Source: Candidatus Magnetomicrobium cryptolimnococcus | Lineage (GTDB): Bacteria; Nitrospirota; Thermodesulfovibrionia; Thermodesulfovibrionales; Magnetobacteriaceae | NCBI GenBank assembly: GCA_018606805.1 | Contig: JAGYWI010000020.1 | Location: 1-43,289, forward strand | Length of the DNA stretch: 43,289 bases | Direction of reading: 5' to 3' | In this document: in pieces, positions 1 through 43,289 of the stretch | Position numbering within the stretch: the first letter of the stretch is position 1 | Layout of the letters: every line of letters starts with the position of its first letter | Notes under the pieces: model-generated | The model's database searches: none | Seen by the model: only the letters and a program-made list of their open reading frames with translations | What the model was told of the DNA's origin: nothing | Translations under genes and position numbers: made by a program

Positions 1-7
1 ATATGAT

Positions 8-436
8 ATGGCAGATAAAATTATATGGAGCAAAGAGGAATTAGACGTATATGACTATTGGCTTATGAAAGAACAAGACGCAAGGGGAGCAATAGAATAT
101 TCTTTCTCAGAAGGGGAAAAACAAGGTGAGAAAAAAGGTAAACAGGAAGGTTTAATTGAAGGTTTAATTAAAGGCAAACAAGAAGGCTTAATTGAAGGTG
201 AACAAAAAGGTTTAATTAAAGGCAAACAAGAAGGCTTAATTGAAGGCAAACGAGACGGCTTAATTGAAGGTATTGAGGCATTACTTGAGCTTAAATATGG
301 ACTGGATGGAATTGCGCTCATAGATAAAGTAAAACTTTTGGATACAATAGAAGAGTTAGATATATTGAAAAACTTGATTAAAAACTCTACCGCAATGGAA
401 AATATAGAAGAACACTTACATAGGAAAAGGGTATGA
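8..436 (+). CDS. Rpn/YhgA-family (PD-(D/E)XK, Transposase_31-like) protein, C-terminal tail only; the gene probably begins upstream of the window
   Basis: Six tandem decapeptide repeats of KQEGLIEG / KGLIKG type (EGxxEG repeats), then an LLELKYGLDGIALIDKV-type ending. This matches the characteristic C-terminal tail of Rpn/YhgA-like nucleases and the second copy at 11029-11559. The track Met at position 8 is probably internal. Confidence 0.45.
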   Translation: MADKIIWSKEELDVYDYWLMKEQDARGAIEYSFSEGEKQGEKKGKQEGLIEGLIKGKQEGLIEGEQKGLIKGKQEGLIEGKRDGLIEGIEALLELKYGLDGIALIDKVKLLDTIEELDILKNLIKNSTAMENIEEHLHRKRV

Positions 437-437
437 A

Positions 438-2480
438 TTAAGGGCTAAAAAATTGATAGCTATTTCTTTCTCCTTGTTTAACGTTATACATAGCAATATC
501 CGCCTTTTTAATTAATGTGTCGGCATCTGTACCATCGTAAGGATAAAGACTTATACCAATACTTGTACCAATATTACAATTATATCCATTAACATTAAAC
601 GTTCTACAAAGTGTATCTATGATTTTTTTAGCTACATTTGCAGCATCTTCTTTTGTTACTACAGAAGACAATACTACAACAAACTCATCTCCCCCTAAAC
701 GAGCCACCGTATCGGAATCTCTAATGCAGCTTATGATGCGTTTAGCTGATGCCTTAAGTAGTAAATCCCCTGTTTCGTGTCCTAGAGTATCGTTTACATG
801 TTTAAATTTATCAAGGTCTAAAAACAATAATGCAGCTGTGTAGTTATAGCGTTTAGCTATTGATAAAGTCTTGTTTAAAAACTCAAAGAGCATTTTACGG
901 TTAGGAAGACCTGTCAGATTGTCAAAATAAGCCATCTGTTTGAGTGCTTCTTCGTATTCCTTTTTTTCTGTAATATCATCTACAACGTTAATGAACTCCT
1001 TTTTGCCATCCTCGGTTGTGTAAAATGTAGAATTAACGGATGCCCAGAAGACCGAACCATCTTTTCGTTTAAATCGTATCTCGTACTGATAAATAGGACC
1101 TTCATTACACAAGGTACAAAAGTTATACAGATCATCAGGACTAGTAAATATATTTTCAACAGGTACCTGTAAAAACTCTTCTTTAGAGTTATAACCAAAC
1201 ATCTTTAATATTGTGTCATTCAGTTCTTTTACTACAAGCTGAGTGCCGGGACCTGTAACCTTTACGCCCGTTGGTAAAATGTTCATCAAGCCCTTATATT
1301 TTTCTATCATGGCCTTATATTTTTCTATAATATTATTTAAGTTTGCAGCCAGCCAATCAAAAGCCCTTGATAGCTCTCCTATCTCATCCTTAGCATCAGT
1401 ACCCACTTTTATATCAAATTTACCCTCTGCCAATTTCTTTATACCTTCATGCAGTCTTTTTATTGGTAGTATAATGGTATGGACAATATAGTAGAGCAAT
1501 AATACTGAGACCAAACACATTATAATCATTATGGCAATATACAAAATTAATGTACTGAAGGCTTCATCTTTTAAGTTTTTTGCAGTGATTAATAAATCAC
1601 TTGAAAGTTTGTCTTCAATTTCTTTAAGGACGTTTATTTTATTTGTTTGGATTTTAAACCAATAGGTAGGGTCAACACCAAAATTCCCCTCATTAGCCTT
1701 TTCAAAGGCAACGTTTCTCATACTGTTAACCTCTGTTAGGGCGCTTACAGATAGTTTATTTTTATAAAATGTTTTTTGTTCATCTGTTGCAAAGGTAAAA
1801 AACACCTTTTCATATGTATCTTGCGCAGCTACTAAGGCACTAAACTTGACAAACATACCTTGCCCAAACTTATTGGAGAAAAATGTATCACTTAGTAAAG
1901 CACGCTCAATGCCAGCCATATCTTTAAATTGTAAGAAATTCACATATATAAAAATCTGATTGTTCAGTTGAGCATTTTTACTTACATGTAACATATGCAC
2001 GATAACATCCAAAAAAGCAGCATTCATATCAGTGTAGTAATCTAAGGTATCTGCAAAAGAGATGTCATGGACAAGCATTTTTTCCCTCTTTTGAGCAATC
2101 TGCTTAAACCAAGCCAAGGCGCTATTTAACTTAGAAACAAATTCTTTACCGTAAGCTGTGCCTGTAAATCCTTGTAAAAACGTATTCAGCTCAGAATACC
2201 GTACATCTGTATCTTTTCTTTGAGCAGCTATGCAACCTTTAAATATTTCTCCTTTACTGCCAATATAGGCAGCCGTAAGCCCGCGTTCCTTTTGAGTTTC
2301 GTGAATCAATGCACTAATCTTTACAGAAAGATTGACAAACCCTTTCAACCGTTCCATATCATATAGCACTGTTGATTTTTCCTGAAGATTTTTTAAGGAA
2401 AAAAACAACAATCCCAACAGTGGAAACACCAATAATAATAAAAGTTTGTTTCTGAATTTCATATCTTCTAAAAAAGCCAT
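438..2480 (-). CDS. Membrane sensor diguanylate cyclase: NIT-like periplasmic domain, TM/HAMP, PAS, GGDEF
   Basis: N-terminal hydrophobic segment, a central TM (IAIMIIMCLVSVLLLYYIV), and a HAMP-like region. The ectodomain has NIT-like features (HETQKERGLTAAYIGSKG). A PAS-like block is present and the C-terminus has an intact RLGGDEF motif with the upstream DxLTGLPNR motif. Confidence 0.8.
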   Translation of the reverse strand: MAFLEDMKFRNKLLLLLVFPLLGLLFFSLKNLQEKSTVLYDMERLKGFVNLSVKISALIHETQKERGLTAAYIGSKGEIFKGCIAAQRKDTDVRYSELNTFLQGFTGTAYGKEFVSKLNSALAWFKQIAQKREKMLVHDISFADTLDYYTDMNAAFLDVIVHMLHVSKNAQLNNQIFIYVNFLQFKDMAGIERALLSDTFFSNKFGQGMFVKFSALVAAQDTYEKVFFTFATDEQKTFYKNKLSVSALTEVNSMRNVAFEKANEGNFGVDPTYWFKIQTNKINVLKEIEDKLSSDLLITAKNLKDEAFSTLILYIAIMIIMCLVSVLLLYYIVHTIILPIKRLHEGIKKLAEGKFDIKVGTDAKDEIGELSRAFDWLAANLNNIIEKYKAMIEKYKGLMNILPTGVKVTGPGTQLVVKELNDTILKMFGYNSKEEFLQVPVENIFTSPDDLYNFCTLCNEGPIYQYEIRFKRKDGSVFWASVNSTFYTTEDGKKEFINVVDDITEKKEYEEALKQMAYFDNLTGLPNRKMLFEFLNKTLSIAKRYNYTAALLFLDLDKFKHVNDTLGHETGDLLLKASAKRIISCIRDSDTVARLGGDEFVVVLSSVVTKEDAANVAKKIIDTLCRTFNVNGYNCNIGTSIGISLYPYDGTDADTLIKKADIAMYNVKQGERNSYQFFSP

Positions 2481-2797
2481 TTAAACGCACTCCTTTGGCA
2501 TAAGTAAAGAACAACAAAGAGCTCCCCTCATAAAATATTATAAATGATTGTCTTTATATTTTTTTATGATATAAATCATAATATTTTAGTAGTTTTCTGT
2601 TATTTAGAAGAAAAGGAAAGAAAAGAGTGGGGGAAAACCCTTTTGAAAAAGGGTTCTTCCCCCACACCCCTTTTCCTAAAACTTTTAGCCTGCCAGCTGT
2701 TTAGTTATTCCTCTTATCTTTTGCTACTTTTTTAACGTAATCTTTGTTAATTTTAGTGGTTATACCTATATCTGTGCTTACCTAACAACTAAAGCGT

Positions 2798-3003
2798 CTA
2801 TTGGGGAAAGCGCGCGGCCTTCAGAAAGCCAAAAAGACGGCTTTCTTTACGGCCGCACCATTTCCCCATAGACGCTTTGGTGTAATCAGTGGGAGTAAAA
2901 AACCTCCCCCTGAGAAAAGACCCCCTCTGACTCTTTTTTTTGCTGGTGCGTAAACGCACCAGATTGCCTATATTTCTTAGGGGAGCCCCCATGAGGCTCC
3001 CAT
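2798..3003. repeat. Composite GC-rich palindromic element, copy A (nested ~100-bp hairpin + GGTGCGTAAACGCACC hairpin + GGGAGCCCCCATGAGGCTCCC hairpin)
   Basis: aaagcgtctattggggaaa...tttccccatagacgcttt forms a nested three-level palindrome. It is followed by two shorter perfect hairpins. A reverse-complement copy is at 5691-5935. Confidence 0.7.
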
Positions 3004-3099
3004 TTTGATGTGTCATTATCAAATCTAAATGCGCTATAATGACACTGGGGTGGAGTTTACCCACTTCTACTATAATCAAAGATTTTGGAGTGAATAGAT

Positions 3100-5511
3100 A
3101 TGTCAGTACTTTTAGTTAACATAGAAGAGGAGATGAAGGTAAGCTACCTCGATTACGCCATGAGTGTAATCATAGGGCGGGCTTTACCGGATGTTCGTGA
3201 TGGCTTAAAGCCTGTACAAAGGCGCATACTCTATGCCATGTTTAGAGAAGGCTTGATGTCCAATAAGAAGTACTCTAAGTGCGCTGGCGTGGTTGGTGAG
3301 GTGCTTAAAAAGTATCACCCACACGGCGATAGCGCCGTTTACGATGCCCTTGTACGCATGGCACAGAATTTCAATATGCGTTATCCGCTGATAGACGGTC
3401 AGGGCAACTTTGGCTCTATGGATGGCGACCCCGCTGCTGCCTATCGGTACACGGAGTCGCGCCTTGCAAAGATAGCCGAAGAACTACTTGCAGATATTGA
3501 TAGCGATACGGTGGATTTTATTTCGAATTTCGATGAAACTACACAAGAGCCTGTCGTTTTGCCCTCAAGGGTGCCTAATATGATAATAAATGGTGCCTCT
3601 GGCATTGCCGTTGGTATGGCTACAAACATACCACCTCATAATCTAGGCGAGGTTATAGATGGACTTGTCCATCTACTTGATAACCCACAGGCAACACTAT
3701 CTGAGTTGATGAAGTTTATAAAAGGACCGGACTTTCCAACCGGTGGCAGCATATTTGGCCTTCAAGGCATTATTAATGGCTACTCAACCGGTCGCGGCAG
3801 CATTAAAGTACGCGCCCGTGCCCGCATTGAACAACGCCAAAAAGGCGGCGATGCCATTATAGTCACAGAGCTCCCCTATCAAGTAAATAAGGCTAGACTT
3901 ATGGAAAAAATTGCCCAGCTTGTTAGAGAAAAAAAGATAGAAGGCGTCTCAGACCTTCGTGATGAGTCCGATAGAAGCGGCATACGCGTAGTCGTAGAAC
4001 TTAAAAAGGATGAAATGGCTCAAATAGTCCTAAATAACCTATTTAAACACACACAAATGGAAATGAGCTACGGCATAAATATGCTGGCCCTCACCAATGG
4101 TCAGCCACGTGTGCTAGCCCTTAAAGAGGTACTCGAGCTTTTCCTTCTGCATAGACGCGATATAATTGTAAGGCGCACACGCTTTGAACTAAGAAAGGCT
4201 GAAGAGCGCGCACATATACTGGAAGGTCTTAAGATAGCCCTTGATCACATAGATGAAATCATTAAACTAATACGGGCTTCTAAAACCCCAGATGAGGCTA
4301 AAACTGGCTTGATGGGCGGCTACGGTCTTTCAGAAAAACAAGCTCAGGCTATCCTTGATATGAAACTGCAACGCCTAACCGGCCTTGAAAGAGAAAAAAT
4401 AGTAAACGAGTACAACGAAATCATTAAGGAAATAGAACGCCTTCGGACAATACTTGCAAGCCCAGCTCTTATTTCAAATATTATCCGAGACGAACTAAAC
4501 GAAATCAAAGAAAAATACGCTGACGAAAGACGCACTAATATAATAGCCGATATTGACGAAATATCAGTAGAAGACCTCATAACCGAAGAGGAAATGGTAA
4601 TAACAGTAACCCATAAAGGCTACATTAAAAGAAATCCAATATCCGAATACCGAGGCCAAAAACGCGGCGGTAAAGGTACAACCGGCATGGAAACCAGAGA
4701 GGAAGACTACGTTGAACAAATATTCATAGGCTCTACTCACGATTACATAATGTTTTTTACCAACACCGGCAGACTCTATTGGCTAAAAATCTACCAAATA
4801 CCCGAATCCGGTAGAACCACTAAAGGCAAATCCATAGTTAACCTACTACAAGTCCAAAGCAATGAGGCCATAGCCACAGCACTTCCACTTAAAGACCTAG
4901 ACAAAGGCTTCATTATGATGTTTACTAAAAAAGGCCTCGTTAAAAAAACCGGCGTTGATGAGTTTAGTAACGCACGCGGTAGAGGCGTAATCTCAATAAA
5001 CCTGCAAGAAGGCGATGAGCTGATGGCTGTGCGTCTTACCTACGGCGAAAGTAATATCTTAATAGCAACTAAACTTGGCCATGCTATCGTCTTTAATGAA
5101 TCCGACGTAAGAGCCACAGGTAGAAGCTCTATGGGAGTTAGAGGTATAAAACTAAGAGAAAACGATGAGGTCGTCTCTGCCGAAATCGTTAATGAAGGCA
5201 TGACTATCTTGTCAGTTACAGAAAAAGGCATAGCTAAAAGAACAAAAGTGTCTGAATATAATGTGCAAGCAAGAGGCGGGGTTGGCGTTATATCTATAAA
5301 ACTTACTTCAAAGGGCGGTAAAGTTGCAGGACTCTTGCAAGTAAGCGATGAAGATGAAGTTATGATTATAACAAATAAAGGGAAATTGATACGTACGCCG
5401 ATGCAAGGTATACCAGTGCTTGGTAGAGGAACTCAAGGCGTAAGAATAATGGACGTCGGTCAAGATAATGAAATTACTGGAATAGGTAAACTCGCTGAAA
5501 AAGAAGAGTAA
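3100..5511 (+). CDS. gyrA: DNA gyrase subunit A
   Basis: [42 protein letters not shown] is the canonical GyrA N-terminus with a catalytic-Tyr region ([11 protein letters not shown]). The C-terminus has repeated beta-pinwheel blades. An RBS (ggag) lies 8 nt upstream. Confidence 0.95.
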
Positions 5512-5690
5512 ATAGTTCAGCCTCAATGACAGGCATGTATAAATATTATATGCCAATACCCATTCAGGACTACCAAAAAAAGATATAGGAGCGGGGTAAA
5601 CCCTTTTAGACAAAAGGTGCGTAGGAGCACAGGAAGGTGTGCCTACACACCCTCCCTCACATAGGTTCGCCCCTACAAATGGATATATAG

Positions 5691-5935
5691 GGGCACCTAT
5701 GAGGCTCCCCTATGCTTTGATTATCGAGTGAGCATGGTATTGCACAGTGGTAGCATACCTGGTGCGTTTACGCACCAGCAAAAAAAAGAGTCAGAGGGGG
5801 TCTTTTCTCAGGGGGAGAGCTTTTTTCTCCCCCTGATTACACCAAAGCGTCTATGGGGAAATGGCACGGCCGTATAAGAAAGCCGTCTTTTTGGCTTTCT
5901 TAAGGCCGCGCGCTTTCCCCATAGACGCTTTAATT
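5691..5935. repeat. Composite GC-rich palindromic element, copy B (inverted relative to 2798-3003)
   Basis: The reverse complement of 2798-3003 aligns over ~200 bp with few mismatches. The shared pieces are ctggtgcgtttacgcaccagc, caaaaaaaagagtcagagggggtcttttctcaggggga and the 100-bp nested palindrome. Confidence 0.7.
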
Positions 5936-5984
5936 GTTATGAATTACAGATATAAGTTTAACCACCAATAAGCACATAGGGGTT

Positions 5985-6068
5985 CAAGGGGCAAAGCCCC
6001 TTGGGCGGGATTCCAAAGGGACGAGTCCCTTTGGCGGGAGTTTGAGGGCAGCGCCCTCATTCTTTAGT
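5985..6068. repeat. Triple-hairpin GC-rich element (GGGGCAAAGCCCC / CCAAAGGGAC..GTCCCTTTGG / GAGGGCAGCGCCCTC)
   Basis: Three consecutive perfect hairpins. The same module recurs inverted at 29722-29775 and in part at 19203-19235 and 17113-17150. Confidence 0.55.
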
Positions 6069-6188
6069 CCTTTTAATTTTAACGCAAGCTGGTATTAATG
6101 GCATTGGGACAGAGTCCTTCCCTTTTTTTTTATTATCTTTCCTTTTTTTTCTTTTCTTTTTACTCTTCCTTATGTTAAAAGTAAAGGT

Positions 6189-6956
6189 GTGGGAAAAATA
6201 ATTTCCATAGTAAACCAAAAAGGTGGGGTTGGTAAAACGACGACCACGATAAATCTTAGTGCTTCTTTTGCCTATGAAGGACGCAGGGTGCTTTTAATAG
6301 ATTCTGATCCGCAGTCCAACTCGACAAGTGGTATGGGTTTGATTAGAGAAGAAGTTACTACAAGCATTTATGATGTGTACGCAGGGCATGCGCTTATTAA
6401 AGATGTGATACGTGCAACGGATTATGAGCGGCTTTTTATAGTGCCTTCAATAATAGATTTGTTAGCTGTTGAAGTTGAGTTAGTGAATAAGGAAAGGCGG
6501 GAGTGGGTACTTTGTGATGCCTTAAAAGATGTGCGGGATGATTATGACTATATATTAATAGATTGCCCGCCATCGTTAAGCCTTTTAACGCTCAACTGTC
6601 TTGTAGCCTCTAATGGGGTACTTATACCAGTGCAGTGTGAGTATTATGCCCTTGAGGGGCTCAGCATGCTTACAAGGACGCTTGATATGGTTCAAAAGAC
6701 GTTTAATCCTTACTTGGAGATTAGCGGTATTTTGCTAACGATGTACGATAGCAGAAACACTCTGTCTAATCAAGTAGTAAATGAGGTAAAGGGGTATTTC
6801 GGTAACAAAGTGTATGAAACGTTGATACCGCGCAATGTAACGCTTGGTGAGGCACCGGGGCACGGTAAGCCTGCCATGTACTATGATAGGCGTTCAAAGG
6901 GAGCGCAGACATATTTGACTTTAGCTGGAGAGATACTTGAAAAAGGCCTTGGGTAG
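6189..6956 (+). CDS. parA: Chromosome partitioning ATPase ParA/Soj
   Basis: GTG start with an aaagg RBS. The deviant Walker A is NQKGGVGKTTTT and the protein is ParA length (255 aa). It overlaps the downstream parB start. Confidence 0.9.
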   Translation: MGKIISIVNQKGGVGKTTTTINLSASFAYEGRRVLLIDSDPQSNSTSGMGLIREEVTTSIYDVYAGHALIKDVIRATDYERLFIVPSIIDLLAVEVELVNKERREWVLCDALKDVRDDYDYILIDCPPSLSLLTLNCLVASNGVLIPVQCEYYALEGLSMLTRTLDMVQKTFNPYLEISGILLTMYDSRNTLSNQVVNEVKGYFGNKVYETLIPRNVTLGEAPGHGKPAMYYDRRSKGAQTYLTLAGEILEKGLG

Positions 6957-7806
6957 GGGGTTAGGTGCCCTTATTCCGCAAACCAACAATGATGAAGTGC
7001 TTATGGTGGATGTTGAGAGGGTTTTACCAAATCCGGCGCAGCCGCGTAAGGTTTTTTTAGAGGAATCATTAAAAAACCTTGCGGAGTCCATCGCTGAAAA
7101 GGGCGTTATTCAACCACTGGTAGTTAGCCGTTTGCCGGATGGGGCGTTTCAGTTGATAGCTGGGGAGAGGCGTTTGCGGGCTTCTATAAGTGCTGGGCTT
7201 AGTAAGGTACCGTGTATCGTTAGGAAGCAGGCGGTTGATGTTACTGAGGATTTGCGGGCGGAGGATTCACTTTTAGTTTCACTTATTGAAAATATACAAA
7301 GAGAGGACCTCAATCCGCTGGAGACAGCGCAGGCTTTTAAAAAGCTCTCGGATGAGTTTAACCTAATTCATAATGAAATAGCAAGGAAGGTTGGTAAAGA
7401 CAGGGCTACGGTCACGAACTATATACGGCTTTTAAGTTTGCCGGAGTTTGTGCGGGATTTGATAGCCGCTGGGACGCTTAGTATGGGGCATGCGAAGGCG
7501 CTTTTATCCATTGATGATATGATTAAGCAGGAAGAAATAGCGCGCCTTGTTGTTCAAAATGGACTTTCTGTGCGGGAGACGGAGCGGCTTTGTAAGGACA
7601 ATGTTAAGGAAAAAAAAGAAGCCCCAAAGGCAGAAGATACAAAGGAATCGGAAACCAAGTCCTACTTAAATAACATAGAAATAGAGCTTACTCGAAATCT
7701 CGGTACACGCGTCCGTATCATTGACAAGGGGAAAAAGGGGAAAATTGAAATAGAGTATTATTCGGATGAGGAGTTAAGCAGGCTTGTTGAGATATTTAAA
7801 ATATAG
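6937..7806 (+). CDS. parB: Chromosome partitioning protein ParB/Spo0J
   Basis: KKALGRGLGALI N-terminal ParB box and a GERRLRA motif. A helix-turn-helix region is present. The gene overlaps parA. Confidence 0.9.
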   Translation: MKKALGRGLGALIPQTNNDEVLMVDVERVLPNPAQPRKVFLEESLKNLAESIAEKGVIQPLVVSRLPDGAFQLIAGERRLRASISAGLSKVPCIVRKQAVDVTEDLRAEDSLLVSLIENIQREDLNPLETAQAFKKLSDEFNLIHNEIARKVGKDRATVTNYIRLLSLPEFVRDLIAAGTLSMGHAKALLSIDDMIKQEEIARLVVQNGLSVRETERLCKDNVKEKKEAPKAEDTKESETKSYLNNIEIELTRNLGTRVRIIDKGKKGKIEIEYYSDEELSRLVEIFKI

Positions 7807-7824
7807 AAAGGGTTTTTAGTAAAA

Positions 7825-8589
7825 TTGGAAAAAGCGGTTGTTGTGATACCTGCAAGGTATGAATCAAGTCGTTTTCCGGGTAAGCCGTTGGCTTTGATAA
7901 AGGGCAAACCCATGATACAGTACGTGTATGAAGGTGTAAGGAGTGCGCGGTTTGTTGATTTTGTTATAATAGCCACAGACGATGAACGGATATGTGCGGT
8001 TTGTAATGGGTTTGTAGGGCTACAAGATAAAGCGCTCATGACATCAAAGGCTCACCAATCCGGAACTGACAGAGTAGGGGAGGTGTTACAGGGTCTTGAA
8101 GGTGTGCGCTTTATAGTAAATGTGCAAGGCGATGAACCGCTAATAAATGGTGATATGGTTGATGACGTTATAGTGCTCTTAATGGATGAACGAGCAGGAA
8201 TTGCTACTTTAAAAAAATCTATAAAGAATAGCGATGAAATATTCGATATAAATGTGGTGAAGGTTGTAACTGATAAAGAGGGGTTTGCCCTTTATTTTTC
8301 GCGCTCGGCTATCCCGTTTTATAGGGAGAGGTTTACAGGTAGCAAGGTAGAGCTGGGGGCTTTTGAAGTGTACAAACATATAGGCATATACGGTTATAAA
8401 GCAGAAGTGTTAAGGGCATTGCTTAAAAGCAGCCCATGTGCCATAGAAGAGGCTGAAAAATTAGAGCAGTTGCGAGCACTTTATATGGGCATTAAGATAA
8501 AGGTAAAGGAAACCAAACATGAGGTGTTTGGCGTTGATACTCCTGATGACTTAAAGAGGGTGGAACAATGGCTAAGTACATATTCTTAA
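7825..8589 (+). CDS. kdsB: 3-deoxy-manno-octulosonate cytidylyltransferase (CMP-KDO synthetase)
   Basis: [18 protein letters not shown]-terminus, a [10 protein letters not shown] motif and a ~250-aa length are typical of KdsB. A TTG start is inferred. Confidence 0.85.
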
Positions 8590-10277
8590 CAGGCGGAGTG
8601 GTGTCTTCCCTTGGCAAGGGAATAGCCGCCTCAGCAGTAGGCGCCCTCCTTGAGGCAAGAGGCATACAGGTTAATATACAAAAATTAGACCCATACATAA
8701 ATATAGACCCGGGCACACTGAGTCCTTATCAACACGGTGAGGTCTTTGTTGCAGATGATGGCACGGAGGCAGACCTAGACCTTGGCCATTACGAGCGCTT
8801 TACGCATATTACGACGGCTAAAGCCAATAACTACACAACCGGCAAGATTTATTATAACGTTATAGAAAAAGAACGGCGCGGTGAATACCTCGGTGAGACC
8901 GTTCAGGTGGTGCCACACATAACGGATGAGATAAAGGCCGTTATAAAGGCAGCAGGGGCTAACGTAGATGTCTTAATTGTAGAAATAGGGGGCACTATCG
9001 GTGATATAGAAAGCCTGCCGTTTTTAGAAGCCATACGGCAAATGCCCTATGATGTTGGAAAAAATCATGTTATGTACCTGCATCTAACGCTTGTGCCATA
9101 CATACCAACGGCTGGTGAGCTTAAGACGAAACCATCCCAGCACAGCGTTAAAGAGCTACGCGCTATCGGCATACAGCCAGATGCCCTTATTTGCCGTTGC
9201 GATAGGACACTACCGCCTGATATAAAGAAAAAAATAGCCCTCCACACTAATCTTGAAGAAGAGGCCGTCATCAGTGCTGTAGACGTTGAAACCATCTATG
9301 AAGTACCAATCGTGTTTCATAACGAGGGGCTTGACGATATAATAACTAGAAAGTTTAAATTTGAAACCAAAGAGCCTAACTTAAGCAAGTGGCAGCGCGT
9401 GGCTAAAAGGGTTAAAAGTCCTGTAAATCAAGTAAAAATAGCCCTTGTTGGGAAATACACGGGACTTAAGGATTCATACAAAAGCCTGACGGAGGCCCTG
9501 ATACACGGCGGGATTGCTAATGAAGCGAAGGTGGTCTTTAAGTGGCTGGATTCGGAGGCACTTGAAAAAACTGCAAATAATGCGCTTGGTAGTTTAGACG
9601 ATAACACACTAGAGCGCTATCTTGGCGATACGGACGGCATTTTAATACCCGGTGGCTTTGGCCAACGTGGCATAGAGGGTAAAATCTGTGCTGCTGGTTA
9701 TGCCAGAAGGAAGGGGATTCCGTTTTTTGGTATATGTCTTGGCATGCAGTGTGCTGTTATAGAGTTTGCTAGAAGCGTTTGCGGCTTAAAAGAAGCCAAT
9801 AGTACGGAATTCGATATAAATACGCCAGAGCCTGTTATTTACTTAATGCAACAGTGGTATAACGAGCGAACCGGGGGAATTGAAAGACGTGATATGGAAA
9901 GCGAAAAGGGTGGTACTATGAGACTTGGTGCTTATCCTTGTGTAATTAAGGCTTGTACGCATACAATGGCAGCCTACGGGCAAACGCTTATAAGCGAACG
10001 CCACCGCCATCGGTACGAATTTAATAACAGCTATCGCCAGATACTGCAAGCAAGCGGGCTATCAATAGTTGGTACAAGTCCGGATAACACGCTTGTTGAG
10101 ATGATAGAAATAGAAAGCCATCCGTGGTTTGTTGGCTGTCAGTTTCATCCGGAGTTTAAATCCCGCCCAACTGAGCCGCACCCGCTTTTTAAGGCGTTTA
10201 TTTGGAGCTGCCTTAAGGAAAAACATGCCCTTTTTCCTTACGTAGGGGCGCAAGAGCACACGGCTGACATCCAATAA
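8568..10277 (+). CDS. pyrG: CTP synthase
   Basis: [20 protein letters not shown]-terminus. The C-terminal GATase domain has GICLGMQ and HPEF motifs. The gene overlaps the kdsB end. Confidence 0.95.
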
Positions 10278-10326
10278 TAGTGGAAACCATACCGCTTATA
10301 AGCCTTGAAGACATATGTTTTAATTA
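10215..10326 (+). repeat. Direct repeat L: 3-prime end of pyrG plus the first 16 codons of the ABC-ATPase gene (112 bp)
   Basis: ~95 percent identical to 13852-13963, which is the functional pyrG-stop / GTG-start junction of the ATPase gene. This copy ends the real pyrG. Its ATPase fragment (METIPLISLEDICFN) is truncated by a stop. Confidence 0.85.
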
Positions 10327-10369
10327 AAATCTTGGTTATGGGTTATAACATAAGTATAGTCGTGTTTCT

Positions 10370-10621
10370 ATGCAAGCAACAAAAAATTATTATCAATGTA
10401 TGCAAATTGCTCATCTGATAAATCAATTATTTGAGTTAGGTTCATTATTAAAGTCTATGGTATCAATAAAGACAAGTATAAAACATATCTGGGAAATTAT
10501 ACTGGGTGAATTGAGAAAGACATTAAATATGGAAGAGTTAGAATTATTATTAAGCGTAAAATGTAGATTCGTTTTGGATAAAAATACTGGAGAATACCCT
10601 ACTCCATTATTATGTAATTAG
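10370..10621 (+). CDS. Hypothetical small protein (83 aa) inside the inserted segment
   Basis: Open frame only. No recognisable motifs and no clear RBS. Confidence 0.25.
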   Translation: MQATKNYYQCMQIAHLINQLFELGSLLKSMVSIKTSIKHIWEIILGELRKTLNMEELELLLSVKCRFVLDKNTGEYPTPLLCN

Positions 10622-11028
10622 GGCTAACCTTTTGACAGAAAGAATAAGGAGGGAAACGTCAATATAGCTTAAAATTCTGGTATTGTAAAACATACAGCTC
10701 GTTGGTACATAGCTGAAAGGCTATAGGTATGCTCATAAATGTTTTATCATTATCAATAGAATCTTCTTTCTGAATCGCTGGCAAAATAGCAGTTGTATAG
10801 ATTTTTTTGTTAACACTATAACCGCTTATAGAAATGGGTATTGTGCTCCATCTCTTTTGTCAAAAAACGTTCCTTTAGTCATTAAGGGCTGAACTATTAC
10901 AATAACACTAGTAAATGGGAGATTTAACATCTCTCATTTACTATTCGGACAAACCTTTGGTTTCAAACCCTGAAAAACTCTTTAATAACCGGTATCGTAT
11001 TCTGTTAACATTTTTAATCAGCAATTAT

Positions 11029-11559
11029 TTAATCTCTTGTAATCTTTTGAATAAATTCAGCTACCGTATTTGTATTTTTTATAATATCCTTTATATTTTC
11101 TAATTGTTGTATGTCTTTGATAGCCTTGATTGTTTCAATTAATTCTAAACTATCAAATCCAAACTTTACTTCTAAGGCCAATTCGATACCCTCTTTTAGC
11201 CCTTCTTCCCTGCCTTCTTCTCTACCTTGTCGAAACCTGTAATCCTTTGTTAAATCAAATATAAAAGCCATCTTATCTACCTCCTCTCCAACGTAATCTT
11301 GTAAATCTCGTAAATTAGATAATATCTCCAATTGTCTTATATATTTACTCTGGAGTGTTTCTTCTTTTACTAATTCCCTTATCCTCTCAAGTATCTCCCT
11401 TATAAACATTCGAACATCTCTACCCTTATAATCGCACAATATAGAAATAATGACCTCCTCTGGTCTATCTGCGTATAAGAATTTTGCACAATCAACTGTC
11501 CTCATGTCTATTATGGTGTAGCTGTGGGTTGTGTTATCTTCATCAATGTTACTTTTCAT
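11029..11559 (-). CDS. Rpn/YhgA-family protein, C-terminal part (split gene, part 2)
   Basis: It has the C-terminal REEGREEGLKEGIELALEVKFG..LELIETIKAIKDIQQLENI tail of the same family, compare ORF 8-436. Together with 11562-11903 it makes a ~289-aa Rpn-sized protein interrupted by a frameshift. Confidence 0.55.
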   Translation of the reverse strand: MKSNIDEDNTTHSYTIIDMRTVDCAKFLYADRPEEVIISILCDYKGRDVRMFIREILERIRELVKEETLQSKYIRQLEILSNLRDLQDYVGEEVDKMAFIFDLTKDYRFRQGREEGREEGLKEGIELALEVKFGFDSLELIETIKAIKDIQQLENIKDIIKNTNTVAEFIQKITRD

Positions 11560-19261: not shown

Positions 19262-19846
19262 CTATCCAATCCATACTGTCTTTTTAAAATCCTTCATCCC
19301 TTCTACCAAATGATTAGTTGTTCCTCTAAAGCCAACCAACAAGCTATCCTCCAGACCGTAGTGTTTTAGACATGTGCCACAGGAAAATATTTCAACCCCC
19401 ATACTTTCGAGTCCTTTTAGGATTTTCAGGATTTCATTATCACTTGTTGTAATTTTTACACCGGTATTTAAGAAAAATATAGAATTTGGGATTTCACCCG
19501 TTACCTTCATAGTTTCAAACATACCTTTCATTAATATTTTACCAAGCTCTTCATCTCTACCGATTGCATGGCCTGCAACCACTAAAAATAATGACTTATC
19601 GGTATCGCTTGTTTCATTTGGCTGGGTGCTGCATTGAAAACCTTTAACTATTTTTATTTTCCAGTAATTATCAATTTTTTGAGTTTCGGCGTAAAGACCA
19701 CTTTTTTTAGCAAATCTAACTACATTATTGGAAGATGCCTCATTATCAACCAGGACATCCACTGTACCTTCCTCTATACTGTTAAGACCTTCTTCTGCCA
19801 TCATTACAGGTTTAGGGCAGCCAAGCCCCCTTGCATCAATCAACAT
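19262..19846 (-). CDS. YedF-like protein (TusA/SirA-like N-terminus with CPxP motif fused to a DsrE/DsrF-like domain)
   Basis: ARGLGCPKPVMMAEEGL is a TusA-type CPxP motif. The C-terminal half is DsrE-like with a conserved Cys (FSCGTCLKHYGL). Confidence 0.6.
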   Translation of the reverse strand: MLIDARGLGCPKPVMMAEEGLNSIEEGTVDVLVDNEASSNNVVRFAKKSGLYAETQKIDNYWKIKIVKGFQCSTQPNETSDTDKSLFLVVAGHAIGRDEELGKILMKGMFETMKVTGEIPNSIFFLNTGVKITTSDNEILKILKGLESMGVEIFSCGTCLKHYGLEDSLLVGFRGTTNHLVEGMKDFKKTVWIG

Positions 19847-19886
19847 ACTTTGGTTCCCCCATTGGTAGTTTTTAATAAAGAGGATA

Positions 19887-21392
19887 TTAATCCTGATGAC
19901 CGTTATCGGACATTGTTTGGATAAAATTATTTATGTAAAAGATTATCTCTGTTGAAAGCTCTGTGAATTGACATCCAAACAATAAATAATCGTATGTTTC
20001 GCTTATATTTTTTATATTAAACTGTAAATTTTCAATAGTTTTATCTAATATTCTAAACGTCAGATAGTAATCTTTATTTATGCTATACCCTTTATAGTTG
20101 GCTTTGGGTAATTTTAACATGCAGCCTGCTGTACTTATATTTATTATGATAACTTCTGTTGTAGTTATGTGTTCCATATCAAATATGATAGCAAGTATAT
20201 TGGCTTGGAATCTGTTTTCTTTTCTTTTTAGTGTTTTTTGCCTTTTAAAAATACCGTAGCCCCACAGTTGATGACGATTGATTGCAACGTAGAATCGTTC
20301 AGAGGGTATGACCTCAACGATATTATATGCGTTATCTGAGGTATCTCTGCGAAGTGGTATCATAGAACGATAGCCGTTTGAACGCACAACAATGTGCACG
20401 ATAGGCGTATACACTTTATTGCCGCGCTGGGTTACAACCCCCAGCTCGTTACTTTTAAGTTTAACGTATGACCCGGGCGGGTATATCCCCAGGTTTTTGA
20501 CAAAGATATTAGCTAACTCTATTTCTGAGATTTTTTCACCTTCAAGGAATATCTGTCTTATTGCTGCATCTGGCAGTAGTGGAGGGCGATAATCTCTACC
20601 GCTAACCCTTGCACAATAAATATCAGCCATTTTGATAACCCGCGCAGGCTGCAATATAGCATCCCCTTGCAATCCAAAAGGATAGCCGCTTCCGTCGGCT
20701 GATTCATGATGCTGAAGGACTGATTCTAACCATATTTCATCCTTGATGCCATATTTGCGCAAGATTTCTAATCCTTTTTCAGGGTGTAAGTGTACTATTT
20801 TTTGTTGATTTTCGCTTAACTGTTCTTCTTGTTTTAAAAGTAAATCCTGCAGCTCTATCATACCTATATTCATAGTTATGGCAGCGCATATTGTGGACAA
20901 TCTTATCTCTTGGTTCCACCCGAGGGATTTGCCTATTATTTCACACACTATTGCTGTTTGCAGCGAATGTTTTACGGAGTAGCGTGTATTGTGGCTCATC
21001 ATAATAGTGCCAAGACACAGGTCCTCATCTTCTACGCATACTCTTTGGATAGTTTTCGCTATATTTACAAATTTAGGCTCAAACTCTGTCAGATTATTAA
21101 TATTATGAAAATAGTTATCCAGTTGTAAAAGGGCAAAGTCTATCAAGTCAAAAGGCGAATCCTCAGCTTCTACTACTACTTCTTCGGCCGATGGCTCTGT
21201 TGGTATGTTTTTATTATTTTCCCCTATTCCTTCTATTTCTAGGGAGTTTAAAATCTTCATCCGGTCTACATCTTTAAAGACAAAGCCTTTATTTAGCATA
21301 AGCTCACCGTGGTCATCCACCACAGGCTCTGTTATAGGCTCACCTACATTGATTTTCTGTTCCTTTATGCGTCTTGGTCTCATTTTTTCCAA
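19887..21392 (-). CDS. HD-GYP domain protein with C-terminal PilZ domain (c-di-GMP phosphodiesterase/receptor fusion)
   Basis: A HHESADGSGYPFGL GYP motif is present. The second HD-type metal-binding motif appears replaced (AITMNIGM where HDIGK is expected). C-terminal RKENR...NISTAGCML matches the PilZ RxxxR...(D/N)xSxxG motifs. Confidence 0.7.
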   Translation of the reverse strand: MEKMRPRRIKEQKINVGEPITEPVVDDHGELMLNKGFVFKDVDRMKILNSLEIEGIGENNKNIPTEPSAEEVVVEAEDSPFDLIDFALLQLDNYFHNINNLTEFEPKFVNIAKTIQRVCVEDEDLCLGTIMMSHNTRYSVKHSLQTAIVCEIIGKSLGWNQEIRLSTICAAITMNIGMIELQDLLLKQEEQLSENQQKIVHLHPEKGLEILRKYGIKDEIWLESVLQHHESADGSGYPFGLQGDAILQPARVIKMADIYCARVSGRDYRPPLLPDAAIRQIFLEGEKISEIELANIFVKNLGIYPPGSYVKLKSNELGVVTQRGNKVYTPIVHIVVRSNGYRSMIPLRRDTSDNAYNIVEVIPSERFYVAINRHQLWGYGIFKRQKTLKRKENRFQANILAIIFDMEHITTTEVIIINISTAGCMLKLPKANYKGYSINKDYYLTFRILDKTIENLQFNIKNISETYDYLLFGCQFTELSTEIIFYINNFIQTMSDNGHQD

Positions 21393-21407
21393 ATTCTTAA
21401 TGCTTAG

Positions 21408-22376
21408 TTAGGCATTTATTGCTGACTTTATTTCATCATCGAGGGTAATTTTATTACCACCGCCTTTTTTACTAATCTCCATCAACTGTTGAGCACGACT
21501 TCTTAGTTGAAATATAGTTTCCTTCTTTTTAGCAAGCGTTGCACCTATGGAAACAAATATTGGCACAGCCCTTTCGTTTACTTTATATTTACATGTTTCA
21601 GCTATTCTTCTTGAGCGCTCAGCTATTATTGGCAGCGTATCTTCATTGACATTTGCAAGTATCATTGTAAATTCCGACTCATCCCATCTGCTTATTGTAT
21701 CGTAGGGTCTTACGCTTTCAGCTAAGGCCCCAGCGACTATTTTTATTATACTATTTCCATGCACTTTACCGATAGTTGACGATATTCTTTCTATATGATC
21801 TATGCTAAGAAATATGAGACCAAAAGGCCATCCATACCTCATCCACTCATTAAATCTCGCCTTTAAATTTATCTCCGCATACTTCCTATTTCCAAGCTCT
21901 GTTAGAGGGTCTATCAAATTAAGGCTACGCAGTTTTGTAAACTGTCGCTCAAGTTTTATCTTTTCTGCATTTTCAATAAAAACAGCAATAGCCCCTAATC
22001 GCTGCCCTTTGTCGTCTTCTACAGGATTCACTTTTAGTATAACTGGGACTTTTTTCTTTTCCTTATTGTATAAAAACACTTCCTCTGTTTCTGGTACGCC
22101 ACTTAGCATCACCTTACTTATTAAATCATCACCATTACTTACATTTATACCCATTCCATCGGCATATCGTATAATCCCACTAAAATAATCCTTTCCAACC
22201 ACGTCAGATATATCATACCCTACTAGCTTTTCGGCTTCTTTATTCCAGTATCGTATAATCATCTGCTTATCAACAAACAGTACTGCTTGCAGTTGACTAT
22301 CAATCAATAGTTTATAAAAATTATTTTCCTCTATGTTATCCATATTCATCATCTTCCTACTTAACACACAACACAC
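21408..22376 (-). CDS. PAS-GGDEF-like protein with a degenerate active site (SRWDESEF in place of GGDEF)
   Basis: N-terminal PAS-like fold. The GGDEF-domain scaffold is conserved (DPLTELGNRKY, Ploop-like region) but the signature reads RWDESEF. Confidence 0.65.
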   Translation of the reverse strand: MCCVLSRKMMNMDNIEENNFYKLLIDSQLQAVLFVDKQMIIRYWNKEAEKLVGYDISDVVGKDYFSGIIRYADGMGINVSNGDDLISKVMLSGVPETEEVFLYNKEKKKVPVILKVNPVEDDKGQRLGAIAVFIENAEKIKLERQFTKLRSLNLIDPLTELGNRKYAEINLKARFNEWMRYGWPFGLIFLSIDHIERISSTIGKVHGNSIIKIVAGALAESVRPYDTISRWDESEFTMILANVNEDTLPIIAERSRRIAETCKYKVNERAVPIFVSIGATLAKKKETIFQLRSRAQQLMEISKKGGGNKITLDDEIKSAINA

Positions 22377-22650
22377 CCATTACAAAGGTCCCAAAATACT
22401 ATCTGACGCACTATCTGCGACATTATCATTGTGATTTACATTGATTAAACAACTATCTATGATTTACAATCAATCATATTTGCTTTTATAAAAATAGACG
22501 CCACGCAGCACCTCTTAACTTAAAAATTACCTAAAACTCTAATTATAGTATATAATATTCTAATATTATGCGTCAAGTAAAATTTTTATTTACACATATT
22601 GATAATATATTAGTGAAATTAGAGCCCCATTCTAAATAGGTGTTATTAAT

Positions 22651-22679
22651 AAGAAAGAGGTATTGAGAACCTCTCTCTT
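22651..22679 (-). terminator. Candidate terminator hairpin after the adhesin gene (AAGAGAGAGG-loop-CCTCTTTCTT on the transcribed strand)
   Basis: A 10-bp stem with one mismatch lies 18 nt downstream of the 22697 stop. It is followed on the minus strand by an A/U-rich stretch. Confidence 0.35.
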
Positions 22680-22696
22680 ATTAAATATTATAAACA

Positions 22697-25600
22697 TTAC
22701 TTAATCTCTATCTTACTTTGAGCAGTTGTAAACTGCACATTGATAACTACTAATCCTATATCAATAATAGCTTTAGGGTCAGTTGCAAGAGACGATATTT
22801 TATTCGAGTCTACAAAGCCAGTAGCATGATATTTACCGTTTGAACAGTTAATATCTGATTTATTAGTAACCAACCCCACATCTACTAACGTACCATCGGA
22901 GTTTTCAAGAAGAAGTTTAGTTGTAACATTCATGGTATTACCCGTACAATCAATACCTGTAACGTCAGCCTTAATCTGTGTTTCACCATTTTTGAAGACC
23001 ACATGTGCTTTTATGTCAGACATAGCACTTTCTTTTTGTACCTCAGCCTGTGCGTTAGCATCAGCAGCAGCATCTGTATCTGTTTTTACATCAGATTCCG
23101 AAGGGGTATCGTCAAAGTTTATTTTAAATTTAGATATAGTAAATGGATTGTTATTTGGTTTACCTGTATCTGTCCCTGTTGTAAAACCAAATTTGATTGT
23201 AGACATAGTGTCATAGTGCATATAAAAACACTTATCTATAAAAGGTGATTCATCTAAATAATCTGTTGACAACTTGTTACTATCTGGCGCGTCAATCCAT
23301 ACCTTATATTCAGCATAGTTTCCAGCACCGGTATCGCAATTACTACATGTATTGCCACCATCTGGGCTTGCACACCCTGTATGAAGTTCTATCCTAACTG
23401 TGTGCAAGTTGGCATCTTCAAGCCATATAGGTCCAGTAGTACCATTTTTATGGCAACACCCTGACCAACAAGTATAGTTCCCGCTATCAGCCGTTGGTGG
23501 ACAAAGTGGATTTGCAGGCAGCGATATAACTGTATGGTTATTATTACCATTAAAAACCATTGCCACATGATTTTTTTCTAAACCATAGTACTGTGATGAC
23601 TCATAATAAAAATCCTTTGTCCCAGAATCTGGATACATATCAAATTCCAAACCCAAACTGTATCCACCTATATTATTACCTACACTATTATTCTTCCTAC
23701 CATAACCAAGGCCATTACCAGGTCCTCCACAAGTGCTCACTGCCCTTTCGCCCTCAATCATAGCAAATACAAAACCACCTTTATAGTCTGTGCTATTTAA
23801 GCTGCTATCACCATCATCGGATTCATCGTCGTCATCGGACTTTTTGTCTTTATCGCTTTTATCTTTATCGGAGTCCTTATCGTCATCATCGTCATGCTCC
23901 GATAATTTGCTTTTATCTTTATCAGTCTTGTTTTTGTCATCATCGTCATCATCGTCATGCTCTGATAATTTGCTTTTATCTTTATCAGTTTTGTTTTTGT
24001 CATCATCGTCATCGGATTTTTTGTCTTTATCGCTTTTATCCTTATCGGAGTCCTTATCGTCGTCATCGTCATGCTCCGATAATTTGCTTTTATCCTTATC
24101 AGTCTTGTTTTTGTCATCATCATCGTCATCGGACTTTTTGTCTTTATCGCTTTTATCCTTATCAGTTTTGTTTTTGTCATCATCGTCATCATCGGATTTT
24201 TTGTCTTTATCGCTTTTATCCTTATCGGAGTCCTTATCGTCGTCATCGTCATGCTCCGATAATTTGCTTTTATCCTTATCAGTCTTGTTTTTGTCATCAT
24301 CATCGTCATCATCGGACTTTTTGTCTTTATCGCTTTTATCCTTATCAGTCTTGTTTTTGTCATCATCGTCATCATCGGATTTTTTGTCTTTATCGCTTTT
24401 ATCTTTATCGGAGTCCTTGTCGTCGTCATCGTCATGTTCTGATAATTTGCTTTTATCTTTATCAGTCTTGTTTTTGTCGTCATCGTCATCGTCGGATTTT
24501 TTGTCTTTATCGCTTTTATCTTTATCGGAGTCCTTGTCGTCGTCATCGTCATGTTCTGATAATTTGCTTTTATCTTTATCAGTCTTGTTTTTGTCGTCAT
24601 CGTCATCGTCGGATTTTTTGTCTTTATCGCTTTTATCTTTATCGGAGTCCTTGTCGTCATCATCGTCATGCTCCGATAATTTGCTTTTATCTTTATCAGT
24701 TTTGTTTTTGTCATCATCATCGTCATCATCGGACTTTTTGTCTTTATCGCTTTTATCCTTATCGGAGTCCTTATCGTCGTCATCGTCATGCTCCGATAAT
24801 TTGCTTTTATCCTTATCAGTCTTGTTTTTGTCATCATCATCGTCATCATCGGACTTTTTGTCTTTATCGCTTTTATCTTTATCGGAGTCCTTATCGTCAT
24901 CATCGTCATGCTCCGATAATTTGCTTTTATCTTTATCAGTCTTGTTTTTGTCATCATCGTCATCATCGGACTTTTTGTCTTTATCGCTTTTATCTTTATC
25001 GGAGTCCTTATCATCGTCATCGTCATGCTCCGATAATTTGCTTTTATCTTTATCAGTCTTGTTTTTGTCATCATCGTCATCATCGGACTTTTTGTCTTTA
25101 TCGCTTTTATCTTTATCGGAGTCCTTATCGTCATCATCGTCATGCTCCGATAATTTGCTTTTATCTTTATCAGTTTTGTTTTTGTCATCATCGTCATCAT
25201 CGGACTTTTTGTCTTTATCGCTTTTATCTTTATCGGAGTCCTTATCGTCATCATCGTCATGCTCCGATAATTTGCTTTTATCTTTATCAGTCTTGTTCTT
25301 GTCATCATCATCATCATCGGATTTTTTGTCTTTATCGCTTTTATCTTTATCGGAGTCCTTATCATCGTCATCATCGGTCGTATCTTTACCATTTTTATCA
25401 GAATCCTTATCTTTGCTATCTTTACCGGCTTTATCAGAATCATCATCGGACATTGTATTTTTCAGAAATTTATCAAAATCATCATCACTGTCTGAATCAT
25501 TATCATCTTTACTGCTATCATTACTTTTTGTTTCACTTTCGGCATAAGCCGCCTGCATCTCAAAATATATCCTTGTAGTTTTATCTTTTATCGGACATGA

Positions 25601-26707
25601 AGTTGCTGAACACGGTGAAACAGTATTTTGTCCATCTGGAAACCACACACATCCCCACAAATCATTTGCGTTGACACTCTGCTCAGTTGATTCCTCACCA
25701 ACCTTTAAAGTTTTAGAACTAGTATCTTTCGTTATAGCCGAACTATAACCTTCATATTCTGCAAAATGCTCAAGCGCTTCATCAAAAGAAATCTCCGAAT
25801 CATTAGAACCACCATCATCATCACCTCCCCCCTCACTACAATTAGTGTTCACTGCAAGGGATAGTGTCCTTTTAGCGGTATTTGCTATTGGCGAGTCGCT
25901 ATCCATCACCATCAGTGTAACTTGCGTTGATGGAGCCGTTGCCGCAGAAGCGGAGCCTAACTGCACGTTGGCATATGGCGTTGACCACGTTGGACAAGTA
26001 GTAGAAGGCATTACTGATAACCAGCTCGGTACAGAACCTTCTATACACCATTTATAATTAGTCTCATTAAATGGCACACCACCTTCGGCGTAAATAATAG
26101 CTGCATAATTCGTACTGCCGACACAAACGCTTGGTAGCTCATTATTTAATATTATGAGTTTTCCTCTTGTTTTACCATAACAACCTATTTTTTGCTGCAA
26201 ATCCTGCAGGCTCAAATATTGATACACATCACTGGTACTTAGGCTTACAGTTGTAAATGAGGTAATACCTTGTTCCGAAGCAGATGAGATATTTGTAGAA
26301 TTTAGCGCCGTATCCTCCCCTTTACTTATAATGGCGACAGCTACGGCTTTACTTTCCCCTGATACGGATAAGACCGTATTACTGTTTCCACAAATGTTAT
26401 TCGTGGATGCAAGCTCATTTGCATATACATATATTAGGGGTTGATTATATTTATCGTTTTTTACAATAATGGAAGTTGGCAGCTTCTTATTTTCAGTTGC
26501 ATAACTTATAATATAATTAATATTATCTCCAATAACGTCTGAGGTAGCAGTTATAACCCCTTTTTTCGTTTTTGGTGTAACCGACATAAGCCCTATGCTT
26601 GTTACAACAATCAAAAGCCCTAACGCTACAATTAAACCTATGCTGCCGGCTCTATTTGTAATATAACTTTCCATATGTTTTATTTTTTTATAGTAATTTA
26701 TAAGCAT
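22697..26707 (-). CDS. Giant modular pilin-like adhesin (1336 aa): N-terminal TM helix + pilin-paralogue module, ~530-aa poly-acidic D/K/S tandem-repeat stalk, L-type (legume-like) lectin domain, C-terminal beta domain
   Basis: The first ~300 aa are clearly paralogous to the adjacent 309-aa pilin (IISYATENKKLPTS / IIGYTAQNKRLPTS; STNNICG; KIGCYGKTRGKLIILNNELP...STNYAAIIYAEGG / QIGCSGEPLRIINNELP...GTNYNAAIYVEGG; YKWCIEGS / YKWCLDTS). The lectin block GGFVFAMIEGE...GGYSLGLEFDMYPDSG...KNHVAMVFNGNNNH...IKFGFTTGTDTG matches the legume-lectin signatures (GGxLGLF; VAVEFDTxxN...DP..HIGIDVNS; VGFSATTG). Confidence 0.8.
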   Translation of the reverse strand: MLINYYKKIKHMESYITNRAGSIGLIVALGLLIVVTSIGLMSVTPKTKKGVITATSDVIGDNINYIISYATENKKLPTSIIVKNDKYNQPLIYVYANELASTNNICGNSNTVLSVSGESKAVAVAIISKGEDTALNSTNISSASEQGITSFTTVSLSTSDVYQYLSLQDLQQKIGCYGKTRGKLIILNNELPSVCVGSTNYAAIIYAEGGVPFNETNYKWCIEGSVPSWLSVMPSTTCPTWSTPYANVQLGSASAATAPSTQVTLMVMDSDSPIANTAKRTLSLAVNTNCSEGGGDDDGGSNDSEISFDEALEHFAEYEGYSSAITKDTSSKTLKVGEESTEQSVNANDLWGCVWFPDGQNTVSPCSATSCPIKDKTTRIYFEMQAAYAESETKSNDSSKDDNDSDSDDDFDKFLKNTMSDDDSDKAGKDSKDKDSDKNGKDTTDDDDDKDSDKDKSDKDKKSDDDDDDKNKTDKDKSKLSEHDDDDDKDSDKDKSDKDKKSDDDDDDKNKTDKDKSKLSEHDDDDDKDSDKDKSDKDKKSDDDDDDKNKTDKDKSKLSEHDDDDDKDSDKDKSDKDKKSDDDDDDKNKTDKDKSKLSEHDDDDDKDSDKDKSDKDKKSDDDDDDDKNKTDKDKSKLSEHDDDDDKDSDKDKSDKDKKSDDDDDDDKNKTDKDKSKLSEHDDDDDKDSDKDKSDKDKKSDDDDDDKNKTDKDKSKLSEHDDDDDKDSDKDKSDKDKKSDDDDDDKNKTDKDKSKLSEHDDDDDKDSDKDKSDKDKKSDDDDDDKNKTDKDKSDKDKKSDDDDDDDKNKTDKDKSKLSEHDDDDDKDSDKDKSDKDKKSDDDDDDKNKTDKDKSDKDKKSDDDDDDKNKTDKDKSKLSEHDDDDDKDSDKDKSDKDKKSDDDDDKNKTDKDKSKLSEHDDDDDDDKNKTDKDKSKLSEHDDDDDKDSDKDKSDKDKKSDDDDESDDGDSSLNSTDYKGGFVFAMIEGERAVSTCGGPGNGLGYGRKNNSVGNNIGGYSLGLEFDMYPDSGTKDFYYESSQYYGLEKNHVAMVFNGNNNHTVISLPANPLCPPTADSGNYTCWSGCCHKNGTTGPIWLEDANLHTVRIELHTGCASPDGGNTCSNCDTGAGNYAEYKVWIDAPDSNKLSTDYLDESPFIDKCFYMHYDTMSTIKFGFTTGTDTGKPNNNPFTISKFKINFDDTPSESDVKTDTDAAADANAQAEVQKESAMSDIKAHVVFKNGETQIKADVTGIDCTGNTMNVTTKLLLENSDGTLVDVGLVTNKSDINCSNGKYHATGFVDSNKISSLATDPKAIIDIGLVVINVQFTTAQSKIEIK
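23800..25400. repeat. Intragenic near-perfect tandem repeat, ~13 units of 117 bp (39 aa: KDSDKDKSDKDKKSDDDDDDKNKTDKDKSKLSEHDDDDD) with shorter 63-bp variants
   Basis: Units are nearly identical at the nucleotide level (gataatttgcttttatctttatcagtcttgtttttgtcatcatcgtcatc... recurs). The repeat generates long stop-free artefactual ORFs in other frames. Confidence 0.9.
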
Positions 26708-26732
26708 AAAATATATTACCTCCTATTATAGT

Positions 26733-27662
26733 CTATGTAGGATTAAGGGTAAGTACAAACGTTTTTTCCGAGCAGTTACCATCACCATCTCTGACAAAAA
26801 CCTTTATTCTATAAGAGCCTGTTTGTGAATTACTTGAGCCAGCTCCTATTATCTGTACATTACTTGCACTTGCCCACGTAGTGTCAACCGATGATGAGCA
26901 GTTGGCCGGCACTACACAGCCGGGTGTTGGGTCTGTATAGCCACCCGGATAATTTGAAGTATCCAAACACCACTTATACATAGAAGTGTTTGAACCGCCT
27001 TCAACGTATATGGCGGCATTATAATTAGTTCCAGCATACCCATACGGTAGCTCATTATTTATAATGCGTAGCGGCTCACCAGAACAGCCTATTTGTGTCC
27101 TTAGCTCTCCAAGTGTTGTCCATATTACGATGTCATCATACGTAGTATCACCTATTTTTTCATTCTTATACACCATAATAGGGCTACTTGATGTATTTGT
27201 TTCAAGTATATAATCGCTGCCATTACTTGCAGCAAGGAAGGCTATGTTTTTTATATCAACATAATCAACGTTAGCAGTGCCAGAGGCACAGTTTGAGTTA
27301 TCTATACAACTGCGCACCGTTACAGACGTTGTCTTTCTACCGCATATGTTATTTGTGCTTCCAAGCGTGCTATCAATCAAATAAAGCAGATTTTGGTTCC
27401 ACCCATCTATCGCCTTTGTAACTACCCCTTTAAATTCGCTTGAAGTGGGTAATCTTTTGTTTTGTGCCGTATAACCAATAACAGACTCACGTGCAGCATC
27501 TACGATATTTTTGGTTTTATTGACATTTTGCATATCTATTAGAGGGCCTAATAGATTAGCCCCCATGCCAAGGATAATACCAACGATGACCAACACAACG
27601 GCCATTTCTATCAGGGTTAAACCGTCTTGTAAACGCAACACTACTTTGCCTTGCTTAAACAT
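26733..27662 (-). CDS. Type IV pilin-like protein (309 aa) with class III signal peptide
   Basis: The N-terminus LQDG-LTLIEMAVVLVIVGIILGMG is a prepilin cleavage/methylation motif (G|xTLIE with Glu at +5). A long globular domain with several Cys pairs follows. It is paralogous to the N-terminal third of the downstream giant protein. Confidence 0.8.
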   Translation of the reverse strand: MFKQGKVVLRLQDGLTLIEMAVVLVIVGIILGMGANLLGPLIDMQNVNKTKNIVDAARESVIGYTAQNKRLPTSSEFKGVVTKAIDGWNQNLLYLIDSTLGSTNNICGRKTTSVTVRSCIDNSNCASGTANVDYVDIKNIAFLAASNGSDYILETNTSSSPIMVYKNEKIGDTTYDDIVIWTTLGELRTQIGCSGEPLRIINNELPYGYAGTNYNAAIYVEGGSNTSMYKWCLDTSNYPGGYTDPTPGCVVPANCSSSVDTTWASASNVQIIGAGSSNSQTGSYRIKVFVRDGDGNCSEKTFVLTLNPT

Positions 27663-27743
27663 TTAGTCCCCCCCCAGTGACACTTAAATATATACACTTA
27701 TAAAATAGAATAAAAAAATATTAAAAATCAAGCAGTCAACAAA

Positions 27744-27798
27744 CAATTTTTAGGCAATTTTTAGGCAATTTTTAGGCAATTTTTAGGCAATTTTTAGG
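27744..27798. repeat. Perfect tandem repeat, 5 x 11 bp (CAATTTTTAGG)
   Basis: 27744-27798 lies ~80 bp upstream of the 309-aa pilin start. It sits between the small pilin gene and the pilin-lectin pair. Confidence 0.9.
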
Positions 27799-27813
27799 AT
27801 AACTTCGGGGTTG

Positions 27814-27837
27814 AGGGGAGCCTCATAGGTCTCCCCC
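27814..27837 (-). terminator. REP-type hairpin (GGGGAGCC-TCAT-AGGTCTCCCC) immediately 3-prime of the small pilin gene; probable terminator
   Basis: It lies 28 nt after the 27865 stop. It belongs to the same family as the GGGAGCCCCCATGAGGCTCCC hairpins beside gyrA. Confidence 0.4.
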
Positions 27838-27864
27838 TACGCAGTTTTACTGATTATCTTATTG

Positions 27865-28440
27865 TTACCACACCCTTACAGAGGCATCCCGGTTTGAGCC
27901 AGTTAATCCATTACACACGGCTGCGTTACCGGCGGCATCAGTATAGTCATCATTGCCTGGAGTCGCTCCATCGCCTCGTACGTAACCCGTTGTGTTATAA
28001 CCGTCATCAAGGGTTATGTCAAGAATACATAAGGTTTGATCTATGCCGTTATCAGTGTGCACACATTTCATACCAGAGCTTGTACTATATGTGTCTTCTG
28101 TATAGCCGGAGTTTGAGCTACCTGTACAATTTTGTAATGCCCACGTTGTGCCATCTGAAAATGTGAAATCATTTGAAGAAACACCACCTTCTGTAACCAA
28201 TGCTGATTGACTGGCTGGTAATGAGCTGTATTTGGCATAATACGACGCCACAGCAGTTTGGATTTTATTAATTCTTTGTATATCAGCCTTCTTATTCGAT
28301 GTATCTATTAGCGATATACCTTTTACTGCCATACCAATAATTATTCCTATAACAACGAGCGCTATTGCAAGTTCAATCAACGTAAAACCACTACTTTTTG
28401 TAATTTGCATCCGATGCAAATACACACTAATCTTTTTCAT
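27865..28440 (-). CDS. Type IV pilin / pseudopilin (191 aa), candidate major subunit
   Basis: KSSG-FTLIELAIALVVIGIIIGMAVKG is a canonical prepilin peptidase motif (G|FTLIE). It is followed by a small Ser/Thr/Gly-rich globular domain with two Cys near the C-terminus (a D-region-like disulfide). Confidence 0.8.
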   Translation of the reverse strand: MKKISVYLHRMQITKSSGFTLIELAIALVVIGIIIGMAVKGISLIDTSNKKADIQRINKIQTAVASYYAKYSSLPASQSALVTEGGVSSNDFTFSDGTTWALQNCTGSSNSGYTEDTYSTSSGMKCVHTDNGIDQTLCILDITLDDGYNTTGYVRGDGATPGNDDYTDAAGNAAVCNGLTGSNRDASVRVW

Positions 28441-28638
28441 ATAAATTACCCCCCTTTCTTTCTATAGTTTATAACTTATAACCATAATCAGTACACTATT
28501 TTATAAAAAAATTTTAAAATAGTCAAAATATTTTTTATAGAAAACACCACTTTTATAGTTGAACTACTACTATTAATGCTCATAATAGCATATAATGTTA
28601 TATTTGATTGTACCAGATAAAAACAAGGATATAAACCA

Positions 28639-29682
28639 ATGAGCCTTTTAACCGAAGTACTTACAAAGATACAAGCAAGACATCCGAAACAAAAAGACGT
28701 GCACCCTGAACTAGTATCTATGCAAAAAGAGCGCAGAAAACGAAAGGCTCTTTATAAAAAAGCACTTATGCTTTCAGTCGGCTTGGTCATATTTGTGTTA
28801 TCAGGCCTCTTTGGGCTTTACTACTTAGGAAACTACAAACAAAAACTAATTGATAGCAACATAAAATTAAAACAGAACTTTGAACAGATACCAGTCCTCG
28901 ATAAAGCAACCACAGCTATACCAACCGTTGCTGCTGTTGCCCAGAACGAGCAACCACAATACATACAGGATTTTACACAATTTCAAAAAGAAACTATACA
29001 AGAAACTCCCATCTCACCAACCCCAACTTATAATAAAATAGAAACCAAACAGTTAGACCATCAAACAGCTGTGGCTGCAAAAAACAATACACAAGTAAAA
29101 ACAATCACAACAAATGAACCAAATAAACCACCTGCTAAAGATAAACAAACCTCAGACGATAAAAAAGCACCTGCCACCCAAAACACTATAGAACGAACAC
29201 CCGACAACACCGTCTTGACTCAGATTGAAATAGATAATCGAATTTACAGGGGGGAAGACTACGAAAAAAATAATCTGTTTAACGAAGCGGTTCATGAATA
29301 CGAGATAGCCTTTTCATTAGACACAAATAACTATAGGATTTTAAATAAACTTGTCTATTGTAATATGAAAGCAGGTAATTATAAAAAGGCCATTAATTAT
29401 GCCGAAACAGCCATTAAACTAAACAATGCCTACATACCACTACTTATAAACCTTGCTATTTCCTATGCGTCAGTGAAAAGATACGAGGAGGCAGAAAATA
29501 CATTTAAAATGGCCGTTGAAACCTCCCCCGGTAATTTAGATTTGCTTTATAATTTTGCCCTATTTTATGAAAAAATAAATAAGCCCAATAAAGCCCTTGA
29601 GATATACGAAACCCTATCAAAACAAGGCGATGCACGCGGACAACAAGGAATATTAAGAATTACATATACCCAAACAAATTAG
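28639..29682 (+). CDS. TPR-repeat protein with N-terminal membrane anchor and Pro/Thr/Gln-rich linker; divergent from the pilin gene
   Basis: It has a TM segment (ALMLSVGLVIFVLSGLFGLYYLG), a low-complexity linker, and C-terminal TPR-like helices (YEKNNLFNEAVHEYEIAFSLD...AINYAETAIKLN...). Confidence 0.55.
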   Translation: MSLLTEVLTKIQARHPKQKDVHPELVSMQKERRKRKALYKKALMLSVGLVIFVLSGLFGLYYLGNYKQKLIDSNIKLKQNFEQIPVLDKATTAIPTVAAVAQNEQPQYIQDFTQFQKETIQETPISPTPTYNKIETKQLDHQTAVAAKNNTQVKTITTNEPNKPPAKDKQTSDDKKAPATQNTIERTPDNTVLTQIEIDNRIYRGEDYEKNNLFNEAVHEYEIAFSLDTNNYRILNKLVYCNMKAGNYKKAINYAETAIKLNNAYIPLLINLAISYASVKRYEEAENTFKMAVETSPGNLDLLYNFALFYEKINKPNKALEIYETLSKQGDARGQQGILRITYTQTN

Positions 29683-29775
29683 GTTTGCAAAACTTTATAT
29701 CAAAGAAAAGGATTAAAGAATGAGGGCGCTGCCCTCACACTCCCGCCAAAGGGACTTGTCCCTTTGGAATCCCCT
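29668..29775. repeat. Dispersed ~90-bp element, copy 2 (with the triple-hairpin module in inverted orientation)
   Basis: tacccaaacaaattaggtttgcaa ... gaatgagggcgctgccctcacactcccgccaaagggacttgtccctttgg, compare 19149-19235 and 5985-6068. Confidence 0.6.
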
Positions 29776-30212
29776 ATCTGACAATCCATACTATATTTGT
29801 TATTTCTTTGCAAACCTAATTTATTTGAGTATAATAATTTTCTTTCTGAATTGTTATAATCCAACAAAAATAATTGCATGAGTAACATTTTAGGTGGTAT
29901 GATATAGATTAATTTATTAAGTAGATGCACGCACTTAAAACGACGTCGCTGTCTGTGTATAGGCAGGTTAAAGGGGCAATGCCATTAAGTTAAGGAAAAT
30001 TGTATTAAAAATGTAGCAAAAGATAAGAGGAATAACCAAAAGATTGCAAGCCAAAAGTTTTAGGAAAGGGGGTGCGGGGGAAGAACCCTTTTATCTAAAA
30101 GGGTTTTCCCCCACTCTTCTTTTTCCTTAACTTAATGCCATTGGGTTAAAGGGGAGCAGGGTAAAACTTGCCCCCTTAGATTTTTTTACTAAATTATAAG
30201 GAAGGAAAGAAA

Positions 30213-31403
30213 ATGATCTCACAAAGGGCACAGAAGATTAAACCGTCGCCAACGCTCATGATAAATGACAAGGCTAAGGAAATGACTGCTAAGGGCTTTG
30301 ATGTTATCAGTTTTGCCGTAGGAGAGCCGGATTTTGATACACCGGACAATATTAAAAATGCTGCCAAAAAGGCTATAGATGCAGGGTTTACTAAGTATAC
30401 AGCTGTTGCCGGTATTGTTGAGCTTAAGGATGCCGTGCGGGATAAATTTAAAAAAGACAATAACATTGACTATAAAAGGTCTGAGGTGGTTATCTCCTGC
30501 GGGGCTAAGCATTCTTTATATAATGCCGCACAGGCGCTTTTAAGTCCAGGTGATGAGGTACTTATTCCTACTCCATATTGGGTTTCATACCCTGATCAAA
30601 CACTGCTAAACGATGCCGTACCCGTTTTGGTTGACACTTTGGAGGAAGACAGATTTCTGTTAAAGCCGGAGGCTATCGAGGAAAAGTTAACCAACAAAAC
30701 AAAGGTCTTGATTTTAAACTATCCATCTAATCCCACTGGCTCAACATATGATAAAAAATCCCTTGAGCGTCTTGCTGAGGTTGCTCTAAAAGGGGGATTT
30801 TATATTGTTTCCGATGAAGTATACGAAAAGCTCACCTACGACGGCCTTACGCATATTAGTATTGCCTCAATAGATGAAGAGATAAAGAAAAAAACTGTCG
30901 TTGTAAATGGGCCATCGAAAACCTATGCAATGACCGGCTGGAGGATTGGTTATGCTGCCGGGGATGCTAAGATTATAGACGCTATTACTAATATTCAAAG
31001 CCAATCTACCTCAAACCCCACGTCAATATCGCAAAAGGCATGCCTTGAGGCCTTAACCGGTCCTCAGGATTTTTTAAGCCAAATGCTTGTTGAGTTTGAT
31101 AAGCGCAGAAACTACATTGTAAGTGCCCTTAACACTATAGACGGCATTAAGTGTCTGCTGCCAGAGGGGGCTTTCTATGCCTTTCCTAAAATAAGCTCGT
31201 ACTTTGGCAAAAAATGGGACCACTGGACCATAAATAACTCCTTTGACCTTGCCATGTATCTTTTAGAAGACGCTCATATTGCACTGGTGCCTGGCAGCGA
31301 TTTTGGCAAAGAAGGCTTTATTAGAATATCCTATGCAACATCATTAGAAAAACTTAAAGAAGGATTTAGCAGATTAAAGGCATCTCTTGCTAAACTTGTA
31401 TAA
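30213..31403 (+). CDS. Class I PLP-dependent aminotransferase (aspartate aminotransferase-like)
   Basis: ISFAVGEPDFDTP and NYPSNPTG motifs. The PLP-lysine region is SKTYAMTGWRIGY. Length is ~396 aa. Confidence 0.85.
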   Translation: MISQRAQKIKPSPTLMINDKAKEMTAKGFDVISFAVGEPDFDTPDNIKNAAKKAIDAGFTKYTAVAGIVELKDAVRDKFKKDNNIDYKRSEVVISCGAKHSLYNAAQALLSPGDEVLIPTPYWVSYPDQTLLNDAVPVLVDTLEEDRFLLKPEAIEEKLTNKTKVLILNYPSNPTGSTYDKKSLERLAEVALKGGFYIVSDEVYEKLTYDGLTHISIASIDEEIKKKTVVVNGPSKTYAMTGWRIGYAAGDAKIIDAITNIQSQSTSNPTSISQKACLEALTGPQDFLSQMLVEFDKRRNYIVSALNTIDGIKCLLPEGAFYAFPKISSYFGKKWDHWTINNSFDLAMYLLEDAHIALVPGSDFGKEGFIRISYATSLEKLKEGFSRLKASLAKLV

Positions 31404-31407
31404 AAAA

Positions 31408-32316
31408 ATGTCTGACTATTCCAAAAATAAAGAAAAGGTATATCATTCAGGGTATGTATCTATTATCGGTAAACCAAACGTCGGTAAGTCTACACTACTT
31501 AATCGTTTGATAGGTCAAACATTATCCATCGTTACTGATAAGCCCCAAACCACAAGAAACACCATCATGGGTGTGCAAAGCTCAGATACTGGGCAGATAA
31601 TCTTCATGGATACACCGGGCATTTACTCACCCAAAGATGCCCTTGGCGATATTATCGTAAAAGCTGCCGTTAATTCCCTCGGTAATGTGGATATTGTTTA
31701 TTTTATGGTAAACCCCGTTAAGCCTGATAAACATGATTTATCCATTATAGATATTTTAAGAAATGCTGGCAAACACATCTTTCTTGTCATTAACAAAATA
31801 GATAGAGTTAAGCACGAAACCTTGTTGAGCGTTATAGCTACTTATAGTCAAATATATGATTTTCAAAGTGTGCTATTGATTTCCGCTAAAAACGGAGACG
31901 GCGTTTATGATTTAATTAATAAGACAATGGAGCTGCTGCCTGTAGGACCTAAGTATTATCCGGAGGATTTTTTAACCGATAGACTTGAAAGACTTTTAGT
32001 TGAGGATATTATAAGGGGAAAAATCATGGAACTCACCTCCGCAGAATTGCCACATGCCGTTTCCGTGGAAATTACACGGTGGATTGAAAAACGCAATGGG
32101 TTGATTTTTATAAGTGCAAATATATATATTGAAAAAGAAAGTCAAAAGGGTATAATAATAGGTAAAAAGGGCCAACTAATAAAGGCTGTTGGTATAAGGG
32201 CTAGACAGGAGTGTGAGCATATATTGAATACCCGTGTGTATGTGGAGTTATTTGTTAAAGTAAAGAAAAATTGGCGTAAGGATATAAACGCATTAAGGGA
32301 GTTGGGGTTTGCATAA
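31408..32316 (+). CDS. era: GTPase Era
   Basis: GYVSIIGKPNVGKSTLLN is the G1 motif. DTPG is the G3 motif, NKID is the G4 motif, and a C-terminal KH domain is present. The start was chosen at the ATG just after the aminotransferase stop. The track ORF starts 21 nt earlier. Confidence 0.85.
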   Translation: MSDYSKNKEKVYHSGYVSIIGKPNVGKSTLLNRLIGQTLSIVTDKPQTTRNTIMGVQSSDTGQIIFMDTPGIYSPKDALGDIIVKAAVNSLGNVDIVYFMVNPVKPDKHDLSIIDILRNAGKHIFLVINKIDRVKHETLLSVIATYSQIYDFQSVLLISAKNGDGVYDLINKTMELLPVGPKYYPEDFLTDRLERLLVEDIIRGKIMELTSAELPHAVSVEITRWIEKRNGLIFISANIYIEKESQKGIIIGKKGQLIKAVGIRARQECEHILNTRVYVELFVKVKKNWRKDINALRELGFA

Positions 32317-32770
32317 TATGGATATCAGAATGAAGGTAGATGGTCTGTTGTTTGATCCAAGAAGCGGAATGTACATCCTATTATTAAAGGCATTGGAAGG
32401 AGAAGAGACGCTGCCCATATGGATAGGAAAACCGGAGGCAGATTCTATAGCCTTGGCGCTTGGTAAGGTTGTAACGCCAAGGCCGCTAACCCACGATCTT
32501 ATTAAAAAGATACTTGAAGATATGAGTTTGTCTATTACAAGGGTGGTTGTCAGAGAAATCGTTGATAACACTTACTATGCCTCATTGTACGTTAGTGATG
32601 GGAATATGGAAAAACCGGTAGATTCCAGACCAAGCGATGCTGTTGCTGTGGCGCTTAGAACTAATTCGCCTATTTATGTTAATGAAGATGTTATTGAAAA
32701 AAAGAATACGGATGAGCTTGAAGAATGGTTAAAAAACCTTAAACCTGAAGATTTTGGTAATATTATGTAA
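32309..32770 (+). CDS. Bifunctional nuclease-family (BFN/DUF151) protein
   Basis: LPIWIGKPEADSIALAL...PRPLTHDLI is the conserved BFN core. Confidence 0.6.
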   Translation: MHNMDIRMKVDGLLFDPRSGMYILLLKALEGEETLPIWIGKPEADSIALALGKVVTPRPLTHDLIKKILEDMSLSITRVVVREIVDNTYYASLYVSDGNMEKPVDSRPSDAVAVALRTNSPIYVNEDVIEKKNTDELEEWLKNLKPEDFGNIM

Positions 32771-33543
32771 TGATTTCTAAGGCGGAGGGGATTGTCTTTA
32801 GGTCTATTAAATACGGGGAAGCTGACCTGATTGTCTCTTTCTTTACATTTGAAGATGGGATTATTGATTTCTTTGTTAAAAGCCCTAGAAAAATCAAAAG
32901 TAGATACGGTAGCGCCTTTGAGCCTTGTACATATAGTAAGATTGAGTACTGGAAAAAAGAAGGACGCCAGCTGCCACGCTTAATTCGCTCCGATATTGTA
33001 TACCCATTCCAGAAACTACGGGAAAACTTTGACCATTTTTTAAAATCCTCCGAGCTCTTTGAAATGACATTAAACCTTGTGCCACCAAGACTGCCACAAA
33101 AGGAACTCTTCTATATGCTGATTGATACGATGAAAAGCCTTGAAAATAGCTCCATTATGCTAAAGAAGGCTTTGTTTTATAAAGCTAAACTGCTAACGGC
33201 TTCAGGTTACGTGCCAAGACTTAGCGGGTGCGCCATCTGTGGCAAAGAGGGAAGGGCATTTTTTTTTCACGAAGGAGCCGTTGTTTGCCCTATCTGTAAA
33301 GAAAAAATAGCCAAAGAGGCTTTAACCCCCAAACTATATCTTTCTTACGGCGCTATTAAACTTTTTGAAAAGGCAAGGGTGTGGGATTGGAAAAAACTCG
33401 ATAGACTCGTACCATCCATGGGGCTTTTAAATGAGATAGATAATATGATAGATTTACATATTAAATTTCAAACAGAAAAAAATAATAAAACCAAGGCTTT
33501 TATTAAAAGAATGGGATATTTAATACATGAAACTACTGGTTAA
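32770..33543 (+). CDS. recO: DNA repair protein RecO
   Basis: N-terminal OB-fold (EGIVFRSIKYGEADLIVSFFT) and a C4 zinc finger (CAICGKEGRAFFFHEGAVVCPIC). ~257 aa. Confidence 0.8.
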   Translation: MISKAEGIVFRSIKYGEADLIVSFFTFEDGIIDFFVKSPRKIKSRYGSAFEPCTYSKIEYWKKEGRQLPRLIRSDIVYPFQKLRENFDHFLKSSELFEMTLNLVPPRLPQKELFYMLIDTMKSLENSSIMLKKALFYKAKLLTASGYVPRLSGCAICGKEGRAFFFHEGAVVCPICKEKIAKEALTPKLYLSYGAIKLFEKARVWDWKKLDRLVPSMGLLNEIDNMIDLHIKFQTEKNNKTKAFIKRMGYLIHETTG

Positions 33544-33621
33544 ATAAAACACCGTAAGTAATTGTACATCTAATCGAAGGTGAGGCTATACCGTAATACA
33601 AAGTCACACCTCGGAGGTATT

Positions 33622-34317
33622 ATGAAAAAGAAGATAATCGTGGTTGATGACGAAAAGGATATAGCAGAGCTGGTTAGTTACAATTTAACTAAAGAGGGCT
33701 TTAGTGTAGTTACGGTGTTTGATGGCGAAGAGGCTCTCAGTAAGATTAGAACAAGCTCTTTTGATTTGATAGTATTAGATTTAATGCTGCCCGGCATCCA
33801 AGGGATAGAGCTATGTAAGGTACTTAAGTCCTCGCCAGAGACCTTGTCCATCCCAATAATTATGCTAACTGCCAAGACCGATGAATTTGATAAGGTGCTC
33901 GGCCTTGAAATTGGCGCAGATGATTACATGACGAAACCCTTCAGCCCTAGGGAACTCGTTGCACGCGTTAAGGCAGTGCTGCGACGCTCAATGGAGCCTG
34001 CTAAGCCTGATAGTAGCATGAGGGTTGGCGAACTTGAAATAGATACAGAAATGTACAGGGTAAGCAAAAAGGGCAAAACTATAAAACTAAGCGCTACAGA
34101 ATTTAAACTCCTTATGTATTTAATACAAAAAAAAGGTAAAGTGCTCACAAGGGATATGCTGCTTGATGCCGTCTGGAAGGACGAGGCATTCGTTGAACCA
34201 CGCACCGTTGATGTCCATATAAGGAGACTGCGCGCACAAATAGAAGATGACTCGGCTAACCCGGTTTATATAAAAACACGTCGTGGTATTGGCTACTACT
34301 TTGAGGACGGATTGTGA
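33622..34317 (+). CDS. OmpR/PhoB-family response regulator
   Basis: MKKKIIVVDDE...DLIVLDLMLPG receiver with a conserved Asp. The C-terminal winged helix has a YIKTRRGIGY motif. The start was chosen at the ATG 6 nt after a ggaggt RBS rather than the track start at 33580. Confidence 0.85.
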   Translation: MKKKIIVVDDEKDIAELVSYNLTKEGFSVVTVFDGEEALSKIRTSSFDLIVLDLMLPGIQGIELCKVLKSSPETLSIPIIMLTAKTDEFDKVLGLEIGADDYMTKPFSPRELVARVKAVLRRSMEPAKPDSSMRVGELEIDTEMYRVSKKGKTIKLSATEFKLLMYLIQKKGKVLTRDMLLDAVWKDEAFVEPRTVDVHIRRLRAQIEDDSANPVYIKTRRGIGYYFEDGL

Positions 34318-35723
34318 AATTCAGACGCCTTCTTAGTAGAATAATAGTAGTTTCTTTCTTAGTCATTTTTTTTGCGGTTTATTTTTATTTCTCTGTTAAA
34401 AAAACACTGCACACTCATCTTTTTAACACCGAACAAATCTCTCTTATTACTAAAGAGCTTATCTATTTTTTTACTTTATTTCCACTTTCTATACTATTAG
34501 CATCCCTATTTTTTGTTATACGTGATTATAGAAAAAATACCCTTTTCCTTAATGATTTAAAACGCTTCTTAAAGACAGTTCATGAGGGTAACCTTAGAAA
34601 AAAAATGTTCTATTACTACCCAGACCTGGAAGAAGTCTATGAATACTTAAATATGCTATACGATGACTTAAAATGTAAATTTGCACTAATGGAAAAGGAA
34701 ACAGCTCAACTAAACGCTACTTTGGAAAACATTCCAGATTCGCTTATCATCATTGATAACAAAAACACCATCGTATACTCTAATGAAAAGGCTAATGAGC
34801 TCTTTAAAGAAACTCGAGGTAAACTTGTAGGCAAACCAATCATCGAAGTCCTCCGAAACGCTGAACTAAATACCGCCCTCGATGACGTTAAACTATACGA
34901 TAAAAGTGAAATTATAGAGATAATATTTGACCGCTTTAACGAAGAAAGATACCTACAAGTGAGAATTTCACCGTTTTATAGAAAAAATGACCTGACAGGC
35001 CTTGTTATACTCTTTCACGATATGACCGGCCTTAAAAAACTCGAATCCATGAGACGCGACTTCGTTGCCAACGTTACCCATGAAATAAAAACACCTATAA
35101 CAGCCATCCGCGGCTTTGCAGAAACCCTACTCGATGGCGCTATTAATGACAAAGAAAATGCCGTTAAATTCTTGACAACTATCAAAGCCCACGCCGAACG
35201 CCTCGATAGACTAGTTGACGATTTGATGGTTATATCAAAACTCGAACTCGGCGTTATAAAACTTAAAAAAAATATTATTGACCTATCCATAATCGTTGAC
35301 ACCGTAATAGATACCCTAAATAATAAAGCTAAACAAAAAGGACTATATATTGAATCAGTTATTGACGTTGAACCCCCTACCATCTACGCAGATAAAGATA
35401 GACTAACCCAAGTACTTTTAAACCTAGCCGATAATGCCTTGAAATTTACACAAAAAGGCGGGGTCGAAATTGGCTATAAAAAGGACGACAGAGGAATCCA
35501 TTATATTTACGTCTGCGATACAGGTATCGGAGTACCAAAGAGATACATCTCACGCCTTGGCGAACGCTTTTTTAGGGTAGATGCCTCTAGGTCCAGAGAA
35601 CTCGGCGGTACCGGACTTGGACTTGCTATTGTTAAACATATAGTGAAAGCACACGATTGGGAATTAAAAACCGATAGCCACGAAGGTATCGGTACTACTT
35701 TTAAAATACTCATACACGAATAA
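34314..35723 (+). CDS. PhoR-type sensor histidine kinase (TM-PAS-HisKA-HATPase)
   Basis: Two TM segments and a PAS domain. The H-box is FVANVTHEIKTPITAIRGFAETL. N, G1 and G2 boxes are present (DNALKFT, DTGIGVP, GGTGLGLAIVK). It overlaps the regulator gene. Confidence 0.85.
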   Translation: MKFRRLLSRIIVVSFLVIFFAVYFYFSVKKTLHTHLFNTEQISLITKELIYFFTLFPLSILLASLFFVIRDYRKNTLFLNDLKRFLKTVHEGNLRKKMFYYYPDLEEVYEYLNMLYDDLKCKFALMEKETAQLNATLENIPDSLIIIDNKNTIVYSNEKANELFKETRGKLVGKPIIEVLRNAELNTALDDVKLYDKSEIIEIIFDRFNEERYLQVRISPFYRKNDLTGLVILFHDMTGLKKLESMRRDFVANVTHEIKTPITAIRGFAETLLDGAINDKENAVKFLTTIKAHAERLDRLVDDLMVISKLELGVIKLKKNIIDLSIIVDTVIDTLNNKAKQKGLYIESVIDVEPPTIYADKDRLTQVLLNLADNALKFTQKGGVEIGYKKDDRGIHYIYVCDTGIGVPKRYISRLGERFFRVDASRSRELGGTGLGLAIVKHIVKAHDWELKTDSHEGIGTTFKILIHE

Positions 35724-35888
35724 AAAAGAAAAAAAAGAAAAAAAAGATAGAGGCGTGGGGGAAAACCTTTTTAGGCAAAAAGGTGCGTAGGCGCACTCCC
35801 AAACCCCCACACACCTTTTCCAAAAACTTTTGTTCTGCAAATACAGTGGATTACTATTTGGATGGAGTCATTGGCGACAAAGATGAGT

Positions 35889-35979
35889 GGATATTCCTAT
35901 TTTGTAGGGGCAGACCTTTAAAATACTTTTCTAATACTGACCATGTGCAGGATATTCCTATTTTGTAGGGGCAGACCTA
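35889..35979. repeat. Two 29-bp direct repeats (GGATATTCCTATTTTGTAGGGGCAGACCT) separated by a 32-bp unique spacer
   Basis: The spacing is CRISPR-like but there are only two copies. Copy 2 runs into a GGGCAGACC-tatgt-GGTCTGCCC hairpin of the local REP family. Confidence 0.6.
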
Positions 35980-36258
35980 TGTGTCTGCCCTTGTTTTGTT
36001 TGCAATTACAACAGATGATTATTTGTCAACTAAAAAAACTTGATCATCGAGTATAATAGATAACAAAAATTAAGGGCGAACACACAGGTTCGCCCCTACA
36101 CATTCATTAGCACTTAACTGTATGGACAGCCTGCTATACAAAAGTTTTAGGAAAAAGGGGGGAAGAACAGGGAGGTGCGCCTCCGCACCCCTTTTTATCT
36201 AAAAGGGTTTTCCCCCACTCTTCTAATCTTTTTTTTTCTTTCTTTTTTTTCTTTTTCT

Positions 36259-37254
36259 TTATTCAACAGTTAAACACCCTTTGTTAAATTCATCAAGGGC
36301 CTCTTTTACAACGTTTTCAGAATTAAAAAAATATTTAGGGGATATATGGATAAAATATATATTTTGCACATTGGCTAATCTGCCGATCATACCGGCTATT
36401 TTAGCAGTAAGGTGATTTCTTTCTATGGCTCTTTGTAGTTCTTCATGAAGAAAATATGCCTCAATATATAAAATATCGGAATTAGCGGCAAGTTTTATAG
36501 CGTTTTGGATATTTTCCTTTGAAGGGGAAATATCCGTTATATAAGATATTTTTTGTCCTTTAGCTATGATAGCTATTTTCGAAAGTTCTTCATAGGAAAA
36601 AGTTTTACCATCAACTTGAAAAGGTTTATTAGTTTGTTTGTATCTGACAGATTTTTTCAGCTCATTTAGCCATGGGCCTGGGGTAAGTCCCATACTATTC
36701 AGTAAATCTTTATTTATATTTATGTGAAAATCCTCCTCAAGAGAAAAGCCGAGGACGGGTATGTCGTGGTCAAATATACAGGTATTGACGTAGAGTCCAT
36801 CGTTATTATAAAGGGAGAAGTTATAGAGTATTGATGGCCTTCTTATAATATTAAACCCTTCACTGGCGTAGAAGCTGGCGTGTTCAAGGCGTTCTTTTTT
36901 AGCTTCAAAGACCTCTATCTTTAAGGGGTAGCCTTTTACGACGTTCCATGTAAAGCCGCGTAGTTTGGCATCAATAGCATTAATTATACCGTCTGGACCG
37001 TAGAAGCAGACGGGTTCTTCTTTCAACAGGATATGGCGTAGTAAGCGGTCAAAGCCGATAAAATGGTCTATGTGCATGTGTGAGATGAACACATTACTTA
37101 TGCTTAAGAGTTCCTTGGGGCTTAGGTAGGAAAACTCGCCTAGATCAAAAATAAAGGCATTTTTTTGTCTAGTAAACCGGACGTATACGATAGGGTCGTG
37201 TAGTGGTCCGTTTATAATTTTAGAAAAAAAAGTGGTTTTCATATTCAAAAGCAA
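36259..37254 (-). CDS. MBL-fold metallo-hydrolase (RNase Z / beta-lactamase superfamily)
   Basis: HMHIDHFIGFDRLL is the HxHxDH motif. Downstream His/Asp ligands are present. Confidence 0.65.
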   Translation of the reverse strand: MLLNMKTTFFSKIINGPLHDPIVYVRFTRQKNAFIFDLGEFSYLSPKELLSISNVFISHMHIDHFIGFDRLLRHILLKEEPVCFYGPDGIINAIDAKLRGFTWNVVKGYPLKIEVFEAKKERLEHASFYASEGFNIIRRPSILYNFSLYNNDGLYVNTCIFDHDIPVLGFSLEEDFHININKDLLNSMGLTPGPWLNELKKSVRYKQTNKPFQVDGKTFSYEELSKIAIIAKGQKISYITDISPSKENIQNAIKLAANSDILYIEAYFLHEELQRAIERNHLTAKIAGMIGRLANVQNIYFIHISPKYFFNSENVVKEALDEFNKGCLTVE

Positions 37255-37320
37255 TCAGCATATATGATACAATAACAAAATATAATTTCGCTTTAATATT
37301 TTTTCATTTTAGGAGGAAGG

Positions 37321-38310
37321 ATGTCAGAATTAAGAAAGGACCCTATAATAGGCCGTTGGGTGATTATATCCAGCGAAAGAGGGAAGAGGCCGACGGATTT
37401 TGTCTCACCTACAATAAAAAGAAGGAAAAAGGCAGGGTTTTGTCCGTTTTGTCATGGCAATGAGCATTCAACGCCACCAGAGATAATGGCTTTTCATTCA
37501 AGCAGCCGCGAGGGGCGGACTGATTGGACATTGCGTGTAGTACCAAACAAGTTTCCAGCCCTTCACATAGAAGGGGAGTTGCAGCGTTCTGGGGAGGGCA
37601 ATCTTGGACGGATGAATGGTGTAGGCGCCCACGAGGTTATAGTAGAAACACCTAATCATGCCTTATCCCTTGCTACTATGGATAGTAAGTCGGCTGCTGA
37701 TGTTTTTTGGGCATATTATTCGAGATTGTCGGATTTAAAAAAAGACCCACGGTTTAAGTATGTACTGATTTTTAAAAACGAAGGGGAGGAGGCCGGAGCC
37801 ACTCTTGAGCACACGCACAGTCAATTGATAGCCTTACCGGTTGTACCCAAAAGTGTAGAAGAGGAAATAGATGCAGCCAAGAAATATTATGATTTCATGG
37901 AAAGCTGTATATTTTGCGACCTTGTAAAAAATGAAATAGCCTTAAATAAACGGATTATTTTAAATTATGACAATTATGTCGCTCTAACTCCTTATGCCCC
38001 GCGGGTGCCTTTTGAGACATGGATATTACCCAAACACCATGAGTCATCGTTTAGACCGAAAAACAACGATTTTAACGAGCTGGCGCATATTGTGCAAACT
38101 ATCTTAGCTAAGCTTGATAAGATACTCGACACCTCTCCGTACAATTATATAATACATACTTCTCCATTTAAAGAAGAAGAAAACATATATTACCACTGGC
38201 ATATAGAAATCTTGCCTAAGCTAACAAGAACAGCAGGCTTTGAGTGGGGGTCAGGGTTTTTTATAAACCCAACCAACCCAGAGGATTCTGCTCGGTTTTT
38301 GAGGGAATAA
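37321..38310 (+). CDS. galT: Galactose-1-phosphate uridylyltransferase family (HIT superfamily, GalT-like)
   Basis: CPFCHGNEHSTP is the zinc/CxxC region. The active-site H-x-H-x-Q is EHTHSQL, compared with HPHGQ in characterised GalT enzymes. A second half-domain follows (ESCIFCDL). Confidence 0.75.
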   Translation: MSELRKDPIIGRWVIISSERGKRPTDFVSPTIKRRKKAGFCPFCHGNEHSTPPEIMAFHSSSREGRTDWTLRVVPNKFPALHIEGELQRSGEGNLGRMNGVGAHEVIVETPNHALSLATMDSKSAADVFWAYYSRLSDLKKDPRFKYVLIFKNEGEEAGATLEHTHSQLIALPVVPKSVEEEIDAAKKYYDFMESCIFCDLVKNEIALNKRIILNYDNYVALTPYAPRVPFETWILPKHHESSFRPKNNDFNELAHIVQTILAKLDKILDTSPYNYIIHTSPFKEEENIYYHWHIEILPKLTRTAGFEWGSGFFINPTNPEDSARFLRE

Positions 38311-38351
38311 GATAAATTGCTAAAAAAAGAGAATTTGAAGATGGCACTTTA

Positions 38352-41300
38352 ATGCTGGATTTTTCAAAAAAAATCAAAGACGCTAACTCGGCGTTAATCA
38401 CTGGGCAGTTGAGCGCTCAAGATAATGGTTTTCATAACAGCATGACATTATTTGCTGGATTGAGGGTTATCTTTCAGGAAATCAATCAGTTAGAAGATGG
38501 CGAAAAACAGCTACAGAGATTAATCGAGTTTTTTTGTTTAGAGCTAAAGGCTAAAGGGTGCCTCATCAGACTAAAAGATTGTACTGGTGCTATTACGATA
38601 GTGTCAGCTGTTGGATTATCTGAGGATGAGATTTACATGCTTGGGCAAAAATCCGGCAATTTAGTGCCGTTAAAGGTTTTTGAAAGCGGCAAGGTTGTCG
38701 CTGTTGAAAACCTATCGTTATCGGCAAATGAGTATGCCCATAAAGGTTTATTAATGAAATCTATGGTGTGCGTACCAATAAAAAGTGCTGGCAGAGTAAT
38801 TGGCACAATTGAGCTATACGATAAATTTAACATTGTAGATGGAAGTACTACGGTATTTACAGCAGAAGATGGCAACAATTGTGAAACAATGGTCATTATT
38901 TTTTCAATGGCGATAGAAAGAGCACTCCTATACATAGAAAACAATAAAATCAAAAAAACATCACAAAGGACTTCCAAGCGCATAGATATATTTTTTAATA
39001 ACGTACGGAGCGCTATATTAATCATAAAAAAGGACCTTACGATAGTATCAGCCAATAAAGCGATAGAAAACTGGATAGACATAAACTACCTGTCCTTAGT
39101 AGGCAAAAATGCCTCAGAAGTATTTAAAGAAGGCAATAAATGTTTATGTCCTCAAAGTGTAGCAGTTCAAACATTTGAAACAGGCAAAAGCGCAATAAAC
39201 AATCTGGTGATTAAAGGCCGCTATGCAGAAATAACCTCTTATCCGATTTTCGACACTGATAAAGCCGGTGCTTCTGTTATTAATGAATGTATCGTAATGA
39301 TAAGGGACACTACTGATAGGATTTTGTGCCAAAATGAGGTAATGGAGCTATATAAGAGCGTTACGCAAACAAAGGATAGACTTGAAAGCCTGATACAAAA
39401 CTCGGCTGATGCCATAATAACGACAACGCTGGATGGCAATGTCTTAACGTGGAATAAAAGCGCTGAACGGATTTTTGGCTTTACGGCAGAAGAAGCTGTA
39501 AGCAGCTACCTACCCTTTTTACCGAATGATTTTATTGACAAACATAATAAATATGTCCAGATAATCAAAAAAGGCGAAACCCTTAAAGAAATAGAAACCA
39601 AGGGGCTCAGAAAAGACCTGACGCTCGTGCCTATGAGCTTAACAGTTTCCCCGATAACCGATAAAAACGGCATTATTTCATCAGTAAGCATAATAGCGCG
39701 TGATATTTCTAGAAGAAAACAGGTGGAAGACGAGCTAACCAAAAACAGTCAACGGCTTTCACGGCTATTTATCATAGGTTCGGCAATGAGGGGAACTCTT
39801 GAGATTAATAAGCTTTTACGGATGGTCTTAACCGTTGTAACGGCAACGGATGGCTTTGGGTTTAACCGCGCTATACTGTTTTTCTATGATGACGATAAAA
39901 AGGCCTTAAAGGGCACTATGGGCGTTGGACCGGCCAGTTACGAGGAGGCATGGCATATGTGGCGGCAAATGCCGCTGCCAAGTAAAACCTTATCTGAAAG
40001 AATATATGACATAGAAAAAGACATAACCGAAGGTTTACTTAATTTAGATGAATACTTTATAAACATAGAAATCCCTATAGATAGACAATGCTACCTAACA
40101 CGCGCTGTAAAAGACAGAAAGGCATTCAACATAAAAGACGCAACAACAGAAGTAGAGCTGGAGCCTCTATATATAGACCAACTGGCTACGAGGGCATACG
40201 CTGTTGTTCCGATGATCTCCAGAAACGAGGTTATCGGCGTTTTATGGATTGATAACAAGTTTAACATGCAGCCAATAACCAATGAGGACATGGGCTACCT
40301 GTCCATGTTTGCAGATTACGTGGCTACTGCTGTAGAGAGTGCCAGATTATTTGAAAAGGCTAAGCTTACAGAAAAAGAGCTTGAAAACATATTTGAATCA
40401 ATAAATGACCTGTTATTTATTACTGATAATAAGTACAACATAGTAAAAATCAACCGCGCTGTTAGCGAGATGTTAAACGAACCGATTAGCTCAATTATAG
40501 GGCAAAAATGTTATAAAGTGTTTCACGGGCTTGATGCCCCTTCTCCCAAGTGTCCACACTTTAGTACCATGGAAAAGGAAAAGCCGGTCATTAAAGAATA
40601 CGAAGGGTTCCACCACAAAAGTAATGATACGTATAGTATTTCAACCTCACCATTACTGGACTTAAATGGTAAGTGTATCGGCGTTGTGCATATTGGAAGT
40701 AATATTATGGAGCTAACAAGACTGCGGAAACAGTTATCCAAAATAGAAAAGGTAGCAGCTTTAGGAGAAATGGCAGCACGTTTGGCTCATGAAATAAGAA
40801 ATCCGTTGGTATCTATCGGGGGTTTTGCCAGACGACTTGAAAAAAAGCTGTCTCCACCGCTAAACGACTACGCTCGTATAATACTAGAGGAGGTGTTCCG
40901 ACTAGAAGCACTCCTTAAACAAACCATCGGATTTGTCCGGGAAACTAAAATCGGCAAAGATACTGTTGACTTAAACGCACTATTACTTTCAGTAATCCAA
41001 TCCATACAACACACAATACGTAAAGACGTATCCATAGACTACCATCTATCAACTCAAACATTAGAAGTAGAAGGAGACCCCGGCCGACTAACTGACGTAT
41101 TCGTTAATCTTATAAATAATGCCGAGCAGGCTATTGAAGGCACAGGTCGGATAATTATAAGAACTCGCAAGGAGTTCAACCACGCAGTTGTCGAGGTGGA
41201 AGACACCGGCAGCGGCATAGATGAACAGACAATGGAATCCATCTTTGAACCATTTTATACAACAAAGACAACAGGCAGCGGACTTGGTCTTACAATCATA

Positions 41301-41408
41301 CAAAAAATCTTAGAAGAGCACAAAGGTATCATAACTGTAAAAAGTAAGCAAGGAGTTGGAACTATTTTTAAGGTTAATTTAAATTTAAAGGAGGTAATTA
41401 GTCAATGA
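38352..41408 (+). CDS. Multi-sensor histidine kinase (GAF, multiple PAS, second GAF, HisKA, HATPase_c); cytoplasmic
   Basis: H-box LAHEIRNPLVSIGGFARRL, with N, G1 and G2 boxes (NLINNAEQA, DTGSGID, GSGLGLTI). GAF-like and PAS-like blocks are upstream. No TM helices. Confidence 0.85.
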   Translation: MLDFSKKIKDANSALITGQLSAQDNGFHNSMTLFAGLRVIFQEINQLEDGEKQLQRLIEFFCLELKAKGCLIRLKDCTGAITIVSAVGLSEDEIYMLGQKSGNLVPLKVFESGKVVAVENLSLSANEYAHKGLLMKSMVCVPIKSAGRVIGTIELYDKFNIVDGSTTVFTAEDGNNCETMVIIFSMAIERALLYIENNKIKKTSQRTSKRIDIFFNNVRSAILIIKKDLTIVSANKAIENWIDINYLSLVGKNASEVFKEGNKCLCPQSVAVQTFETGKSAINNLVIKGRYAEITSYPIFDTDKAGASVINECIVMIRDTTDRILCQNEVMELYKSVTQTKDRLESLIQNSADAIITTTLDGNVLTWNKSAERIFGFTAEEAVSSYLPFLPNDFIDKHNKYVQIIKKGETLKEIETKGLRKDLTLVPMSLTVSPITDKNGIISSVSIIARDISRRKQVEDELTKNSQRLSRLFIIGSAMRGTLEINKLLRMVLTVVTATDGFGFNRAILFFYDDDKKALKGTMGVGPASYEEAWHMWRQMPLPSKTLSERIYDIEKDITEGLLNLDEYFINIEIPIDRQCYLTRAVKDRKAFNIKDATTEVELEPLYIDQLATRAYAVVPMISRNEVIGVLWIDNKFNMQPITNEDMGYLSMFADYVATAVESARLFEKAKLTEKELENIFESINDLLFITDNKYNIVKINRAVSEMLNEPISSIIGQKCYKVFHGLDAPSPKCPHFSTMEKEKPVIKEYEGFHHKSNDTYSISTSPLLDLNGKCIGVVHIGSNIMELTRLRKQLSKIEKVAALGEMAARLAHEIRNPLVSIGGFARRLEKKLSPPLNDYARIILEEVFRLEALLKQTIGFVRETKIGKDTVDLNALLLSVIQSIQHTIRKDVSIDYHLSTQTLEVEGDPGRLTDVFVNLINNAEQAIEGTGRIIIRTRKEFNHAVVEVEDTGSGIDEQTMESIFEPFYTTKTTGSGLGLTIIQKILEEHKGIITVKSKQGVGTIFKVNLNLKEVISQ

Positions 41409-41752
41409 AGGTATTAATAGTTGATGATGACCCACATCTAAGGGCATTGTATAAGGAAGAGTTCGAGGATGAGGGCTACGAGGTGATGATAGCGGGTTCG
41501 GGGGCTGAGGCTTTAGAAATGTTTGAAAAGAATATACCGGATGTTGTCACTTTGGATATACTGATGCCCGGTATGGACGGTATAGAAGTACTAAGGAAAA
41601 TGAAAGAAAAAAAGCCAGACCTACCGATAATAATGTCAACAGCCTATGACTACCGGGACGATTTCTCTGTGTGGGCATCAGATGCCTACGTGGTTAAATC
41701 AGCAGACCTGGCTGAGCTAAAAAGTACTATTAAGAAACTGACTGCTAAATAA
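41405..41752 (+). CDS. Stand-alone receiver (CheY-like) response regulator
   Basis: KVLIVDDD...DVVTLDILMPGMDG...MSTAY. 115 aa with no output domain. It overlaps the kinase stop. Confidence 0.85.
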   Translation: MKVLIVDDDPHLRALYKEEFEDEGYEVMIAGSGAEALEMFEKNIPDVVTLDILMPGMDGIEVLRKMKEKKPDLPIIMSTAYDYRDDFSVWASDAYVVKSADLAELKSTIKKLTAK

Positions 41753-43050
41753 TGGAGCATCTGGAGCTTGACTCACTCGTGCCAGTGTATGGCGGTATGT
41801 GTCTTAGTAGGAGTGAGGGAGTTATTTTCGTTAAGGGAGCAATACCGGGCGAACGAGTTCTTGTAGAGATAATAGAAAAAAAGCGTGATTACCTAAGAGC
41901 GCATATCGTAGAAATTGTCAGTACTTCACCAGACAGGGTGGAACCCCTGTGCCCGGTGTTTGGTTCCTGTGGCGGTTGCCATTATCAACATATATCATAC
42001 AAAAGACAGCTTGCTATCAAGGAAGAAATCCTTAAGGATTGCCTCACAAGAATAGGAAAAATAGACTTCCCACTTACTGAGACTATCTCTGGTAATCAGT
42101 GGAACTACAGACATAAGGCGCAACTTAAGCTTAGCTTTGAAAACTCTATACCAAATATAGGCTTCTACAGGGAAAACACAAGAGACATCATCCCAATCGA
42201 ACAATGTAATATAGTGTCAAAACCCATAAATAACATGTTAACAAAATTACGAACCAGTAATATATTTGGTAAAGTACGAGAATTAGATATTTTAAGCGCT
42301 GAAAACACAATAGCTTACCTAAAAGACACTACTAATGGTCATACCTTGGCTTCATATTTACTTGATGAAGGATTTAATGGTGTAATCTACGGTAGTAATG
42401 AAAATGACTTCAGAGGCGATAATCACTGTATATTTAAGATGGATATACCAAATATAGGAAATTTTACATATACAGTATCCCCGCAAGGCTTCTTCCAATC
42501 TAACTGGGCACTCAATCTCAAGCTAATAGAAGAAATCATGAAATCTCTTGAAAAAGAATTGATAGGTACCGACGTACTAGATATATACGGCGGTGCCGGC
42601 AACTTCGCCCTGCCCATTTCAACAAAGGCATCCTCCGTTACAGTAGTAGAAGAAAACCCCTTTTGTATTTTCGATGGCAAAAGCAACATAAAACTCAATA
42701 ATATTAAAAATATAAGATTTATAGCCAAATCCTTTGAAAAAGCCAAGATAGACGGTAAATATAATCTTGTGATATTAAACCCGCCACGGCGCGGCTTATC
42801 TAATGAAGCAGTACAAAAACTAATAGCCCTTAACCCAAAACATATAGCCTATATATCATGTAATCCAGCCACCTTTGCACGTGATACCGGTAAACTCATT
42901 GAATATTATAAGTTTACCGATATAAAACTAATAGATATGTTCCCAAATACATATCATTTAGAAGTACTTGGTATTTTAAAAAGAAAACAAGAAGAAAAAA
43001 CAAAAGAAAAAAAAGAAAAAAAAGAAAAAAAAGAAAAAAAAGAAGATTAG
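41752..43050 (+). CDS. rlmD: 23S rRNA (uracil-5-)-methyltransferase RlmD/RumA family with a Lys/Glu-repeat C-terminal tail
   Basis: TRAM domain plus the Fe-S Cys cluster CPVFGSCGGCHYQH. SAM-binding DIYGGAGNF and the catalytic region NPPRRG...SCNPAT are present. The last 20 codons (KEKKEKKEKKEKKED) are encoded by an A8G 9-bp periodic tract. Confidence 0.8.
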   Translation: MEHLELDSLVPVYGGMCLSRSEGVIFVKGAIPGERVLVEIIEKKRDYLRAHIVEIVSTSPDRVEPLCPVFGSCGGCHYQHISYKRQLAIKEEILKDCLTRIGKIDFPLTETISGNQWNYRHKAQLKLSFENSIPNIGFYRENTRDIIPIEQCNIVSKPINNMLTKLRTSNIFGKVRELDILSAENTIAYLKDTTNGHTLASYLLDEGFNGVIYGSNENDFRGDNHCIFKMDIPNIGNFTYTVSPQGFFQSNWALNLKLIEEIMKSLEKELIGTDVLDIYGGAGNFALPISTKASSVTVVEENPFCIFDGKSNIKLNNIKNIRFIAKSFEKAKIDGKYNLVILNPPRRGLSNEAVQKLIALNPKHIAYISCNPATFARDTGKLIEYYKFTDIKLIDMFPNTYHLEVLGILKRKQEEKTKEKKEKKEKKEKKED

Positions 43051-43067
43051 AGGATTCGGGGGGATAA

Positions 43068-43132
43068 CAGGGAGGTGTGCCTTCACACCAGGGAGGTGTG
43101 CCTTCACACCAGGGAGGTGTGCCTTCACACCC
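43068..43132. repeat. Second tandem array (3 units) of the 21-22-nt CAGGGAGGTGTGCCTTCACAC hairpin unit
   Basis: Same unit and the same trailing CTTGAAC(C/T)CCAAAA(A)CACCAT as the array at 17164-17370. It lies immediately 3-prime of rlmD. Confidence 0.85.
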
Positions 43133-43289
43133 TTGAACCCCAAAACACCATATTTCATGATACATAACAAAAAATATAGCTATTATCTTTGCAAACCATT
43201 TTTATTTAGACAATACCTATTATATTTTTAAATTCTACTATATTTGAAGCCTCTTTTATGCTGTTTTGTATATTTTCTAACCTATGTGA

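Follow-up and report, generated by a model that had tools for sequence, protein, structure and literature searches.

In the 43,289-nt stretch analysed here (the window; contig JAGYWI010000020.1 of Candidatus Magnetomicrobium cryptolimnococcus), two neighbouring genes, A and B, on balance probably encode a non-catalytic c-di-GMP receptor or adaptor module with an operon of its own. Gene A specifies a PAS-GGDEF protein whose catalytic site is dead, and gene B a protein in which an HD-GYP domain reading MN at the HD position is joined to a PilZ domain. The two proteins most likely sense c-di-GMP, since catalytic residues have been lost and three likely sites for binding c-di-GMP retained. To judge from the sequence, the candidate sites that survive are the RPYD motif of A, the PilZ motifs of B and the residues R263/Y265/R266/Y234 of B. 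Both genes lie on the minus strand, the same strand as the pilin and adhesin genes nearby, as a first-pass annotation had reported. The same annotation had argued against a pair of turnover enzymes; this view agrees with the absence of the cyclase residues from A and of the HD dyad from B, and with the inactivity of HD-less HD-GYP proteins.

Gene A (21408..22352, minus strand) encodes 314 aa from its likely start, ATG 22352; the mechanical open reading frame (21408..22376) reaches a GTG at 22376. The product is 100% identical to protein P0121 of Ca. Magnetoovum sp. WYHC-5. Its PAS domain (21972..22319, minus strand) matches Pfam PAS and PAS_9 (1.2e-9 for PAS), and the Cys triad found in the PAS domain of active relatives is gone in the alignment. 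The degenerate GGDEF domain (21450..21914, minus strand; Pfam GGDEF, 1.1e-25) has the expected fold, scoring 90.7 bits against a Pfam cut-off of 23.8 and 78.7 bits with TIGR00254. Its active-site signature reads RWDESEF, where RxGG(D/E)EF is expected. HMMER, with solved cyclases as the reference, aligned "isRWDESEFtmil" of A to "laRFGGEEFvamv", which indicates that GGEEF has been replaced by DESEF (21669..21683, minus strand); the orthologues read DENEF (in the genome labelled L005) and DETTF (in L086). The SRWDESEF signature had been recognized in the first pass, and Pfam and HMMER agree on it, but the loss is wider than was noted then. The Mg/GTP contacts are lost as well, DxDxFKxxND having become SIDHIERISS, GHxxGD GKVHGN and AKxxGRN SKKGGGN, so that every residue class required for cyclase chemistry is missing. 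A NIT-HAMP-PAS-GGDEF gene at 438-2480 of the same window carries a canonical RLGGDEF; the degenerate motifs of A are therefore no quirk of the GGDEF domains of this genome.

The RxxD I-site of A is intact. It reads RPYD (21699..21710, minus strand), lies five residues upstream of the signature (RPYD-TISRW-DESEF) and is kept in 3/3 degenerate A orthologues as well as in the active relatives. At the level of sequence, A thus combines a dead A-site with an intact I-site, the pattern of degenerate-GGDEF c-di-GMP receptors, and is predicted to bind the nucleotide. No D-x-D tripeptide is present in the GGDEF domain of A or of its L086 orthologue; active relatives have DID or DVD. Such a DxD motif is reported to form the GGDEF::HD-GYP contact in Xanthomonas, and its absence from A counts against the module. 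Further degenerate orthologues of A were sought in JGI metagenomes, and this possibility was rejected: the best 80 loci are 28-38% identical, 78/80 have a canonical GG(D/E)EF and none has an adjoining B homologue. Only the lineage that pairs A with B has lost the catalytic residues of A.

Gene B (19887..21383, minus strand) encodes 498 aa from ATG 21383, which is also the start in the NCBI record (open reading frame 19887..21392); its product is 100% identical to protein P0001. The protein is soluble, has no REC domain according to Pfam and gives a confident AF2 model. It consists of a DUF3391-like N-domain, the MN-GYP domain, a beta-barrel and the PilZ domain. The N-domain matches the structure 3TM8, and Pfam PF11871 (DUF3391) gives no match to it at E <= 1. 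The beta-barrel, between HD-GYP and PilZ (20259..20486, minus strand; strands at 306-359 in the AF2 model), is common to PilZ-less proteobacterial homologues in the alignment. Neither of these two parts, nor the RPYD I-site of A, had been mentioned in the first-pass annotation.

The HD-GYP fold is present in B, at about residues 120-298 (20490..21026, minus strand; Pfam HD_5 1.4e-21, HD 1.6e-9). In the alignment with PmGH (4MCW), "aaitMNigM" of B stands opposite "aapmHDigK": M171-N172 (20868..20873, minus strand) replaces the HD dyad H221/D222, and M175 replaces K225, the Lys of HDxGK. The substitution therefore concerns the name-giving dyad and not a "second" metal motif, as had been proposed, although the MN itself and the intact HHESADGSGYP (20679..20711, minus strand), with its HHE and GYP motifs, had been read correctly. 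Alignment to HD-GYP and GGDEF references, which had been suggested as a check, thus finds both the HD dyad and the canonical GGDEF lost. B retains the equivalents of PmGH H189, H250, H276/H277 and D305, namely H139, H200, H225, H226 and D254. The segment MADIYCARVSGRDYR (20586..20630, minus strand) carries D254, C257 (= PmGH D308) and R263/Y265/R266, as placed by alignments (PMC13090378). Together with Y234, these last three correspond to Y621/R650/Y652/R653 of DvhD, its c-di-GMP contacts (PMC13090378), and are conserved in 114-120/120 homologues. K582 of DvhD, a phosphate contact, aligns to M175 of B, which counts against the module.

The C-terminal PilZ domain of B (19905..20228, minus strand), with RKENR at 20211-20225 and NISTAG at 20124-20141, was also confirmed. 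Its Pfam match (2.6e-6; 28.1 bits) exceeds the curated cut-off of 22.5 bits, and the PilZ fold and both the RxxxR and (D/N)xSxxG motifs are present. RxxxR is kept in 23/25 clade members and in the PilZ-bearing cluster representatives.

Three Magnetoovum-type genomes have conserved the degenerate A-B pair: that of the window, L005 and Ca. M. chiemensis (L086). The signatures DESEF, DENEF and DETTF are each accompanied by RPYD, and the gaps between A and B are 24, 7 and 35 nt. Forty nt past B lies a YedF gene (TusA + DsrE-like; 19262..19846, minus strand; 195.9 bits with TIGR03527, cut-off 110), kept in L005 and absent in L086, which probably belongs to the operon as its third gene. A GC-rich hairpin followed by a T-run (19208..19224, minus strand; fold z = -4.69) is likely the terminator of the unit. 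About 195 nt upstream of A there is a promoter-like site, TTGACG-N18-TATACT (22547..22576, minus strand), and L005 has TTGACG-N18-TATATT about 188 nt upstream of A; both are consensus matches only. A terminator-like hairpin in the leader of A (22496-22513) was dropped because it folds no better than shuffled sequence (z = +1.17). No riboswitch or other known RNA reached the threshold in the 320-nt gap upstream of A or in the whole window.

In the reading that we favour, A, B and YedF would form a three-gene operon in this genome, with its own promoter and terminator, and neither A nor B would turn over c-di-GMP. The RxxD I-site, alone left in the GGDEF domain of A, would be the site used, as in other degenerate-GGDEF receptors. 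B would be a receptor twice over. c-di-GMP is predicted to be taken by its canonical PilZ domain via RxxxR and NxSxxG; in its HD-GYP domain the HD dyad and catalytic Lys are gone, but the Arg/Tyr/Arg predicted to contact the nucleotide, the tyrosine of GYP, the Asn, an Asp and four His are still present, a set that may be sufficient for binding, possibly with one residual metal, and insufficient for hydrolysis. By analogy with the RpfG(HD-GYP)-GGDEF-PilZ complex of Xanthomonas, A and B may act as one complex, through protein contacts and not catalysis. Occupancy by c-di-GMP would then alter the conformation or the partners of the complex, and one target, in this genome as in its nearest relative, could be a type-IV-filament adhesin system.

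That candidate target lies immediately upstream. Two type IV pilin-like genes (26733-27662 and 27865-28440, spanning 26733..28440, minus strand; Pfam N_methyl, TIGR02532) have the prepilin motif G-(F/L)TLIE, as G-LTLIE and G-FTLIE signals. They are accompanied by a gene for a 1336-aa pilin-like protein (22697..26707, minus strand), the "adhesin", which has a 39-aa D/K-rich repeat. This protein reads G-SIGLIVAL, with Glu5 missing and no HMM match, and no family match was found for it in Pfam, NCBIfam, PDB or database searches. The same resources gave no homologues supporting a possible legume-lectin resemblance of its C-terminal domain, of which the single-sequence AF2 model is unusable (pLDDT 34). 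The L005 orthologue has 630 aa and no repeat.

The first-pass annotation had taken A and B for a module serving this adhesion locus. Such a dedicated effector, co-regulated with the adjoining genes and governing c-di-GMP-dependent display of pilus or adhesin, would explain the adjacency on the same strand in the window and the six-gene order pilin-pilin-adhesin-A-B-YedF, which is repeated in L005 at 55-71% amino-acid identity. It has precedents in Xanthomonas, where PilZ, HD-GYP and GGDEF proteins are linked to type IV pili (PMC3749722), and in Desulfovibrio, where adhesin retention is under degenerate HD-GYP control (PMC13090378). However, the pilins and adhesin flank the pair in only two of the three genomes (the window and L005); in Ca. 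M. chiemensis its neighbours are glgA/SDR on one side and ComM/ZorA-like genes on the other. As L005 is a contig of 7.5 kb belonging to a close relative, the shared gene order may reflect recent common ancestry alone. Moreover, the 320-nt gap between the adhesin gene and A contains the promoter-like site and a strong hairpin with a 16-bp stem right after the adhesin stop codon (22646..22684, minus strand; -20.8 kcal/mol, z = -4.06; no clean U-tract). No pilus motor or assembly genes and no LapG- or LapE-like genes were found in the window. The link of A-B to the adhesin gene is weak, its dedication to the locus is not established, and we regard this explanation as unlikely.

It could also be supposed that A and B are unrelated neighbours, B acting solo as in its family elsewhere and A being either a relic or an I-site receptor in its own right. 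B homologues are indeed solitary in Magnetobacterium, Magnetominusculus and Proteobacteria, the first two genera having no GGDEF partner, which means that B can in general do without A. A conserved GGDEF partner throughout the family was likewise rejected, as a GGDEF ORF lies <8 kb from the B-family gene in only 13/85 loci, with no fixed position or orientation. Against this stand the 7-35 nt spacing, kept in three genomes despite differing flanks, and the confinement of the catalytic loss of A to the lineage paired with B. Chance neighbourhood is thus judged quite improbable, and a joint receptor module remains our preferred reading.

Clustered at 50% identity, the family of B, with MN or another xN at the HD position, comprises about 740 clusters; its members occur in Nitrospirota and Proteobacteria, with PilZ restricted to the Magnetobacteriaceae branch. 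Among GTDB species-representative genomes, 506 stretches contain relatives. Among 151 cluster representatives, 135 have xN and seven have HD; H200, H225 and H226 are retained in 150, D254 in 146 and GYP in 140. GYP is present in 120/120 B homologues of one set and in 117/120 of another alignment. This residue pattern in the representatives indicates purifying selection on a non-catalytic site. Judged by these alignments, MN is not a local decay but the normal state of the family as a whole, and the recent HD-to-MN degeneration implied in the first pass can be set aside. The xN-GYP proteins are apparently a large, conserved and unstudied HD-less subfamily of HD-GYP. A "soft-metal" site, with Met171, Met175 and Cys257 in place of His, Lys and Asp, was also considered; it is weakened by broader sampling, in which position 171 varies among M/A/S/Q/C, 175 among M/I/L/V and 257 among C/S/T/A.

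H139, H200, H225, H226, D254 and N172 are almost invariant in the family, a conservation exceeding that of the metal-free DvhD. A metal-free receptor of that kind needs no four conserved His, so the site of B may do something else. One option is a cryptic enzyme, in which the His4/Asp/Asn site would hold one metal and hydrolyse c-di-GMP, pGpG, cGAMP or another nucleotide; the HD still present in 7/151 representatives would fit. However, alanine at H221, D222 or K225 each abolished the activity of PmGH (PMC4159591), and the HD-less HD-GYP proteins PA2572, VC1087, VCA0895, ECA3548 and DvhD were all inactive when tested (PMC3749722, PMC4212101, PMC13090378), making hydrolysis by B very unlikely. 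Finally, the many missing catalytic residues might suggest that A and B are decaying pseudogenes without function, but this is effectively refuted by their intact, full-length frames, by orthologues at 40-64% identity that share the same non-catalytic motifs and by the confident AF2 model.

More speculatively, and with a low probability in our estimate, the xN-GYP proteins could be an ancient, unrecognised class of HD-GYP-derived nucleotide receptors in which hydrolysis is lost and a single metal sub-site survives, made of His3 and Asn with His/Asp adjoining. The retained sub-site would make ligand binding metal-assisted or redox-sensitive. In Magnetoovum, the PilZ fusion and the operon-linked, I-site-only GGDEF protein would then give an all-receptor version of RpfG-GGDEF-PilZ, a multi-site c-di-GMP switch over a type-IV-filament adhesin.

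Only a handful of non-catalytic HD-GYP proteins have been studied (DvhD, PA2572, HnoD, ECA3548), and the surviving residues of the HD-less subfamily offer clear mutational targets. In one lineage, all three c-di-GMP domain types are united within one operon. Should A and B prove to bind both c-di-GMP and one another, the pair would provide a compact, genetically linked model of the laboriously demonstrated Xanthomonas complex and an initial look at how uncultured magnetotactic Nitrospirota use c-di-GMP signalling. Were the adhesin not under A-B control, the pair would be an ordinary case of degenerate signalling domains.

A close known parallel in domain content is the complex of RpfG, XC_0249/XC_0420 (GGDEF) and XC_2249 (PilZ) in X. 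campestris, which has the same three domain types and an intact GYP (PMC3749722). It acts independently of catalysis, requiring neither cyclase activity nor c-di-GMP binding by PilZ, and its output is type IV pilus motility (PMC3749722); pilin genes likewise adjoin A-B. In contrast to Xanthomonas, PilZ is here fused to the HD-GYP protein, the GGDEF partner is in the same operon and both enzyme domains are dead. A-B also lacks a REC domain, DSF input, the DxD tripeptide in A and a nearby PilT or PilU gene. The degenerate-GGDEF receptors PopA, PelD and SgmT share with A a dead A-site and an intact RxxD I-site, which in them binds c-di-GMP (PMC3749722, PMC3509222). Unlike these proteins, A has a single PAS input, only 314 aa and an HD-GYP/PilZ partner, and its binding is a prediction.

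Several degenerate HD-GYP proteins resemble B. In DvhD of Desulfovibrio vulgaris (PDB 9RBZ/9RC0), c-di-GMP is bound in the absence of metal and is not hydrolysed, but the protein is a dCache-PAS protein of the membrane in which the HH pair is lost as well (PMC13090378). B is a cytoplasmic protein with HHE and four His still in place; it carries PilZ, has no Lys contact and does not share the membrane dCache-PAS-HD-GYP architecture in a Lap-like operon. PA2572 (YN-GYP) of P. aeruginosa and VC1087 and VCA0895 of V. cholerae lack HD, have Asn at the Asp position and keep GYP; though inactive, they show regulatory phenotypes (PMC3749722, PMC4212101). In PA2572, a protein with REC, the motif is YNIGK, with the Lys kept, and all three are without PilZ, unlike B. 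ECA3548 of Pectobacterium atrosepticum, which together with HnoD is a further inactive HD-GYP regulator, has HT for HD, ANE for HHE and a YcgR-type PilZN-PilZ unit (bioRxiv 10.1101/2021.11.05.467447), whereas in B the HHE is intact and the family is another, far larger one. In Bd1817, which gives its name to a DUF3391-HD-GYP family, HD is kept and the GYP tyrosine is missing, the reverse of the situation in B.

The chromosomal character of the window is shown by gyrA, parAB, kdsB, pyrG, era and recO. On the minus strand, two pilin genes (27865-28440, then 26733-27662) are followed by the gene of a 1336-aa pilin-like protein, the putative adhesin (22697-26707). After a 320-nt gap come gene A (21408-22352), which encodes a 314-aa PAS-GGDEF protein, and gene B (19887-21383), which encodes an HD-GYP/PilZ protein. 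A YedF gene (19262-19846; TIGR03527, 195.9 bits), coding for a TusA + DsrE-like "selenium metabolism" protein, starts 40 nt after gene B. With it, a sulfur/selenium-carrier-like protein would be part of a putative c-di-GMP operon. In the uncultured magnetotactic Nitrospirota Ca. Magnetoovum sp. WYHC-5, a partial protein is 100% identical to the product of gene A, and the order A-B-YedF-glgA-MVP-like on contig L087 is identical to that of the window.

The GGDEF domain of gene A (detected at 1.1e-25, together with a PAS domain) is degenerate, as proposed in the first-pass annotation, and the loss is wider than the signature alone. In a residue-by-residue alignment with solved cyclases, RWDESEF stands opposite RFGGEEF, SIDHIERISS is found where DxD...FKxxND is expected, GKVHGN replaces GHxxGD and SKKGGGN replaces AKxxGRN. 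The RxxD inhibitory site (RPYD) is intact, with the canonical five-residue spacing to the signature. An internal contrast is provided by the NIT-HAMP-PAS-GGDEF gene at 438-2480 (minus strand), with a canonical RLGGDEF and an RDSD I-site, whose predicted product is probably a nitrate/nitrite-responsive active cyclase.

The relatives of A (28-39% identity) are ~300-aa PAS-GGDEF proteins with canonical motifs, and GG(D/E)EF is canonical in 78 of the 80 best metagenomic loci. Only three degenerate sequences were found: DESEF in the window, DENEF in L005 (a 7.5-kb Logan contig of a close relative; 56% identity to A) and DETTF in Ca. M. chiemensis (contig L086; 40%), all three with RPYD kept. It is in these three genomes, and only in these, that B directly follows A, at distances of 24, 7 and 35 nt, respectively. 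No B homologue stands beside the active-looking relatives of A at the loci examined, including the 80 metagenomic ones, so pairing and catalytic loss of A coincide. Judged from these sequences, the degeneration of A is limited to the lineage of the A-B pair. No GGDEF gene adjoins the B orthologues of Magnetobacterium and Magnetominusculus; Ca. Magnetominusculus xianensis (L004, 10001-13019) carries two adjoining tandem HD-GYP(MN)-PilZ paralogues of 507 and 495 aa. The PAS domains of the active-looking relatives and of the Ca. M. chiemensis orthologue have three Cys in common (C-x16/17-C-x3-C), possibly a site for metal binding or redox chemistry. All three are lost from the window protein (~22130-22210, alignment A4), and L005 keeps two.

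Gene B (498 aa from the ATG at 21383) matches HD_5/HD and PilZ. Alignment with the active HD-GYP reference PmGH (4MCW) and a motif check bore out the earlier description of MN in place of the HD dyad: H221/D222 corresponds to M171/N172 and K225 to M175. B retains counterparts of H189, H250, H276/H277 and D305, and also HHESADGSGYP and the PilZ motifs RKENR and NISTAG. The AlphaFold2 model, built on 120 homologues (mean pLDDT 88.4), opens with a small N-terminal beta domain that also has long helices, followed by the helical HD-GYP domain (residues ~77-298). Residues 306-359 form a beta-barrel, residues 379-388 a disordered linker bearing RxxxR, and residues 392-493 the PilZ barrel together with a C-terminal helix. 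The structural comparison gave values of 21.6 for Bd1817 (DUF3391-HD-GYP), 19.2 for DvhD's HD-GYP domain with c-di-GMP bound (Desulfovibrio vulgaris), 17.5 for PA4781, 17.4 for PmGH and 12-15 for PilZ proteins, in agreement with Foldseek.

The HD dyad is absent in all 120 best database homologues of B, ~117 of which read MN. When 1.84 billion cluster representatives were scanned without a profile, 742 proteins scored E <= 1e-30; the window protein and the 150 best representatives were aligned. The HD position is xN in 135 of these 151 sequences (92 MN) and HD in seven, and the Lys is kept in only two. H200, H225 and H226 are retained in 150/151, D254 in 146/151 and GYP in 140/151. This family-wide replacement, with the other residues kept, argues that gene B is a member of an old family selected for a non-hydrolytic role and no freshly broken enzyme. 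Among GTDB species-representative genomes, 506 stretches encode relatives; they come from Nitrospirota and from Beta- and Gammaproteobacteria, for example Rhodanobacter, Dyella, Frateuria and Sulfuriferula. Most members have ~375 aa and stop behind the beta-barrel; fusion to PilZ is a feature of the Magnetobacteriaceae branch, 23 of whose 25 members retain RxxxR.

The assignment of the pair to the adhesion locus was not supported as proposed. L005 shows all six genes, first pilin through YedF, in the same order, but neither pilins nor YedF occur at the pair of Ca. M. chiemensis, which has glgA and an SDR gene on its upstream side and ComM-like and ZorA-like genes on its downstream side. Moreover, a 16-bp-stem hairpin (z = -4.06) lies directly 3' of the adhesin stop codon, and TTGACG-N18-TATACT is located ~195 nt upstream of A (TTGACG-N18-TATATT at ~188 nt in L005). 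A strong hairpin (z = -5.27) is found upstream of the gap preceding A in L086, and a GC-rich hairpin with a T-run 3' of YedF. Taken jointly, these consensus-level signals suggest that A-B(-YedF) forms its own transcription unit. A functional tie to the adhesin is possible, not established.

The adhesin itself has an N-terminus G|SIGLIVAL without Glu5, and no homologues could be detected for its C-terminal domain (~230 aa). It carries ~12 copies of an Asp/Lys/Ser-rich repeat (unit 117 nt, 39 aa; 23942-25372), which the 630-aa L005 orthologue lacks. Between the two pilin genes, CAATTTTTAGG, an 11-nt unit with a period of about one helical turn, is present in five perfect tandem copies (27744-27798), perhaps with a role in regulation or phase variation. 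In both WYHC-5 and Ca. M. chiemensis, glgA (17586-19055, plus strand; 519-1748 in L086) remains within 1-2 kb of A-B, although the remaining flanking genes differ. A bacterial MVP-like gene at 14620-17082 (plus strand), also present in L087, encodes an 820-aa protein in which Pfam recognises the shoulder domain of the major vault protein (1e-25) and one Vault_3 repeat (4e-8). Between it and glgA, the 21-nt unit CAGGGAGGTGTGCCTTCACAC forms 9.3 tandem copies (17160-17356), with three perfect copies 26 kb away (43068-43131), as a dispersed intergenic repeat.

In PmGH, H221A, D222A and K225A are each inactive, and crystals with one of three irons left still bound c-di-GMP (PMC4159591). DvhD's HD-GYP domain (SQ for HD, MN for HH) binds c-di-GMP tightly and metal-free, hydrolysis being impossible; its contacts Y621, R650, Y652 and R653 align with Y234, R263, Y265 and R266 of gene B (PMC13090378), which are nearly invariant across the B family. 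Inactive HD-less proteins include PA2572, VC1087, VCA0895 and ECA3548 (PMC3749722, PMC4212101, bioRxiv 10.1101/2021.11.05.467447). In Xanthomonas, the GYP motif in RpfG, an HD-GYP protein, binds two GGDEF proteins and a PilZ protein is recruited, contacting PilT and PilU; cyclase activity and the PilZ protein's binding of c-di-GMP are both dispensable (PMC3749722).

The state of the motifs, the folds, the conservation and the linkage of the genes were shown here by computation; beyond these, we infer that A and B would form an RpfG-GGDEF-PilZ-like complex. It would offer up to three kinds of candidate c-di-GMP site (I-site, HD-GYP pocket and PilZ) and could signal to a target through protein contacts. 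Three caveats are the absence of the DxD tripeptide from gene A, a B-family function that is mostly independent of A, and the conserved cluster of His, which points to a possible residual metal site. Precedent exists for each single element of the pair. New are how large and how uniform the xN-GYP family is, the fusion of PilZ to its members in Magnetobacteriaceae, and the joining, at the operon level, of GGDEF and HD-GYP domains that are both dead with a live PilZ domain.

Follow-up and report, generated by a model that had tools for sequence, protein, structure and literature searches.

The evidence supports the view that the 1336-residue product of the largest of three pilin-type genes at a locus in an uncultured magnetotactic member of the Nitrospirota is a modular pilin-like protein bearing an L-type (legume) lectin fold. 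A 574-residue repeat of charged composition is inserted within this fold. Because the fold is split beside its sugar-binding site, this giant protein is probably a pilus-tip adhesin and not an ordinary sugar-binding lectin. Taken as a whole, the explanation that we prefer, in which the giant gene and the two genes that precede it (p191 and p309) encode subunits of a type IV filament, is in our estimate somewhat better than an even bet (about 0.55 for all of its parts jointly).

Streptococcus sanguinis PilC is a modular minor type IV pilin whose lectin binds glycans (PMC9934059), modular pilins with lectin-type modules are widespread in both diderms and monoderms according to a database survey (PMC8179133), and an L-type-lectin-like minor pilin, PilX1 of TM7x, has been predicted in Saccharibacteria (PMC11623550). 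The novelty in diderms claimed in the sequence-only reading of this DNA was therefore overstated. The modular lectin-pilin theme is already known, and what is added to it here is a split lectin fold with a disordered insert.

Organization of the pilin locus

In the window (the whole stretch of DNA that was analysed, 43,289 nt) three consecutive minus-strand open reading frames, each with a good Shine-Dalgarno sequence upstream, lie where the sequence-only reading had placed them. The features of the locus, in the order of transcription, are as follows (a slash separates the leader from the mature start).

28526-28498, minus strand: promoter-like hexamers of p191, a separate promoter-like site for this gene
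27865..28440, minus strand: p191 (191 aa), canonical prepilin with leader ..KSSG/FTLIE
27814..27837, minus strand: GC-rich hairpin 3' of p191, GGGGGAG.CCU...AGGCUCCCC, without a T-run
27744..27798, minus strand: 11-nt tandem repeat, five exact copies of CCTAAAAATTG between p191 and p309, on the upstream side of p309
26733..27662, minus strand: p309 (309 aa), canonical prepilin (QDG/LTLIE) with a pilin head and then a He_PIG-type Ig-like domain
22697-26707, minus strand: the giant protein (1336 aa)

A short hydrophilic leader that ends in Gly or Ala and is followed by about 20 hydrophobic residues was taken to define a prepilin (class III) signal peptide. All three proteins have a leader of this type: KSSG/FTLIELAIALVVIGIIIG in p191, LQDG/LTLIEMAVVLVIVGIILG in p309 and NRAG/SIGLIVALGLLIVVTSIG in the giant protein. 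The assignment as a pilin locus is supported by p191 and p309, which are canonical prepilins by PF07963 and TIGR02532: p191 scores 28.2 bits with the first (cut-off 21.2) and 24.1 bits with the second (cut-off 16.3), and p309 also lies above the curated cut-offs of PF07963 (N_methyl) and TIGR02532. The NCBI label of both proteins is ‘GspH family’, and the p191 sequence is identical to that of MCI4625734.1 from Candidatus Magnetoovum sp. WYHC-5. Weak N-terminal similarities among the locus pilins were to GspG and GspH, and the pilins did not specifically resemble MshA-D or MshO-Q. Because of its size, its first position and the separate hairpin that follows it, p191 is the probable major pilin of the locus. 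The second protein, p309, is a modular pilin in its own right, a minor pilin made up of pilin and Ig modules: the p309-family profile matched PDB structures of type IV pilins (PilE, 5e-6), and He_PIG matches were obtained for 11 of the 32 members of the family (best E 3.8e-12), the match of p309 itself being weak (E 0.017).

The sequence following p191 had been described as a hairpin terminator. The hairpin is present (folding of the region −19.8 kcal/mol, with a z-score of only −1.6), but it has no T-run and was not called in the terminator scan, and for want of the T-run we therefore do not call it a terminator. At the corresponding position in the orthologous locus L001 there is a canonical hairpin with a T-run. 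The CCTAAAAATTG array (100% matches in TRF; zero matches expected by chance) was not found in the p191-p309 spacer of L001. Rfam and tRNA scans of the window gave no matches.

Domain structure of the giant protein

The gene of a syntenic orthologue of 630 aa that is 60% identical to the giant protein (P0001) lies at locus L001. With the help of predicted models of both proteins the giant protein could be divided into the following segments.

26645..26707, minus strand: residues 1-21, hydrophilic leader with Gly as its last residue (..ITNRAG/), and a mature start SIGLI that lacks Glu5
26192..26644, minus strand: residues ~22-172, long alpha-1 helix and beta-sheet pilin head
25838..26170, minus strand: residues ~180-290, Ig-like beta-sandwich, He_PIG-like (strands 201-287 in the P0001 model)
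25532..25804, minus strand: residues ~302-392, N-terminal lectin strands, SEISFDEAL...WGCVWFPDG...TRIYFEMQAAY
23810..25531, minus strand: residues 393-966, D/K/S-rich repeat of 574 aa in 39-aa units, in the lectin loop before the position of ConA Asp208
23096..23809, minus strand: residues ~967-1204, rest of the lectin fold, with the metal-site motif LEFDMYPDSGTKD...NH and the C-terminal strands IKFGFTTGT...FTISKF
22700..23095, minus strand: residues ~1205-1336, Ala/Asp-rich linker helix and small beta-rich C-terminal domain

As had been proposed, the first ~300 residues are a paralogue of p309, which aligns to residues 23-287 (32% identity, E 9e-28). The pilin-type N-terminus also ascribed to the protein stands as far as the leader and the hydrophobic stretch are concerned but is not matched by pilin models. 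It is degenerate (..NRAG/SIGLIVALGLLIVV), the missing Glu(+5) that had been pointed out being confirmed by Ile at +5, and the protein matched none of the pilin HMMs, PF07963 and TIGR02532 among them, and neither of the K-type models T2SSK and PilX_N. The orthologue likewise lacks Glu5 (Val at +5) and matches no pilin family, while keeping Gly(-1), and most close relatives start with G/[MI][AT]LL[NP], again with Gly(-1) and without Glu5. The AlphaFold model of P0001 (mean pLDDT 84) has an alpha-1 helix, a pilin head, an Ig-like sandwich and a lectin, with the helix at residues 22-73 (a 52-residue alpha-1) and strands at 92-165, where pLDDT is mostly above 90. In the PDB a family profile picked out the alpha-1 helices of PilE, PilA and MshA; S. 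sanguinis PilC was not among the PDB matches of the family profiles, and no sequence similarity to it was seen.

The C-terminal domain of ~130 aa that follows the lectin, which the earlier reading did not describe, had no Pfam match and no homologue and is absent from P0001; the confidence of its model is moderate (pLDDT 52-78). The giant protein is also cysteine-rich, with 20 Cys.

The lectin fold and the repeat within it

The lectin-like motifs that had been quoted, GGYSLGLEFDMYPDSG, KNHVAMVFNGNNN and IKFGFTTGTDTG, are present at residues ~1014-1180. Searched against Pfam and NCBIfam whole, in five pieces or with the repeat deleted, the giant protein gave no match (in Pfam none at E ≤ 10), so that PF00139 and PF18483 both failed. 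No Pfam match at E ≤ 10 was obtained with P0001 either, and a phmmer search of the PDB found nothing. Sequence models alone would therefore have led to the lectin being wrongly rejected. The assignment as an L-type lectin, which fails for the protein alone in HMM searches, holds when its relatives and structure are considered: 16 of 24 relatives match PF00139 (best E 1.5e-10), 13 of the 24 match PF18483 (best E 8.9e-12), and the lectin-family profile matches 7elv (3.8e-12) and pea lectin (6e-8) in the PDB. The legume-lectin fold was recovered in the predicted models, the lectin module of the giant protein being modelled as the beta-sandwich typical of this class. The top 50 Foldseek matches are legume lectins or lectin-like proteins (arcelins) except for two chains of the SraP adhesin, and the closest solved structure is the mannose-bound archaeal legume-lectin domain, 7exo.

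The layout first suggested, with pilin, acidic stalk and lectin in that order, is wrong. The lectin starts at ~302, before the repeat, and resumes at ~967, and the repeat interrupts the lectin fold itself, in the loop running up to the sugar-binding Asp. Residues ~302-392, which have pLDDT 85-95 in the model of the window protein, align to residues 300-398 of P0001, where no break separates them from the remainder of that domain. The acidic region of more than 500 aa was itself borne out, at 574 aa: it is built of twelve 39-aa (117-nt) units (TRF period 117, 12.1 copies) and consists of 46% D, 27% K and 13% S, with a net charge of −120. This copy number is taken from a metagenome assembly. The repeat is predicted to be disordered (pLDDT ~40 in the window model), and the possibilities of a single alpha-helix or a collagen-like stalk were rejected as the model gives the region no secondary structure. 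The insert is missing from P0001 and from all of the best 150 representatives. All of the variable sites between five full repeat units are synonymous (9/9, where random changes would be expected to give 13.7%), which indicates that the repeat peptide is under purifying selection. The giant gene is missing from the other public MAG (WYHC-5) because the assembly breaks there, its 15.7-kb contig beginning inside p309.

Metal and sugar sites of the lectin

When full-length relatives were aligned with the giant protein their pilin modules were scattered over the repeat, and domain-only sequences were aligned instead. Residues were mapped onto a ConA sequence that agrees with the ConA range of the family-profile PDB alignment. 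On this basis E8, D10, Y12, D19 and H24 are kept in the giant protein, with D in place of N14 and G in place of D208. All four Ca/Mn ligands (ConA Glu8, Asp10, Asp19 and His24) are thus retained, and they are invariant in the 24-sequence alignment. The canonical sugar-binding Asp (ConA 208) and Asn (ConA 14) are replaced by Gly and Asp, respectively, in both the giant protein and P0001, whereas ~10 of the 24 relatives keep both. In pea lectin an Asn-to-Asp change abolishes sugar binding. Of the glycan-binding pilus adhesin originally envisaged, the modular lectin pilin survives, but glycan binding is weakened as a proposal by the D208G and N14D substitutions.

Family members and neighbouring genes

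Only 1, 3 and 10 proteins were returned by k-mer-indexed homologue searches, and it was an exhaustive HMMER search that revealed the family. At least 33 of the best 150 representative clusters (50% identity) carry the lectin domain. The pilin-Ig-L-type-lectin family was seen in Nitrospirota and in one Desulfohalobiaceae MAG, and many of its members lack Glu5; some are extended by additional Ig-like (He_PIG-type) and Kelch-like domains, of types that surface adhesins usually have. Another Nitrospirota genome has kept the gene pair, with the p309-like gene first and the lectin pilin gene behind it. Scanning genome contigs with the orthologue pair found nothing, and the metagenome scan with the same pair found one partial locus. 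The neighbours of the pilin genes in the window are as follows.

28639..29682, plus strand: divergent gene for a membrane-anchored TPR protein, with TPR matches and weak PilW/Tgl-type similarity
21408..22376, minus strand: PAS-GGDEF protein immediately downstream of the giant gene, with Pfam matches; synteny kept in L001
19887..21392, minus strand: HD-GYP phosphodiesterase-PilZ fusion, the next gene downstream (Pfam HD_5, HD and PilZ); synteny kept in L001

The signature of the PAS-GGDEF protein reads RWDESEF, and its GGDEF is therefore degenerate; for the HD-GYP-PilZ gene we infer a link to the pilins. No genes for a prepilin peptidase, ATPase, platform protein or secretin were found within the 43-kb window, and no H-I-J-K-type operon was found at the locus, where only p191 and p309 lie upstream of the giant gene. 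The neighbours of relatives, on the other hand, include a secretin whose best match is MshL, an ATPase of the PilB/GspE type, a platform protein (GspF/PilC) and a TPR protein, the TPR genes adjoining the secretin and pilin genes. Beside the relative P0143 the MshE c-di-GMP motif NF053729 scored 57.5 bits (cut-off 38) and MshL 238.6 bits, just under its cut-off of 250.2. The relatives' secretin scored 143 bits as GspD against 238.6 as MshL, their ATPase and platform protein scored nearly equally as GspE/GspF and as PilB/PilC, and no GspC, GspL or GspM equivalents were recognised among these machinery genes. Between the window TPR protein and the one next to the L003 secretin there is no significant similarity (E 1.2), and we therefore do not claim the former as the TPR component of the machinery.

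Discussion

In common with the giant protein, S. sanguinis PilC has a pilin module, an Ig-like fold and then a ConA-like beta-sandwich lectin, is a proposed tip adhesin and is adjoined by other pilin genes. It differs in its canonical Glu5, in its lectin, which is galectin-like within the ConA superfamily and not L-type, and in its monoderm host, and it has neither a domain insertion nor an extra C-terminal domain. K subunits, which have no Glu5, cap the tip, where modular pilins are also expected (PMC9934059, PMC8179133). The K-type pilins (GspK, PilX and PilK) resemble the giant protein in lacking Glu5 and in being bulky, and are thought to be first-in tip caps, but the giant protein matches no K model, has a globular part made up of Ig and lectin, and has no H-I-J partners nearby. 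Because neither T2SSK nor PilX_N is matched and only p191 and p309 precede the gene, we would go only so far as to say that it may work like a K subunit, a functional analogy, and not that it is one. From other L-type lectins (legume lectins, M. jannaschii 7exo/7elv and SraP/YwfG/Aap) it is set apart by its failure to match PF00139 and PF18483 alone, by the replacement of Asp208 and Asn14, by its 20 Cys and by the 574-aa disordered insert in the fold; its lectin is moreover joined to a pilin, in contrast to the L-type adhesins of the LPXTG or serine-rich-repeat kind. A carbohydrate-binding-type beta-sandwich on a type IV pilus tip component is also a feature of LamG-type (PF13385) modular pilins and PF18483-PilY1 fusions (PMC8179133) and of TM7x PilX1 (PMC11623550), but in these systems the pilins carry LamG-type modules, or the L-type modules sit on PilY1, which is not a pilin. 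No family with the order pilin, Ig and L-type lectin turned up in the supplement text of PMC8179133, which is possibly incomplete. The relatives share with MSHA-type systems (MshE, MshG, MshL, MshN) an adjoining MshL-like secretin, MshE-motif ATPase, platform and TPR protein; they differ in the MshL score (238.6, below the cut-off of 250.2), and MshE/MshG/MshL-type genes are absent from the window, in which a TPR gene is the only component of this kind.

It is on the whole unlikely that the giant protein is a pilus adhesin with classical legume-lectin glycan binding, the acidic repeat only lengthening its reach. Such a role would suit the established L-type fold with its intact metal ligands, the mannose bound to the nearest solved structure, 7exo, the same fold in the bacterial adhesins SraP, YwfG and Aap, and the sugar-binding Asp and Asn kept by ~10 of 24 relatives, and PilC offers the precedent of a pilin-borne lectin that binds glycans (PMC9934059). 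It is difficult to square with the Asp-to-Gly change at ConA 208 and the Asn-to-Asp change at ConA 14 in both the giant protein and the orthologue, and with a repeat that is a loop in the fold at the binding face and no inter-module spacer. We consider it improbable that the three proteins are instead the pseudopilins of a periplasmic filament, be it type II secretion-like or of another non-pilus kind, with the giant protein as a GspK-like tip contacting cargo or the secretin and not the cell's exterior. The best match of the relatives' secretin is MshL (238.6 versus 143 bits for GspD), their ATPase has an MshE-type c-di-GMP motif, no equivalents of GspC, GspL or GspM were recognised, and a subunit of 1336 aa that includes Ig and lectin domains and a charged loop of 574 aa would fit poorly into a short periplasmic pseudopilus. 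The Ig-like and Kelch-like extensions of family members, of the kind usual in surface adhesins, also speak against it. What speaks for pseudopilins is the ‘GspH family’ names given by NCBI to p191 and p309, the weak N-terminal likeness to GspG and GspH, the missing Glu5, which is a hallmark of GspK (PMC9934059), and the almost equal scores of the relatives' ATPase and platform as GspE/GspF and PilB/PilC.

Decay of the giant gene has also to be considered, that is, a non-assembled paralogue of p309 whose signal is only an inner-membrane anchor and whose repeat is a neutral slippage expansion. An N-terminus that fails every pilin HMM, an insert unique among the best 150 representatives and the loss of the sugar-site residues all point that way, but the reading frame of 4 kb is uninterrupted, the orthologue (60% identity) shares the N-terminus with Gly(-1) and no Glu5 that most close relatives typically show, the metal ligands do not vary within the family, 9/9 variable repeat sites are synonymous, and the pair of p309-like and lectin pilins is kept in another Nitrospirota genome, all of which makes decay very unlikely.

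In the type IV filament that we prefer, the giant protein would have the domain order of class-III-like signal without Glu5, alpha-1 and pilin head, He_PIG-type Ig, L-type lectin and small C-terminal domain, and would be processed after Gly(-1). Because it lacks Glu5 and is very bulky, it would most likely be first into the filament, capping the tip and, by analogy, acting there as an adhesive head; this would parallel the K-type (GspK/PilX/PilK) minor pilins and the presumed behaviour of the S. sanguinis modular pilins. For its assembly the filament would depend on an MSHA-like machine with genes elsewhere, which the neighbouring c-di-GMP genes may control. The ligand-binding face has been remodelled, since the sugar Asp and Asn are lost and the site loop carries a charged disordered insert, a polyampholyte of 574 residues, while the metal ligands are kept. 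Binding would probably take place via the metal site and the long charged tether (cation-bridged or electrostatic, or at a non-canonical glycan site), and the classical legume-lectin monosaccharide pocket is probably not the binding site. A more daring proposal, which we regard as unlikely as it stands, is that the tip lectin scaffold no longer reads sugars and holds the selected Asp/Lys polyampholyte as a tether for attachment to cations, minerals and cells. If this were true, magnetotactic Nitrospirota would have a means of multivalent electrostatic, cation-bridged attachment, for example to mineral phases of iron or calcium at the oxic-anoxic boundary, and the working part of a pilus adhesin would be a disordered loop inserted into a folded domain.

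Modular pilins are a route by which simple type IV filaments gain new functions, and to our knowledge nearly all that have been studied by experiment are from a single Gram-positive species. With the family described here there is a concrete candidate for one pilin that would serve as both capping subunit and adhesin. In the giant protein itself selection has kept a very large disordered repeat intact within the ligand-binding loop of a lectin fold, a rare situation, and the protein may serve as a natural test of whether a scaffold of this kind can be repurposed from glycan binding to charge-based binding.

The pilin genes

The three consecutive minus-strand ORFs of the pilin locus lie exactly at the coordinates originally claimed for them, each with a G-rich Shine-Dalgarno sequence upstream:

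27865-28440, minus: p191, ORF of 191 aa
26733-27662, minus: p309, ORF of 309 aa
22697-26707, minus: giant protein gene, ORF of 1336 aa

The sequence-only reading gave all three pilin-type N-termini, and for p191 (leader ..KSSG, then FTLIE) and p309 (..LQDG, then LTLIE) this was supported by N_methyl (Pfam) and TIGR02532 scores that exceed the curated thresholds, but the giant protein gave zero matches to models in the Pfam and NCBIfam libraries. Its N-terminus has a Gly-ending leader and then a hydrophobic stretch (MLINYYKKIKHMESYITNRAG followed by SIGLIVALGLLIVVTSIGLMSV), with Ile at +5 of the mature protein where Glu had rightly been reported as missing. The proposed paralogy with p309 is also correct (32% identity to residues 23-287 of the giant protein, E 9e-28). 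A profile of the shared pilin module matched type IV pilins in the PDB via the alpha-1 helix (PilE at 5e-6, geopilin, PilA and MshA). In 11 of 32 members a He_PIG Ig-like domain makes up the C-terminal third of the module (best E 3.8e-12), so that p309 is itself a pilin-plus-Ig modular pilin.

Exact-sequence look-up placed the window, which is part of a 59-kb NCBI contig, in Candidatus Magnetoovum (magnetotactic Nitrospirota): p191 is identical to MCI4625734.1 of strain WYHC-5, and the TPR protein adjoining the pilin genes to MCI4625735.1 of the same strain. The WYHC-5 MAG contig (GCA_022760095.1, JAKKUN010000061.1) begins within p309 (there partial, 267 aa) and the giant gene is absent from that assembly, probably one of the cases in which large adhesin genes go unseen because repeats fragment a MAG.

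The p191-p309 spacer (27744-27798, minus) carries five exact tandem copies of an 11-nt unit, CCTAAAAATTG, each with an A5 tract and phased at about one helical turn; this could be curved DNA, or else an element with a role in regulation or phase variation. The corresponding spacer of L001, the contig with the orthologous locus, has no such repeat. Directly 3' of the major-pilin gene L001 has a canonical intrinsic terminator (700-760; GGAGAGAG...CTTTCTCC, then TTTTTT), and the equivalent place in the window has the hairpin only, with no T-run.

A lectin domain interrupted by a charged repeat

Searches with the whole giant protein, with pieces of it, with a repeat-deleted version and with its orthologue P0001 gave no lectin or other Pfam match at E <= 10, and a phmmer search of the PDB gave no match. 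P0001 (630 aa) was the single protein found with the C-terminal third of the giant protein, and its gene lies in the same order as in the window (193-aa pilin, 309-aa pilin, 630-aa protein, PAS-GGDEF, HD-GYP-PilZ, TusA-DsrE). It is 60% identical to the repeat-deleted giant protein and is without the acidic repeat and the final ~130 residues. An exhaustive HMMER search with P0001 (E <= 0.001) gave 256 representative clusters. Of the top 150, 145 have the pilin module and 33 have the C-terminal lectin domain as well. Although the giant protein alone matches no lectin model, its relatives do: of 24 aligned relative domains, 16 matched Lectin_legB (best E 1.5e-10) and 13 matched PF18483 (best E 8.9e-12), and a profile of the 24 found legume lectins in the PDB (7elv at 3.8e-12, pea lectin at 6e-8, peanut lectin at 2e-7). 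The AlphaFold model of P0001 (mean pLDDT 84, pTM 0.62) comprises a 52-residue alpha-1 helix, a pilin head, an Ig-like sandwich and a beta-sandwich, and 48 of the top 50 Foldseek matches to the latter were legume lectins or lectin-like proteins (arcelins), the other two being SraP adhesin chains. When residues 290-1336 of the giant protein were modelled both lectin halves had pLDDT 70-95. The family profile, the Pfam matches of the relatives and the predicted fold all bear out the legume-lectin-like domain, and as far as fold and homology go the assignment is right.

The original observation is for the most part borne out, but the arrangement of this domain is not as first described. P0001 reads uninterrupted through ...TRVYFDMITDFVDGHAQSKDYKGGFTFAFIEG, where the giant protein has 574 residues between TRIYFEMQAAYA and DYKGGFVFAMIEG (residues 393-966; 23810-25531, minus), and residues ~302-392 and ~967-1204 therefore form one domain. 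The proposed acidic 'stalk' between pilin and lectin modules is thus wrong, since the repeat interrupts the lectin domain. A region of more than 500 aa with strong negative charge is indeed present (net charge -120), but with 46% Asp, 27% Lys and 13% Ser it is a polyampholyte rather than purely acidic. It is made of 39-aa units (DDDDDKDSDKDKSDKDKKSDDDDDDKNKTDKDKSKLSEH; delimited by the conserved LSEH motif, their copy number being that of a metagenome assembly) with in-frame length variants, is predicted to be disordered (pLDDT ~40, no secondary structure) and was found in none of the best 150 representatives, being unique to the giant protein there. Neutral slippage was considered as the origin of the repeat. 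Identity among the five full-length 117-nt units is 93-99%, and all nine of their variable sites are third-position synonymous, compared with a synonymous share of 13.7% among possible single changes, which argues for maintenance of the repeat peptide by selection and against neutral slippage.

Beyond the lectin domain, residues ~1205-1336 (22700-23095), missing in P0001, are modelled with only moderate confidence as an Ala/Asp-rich helix that leads into a small beta-rich module, an extra C-terminal domain for which neither a homologue nor a Pfam match was detected.

Sugar and metal site

The lectin domain and ConA were both aligned to the family HMM, the ConA sequence used being consistent with the ConA range from the PDB profile matches. 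The four Ca/Mn ligands of ConA (Glu8, Asp10, Asp19 and His24) are conserved in the giant protein and invariant in 24/24 aligned sequences, and Tyr12, a Ca ligand via its backbone, is also conserved in the giant protein. The monosaccharide-site residues Asn14 and Asp208 are replaced by Asp and Gly, respectively, and the same replacements recur in P0001 and the relative P0003, whereas about 10 of 24 relatives, P0005 for example, retain both the Asp and the Asn. The 574-aa insert sits in the loop directly before position 208, on the ligand-binding face. In pea lectin, sugar binding is lost when the Asn is changed to Asp. With these two replacements and the insert beside position 208, classical monosaccharide binding by the giant protein is doubtful, though plausible in about half of the family. 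The suggestion of a glycan-binding adhesin is therefore only partly supported, by the lectin fold and metal ligands but not by the sugar-site residues.

Assembly machinery and neighbouring genes

No pilus assembly genes lie within the 43-kb window, the rest of which is ordinary chromosome (gyrA, parAB, kdsB, pyrG, glgA, era, recO, two-component systems). Lectin-pilin relatives elsewhere (loci L002-L005) are located in pilus clusters:

L004/L005, in this order: pilin, lectin pilin, pilin, AAA+/peptidoglycan-binding ATPase; PilB/GspE-type ATPase with MshE c-di-GMP motif (57.5 bits, cut-off 38); GspF/PilC platform protein, three unknown proteins; secretin (best match MshL, 238.6 bits, under the cut-off of 250.2), TPR protein
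L003 (Desulfohalobiaceae MAG): platform protein, secretin, TPR protein, 191-aa pilin, 219-aa pilin, lectin pilin
L002: secretin, TPR protein, p309-like pilin

Another Nitrospirota genome has a 333-aa p309-like pilin paired with a 569-aa Lectin_legB protein distant from any pilus machinery, as in the window. Two genes after the pilin genes are syntenic with them in both the window and L001:

21408-22376, minus: PAS-GGDEF protein, signature degenerate (RWDESEF for GGDEF)
19887-21392, minus: HD-GYP phosphodiesterase fused to PilZ

As MshE-type ATPases are c-di-GMP receptors, it is reasonable to suppose that the pilus would be under c-di-GMP control.

Two further regions of the window were noted:

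14620-17082, plus: 820-aa protein with major-vault-protein shoulder (PF11978, 1e-25) and vault repeat (PF17795) domains
10.3-13.3 kb: low GC (about 0.34-0.35), few ORFs, among them a DUF29 gene, an unassigned 176-aa minus-strand ORF and a 147-aa FG-GAP/tectonin-like ORF (12553-12996, plus) that looks like a fragment

The 820-aa protein, hypothetical in Candidatus Magnetoovum annotation (MCI4626455.1 cluster), is by its domains a bacterial MVP-like protein.

Place in the filament and in the family

The module order of the giant protein (pilin, Ig, lectin, extra domain) is, over its first three modules, that of the experimentally studied lectin-bearing modular pilin PilC of Streptococcus sanguinis (PMC9934059). 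Lectin-bearing members nearest the giant protein mostly have no Glu5 (G followed by [MI][AT]LL[NP]), and most of those with canonical FTLIE after the Gly are more distant. The K subunit, which caps type IV filaments, is marked out by having no Glu5 (PMC9934059), and a tip location is expected for bulky modular pilins (PMC9934059, PMC8179133); from these two points we infer that the giant protein would cap the filament and sit at its tip as an adhesin. It matched no K-family model, so the likeness to K subunits is one of functional analogy only. Seven relatives (P0012, P0024, P0037, P0009, P0020, P0022 and P0039; up to 1245 aa in total) have long C-terminal extensions past the lectin domain with He_PIG-type Ig motifs or Kelch-like (YLYVIGG) repeats, and the pilin-Ig-lectin family is thus highly modular.

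The grafting of lectin-type modules onto pilins is already established. A survey found over 1,200 modular pilins across both diderms and monoderms, with PF13385 modules among the commonest, as well as PF18483-PilY1 fusions (PMC8179133), and PilX1 of TM7x is predicted to be L-type-lectin-like (PMC11623550). Set against these precedents and the searched text of the survey, what is new is a sizeable environmental family of predicted pilin-Ig-L-type lectin proteins, many without Glu5. In its Magnetoovum member, moreover, the canonical sugar residues are lost and the loop at the sugar site holds an apparently selected, predicted disordered insert of 574 residues.

Follow-up and report, generated by a model that had tools for sequence, protein, structure and literature searches.

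The gene for a predicted modular type IV minor pilin of 1336 amino acids occupies positions 22697-26707 on the minus strand of the 43-kb stretch of DNA analysed here (the window), as read from its open reading frame and translation. Directly upstream, on the same strand, are two pilin genes recognised by Pfam N_methyl: the first gene of the cluster (27865-28440, 191 aa, motif GFTLIEL, 1.3e-6) and a gene for another minor pilin (26733-27662, 309 aa, motif GLTLIEM, 5.3e-5). Both have syntenic counterparts, in the same order, at the locus (L001) of an orthologous protein, P0001, where the gene order pilin, pilin, adhesin, PAS-GGDEF, HD-GYP/PilZ, TusA/DsrE is identical. The 309-aa upstream pilin is devoid of a lectin and is a paralogue of the pilin and beta modules of the adhesin (32% identity over about 300 aa, E 3e-25 by BLASTP). 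The scanned ORFs of the window yielded no assembly ATPase, secretin or prepilin peptidase, no Sdg-like glycosyltransferase was seen adjoining the adhesin gene, and a promoter and terminator scan of 22000-28700 gave results no better than shuffled sequence. Two further simple repeats, an 11-bp unit present five times and a G8 run, are located in the promoter-proximal spacer of the pilin operon.

The 1336-aa protein consists of a pilin helix, a pilin head, a beta domain, a lectin split by an acidic repeat, and a C-terminal domain, in that order and all encoded on the minus strand. The leader and hydrophobic N-terminal helix (aa 1-73, 26489-26707) contain NRAG followed by SIGLIVALGLLIVV, and this N-terminus (NRAG followed by SIGLIVALGLLIVVTSIGLM) resembles a class III signal peptide without Glu at position +5. 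Positions 13-86 of the family profile match type IV pilin structures (2hi2, 1.4e-5; 1ay2, 2.9e-5), the AlphaFold model of P0001 has a helix at residues 23-73, and Pfam N_methyl is matched by 6 of 40 homologues; the N-terminus of the 1336-aa protein itself does not reach the N_methyl threshold. The pilin head and the beta (Ig-like) domain (about aa 74-291, 25835-26488) were delimited from the secondary structure of the P0001 model and from the BLASTP comparison with the upstream pilin. Then come the N-terminal part of an L-type lectin fold (about aa 304-385, 25553-25798), with TTRIYFEM as its last strand, and, beyond the acidic insert, the C-terminal part of the same fold (about aa 971-1200, 23108-23797), which starts with YKGGFVF and contains LEFDMYPD and NHVAM. 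The former was assigned from the profile, the P0001 model and Foldseek, the latter from the comparison of the profile with PDB and from Foldseek. The extra C-terminal domain (about aa 1201-1336, 22700-23107) is missing from P0001 in the alignment, has no Pfam match and is not detected in L001 by tblastn. When the whole protein, P0001, the lectin part or the C-terminal domain served as query, direct sequence searches of Pfam and PDB returned no matches, and the lectin and pilin assignments depend on the family profile and the structure model. A functional module that is not specific to pili, an L-type lectin, lies C-terminal to the pilin and beta domains, and the pilus and lectin context proposed in an earlier note on this DNA is upheld. 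Since Glu at +5 is missing and bulky modules are present, the tip of the pilus is the most likely location of the protein; GspK, a tip pseudopilin, is also without Glu5.

The acidic repeat within the lectin is a tandem array, which TRF places at 23942-25372 (period 117, 12.1 copies, 87% matches, score 2059) and describes also at period 63 (23879-25319). With codon-level parsing, the homogeneous array extends over 23825-25360 on the minus strand (aa 450-961), that is, for about 1.5 kb in the reading frame of the ORF 22697-26707. It is built of the modules A (KDSDKDK), B (SDKDKKS-D4-7-KNKTDKDK) and C (SKLSEH-D5), arranged as ABC eight times, ABBC twice, and ABCC and AB once each, with totals of 12 A, 14 B and 12 C. 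Simple units number eight (117 bp in six of them, 120 bp in the other two); three more units are compound, with lengths of 183, 180 and 177 bp, and a partial unit of 54 bp terminates the array. Pairwise differences among the six 117-bp units amount to 0-8 of 117 positions. All unit and sub-unit lengths (117, 120, 63, 66 and 54 bp) are divisible by three. An internal microhomology of 15 nt, GATAA[AG]GATAAAAGC, occurs in 26 copies spaced by 54 or 63 bp, and the sub-unit variants correspond to the loss or gain, between two of its copies, of 54 bp or 63/66 bp (modules C+A or B). A near-identical, in-frame repeat in about 13 copies, as the earlier note described it, is therefore real, and the copy number given there is close; the 63-bp variant reported in the same place also exists, but the peptide missing from it has 18 residues and not the 12 quoted. 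The expectation of unit gain and loss is likewise borne out as regards the past. ABBC and ABCC units, Asp runs varying from D4 to D7, identical neighbouring units (7 and 8) and exact direct repeats of up to 167 bp are footprints of past length changes, and the sub-unit variants, variable runs and identical neighbours show that slippage or unequal recombination took place.

The full acidic insert exceeds the array and covers aa 386-970 (23798-25552, about 585 residues). On its N-terminal side the array is preceded by a degenerate acidic leader of 64 residues (aa 386-449, 25361-25552, minus strand; QAAYAESETKSNDSSKDDNDSDSDDDFDKFLKNTMSDDDSDKAGKDSKDKDSDKNGKDTTDDDDDK in translation), which is missing from P0001 and probably represents old, diverged repeat copies. 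On the other side, alignment with P0001 and the family loop sequences delimits a short acidic tail, ESDDGDSSL (aa 962-970, 23798-23824, minus strand), that runs into the ancestral loop end NSTDY. The insert is composed of 45% Asp, 27% Lys and 13% Ser, far above chance, with a net charge of -123, a charged-residue fraction of 0.74 and well-mixed charges (kappa about 0.18), and it is nearly devoid of hydrophobic residues, with one Leu per unit. By composition it is predicted to be a disordered polyanion, in agreement with the disordered, highly charged segment suggested earlier. A spacer in the form of a stiff single alpha-helix of the ER/K type was rejected, the insert being rich in Asp and Ser, residues of low helix propensity, and not in Glu and Arg. 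A plus-strand ORF at 23790-25547 and an ORF at 23797-25446 in another minus-strand frame are shadow ORFs of the repeat; the frame of 22697-26707 is the true one because no other reads into conserved domains on both sides.

The position of the insert can be defined through the homologues. From its positions 321-329 onward, the family profile can be aligned with legume lectins on both sides of the insertion point (7elv_E, 1.2e-12; 1lgc, 1loa and 1lof, about 6e-6 to 9e-6; also peanut lectin and others), with ygDGFTF of the profile placed on nvADGFTF of Lathyrus. Pfam Lectin_legB is matched by 10 and Lectin_L-type_dom by 8 of the 40 homologues, the 1336-aa protein and P0001 individually remaining below the Pfam lectin thresholds. 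In the AlphaFold model of P0001 (pLDDT 83) residues 305-627 form one lectin domain, which includes the strands at 320-387, and the insertion site is a short loop (388-398) between the strands 377-387 and 399-409. When this domain was compared with PDB by Foldseek, the top 50 matches were all whole legume lectins (E down to 4.8e-8, TM-scores of 0.6-0.69 normalised to the target), so that both Foldseek and the profile assign the legume-lectin beta-sandwich fold to the module. Taken together, the profile alignment and the modelled orthologue show the acidic insert as a predicted intradomain loop joining the strands RIYFEM and YKGGFVF, and not as an interdomain spacer. The motif YKGGFVF occupies the position of the legume-lectin motif ADGFTF, the loop A that bears the sugar-binding Asp in legume lectins; judged by legume-lectin homology and the model of P0001, which together define its position relative to the binding site, the insert is just before loop A and beside the canonical sugar site.

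The public protein collection contains 256 homologues of the 1336-aa protein at E<1e-3, as well as an identical protein (P0002), encoded on a single 59,090-bp NCBI contig. P0001, from run SRR23618951, is the sole close orthologue (60% identity). It has no tandem repeat, and its RVYFDM and YKGGFTF are joined by a segment of 26 residues; both P0001 and P0002 are single-member clusters. The equivalent segment has 12-73 residues (median 26) in 57 other homologues, a set in which some rows are without lectin motifs and are misaligned at the loop. In the alignment of 40 sequences no other loop of the module is as constant in length as the insertion loop, with its 9-18 residues between anchors. The flanking strands are 18-27 residues apart in the orthologue and most homologues, the lectin-bearing exception being P0089 with 73. 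Because the loop is short in lectin-bearing homologues and the repeat is missing from the syntenic orthologue, these sequence comparisons show the array to be a lineage-specific expansion, with the repeat-less state (the 26-residue segment) as the ancestral one. The array has been seen in a single contig, that of an uncultured organism. A scan with the adhesin pattern found no relative in GTDB representative genomes and no close relative in JGI metagenomes, where only a distant one (L082) appeared. Three repeat units searched against 5.8 billion proteins returned nothing significant, a weak result, as composition filters penalise such a query and the source protein itself was not returned.

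Some residues of the ligand and metal sites have changed in this protein. The loop-A Asp is present in 31 of 40 homologues and is replaced by Gly (YKGGF) in the 1336-aa protein and P0001; hence the former does not carry the sugar-binding Asp of loop A. In concanavalin A the Mn2+/Ca2+ site is formed by Glu8, Asp10, Asn14, Asp19 and His24. The corresponding motifs here are LEFDMYPD and NHVAM: the Glu and Asp of EFD and the His of NH are invariant across the 40 homologues, and in both the 1336-aa protein and P0001 the metal-site Asn is changed to Asp and the Asp of the DP motif is displaced. Judging from these residues, the sugar site may be defunct and the loop simply free to expand.

The reading that we favour, at a probability of about 0.55, is that the array represents a lineage-specific, in-frame expansion of a lectin loop, resized by slippage or recombination, which binds cations or minerals or acts electrosterically at the pilus tip. 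The array would grow and be resized by replication slippage or by unequal recombination between whole 117-bp units, and sub-unit resizing would result from events between the microhomology copies that recur each 54 or 63 bp. Being in frame, such events would alter the length of the loop and leave expression unaffected. Because both ends of the insert adjoin on the ligand face of the lectin, where they would be anchored side by side, the insert is expected to form a large, expanded negative loop enveloping this face. The loop could then bind divalent cations, or cationic or mineral surfaces, with low affinity and high capacity; alternatively, it could serve as an electrosteric brush altering what the tip can touch.

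There are 14 variable nucleotide sites among the units, 7 in the fixed modules and 7 in the Asp runs (counted from the listed run variants), and all are synonymous third-position transitions. By chance a substitution would be synonymous in 14% of cases, or in 34% if only transitions are considered, and 14 of 14 corresponds to a probability of about 3e-7 or less. Since all variable sites are synonymous, the repeat peptide has been kept by purifying selection. An unlikely alternative to the proposed binding or electrosteric loop is the non-adaptive ballooning of a slippage-prone, low-complexity loop rich in Asp, Ser and Lys, tolerated in a lectin that lacks the sugar-binding Asp. It would account for the restriction of the repeat to a single genome, as over 50 homologues and the orthologue lack it, for the loop-A Gly in the clade of P0001 and the repeat protein, and for the accumulation of repeats in other loops of the pilin-lectin family as well; moreover, the ancestral loop was already rich in Asp and Ser (xDTSxNSTxY). 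Against this alternative are the excess of synonymous changes, the 1.5 kb free of any frameshift or amino-acid change in every unit, and the intact reading frame and flanking fold.

The signs that units and sub-units were gained and lost repeatedly could also point to a length-variable contingency region, in which in-frame changes vary a tip epitope or shield the tip against phages, predators or antibodies, the chemistry of the peptide being secondary. The long exact repeats suit both RecA-dependent and RecA-independent rearrangement, an exposed tip location can be inferred from modular pilins (PMC9934059), and the same operon has the 11-bp and G8 repeats in its promoter-proximal spacer. Switching of expression on and off by repeat number does not apply, all units being multiples of three. 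As the same holds for the sub-units, only the length can change and not the sequence; the strict conservation of the peptide suggests that the sequence itself matters. We give contingency a rather low chance as the primary role, although it is compatible with a cation- or mineral-binding loop and does not exclude it.

Returning to the binding or electrosteric loop, cation or mineral binding or a role as an electrosteric brush, and not that of a length spacer, is by analogy the most likely function, and this is the least secure step of our reading. Oligo-Asp runs bind Ca2+ and mineral surfaces: high-capacity acidic binders of this kind include the calsequestrin tail, Asp-rich biomineralisation proteins such as Aspein and Asprich, and the D6-D8 hydroxyapatite tags. 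The insert is similar to them in its runs of 5-7 Asp, very high negative charge and predicted disorder, but the likeness is compositional, with no homology, and the insert differs in its high Lys content (27%) and bacterial pilus setting. Canonical Ca2+ motifs (regular expressions for DxDxDG, RTX and EF-hand-like sites) are essentially absent from the repeat protein. A stronger version, which we regard as improbable, holds that it is the acidic array that binds the ligand, and that the lectin scaffold, having lost its sugar-binding Asp, has become the holder of a 585-residue polyanionic pilus-tip "tentacle". Through the latter, an anaerobic, Nitrospirota-like bacterium would be attached to minerals with a positive charge (iron oxyhydroxides, carbonates) or would capture divalent metals, with the number of units tuning avidity.

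The earlier note took the repeat for a stalk projecting the lectin from the pilus, which is contradicted by the profile, the P0001 model and Foldseek, all of which place both flanks in one lectin domain. A stalk whose length sets the projection of the lectin would resemble the Ser-Asp regions of staphylococcal ClfA and Sdr proteins, which vary in repeat number, with 25-275 SD dipeptides per protein, and have been proposed as wall-spanning spacers (PMC3794999). The hydrophilic, repetitive, Asp-rich composition does recall these regions, both being long, low-complexity and repetitive at the DNA level in a surface adhesin, and the repeat does lie between two conserved protein blocks. However, SD regions are glycosylated dipeptide repeats between a ligand-binding domain and the wall anchor, whereas here the unit has 39 residues, is rich in Lys and is placed inside a folded domain; the real pilin-to-lectin linker is short, corresponding to the low-confidence residues 293-302 of the P0001 model. 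As most relatives join the flanking strands by only 18-27 residues, the two ends of the insert are bound to remain side by side, with no extension possible, which leaves very little room for a stalk and corrects the domain map to a loop insert in its place.

An array created or distorted by the assembler is just as hard to credit, even with exact direct repeats of up to 167 bp within 1.5 kb, which are difficult for short reads, and a single contig and single-member cluster as the source, for the reading frame runs without a break through the array from one half of a conserved domain to the other, the diverged acidic leader beside it indicates an evolutionary history, and the structured pattern of synonymous and sub-unit variants is not expected from an assembler. 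The copy number could be off if the contig was built from short reads, and is not to be trusted without long reads.

Among the closest known systems are type IV pilins of the modular kind that carry a lectin, such as PilC of Streptococcus sanguinis (PMC9934059; survey PMC8179133). The gene of the 1336-aa protein likewise adjoins those of other minor pilins, and the protein is expected to be an adhesin at the pilus tip. The group of organisms is different here: GyrA, with 68-70% identity to that of Nitrospirota, Thermodesulfovibrionales and Dissulfurispiraceae MAGs among the matches listed, points to a diderm that is probably Nitrospirota-related, and closer relatives may exist. No relationship to PilC is detectable by sequence, and the lectin is of the legume (L-type) subtype, without the loop-A Asp. 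Modular pilins are a recently recognised route to new binding functions on type IV pili, and this locus adds a further layer, where a grafted lectin module was remodelled by a huge repeat expansion beside the ligand site and kept by selection. We know of no described modular pilin with a 585-residue acidic repeat within the lectin fold. If the polyanionic loop does bind cations or minerals, it would represent an unusual adhesion chemistry, protein-encoded and tunable, in an uncultured environmental lineage.

The pilin-lectin family has its beta-sandwich fold in common with the legume lectins (the Lathyrus ochrus isolectins 1loa and 1lgc and the bacterial legume-like 7elv), and also the motifs xDGFTF, GxLGY, AVEFDxYxN, DP and NHxA with the Glu, Asp and His ligands of concanavalin A. 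The 1336-aa protein departs from them by Gly in place of the sugar-binding Asp (YKGGF), Asp in place of the Asn of YPN, a rearranged metal loop and the 585-residue insert before loop A. Within the family, the scaffold tolerates repeat inserts in surface loops of P0082, P0106, P0035 and P0089 as well. These inserts, of 47-208 residues, are either rich in Cys (CTGTCNGT-like) or folded as beta segments, none being acidic or near 585 residues; that of P0089, of about 47 residues, is located in exactly the same loop as the acidic repeat.

The 117-bp tandem repeat recognized in the earlier note is real. Tandem Repeats Finder placed it at 23942-25372 (score 2059, 87% matches, 12.1 copies at period 117) and gave a second, overlapping description of period 63 at 23879-25319; its coding strand could be parsed codon by codon within an ORF of 1336 aa on the minus strand (22697-26707). 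Parsing yielded eight simple units (117 bp long in six cases and 120 bp in two), three compound units of 183, 180, and 177 bp, and a partial unit of 54 bp; the series runs from 25360 down to 23825. The 117-bp units differ at 0-8 positions, units 7 and 8 being identical, and the longest exact direct repeats in the array are 167, 143, and 123 bp. A 15-nt microhomology, GATAA[AG]GATAAAAGC, occurs 26 times with spacing alternating between 63/66 and 54 bp; thus the 63-bp units described previously are sub-unit variants. Stop-free shadow ORFs also cross the repeat, at 23790-25547 on the plus strand (585 aa) and at 23797-25446 in another minus-strand frame (549 aa); both follow from the codon composition of the repeat and might wrongly be annotated as genes.

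The encoded peptide is composed of modules A (KDSDKDK), B (SDKDKKS-D(4-7)-KNKTDKDK), and C (SKLSEH-D5), arranged as ABC (eight times), ABBC (twice), ABCC, and AB. Since the array is preceded by a degenerate acidic leader of 64 residues (aa 386-449), the whole insert spans aa 386-970, or 23798-25552 in the window. It consists of 45% D, 27% K, and 13% S, with one Leu per unit and a net charge of -123; the fraction of charged residues (0.74) and kappa (~0.18, by our own rough implementation) predict an expanded disordered chain. No canonical Ca2+ motif was found in the insert, and a protein search, a weak negative, detected no relatives of the repeat peptide.

Queried singly, neither the window protein nor its repeat-less close orthologue P0001 matched Pfam families or PDB sequences. 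When the C-terminal part of the window protein was run against 5.8 billion proteins, P0001 (630 aa, 60-65% identity) was the one relative found. An exhaustive HMMER run, in which P0001 was compared with 1.84 billion cluster representatives, gave 256 homologues at E<1e-3, many of them full-length with 30-40% identity and the window protein (P0002) among them. A profile built from 40 homologues matched legume lectins in PDB (7elv_E, 1.2e-12; Lathyrus isolectins, ~6e-6; peanut lectin, favin, and others), and its N-terminal part matched type IV pilins (2hi2, 1.4e-5). Taken one by one, the 40 homologues hit the Pfam families Lectin_legB (10/40), Lectin_L-type_dom (8/40), N_methyl (6/40), and He_PIG (14/40). 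The AlphaFold2 model of P0001, computed with the family alignment (pLDDT 83), comprises a helix (23-73), a pilin head, a beta domain (~195-290), a low-confidence linker (293-302), and a single beta-sandwich domain (305-627). In a Foldseek comparison of this model with PDB, the top 50 matches were legume lectins only, with E down to 4.8e-8 and TM of 0.6-0.69 (normalised to the target) over whole chains. In addition, the 309-aa N_methyl pilin encoded upstream is a paralogue of the first 287 residues of the adhesin (32% identity, E 3e-25). From the profile, the model, the Foldseek matches, and this paralogy, the window protein is probably a minor type IV pilin of the modular kind, bearing a lectin module of the L-type. 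Such an architecture has been described for PilC of S. sanguinis, and Raynaud et al. have surveyed it (PMC9934059, PMC8179133). The window adhesin also has an extra C-terminal domain of ~136 residues (22700-23107, minus strand) that is absent from P0001, had no Pfam match, and left no tblastn trace in the P0001 locus, L001.

The position of the insert does not fit the proposed stalk between pilin and lectin. P0001 reads continuously RVYFDM-ITDFVDGHAQSKD-YKGGFTF; the window protein reads RIYFEM-[585 aa]-NSTDYKGGFVF. In the P0001 model, the flanks are neighbouring strands of one lectin sandwich (377-387 and 399-409), and the profile-PDB alignment sets the family motif ygDGFTF against nvADGFTF of the Lathyrus lectin, which in legume lectins is loop A, bearing the sugar-binding Asp. 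At this position the window protein and P0001 have Gly, and 31 of 40 relatives have Asp; the Glu, Asp, and His of the metal site are kept in both proteins. The segment between these two strands has 12-73 residues (median 26) in 57 other homologues, some rows being misaligned and without lectin motifs. In the 40-sequence alignment, this loop is the most length-conserved of the module, with 9-18 residues between fixed anchors, and other lectin loops hold insertions as long as 117, 164, and 208 residues. P0089 is the only homologue with an insert in the same loop, Cys-rich and of ~47 residues. Given that the loop is normally short, the acidic array is a lineage-specific, intradomain expansion adjoining the canonical ligand site. 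Further family members (P0082, P0017, P0106, P0015, P0030, P0035, and, in the loop of the array, P0089) have lectin loops, otherwise different from that one, into which CTGTCNGT-like Cys-rich repeats or sizeable beta segments are inserted, and the lectin module of this family seems to be a scaffold for loop elaboration.

Variation among the units bears on whether the array expanded neutrally or is an artefact of assembly. Seven variable sites lie in the fixed modules and seven in the Asp runs (the latter our own count from run variants), and each of the 14 is a transition at the third codon position without effect on the peptide. Synonymous changes make up only 14% of the substitutions possible in the unit, and 34% of transitions; the chance of 14/14 is ~3e-7 or less, or ~5e-4 with the seven sites outside the Asp runs. 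This pattern speaks for purifying selection acting on the peptide, and against neutral expansion as well as an assembly artefact, although the number of copies may be uncertain if short reads underlie the 59-kb NCBI contig. The degenerate leader, mosaic variants, sub-unit duplications, and variable Asp runs are traces expected of slippage or unequal recombination with partial homogenisation. The repeat appears built for length change, as the earlier note held, but as a loop within the pilus lectin. The window protein and P0001 are each a single-member cluster, no close relative of the adhesin was found among GTDB genomes or JGI metagenomes, and the array is known from a single genome.

As to function, the insert is an in-frame, selected, hydrophilic polyanion of ~585 residues with both ends fixed side by side on the lectin. 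Being a loop, it would cloud the ligand face and could not extend the lectin. Its leader has no Glu+5 and its modules are bulky, so this pilin is probably a tip subunit, as for GspK and modular pilins. Runs of 5-7 Asp are well known for binding cations and minerals with low affinity and high capacity. Based on these runs, the loop geometry, and the probable tip position, we favour a loop predicted to bind cations, minerals, or cationic surfaces, or to act electrosterically, its size being set by unit number.

The window and the 7.5-kb Logan contig carrying P0001 have a common gene order: pilin, pilin, adhesin, PAS-GGDEF, HD-GYP/PilZ, TusA/DsrE. The PAS-GGDEF, HD-GYP+PilZ, and TusA-DsrE genes lie downstream of the adhesin on the same strand (19262-22376, minus strand, in the window; 4121-7259 in L001), which suggests that the pilin cluster has a conserved link to c-di-GMP signalling. 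Upstream, the two pilin genes are separated by a spacer of 202 bp that has a perfect 11-bp tandem repeat in five copies (CAATTTTTAGG, plus strand, 27744-27798), and a G8 run (minus strand, 27668-27675) ends 5 nt ahead of the ATG with which the gene for the 309-aa pilin starts. L001, the syntenic locus, lacks both; they may serve the minor-pilin and adhesin genes as regulatory or contingency elements.

The window is chromosomal, carrying gyrA, parAB, kdsB, pyrG, era, and recO, with a GC content of ~38%; among the matches listed, its GyrA shares 68-70% identity with that of Nitrospirota, Thermodesulfovibrionales, and Dissulfurispiraceae MAGs. A 21-bp intergenic tandem repeat, CACACCAGGGAGGTGTGCCTT, at 17160-17357 (9.3 copies) and 43068-43131 (3 copies), has internally palindromic ends (CACACC/GGTGTG) and is possibly a dispersed element, REP-like or otherwise. 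A short in-frame tandem repeat at 123-270, with periods of 12/24/36 bp (~4.7 copies of 24 bp), lies inside a small ORF (8-436). Finally, an 820-aa ORF at 14620-17082 (plus strand) matches Pfam MVP_shoulder (1e-25) and Vault_3 (4e-8), and is thus a major-vault-protein-like ORF in a bacterial genome.
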